Source: Geosiphon pyriformis uo1
Lineage: Eukaryota; Fungi; Glomeromycota
Direction of reading: 5' to 3'
Length of the DNA: 8,867 nt
Assembly: GCA_016748015.1 (NCBI GenBank)
Contig: JAAOMT010000727.1
Coordinates: 23,880 to 32,746, forward strand
Of the stretch, positions 1 through 8,867 are shown one piece after another; the stretch's first letter is position 1, and each line of letters begins with the position of its first letter. The translations under genes were made by a program, and so were the position numbers. The notes below the pieces were generated by a model. The model was not told where the DNA came from. It ran no database searches and saw nothing but the letters and a program-made list of their open reading frames with translations.

Positions 1-136
1 AAGATCTTGAAAATTTAAAGAAACAAGACAGTATATTTAGAAGCAAGTATTTAAAATTATTTCTCAATTTATTACAATATTTTTTTAATTATTTAGTGTT
101 AGACCAAATTTTTTTGTAGTTGTGCCATAGTTTCCT

Positions 137-266
137 TTAACCAATTGAAAGGGAAATAGAATTACAGTCCCAATACGTATTTGGGTCATCATCAGCAGGA
201 CAATCACAATTACTCAATGGCTTAATCCAAATTTCAGTACCAAAATTTTTCCACCCATTTGAAGAA
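137..266 (-). CDS. Probable terminal exon of a spliced host gene; Cys/Trp/Asp-rich C-terminus of unknown function
   Basis: A ~35% GC island (45/130) beside ~7% GC DNA (301-480). It is preceded by ttttttaatttacAG (AG at 268-267) and a CTAAT branch-like site (308-304). Only one frame is open: SSNGWKNFGTEIWIKPLSNCDCPADDDPNTYWDCNSISLSIG-TAA. There is no in-frame ATG upstream, so splicing would be required. Confidence 0.6.
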
Positions 267-477
267 CTGTAAATTAAAAAATTATTATAACAAAATAATT
301 ATAATTAGAAATAAAAAAGATTTAGTAATAATATATAAACTAATTATAAATTATATTTATTAAAGTATTTTAGTTTTATATATATAAACAATAAAAAAAT
401 TTAAAAACAGTATTTTAAAATTTTTTTATATTATATATTTTTAAATTAAAAAAACTTTTTCTATTTTATATTTTTTT

Positions 478-810
478 TCACAATCAAAACAAAAAATAAA
501 AATATTGTAATTTTTTTATTTTTAAAAGCAACTATAAAATTACTTAAAAATATTTTATAAAATACTTTTTTTAAATAAAATTATTATTAGCCAGTTTTTT
601 GTTGATTTTAAAACATTTTTTTGATTTTAAATAAAAGTTTTTTCCTTTTAAAGTATTTTCAAAATAATTAATAAAATTAATATTAGTATAATAAAATTTT
701 TAACCTTTTTAATAACAAATTAATAGTTAAGCTACTTTTTTTTACTATTAATATTTTTATATTAACTTAAATAACCAAAAAAATTAATATAATAAAAAAA
801 CAACCATTTT
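478..810 (+). mobile_element. Second decayed fragment, homologous to the 860-1580 fragment but in the opposite orientation
   Basis: 481-510 matches the reverse complement of 1207-1236 at 24/30, with 5 of 6 mismatches being transitions. 706-748 matches the reverse complement of 922-964 at 35/43 ungapped (FNNKLIVKLLFFTI vs FNNKLVNKLVFFSI). The blocks are colinear. Confidence 0.55.
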
Positions 811-859
811 TTTTTCTTTTAAAACAATTAATTTTTTTAAAATATTAAAAAAAATATTT

Positions 860-1580
860 CAATTTTTTTTTTTGAACATATTTTTTAAAGAAATAATACT
901 AAAAGCACCAAATATAAAATTATAGAAAAAAAGACTAGCTTATTAACTAGTTTGTTATTAAAAACTTTTGGGTTCTTAAAAAAATAAAAGCAATACTAAA
1001 ACTAACTTGAATATATTTCTTTAAAAAAACTTTGACCAATAAAAAACCAGCCAAAGATAAAAAAAATGCTTTAAATGACCATCAAAAATAGCTTTTTATT
1101 ATTACTAGCCAAGAAAAAAGCTTTTAAAATATTCTGTTTAACTGCTTTTACAACAAAAAAAAATTTTTTGGTTAAAACTTTATGAGATACCAAAAAAAGA
1201 TATTAATTACAGCTTTTTTACTTTTTGCTTTAATTGTAATTATAAAATTAAGAAGACAAAAAGTTTTTTTTTATTTTTATTTTTAGTTTTTAAACTAATT
1301 TAAATTTTATTATTGTTAAAACTAATATTTAAAAATAAAACTATATTTAATAAAAATGTTTAAATATTAATGTTGTTTTAATTATTAGTTATTTTTGTTT
1401 TTTTTTAAAGTTTTTATTTAAACTTGTTATAAATTTTAAAATTTTTAATTCTTACTTTACTAATACAAAATTTTATATAAAACTGCTGTTTTTTTGGTTT
1501 TTTTGCTATTTTTGTTGTAATTTTGTAATTAATTCTTTAAAATTTAATCTAATTAAATTAAAATTAATTGGTTTTTTTAT
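860..1580 (-). mobile_element. Heavily decayed repeat fragment, probably the ORF1 N-terminal region of a second LINE family
   Basis: Patchwork translation ITIKAKSKKAVINIF...VVKAVKQNILKAFFLASNNKKL...SLAGFLLVKVFLKKY...KNPKVFNNKLVNKLVFFSI looks like transition-eroded coding sequence and has a homologue at 478-810. The LINE ORF1 assignment rests on my recollection of similar glomeromycotan repeat proteins and is not verified. Confidence 0.55.
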
Positions 1581-1664
1581 TATATTTTTTTAATAATTAA
1601 AGTAAAAAAAATTTTGTAATTAAATATAAATAAACTTATTACATAATTAATTTATTTTTTTTAG

Positions 1665-1736
1665 TAATAAAAATTTAGTTATAATTGATTTTGTTTTTAA
1701 TAATAAAAATTTAGTTATAATTAATTTTGTATTTAT
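1665..1736. repeat. 36-bp tandem repeat, 2 copies
   Basis: taataaaaatttagttataattgattttgtttttaa (1665-1700) and taataaaaatttagttataattaattttgtatttat (1701-1736) are 33/36 identical. Confidence 0.9.
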
Positions 1737-1777
1737 AAATTAAATATAATTTTATTATATATAAAAAATACATAAAT

Positions 1778-1790
1778 TATATATATATAT
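1778..1790. repeat. Short (TA)n microsatellite adjoining the LINE tail
   Basis: tatatatatatat lies directly next to the T8 run. Confidence 0.6.
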
Positions 1791-1918
1791 TTTTTTTAAA
1801 TAATTTATTTCTTAAAATTTAACTACTATTTAATACATAGAACCAAATTAAGTGGCTCAAATTAAACATGATTTATATTTATACTACATATAGCCAGTTA
1901 TTTAGATCAAATACAATA
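1790..1918 (-). terminator. LINE 3' UTR with poly(A) signal and residual A tail
   Basis: About 120 nt after the ORF2 stop: AATAAA (+ strand tttatt 1804-1809), then A8 (+ strand T 1790-1797), abutting a (TA)n run. The AT-rich background weakens the signal. Confidence 0.55.
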
Positions 1919-2415
1919 TTATATATTTATGTAAACATATATGTTATCACTTAAACCAAAAAACAAAGGATATAATTTATATCTACCAAAATTAACAGCA
2001 AAAGACTCAATAATACCAAGCAATCTAACCAATTTATTTAATAGCATAAACATTATATTACAAGACAGTTCAAATATTAAACTGCTATTCTTAATCAATC
2101 CAGTTTTTTTTATATTTATTTTATGTTCAAATCTTATTAATTATGTCTTAATACAATACAATTTTACCAAATGCCTTACATATTTAATAACAACAAAAGT
2201 AGTTTCTTTTCTTTTATTAAAAATTCTAACAGATTTCATATACCAATTTTTTAACATAAAATTCTTACAGATTATTATATACAGATTTACATTCAAAGAA
2301 TATTCAGAAAGTATTTGCAAACAATAAAAGAAAATTAATTGCAAGCTCTTATTAATACAATCTATTATATAAAGACTTCAGCCAAAATTTCTTCATAAAC
2401 ATTAGCATTTTAGAT

Positions 2416-2463
2416 ATAAGTAAAGATATAGTTAGACAATTTTACCTTACTACACAATAAACA
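2416..2463 (-). other. Degenerate C-terminal Cys/His zinc finger of ORF2
   Basis: CLLCSKVKLSNYIFTY fits C-x2-C-x7-H-x3-C if His>Tyr (C>T) and Cys>Tyr (G>A). Confidence 0.7.
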
Positions 2464-2809
2464 CAGTACTCTGAAATATTTTTTATCATATAATTTCTTT
2501 TAAATTACTACTAACAGTTATTTATACACAGCTTTTATTAAGCACATATGCAAATTAGCAGACTTTTTACTAGTAAATCCAAAAAGCATATGCAAATTAG
2601 GATGTCAAATCTTAGCTATAACTTTCTAATTTATTTTTTTAATCAGCATATTTAGAATTATATTATAATCAAAACTAGTTTCTCATCAAATATAGTTAAT
2701 AAATCTAAATAAATTTTAAACAAAATAACAAGTATTGCCAGATATAGCTGTGTCTTTAGCCACTAAAAAACATTCTTGCATTTTTTTTGGCAAAAAAAAA
2801 ATAAACAGT

Positions 2810-3210
2810 CTTATTTACAATTATATTAGTCTTTTTATTATTAAAAATTCCTAAATAACTCTTAATTTTTATCCAATTTACAATAAGATTTTTATTCCTA
2901 ATCAGATTAACAATATGTCTTCTTTTTATTTAGCATTAATTACAAAAGTTAAACACAGCTAATATTGACTTAACTGTATATACATTAATAATAACTTGGC
3001 TGTCTAAATGTAAAATTACTATACAGAAAAATAAAACACACACCAAAAACAGAGCAATAGCCGGTAATTTAGCCATAGTAAAAGATAAAAATCCATGTAT
3101 TTTTACACAAATATTCATGTTTATAGCTAGAAAATAAGCAGCAGTTCTATTAGCAACATTAATAGAACCAACATTTTTTAAAGACCTATTTATATATACT
3201 TCTATAGAAT
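2810..3210 (-). other. Degenerate RNase HI domain
   Basis: EVYINRSL (cf. YTDGS), TMAKLPAIAL (cf. AELxA), LHLDSQ (cf. xDSQ) and WIKIKSYLGIFNNKKTN (cf. WVKGHSGxxGNxxAD) occur with RNase H spacing. Confidence 0.85.
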
Positions 3211-4049
3211 TAGACCAAATTTTATGCAAATAACTCTACACATTAAAAAACTCCCTTGAATTCAAAATGTTTAAACCAAATAACAGATTTGTCTCAGTTA
3301 AATCAATTAACAAAGACCTTTTATTATGTAAAAATTTTGATATAACCTTAAATTAATAAAGCACAGAGTCTTTAAAATTTAATCTCTTTCAATAGTAAAA
3401 AGTATTTCAGTCTATTATATTACCTTTTTTATTTAAAAGCTTATTATCAAATATAACTCTAAACTAAGATACAAAGAGTGTTTCAAAACAACCAATATTA
3501 GAAACTCACCAAAACTACAAAATGTATTAGAAAAATTGTTTATTAAAAATAATTCAAAGTCAAAAAAATTTTTACCATCTTAGCCAAAAAATTGTTTATT
3601 AGACAAATACATATTCTGATAAAAAACTGCAAAGAATTCAAAAAAACTTATCCCAAAATCTGCAAATCTAAGAATCTGTTGTTAAATAAGCATCTAATAA
3701 TATTTGAAGTATTAAAAAAGACAATTAACACAGCTAATTTTTTTTTAGACTGTATTTGCTCAAATGGTTTCAAACTATACAGAAAAAGATAGTGCAAAAT
3801 CTCATTAAGAAAATTACATGACAAATAAACTTTAGACTTAAGATTCTTTCTAATTATAACATTTCATTTGTAATACACACTTAATAAAACAAAACTAAAC
3901 TGAATTTTGTAATTAATTATGAGTTGCAAAATAGTCAACATTAAATACAAGAACTGCTTATTTATAATGGCTTTTCTAAAAACTATGTTAACAAAAAATT
4001 AAACATTAAAATAAGCCTTGGCCAGACTTAGCTTAGACAACCTTTTGGT

Positions 4050-5030
4050 TGACAAAAATATCTCTAGATATTTGTAAGCTTTACTCTTTTTAGCTATTAA
4101 AATTGGGAGGCCACTGATTCTTAAAGAGACAACTTTAACATTCTAATTGATAAAAATAGTTACAGTCTTTTTATTATTAACAGAAATATTATTGATTAAA
4201 AAAATTCACTAACAATGTTTAAAACATACTGCATAGAATCTAGATAATTCTTAACCTAAATTGTATTATCTACAAATATACCAACAGCAAAAAAAAAGAT
4301 ATTCTATTACTATTATCTATTCTGTCTATCTTAGCCACAAACTTAATATCAATTTGATATTTGCATAAATGTTTATGTCTTTTAATTTTACATAAAAGTG
4401 GATCATAAAATATTTTCTAAAAAAAATATAAGAAAACTTTACTCTAATCTAATTTATTATGTATTTTATATTTACCCAAGAGGCCAAAATTAGTTATTAT
4501 TTTATTAATTTTATTCTTATGTATACTGCCAAAAAATTTTATAAACTTGTTACACATTTTAATTTGCTATAAGCTAGCTTTTAAATGATATTATCCAACC
4601 AAGTTATAAGCTTTGTATATATGCTATAGGACCAATCAAAATTCTTTACTCTTTTTTAAAAAATGTTTAACTACTGATTCAATAGCAAATACAAAAGATT
4701 AAGTAGATATGCTTTTTAAAACAGAAAAATTATCACCATAAAAAATACCAAACTTGCAACATGCAGACAAAATCTGATTAAATAAAACTTTAAAAAAATT
4801 TTTCTGGTTATTTCAATTAAAACAATAAATCAAGTGTTTGTTAAAACTCTATTCCAATCATAAGATTTAGGAATTATTGAGACCCAGGCTTTTTTCTACA
4901 AAACTGAAATGCCACTAAAAAACAAATACATATTTAACAATTTCAGAAGACATCCTATTATATTATTACTATTATGCTTTTAAAGTTTATTAAGAATGCC
5001 AAACAAATTAGCAGCTTTGCTATTAGACAG
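4050..5030 (-). other. Degenerate non-LTR reverse transcriptase domain
   Basis: Motifs in order: KAANLFGILNKL*K (cf. KAPGxDGI), AWVSIIPKS...NT*FIVLIE (cf. IPK...RPIxL), L*HIYKAYNLV (cf. DxxKAFDSV), LD*SKVF (cf. QGxxLSP), catalytic FVDN at 4276-4265 (cf. [Y/F]xDD), KYLEI (cf. KYLG). Confidence 0.92.
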
Positions 5031-5889
5031 ACTATTAATTACCAAAAGCAATTCCTCTATACTGATCATTTTTATTATGCCAGAAAAAATATTATTATTT
5101 ACATAATTTAATAATATATATTAATAAACTTATAGATCAGATATTACTTGAAACACAGTTTATTTTTTTGTTCAACTCTCCATAATTTTATTAATACTAA
5201 GCTTTATCTTCTCTGGCTCTAAAATATTTTTTTTATTATCAAGTAATCCAGAACCACTTTGTAAAAAAACTGATCCAAAATATTTATTATTATATCTCTT
5301 TTATAAAAACAAAAACTTTTTATGTGTTTTTCAAATGTCTTTTTGATAGATGTTTTTTTAGCTAATTTTAATTCATAAAGCTTGAACTTTTTGTACTTTT
5401 TTCGAATCATTAACAAATGTTTGAGAACATCTATTAATTTTCTATTATTTTGAACTATGTTTATAATCTTAAAAGTCTTATCACTATCTAAAATTAATTA
5501 TTTTTTGACAAAACAATCAAATCCAAACATGTTATCTAAGCTTAACTTTTTAACAATCTTGGCAATTAACAATTCTAATCCAAAAAACTTTAAAAACTGT
5601 CTGTTTTTTGAACATTAAAACTCACTAAACTAATATTTAAAAAATGTTTTATCAACTGATTCTATCAACACCCTCTTCAGCAAACTTCATATAGTATTCA
5701 AATTATTATAAGCTTTTGCTCTTAAAAACTTATTCTTTACTATCAAAAGCTTGACAGAAAAACATTCCTTAAATTATATTTATTTAGCACTATCTGTATT
5801 CTTAATTTTGAATTTTCAATAATCTTTATTAACTTGTTTACATATCTTATTCAAATGAACATTCAAAAAACTATTCAAACTAATCAACT

Positions 5890-6572
5890 CTAAGACAATT
5901 TTGTAATTAGTGCCAAAAAATAGGAACACAAAGTTGACTTCATAATCAGCAACTATTAAAAATAAACTTTTACTCACAAAATGTAATCTAAAACTTTTTT
6001 AACACTTTTTGCATTGCTCTAAGTAGAGACTTTGATCAATAGATATCTACTAAATAAGTTGACCAAACTCAAATTCAAACAGAACTTAAAATTCACACTT
6101 TTTTTAAACTTATTTTTATTAAAATTTCCACCCAAAACTACAAAAGTGCTGGAGTTAACAGCTTTAACAATAAAAAAATTAACATCCAAAGCTTGATTAA
6201 ACTTAGCTTTAGTAAAAGCACCAGCATACAAACCCAAAACCATGACTAAAAGCTTGCTCTTAAAAAAAAACTGTACCAAAATAATGTAACCAGAAATTTT
6301 TTTAATCTTAAAAACATTTTAAGCTAAAAAATTATTTATAACAATAGTCATTTTAGCACTAAGAAAACTCTTATTTAATCCAGATGTGATTATTCACACT
6401 TTATTAAACTTATTTGCAATTAAAGGCTTAATATTAGTCTTTAACTTCATCTTTATAACAAAAGAACCTATATTATCCAAATCCATATCTAATGAACAAT
6501 ATTTTTTTGTTTTACAAGAACATTGATATCCTAAACATTATATATAATAAACTGTCAAACAAGACTAGTCAT
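5890..6572 (-). other. Degenerate apurinic-like (APE/EEP) endonuclease domain
   Basis: Motifs in order: YNV*DIN (cf. xNVxG), FVIKMKL (cf. xxETK), VLGLYAG (cf. xxYAP), VVLGGNFN (cf. GDFN), LDYI (cf. IDYI), GTNY (cf. [S/T]DH). Confidence 0.85.
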
Positions 6573-8470
6573 TGAGATAAAAGAAAATTTAAACCCAAAA
6601 CAATATTATTTATCTTGGCCAAAAAATTCATAACTATATCTGAAAGACTTATTAAACTGTCTTTCAATTTGAAAATCACTGACTAATATAAAAACATCAC
6701 TCTTATAACAGTTTTACTACTAGTTACTGCACCTAAATCCTTACTTATCACTATATCTGCCTCTTGATTCTGTGATAAAAAGATTACAAATAGCTGATTT
6801 TTAAGATTAAGCTGAGAAAATATTAGTTTAAATGCATCCAATCTCTTAGCCAATTTGTCAACTTGCTCTATAAGACTGATAAAACTGTATTCAAGAGCGG
6901 CAAACCTATTATTTAAGTTCAAAGACACCAATAGAAGTGGTTTAATATCTGAAGATAAACCAATACTAGAAAGAACCAAAGATATTACATAAGAAATAGA
7001 ACCACTAACAATTTGAGCCCAAGTCTTTCCACCAAATAAAACCAGATAAGCAATTGGCATCTGTTTTTTTTTATATACATTTGCTAAACAAATTTGATTC
7101 TGAAAATTAATTACTTGTTTATTGTAATTACTCAAATTTCTATCTACTAAAAACACATTAGATATATGACTAAATTGTTTGTATTCAGCACAACAAGCCA
7201 AAGAAAGACCAGTTTAGTACAAATATACATCTTTAAAAATCAGAGTATAATTAATAGCAGTCTTTTTAGATGCTTCATCAGCAAAACAAATCATAATATA
7301 TTTATTATACACATATAAATTTAGATTGTAACTAATAAAACAAGTTTTTTCACTATATAATCCCAATAAATCAAAAAAATTATAAGCAGTAGTACCAATA
7401 GGCAAAGTATATAACAAAATTCAATAAAAGTCTCTAGATACTTAAGATTGTTTATTATTGACATTCAATACTATATGCACAGAATTTTTTCCCATAAAAA
7501 CTGATTATTTGGAAGCAACCAAACCAGCAACATCCAATAACTTAAATTTTACTAAAGCCTTTTGCTAAAGACCAATTAACTGTATTTTAATTGCAACTAT
7601 CTTACTAAATTTAAAAAAAACTGATTTTATTGCCAATTTAGAAAGATTTACTGGGATTTTTTTGACAATTATTTTCTGATTTGTGTGATTGTTTATTCTT
7701 TTAACATTATTATTTACTAAAATTTTTTCACTAATAGCCAATTTCTTAGCTTTGTTTAAGCTTAGTTTAGAAGTAAAAATTGATCTAATGATGTCTAAAA
7801 ATTTTAAAAGAGTTGATGCCCTCAAAATCATTGACATAATATAAATTTTTTTAATAAATAAAAGCTTATCTCCAAAAGTTTTGCCAAGCATTACAAAAAG
7901 TTCAACATCCAAAACAAAAAACTTTATCAAACCAAAATTTTTAATCTTTTTACTTTGTGATTCAACTAATAGCAATTTTTTGAAACCAACAAACTTAGAC
8001 ATTAGAAGCACTAATTTGACATTATTATTGTTAATTAAAACTTTAAAGAAAGACACACCCAACAGTTACTTTAAAACATATATCTTTATTCATATTTTCT
8101 TTAAAGTTGTATTGTTTATTATATTATTTATTTCAAAAATGTTGGAATTTACATAACTTATTTCCTTTACAATTGTGTTTTTTATGTTTTAAATATCTAA
8201 TACTTTACTAATACTGGCTTCTTTGCTATTCACTTCATTACTCCAAGATTTTTGGTATCTATTCTTATTAGCTTACAATATATCAACAAATAAAAGACTA
8301 GTTAACAATTCTATCATATTATTAAGAACATCAGGTTTTTTTGGCTTCTTATATAAGAGACTACAAAAGTAGATATTTTCAATATATGCTTTTTTTTTAG
8401 TGCCAAACTGGGTCTTTAACTTAGCTGAACCAAAACTAGAACTATTAGCAGAAAAGCTTACTGGTTTTAT
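6569..8470 (-). pseudogene. LINE ORF1 (nucleic-acid chaperone), nonsense-disrupted, ~634 codons
   Basis: The four supplied ORFs 8273-8512, 7565-8062, 7214-7417 and 6683-7201 share one frame and join by reading through single stops, e.g. QLIGL*QKALVKF and ASK*SVFMGK. RRM-like segment IIVKKIPVNLSKLAIKSVFFKFSKIVAIKI...KALVKF; second RRM-like segment LLYTLPIGTTAYNF...ICFADEASKKTAI; degenerate knuckle C-AE-Y-KQFS-H-ISNV-F (7192-7151); heptad segment RFAALEYSFISLIEQVDKLAKRLD. The frame continues to ...LLSQ-TGA at 6571-6569. The start is inferred at ATA 8470 (mutated ATG). Confidence 0.85.
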
Positions 8471-8867
8471 AGCAACAAAAATAGGTATATTAAAAAAAAT
8501 AACTAAAAACAAAAAAAAAGGGAATAAGAAAAGCTATTTCTTTGGCAACTTTATTTTTTTATCATGACCAAGAAATCAACAAGAAAAAAAGTTTTTTTTC
8601 TAACCAATATATTTATTTTTAAATATTTTACTATTGTTTTTTAATAAATAATAATAAAATTAAACATATTAAAAATAAAAATTTTTTGTTAATTAATTTT
8701 AAAAAAAATAATTTAAAAATTTTAAGTAAATTATTAAAGTATAATATTAATGTTTTATTTTTATGTTTATGAAAAACACTTAAATTATATTTTATTAATA
8801 TTTAAAATTTGTTAATAAAAATAATAATATAAAAACAATAAAATAAAAATTAATTAAAAAAGCTCTT

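Follow-up and report, generated by a model that had tools for sequence, protein, structure and literature searches.

Repeats that lose cytosine to thymine have been described in several systems. Neurospora-type RIP kills repeats by C>T mutation of both strands and leaves AT-rich relics (10.1101/115501, PMC12543289). In Zymoseptoria tritici the DIM-2-type enzyme Dim2 increases C>T in TEs during mitosis; the excess accumulates gradually and is confined to methylated TE regions, with >98% of C>T at CpA and no depletion of CG (PMC8016269). TEs of Pucciniomycotina, outside the Ascomycota, undergo TpCpG hypermutation, in which TpCpH and other incomplete matches show no increase (PMC3318451), and in plant TEs methylated CG, CHG and CHH mutate faster, as in Arabidopsis (PMC12685076). 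RIP has gone undetected in the AM fungus Gigaspora margarita and in Mucoromycotina (10.1101/2021.03.30.436303), and a screen of k-mers across the kingdom placed RIP-like signatures in four ascomycete classes only. Our search of the literature found no report of such C>T decay of transposons in Glomeromycotina.

Here we describe a locus of Geosiphon pyriformis, a symbiotic member of the Glomeromycotina and so a non-Dikarya fungus, as a sequence-only reading of this DNA had suspected. Dead transposons of this fungus lose C to T on both strands, in every context and gradually. The window, i.e. the whole stretch of 8,867 nucleotides that was analysed, holds a decayed LINE with a GC content of now 23% (inferred ancestral value 48-50%). 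Its features are listed below, with the strand where one was assigned.

90-275, minus strand: exon of a multicopy host gene family (27 genomic matches), used as internal control
276-856: AT-rich DNA with 9% GC (ApC 31, TpC 10, CpG 0)
857-1285: unclassified interspersed repeat of ~430 bp (at least 40 copies, ~80% identity, sharp ends)
1286-1800: AT-rich DNA with 8% GC, adjoining the LINE 3' end (ApC 33, TpC 4)
1800-8470, minus strand: probable full-length non-LTR retrotransposon in a decayed state (a LINE with ORF1, endonuclease, RT and RNase H), with 29 other copies of 72-89% identity
2750-3274, minus strand: RNase H domain remnant (tblastn with G. pyriformis PF00075 proteins, E down to 1e-34)
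3062-3063: first of three surviving CpG (dinucleotide count)
4265-4276, minus strand: RT catalytic motif, now FVDN (FVDD in one other copy)
5403-5404: second surviving CpG (dinucleotide count)
6118-6129, minus strand: endonuclease GDFN-type motif, now GNFN by G>A (D retained in KDFN/RDFN copies)
6686-8470, minus strand: ORF1 remnant (weak RRM match in lightly mutated relatives)
6898-6899: third surviving CpG (dinucleotide count)

The class of the LINE was assigned by homology for RNase H and by short motifs alone for RT and endonuclease, the window being too decayed for Pfam; the GDFN-type motif we take to be that of APE endonucleases. ORF1 of the lightly mutated relative L021 matched PF00076 with an E value of 7e-4, which is below the cut-off. 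Blast extents show that homology with other copies continues to ~8600-8800, and a blast search for terminal repeats returned none beyond low-complexity matches. A decayed ORF2 piece used as query against proteins gave no matches, and a lightly mutated RNase H piece matched G. pyriformis proteins only. The stretch 276-856 is probably the end-stage remnant of a decayed repeat, in which the remaining C stands mostly after a purine. A large part of 1286-1800 has no good match in the alignment with the duplicate L002.

The hypermutation proposed by the sequence-only reading, together with the underlying counts, was borne out on recount. CpG occurs in the LINE only at 3062, 5403 and 6898 and is absent from 481-1620; one further CpG is located at 176 in the host flank. 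On both strands of 481-1620 we counted 75 ApC (76 by eye) versus 28 TpC, and in 1201-1620 30 versus 5, and GpC, in excess in 481-1200, occurs there 12 times per strand (rho 2.97). Compared with 1000 local shuffles, TpC is depleted and GpC enriched in 481-1620 (z -5.9 and +5.1) and in 1801-8470 (z -4.7 and +8.2, with CpG at z -10); ApC is enriched in 1201-1620 only. The motif lesions FVDD>FVDN, GDFN>GNFN and AEL>AKL (3073-3065, within the RNase H remnant) were seen as described, and FVDD, AEL (in 3 copies) and the D of DFN are present in other copies. As had been supposed for Trp codons turned into stops, two or more other copies have TGG opposite a TAG, TGA or TAA triplet of the window, read in any frame, in 160 cases. 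Both strands were hit, with C>T rates of 0.324 and 0.326.

The spectrum was determined from two duplicate pairs of different age and from the LINE copies. Transitions exceed transversions by 622:54 and 267:19, and C>T per transversion is 48 and 49. Of the changes that could be polarised (472 and 233), no fewer than 452 and 216 have C in the outgroup copies, which leaves at most 20 and 17 for T>C reversions. Transversions and T>C remain at ~1% while C loses 40-50%. Outside CpG the loss rates are.359 for TpC,.273 for CpC,.175 for ApC and.167 for GpC (YC versus RC: p 1e-14 and 7e-11), and all 29 copies have TpC as the faster context. Among the context terms the 5' pyrimidine has the largest effect (OR 2.6 for T and 2.3 for C), and non-CpG loss is also faster in T-rich surroundings. 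CpG is lost whatever the 5' base and survives at 0.7%, versus 33% for GpC.

These rates modify the earlier view that purine-preceded cytosines are kept. They do mutate more slowly, but the bias is just ~2.3-fold, and in the window's own copy ~37-38% of ApC/GpC have been lost, compared with 56% of TpC. A special retention of CpA was not found, its mutation rate being equal to that of CpC/CpT (odds ratio CpA versus CpY 1.00 and 1.04; p 1.0 and 0.82); the conclusion that this is not CpA-type RIP stands. It is not CpG-only decay either, with 40-52% of non-CpG C lost per copy, and the ancestor was not already TpC-poor (inferred ancestral rho 1.04). In a simulation the measured rates yield a GpC value of 1.62 (observed 1.67) and flat rates 1.08; slower loss at purine-preceded C is thus enough for the GpC excess.

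Same-strand or same-copy runs in the pairs stay at shuffle level (p 0.38-0.60), and the members of each pair changed in about equal measure. Decay acted on genomic DNA after insertion: it went on after genomic duplication, with equal strands, which excludes editing of cDNA. Misalignment at poly-T was rejected, since the bias persists without T-runs (T.39, C.29, A.19, G.17), and a composition artefact was ruled out by the local shuffles and the inferred ancestral states. An assembly artefact was dismissed because every copy has private changes; a 2020 short-read run, possibly of the source sample and so not independent, contains 73% of the window's words and several exact window pieces. The ~430-bp repeat is a second family with a LINE-like spectrum: two copies (L009 and L010) differ by 18 transitions and 0 transversions, with changes at 13 of 40 YC versus 3 of 54 RC.

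That the process is repeat-focused is supported by one host pseudogene pair and one flank, the multicopy exon. The gene and pseudogene, 1.1 kb long, 90% identical and 30 kb apart, are not hypermutated: they have 32 and 33 CpG, show no 5' bias and reach a C>T per transversion of 6, versus 48 and 49 in the two duplicate pairs. Flank 1-250 differs from the duplicate L002 by 6 transitions at 72 G/C sites, versus ~33% in the LINE, and CpG rho is 0.87 in gene loci versus 0.02 in the LINE. Duplicated host genes are therefore largely spared in relative terms, and for this one pair duplication alone is not the trigger.

Compared with the described systems, the Geosiphon decay is best read as similar in working to the Zymoseptoria Dim2 mutator or to plant TE decay, in another context, and not as RIP. 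It shares the C>T excess in TEs, a DIM-2-type enzyme and gradual accumulation with Z. tritici, but has no 3' preference among A, C and T, erases CpG and is biased on the 5' side (T, C > A, G). From Neurospora-type RIP it differs in that our analysis found no CpA signature, no sign of a trigger by duplication alone, no EQT/EET RID and no bursts. With Pucciniomycotina it has the favoured 5' T and the loss of CpG in common, but in Geosiphon non-CpG C is lost as well, to 40-50%. The YC>YT bias of plant TEs (PMC12685076) is also similar, but decay in Geosiphon is far stronger (from ~50% to 23% GC, apparently to ~9%), and the plant writers are CMT/DRM, whereas the candidates here are fungal DNMT1/DIM-2-type enzymes.

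The genome contains one DNMT1-like gene (L034) and two DIM-2-like genes, all of which look intact at the sequence level; the search for spliced genes took each exon separately, without joining them. The DIM-2-like genes have Neurospora DIM2 as best PDB match (229 bits versus 174 for DNMT1), cluster with ascomycete DIM-2 (SH-aLRT 100) and retain the catalytic motifs PCQ and ENV. Such genes occur across Glomeromycotina, and yet small AT-rich, CpG-poor stretches of Ambispora retain TpC (TC/AC 1.6-1.7), so that gene presence does not predict the spectrum.

In our judgement the probable explanation is that transposons are methylated at CG and at non-CG sites and that these cytosines then deaminate gradually; the data do not need a categorically new mutator. 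Of the causes named by the sequence-only reading, non-CG methylation plus deamination is thus the best candidate and an APOBEC-like deaminase is disfavoured. New copies would be packed into silent chromatin, where the DNMT1-like enzyme would methylate CG and one or both DIM-2-like enzymes, as putative non-CG writers, the other cytosines. Methylated C would deaminate, passively or assisted by the methyltransferase, and the T:G mismatches would then be fixed, the changes coming singly on either strand across many cell generations. CG would be lost first and non-CG C next, the latter ~2.3-fold faster where a pyrimidine precedes and where the surroundings are T-rich, a bias that may stem from the enzyme instead of chemistry or repair; the end state would be DNA of 8-10% GC with the last C mostly in ApC and GpC. 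The mitotic action of Dim2 (PMC8016269) and the plant data (PMC12685076) are precedents. Against this explanation, the mutation known to be linked to DIM-2 falls specifically on CpA and leaves CG intact (PMC8016269; 10.1101/115501), and the C>T excess over host DNA, ~8-fold, exceeds the 2-5-fold given for deamination of the passive kind (PMC12685076).

The transposons in the genome of this Glomeromycotina fungus are destroyed to an extent that resembles RIP, and the spectrum differs. TE ages and repeat-derived gene models would be misread there, and RIP indices, which score CpA loss, would mislead. Should non-CG methylation of the DIM-2 type be responsible, the irreversible killing of TEs by the DIM-2 family would be older and more varied than CpA-RIP and would require no sexual stage.

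A possible, though less probable, cause is a mutator that actively targets transposons and prefers C after a 5' pyrimidine, either a deaminating DIM-2 paralogue or a partner deaminase. It would be a vegetative counterpart of RIP outside the Dikarya with a new context and may be linked to the DIM-2 duplication in Archaeosporales.

We consider it unlikely that a homology-triggered, RIP-like process with a new context acts through a Masc1/RID-type enzyme in a cryptic sexual stage. That repeats show almost nothing but C>T, on either strand, would fit, strand runs would blur over many rounds, and a passage of PMC8298701, citing an earlier survey, reports RID in AMF. The candidate enzyme, L031, is a small C5 methyltransferase of ambiguous class, but its motif VI is ENV and not the EQT/EET that marks Masc1/RID. 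A canonical RID (EQT/EET) was not found, every PF00145 locus with a readable motif VI having ENV, and a divergent gene could escape this search. Preference for CpA or CpT and mutation clusters are missing, CpG is hit hardest, the host duplicate at 30 kb is not hypermutated and the 27-copy exon is only lightly changed.

Similarly improbable is decay with no non-CG writer, in which CG methylation decay combines with ordinary C damage poorly repaired in heterochromatin and the YC bias is generic. Clock-like accumulation agrees with it, as does the YC>YT bias of unexplained origin in untreated Arabidopsis (PMC12685076); intron-blind searches for glycosylases gave just one weak UDG-family and one HhH-GPD match. 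But a general repair deficit should raise transversions and T>C along with C loss, whereas both stay at ~1%, and no YC bias is seen in the host pseudogene.

A DNA cytidine deaminase with TpC/YC preference, sent to silent repeats or acting on their 5mC, would account for the 5' pyrimidine term and for the rate excess above passive expectation; we regard it as quite improbable. Deaminases of this type normally show a stronger bias than the weak one observed here. Strand-coordinated runs and strand bias are missing, and continued decay after duplication speaks against an action on cDNA. Profiles for APOBEC_N, NAD1, DddA-like and OTT_1508 gave no matches, an absence that is not established since three of them were silent in control genomes too, and the five PF00383 matches equal the number expected for housekeeping deaminases.

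UV photoproducts at dipyrimidines, in a fungus whose habitat is the surface of the soil and whose partner is photosynthetic, would raise YC over RC rates but are largely refuted and very improbable as the cause, given the heavily hit RC sites, the spared host DNA, the loss of CpG after any 5' base and CC>TT doublets that show no excess (26 versus 31 in the matched independent class).

The genome searched comprises 128.3 Mb in 792 contigs, and the following features were recognized in the window:

90-275, minus strand: exon of a multicopy host gene family (27 matches, with a cluster on contig C371)
857-1285: interspersed repeat of about 430 bp, separate from the LINE (at least 40 copies, sharp ends)
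1800-8470, minus strand: decayed full-length LINE (29 further copies fetched, 72-89% identity)
3274-2750, minus strand: RNase H domain within the LINE

Besides the RNase H domain the LINE contains an ORF1 remnant and endonuclease and RT motifs; candidate classes for the 430-bp repeat are solo LTR, MITE or SINE. The stretches between exon, repeat and LINE have a GC content of 8-9%. The window from 1 to 8867, flanks and host exon included, occurs a second time on another contig at G000:C512:66364-76015 (locus L002), as a segmental duplication spanning 8.8 kb or more. Since the flanks are duplicated as well, the differences between both copies were acquired in the genome, at a time when the LINE had already inserted. 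The LINE loci L009 and L010 look like a second duplicate pair of this sort, and such pairs are useful as natural clocks of the mutation process. Two other loci, L017 and L023, both at contig ends, are identical over 2,636 aligned bases, reflecting either a very recent duplication or redundant assembly.

The hypermutation described in the sequence-only reading is real. A recount located CpG within the element only at 3062, 5403 and 6898 and none in 481-1620, and gave 75 ApC versus 28 TpC in 481-1620 (30 versus 5 in 1201-1620) and a GpC count of about three times expectation in 481-1200. Using local shuffles that keep the strand skew, z values were -5.9 for TpC and +5.1 for GpC in 481-1620, and -4.7 (TpC), +8.2 (GpC) and -10 (CpG) in the LINE. 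The lesions proposed in conserved motifs are genuine, as other copies still read FVDD and AEL and retain the D in the GDFN-type motif, and the guess of a non-Dikarya fungus was right, Geosiphon pyriformis being a member of the Glomeromycotina.

Window and L002 differ by 622 transitions and 54 transversions, L009 and L010 by 267 and 19. Among the changes that outgroup copies allowed to be scored, 452 out of 472 are C>T in the first pair and 216 out of 233 in the second. Loss of C was equal on the two strands (0.324 versus 0.326), confirming that both were mutated. Pooled non-CpG loss was 0.359 for TpC, 0.273 for CpC, 0.175 for ApC and 0.167 for GpC, a roughly 2.3-fold higher rate at TpC than at RpC (YC versus RC, p 1e-14 and 7e-11 in the two pairs). 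A logistic model put the odds at 2.6 for a T and 2.3 for a C in position -1; pyrimidines at +2, +3 and -3 also contributed, though less. The 5' bias persists once T-runs are excluded. A preference for CpA was absent from both pairs (p 1.0 and 0.82), in line with the earlier reading that the pattern does not fit Neurospora-type RIP. The LINE sample consisted of 30 copies picked by likeness to the decayed query, young copies lying outside it. TpC was the fastest context in 29 of 29 copies, and each had lost 40-52% of its non-CpG C, more than CpG decay explains, with T>C and transversions mostly near 1%. At 168 inferred CG sites, CG was still read in 0.7% of cells versus 33% for GC. The context order in the 430-bp family matches that of the LINE. 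Lightly mutated relatives (L011:1-1379, L012:6300-7800 and L021:4466-5778; 35-46% GC, already CpG-poor) form a decay gradient.

The inferred ancestral LINE has a GC content of 48-50% and rho values of 1.04 for TpC and 1.03 for GpC; thus, TpC was not scarce to begin with. Running the measured rates forward in a simulation yielded a GpC value of 1.62 (observed 1.67) versus 1.08 with context-flat rates, and, extended in time, a TpC value of 0.45 (observed 0.42 in 481-1620). Contrary to the earlier proposal, purine-preceded cytosines are therefore not spared; the pattern is the long-run outcome of a modest 5' bias.

C>T changes per C relative to transversions per site amounted to 48 and 49 in two pairs differing in age, the pair members carry about equal numbers of changes (289/333 for window/L002, 140/127 for L009/L010), and grouping by strand or by copy did not go beyond shuffles (p 0.3-0.8). 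Accrual is therefore clock-like rather than burst-like, but a long series of small rounds could not be told apart from it.

Host DNA behaves differently. Seven gene loci show a CpG rho of 0.87 and a TC/AC ratio of 1.32 versus 0.02 and 0.82 in LINE copies, and in the window/L002 flanks 18 of 152 G/C sites differ, the LINE figure being about 33% (p 2e-8). As neutral host control a single gene/copy pair was available, 30 kb apart and 90% identical:

L031:1462-2807: small C5 methyltransferase (also L033) with ENV instead of the EQT/EET of Masc1/RID; nearest Atlas clusters bacterial
L035:1337-2437: broken copy without catalytic motifs

The broken copy is probably neutral because the stretch with the catalytic motifs is absent. 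The pair differs by 40 transitions and 17 transversions, has 32 versus 33 CpG, lacks a 5' bias and shows a C>T/transversion ratio of 6, which differs from that of the LINE pair at p 6e-6. The little-changed host duplicate and flanks argue, on thin controls, for chromatin-directed rather than homology-directed targeting.

The explanation we consider likeliest, with reasonable though limited confidence, is that silenced transposons would acquire CG and non-CG methylation, that the methylated cytosines would deaminate gradually and that the resulting changes would become fixed. What the sequences show is the mutational pattern; the methylation and the enzyme behind it are putative. A PF00145 search for candidate enzymes, in which spliced genes were searched exon by exon only, detected seven genes. 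L034 is DNMT1-like, and L032 (matching G9A89_017607) and L036 (matching KAG9286299.1 of Geosiphon pyriformis, 98-100% exon by exon) are DIM-2-like, with RFTS, DUF7893, BAH and intact PCQ/ENV. Their best solved-structure match is Neurospora DIM2, and in a quick tree they join ascomycete DIM-2 against DNMT1/MET1 (SH-aLRT 100); with the two paralogues of Ambispora they make up a duplication in Archaeosporales. DIM-2-like genes occur throughout the Glomeromycotina, in accordance with published work (PMC8298701). Apart from the small C5 methyltransferase and its broken copy, the two remaining genes look DNMT2-like.

A variant of RIP is unlikely, given the lack of CpA preference, the unaffected host duplicate and the ENV motif of the small methyltransferase; generic damage, poorly repaired in heterochromatin, is unlikely to the same degree. 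A DNA deaminase is quite improbable. Profiles of APOBEC_N, NAD1, DddA-like and OTT_1508 had no match in the genome, with controls weak or silent. UV is very improbable, as CC>TT doublets number 26 versus 31 in the matched independent class and so show no surplus. Glycosylase profiles gave one weak UDG-family and one HhH-GPD match genome-wide (G000:C621:250264-250581 and C669:1077108-1077284).

The decay probably belongs with methylation-linked transposon mutagenesis, differing in form, rather than to a separate class. The Dim2-dependent mitotic mutator of Zymoseptoria is alike in working but CpA-specific and spares CG (PMC8016269), whereas in Geosiphon CpG is nearly gone; DIM-2-mediated RIP is likewise CpA-biased (10.1101/115501). 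Rust-type hypermutation is confined to TpCpG (PMC3318451), whereas Geosiphon LINEs lose non-CpG C too. Published transposon signatures are CpA, CpT or CpG (PMC4352252). Arabidopsis shows raised rates at all methylated contexts together with a YC bias of unexplained origin (PMC12685076); a 5' bias as such is thus not peculiar to Geosiphon. No RIP signatures were detected in Gigaspora margarita or Mucoromycotina (10.1101/2021.03.30.436303), and a screen of 1,239 genomes, whose main text does not mention Geosiphon, found strong signatures in four ascomycete classes only (PMC12543289). For Geosiphon this decay is apparently undescribed: a literature search, the genome paper itself not covered, brought up no account of it. 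AT-rich, CpG-poor Ambispora stretches (L041:15001-17980, L042:17001-23789) retain TpC (TC/AC 1.6-1.7 versus 0.82 in Geosiphon LINEs), and the spectrum may thus be Geosiphon-specific, the Ambispora sample being tiny and unaligned. One Ambispora tile is CpC-poor, and the context may be a different one there.
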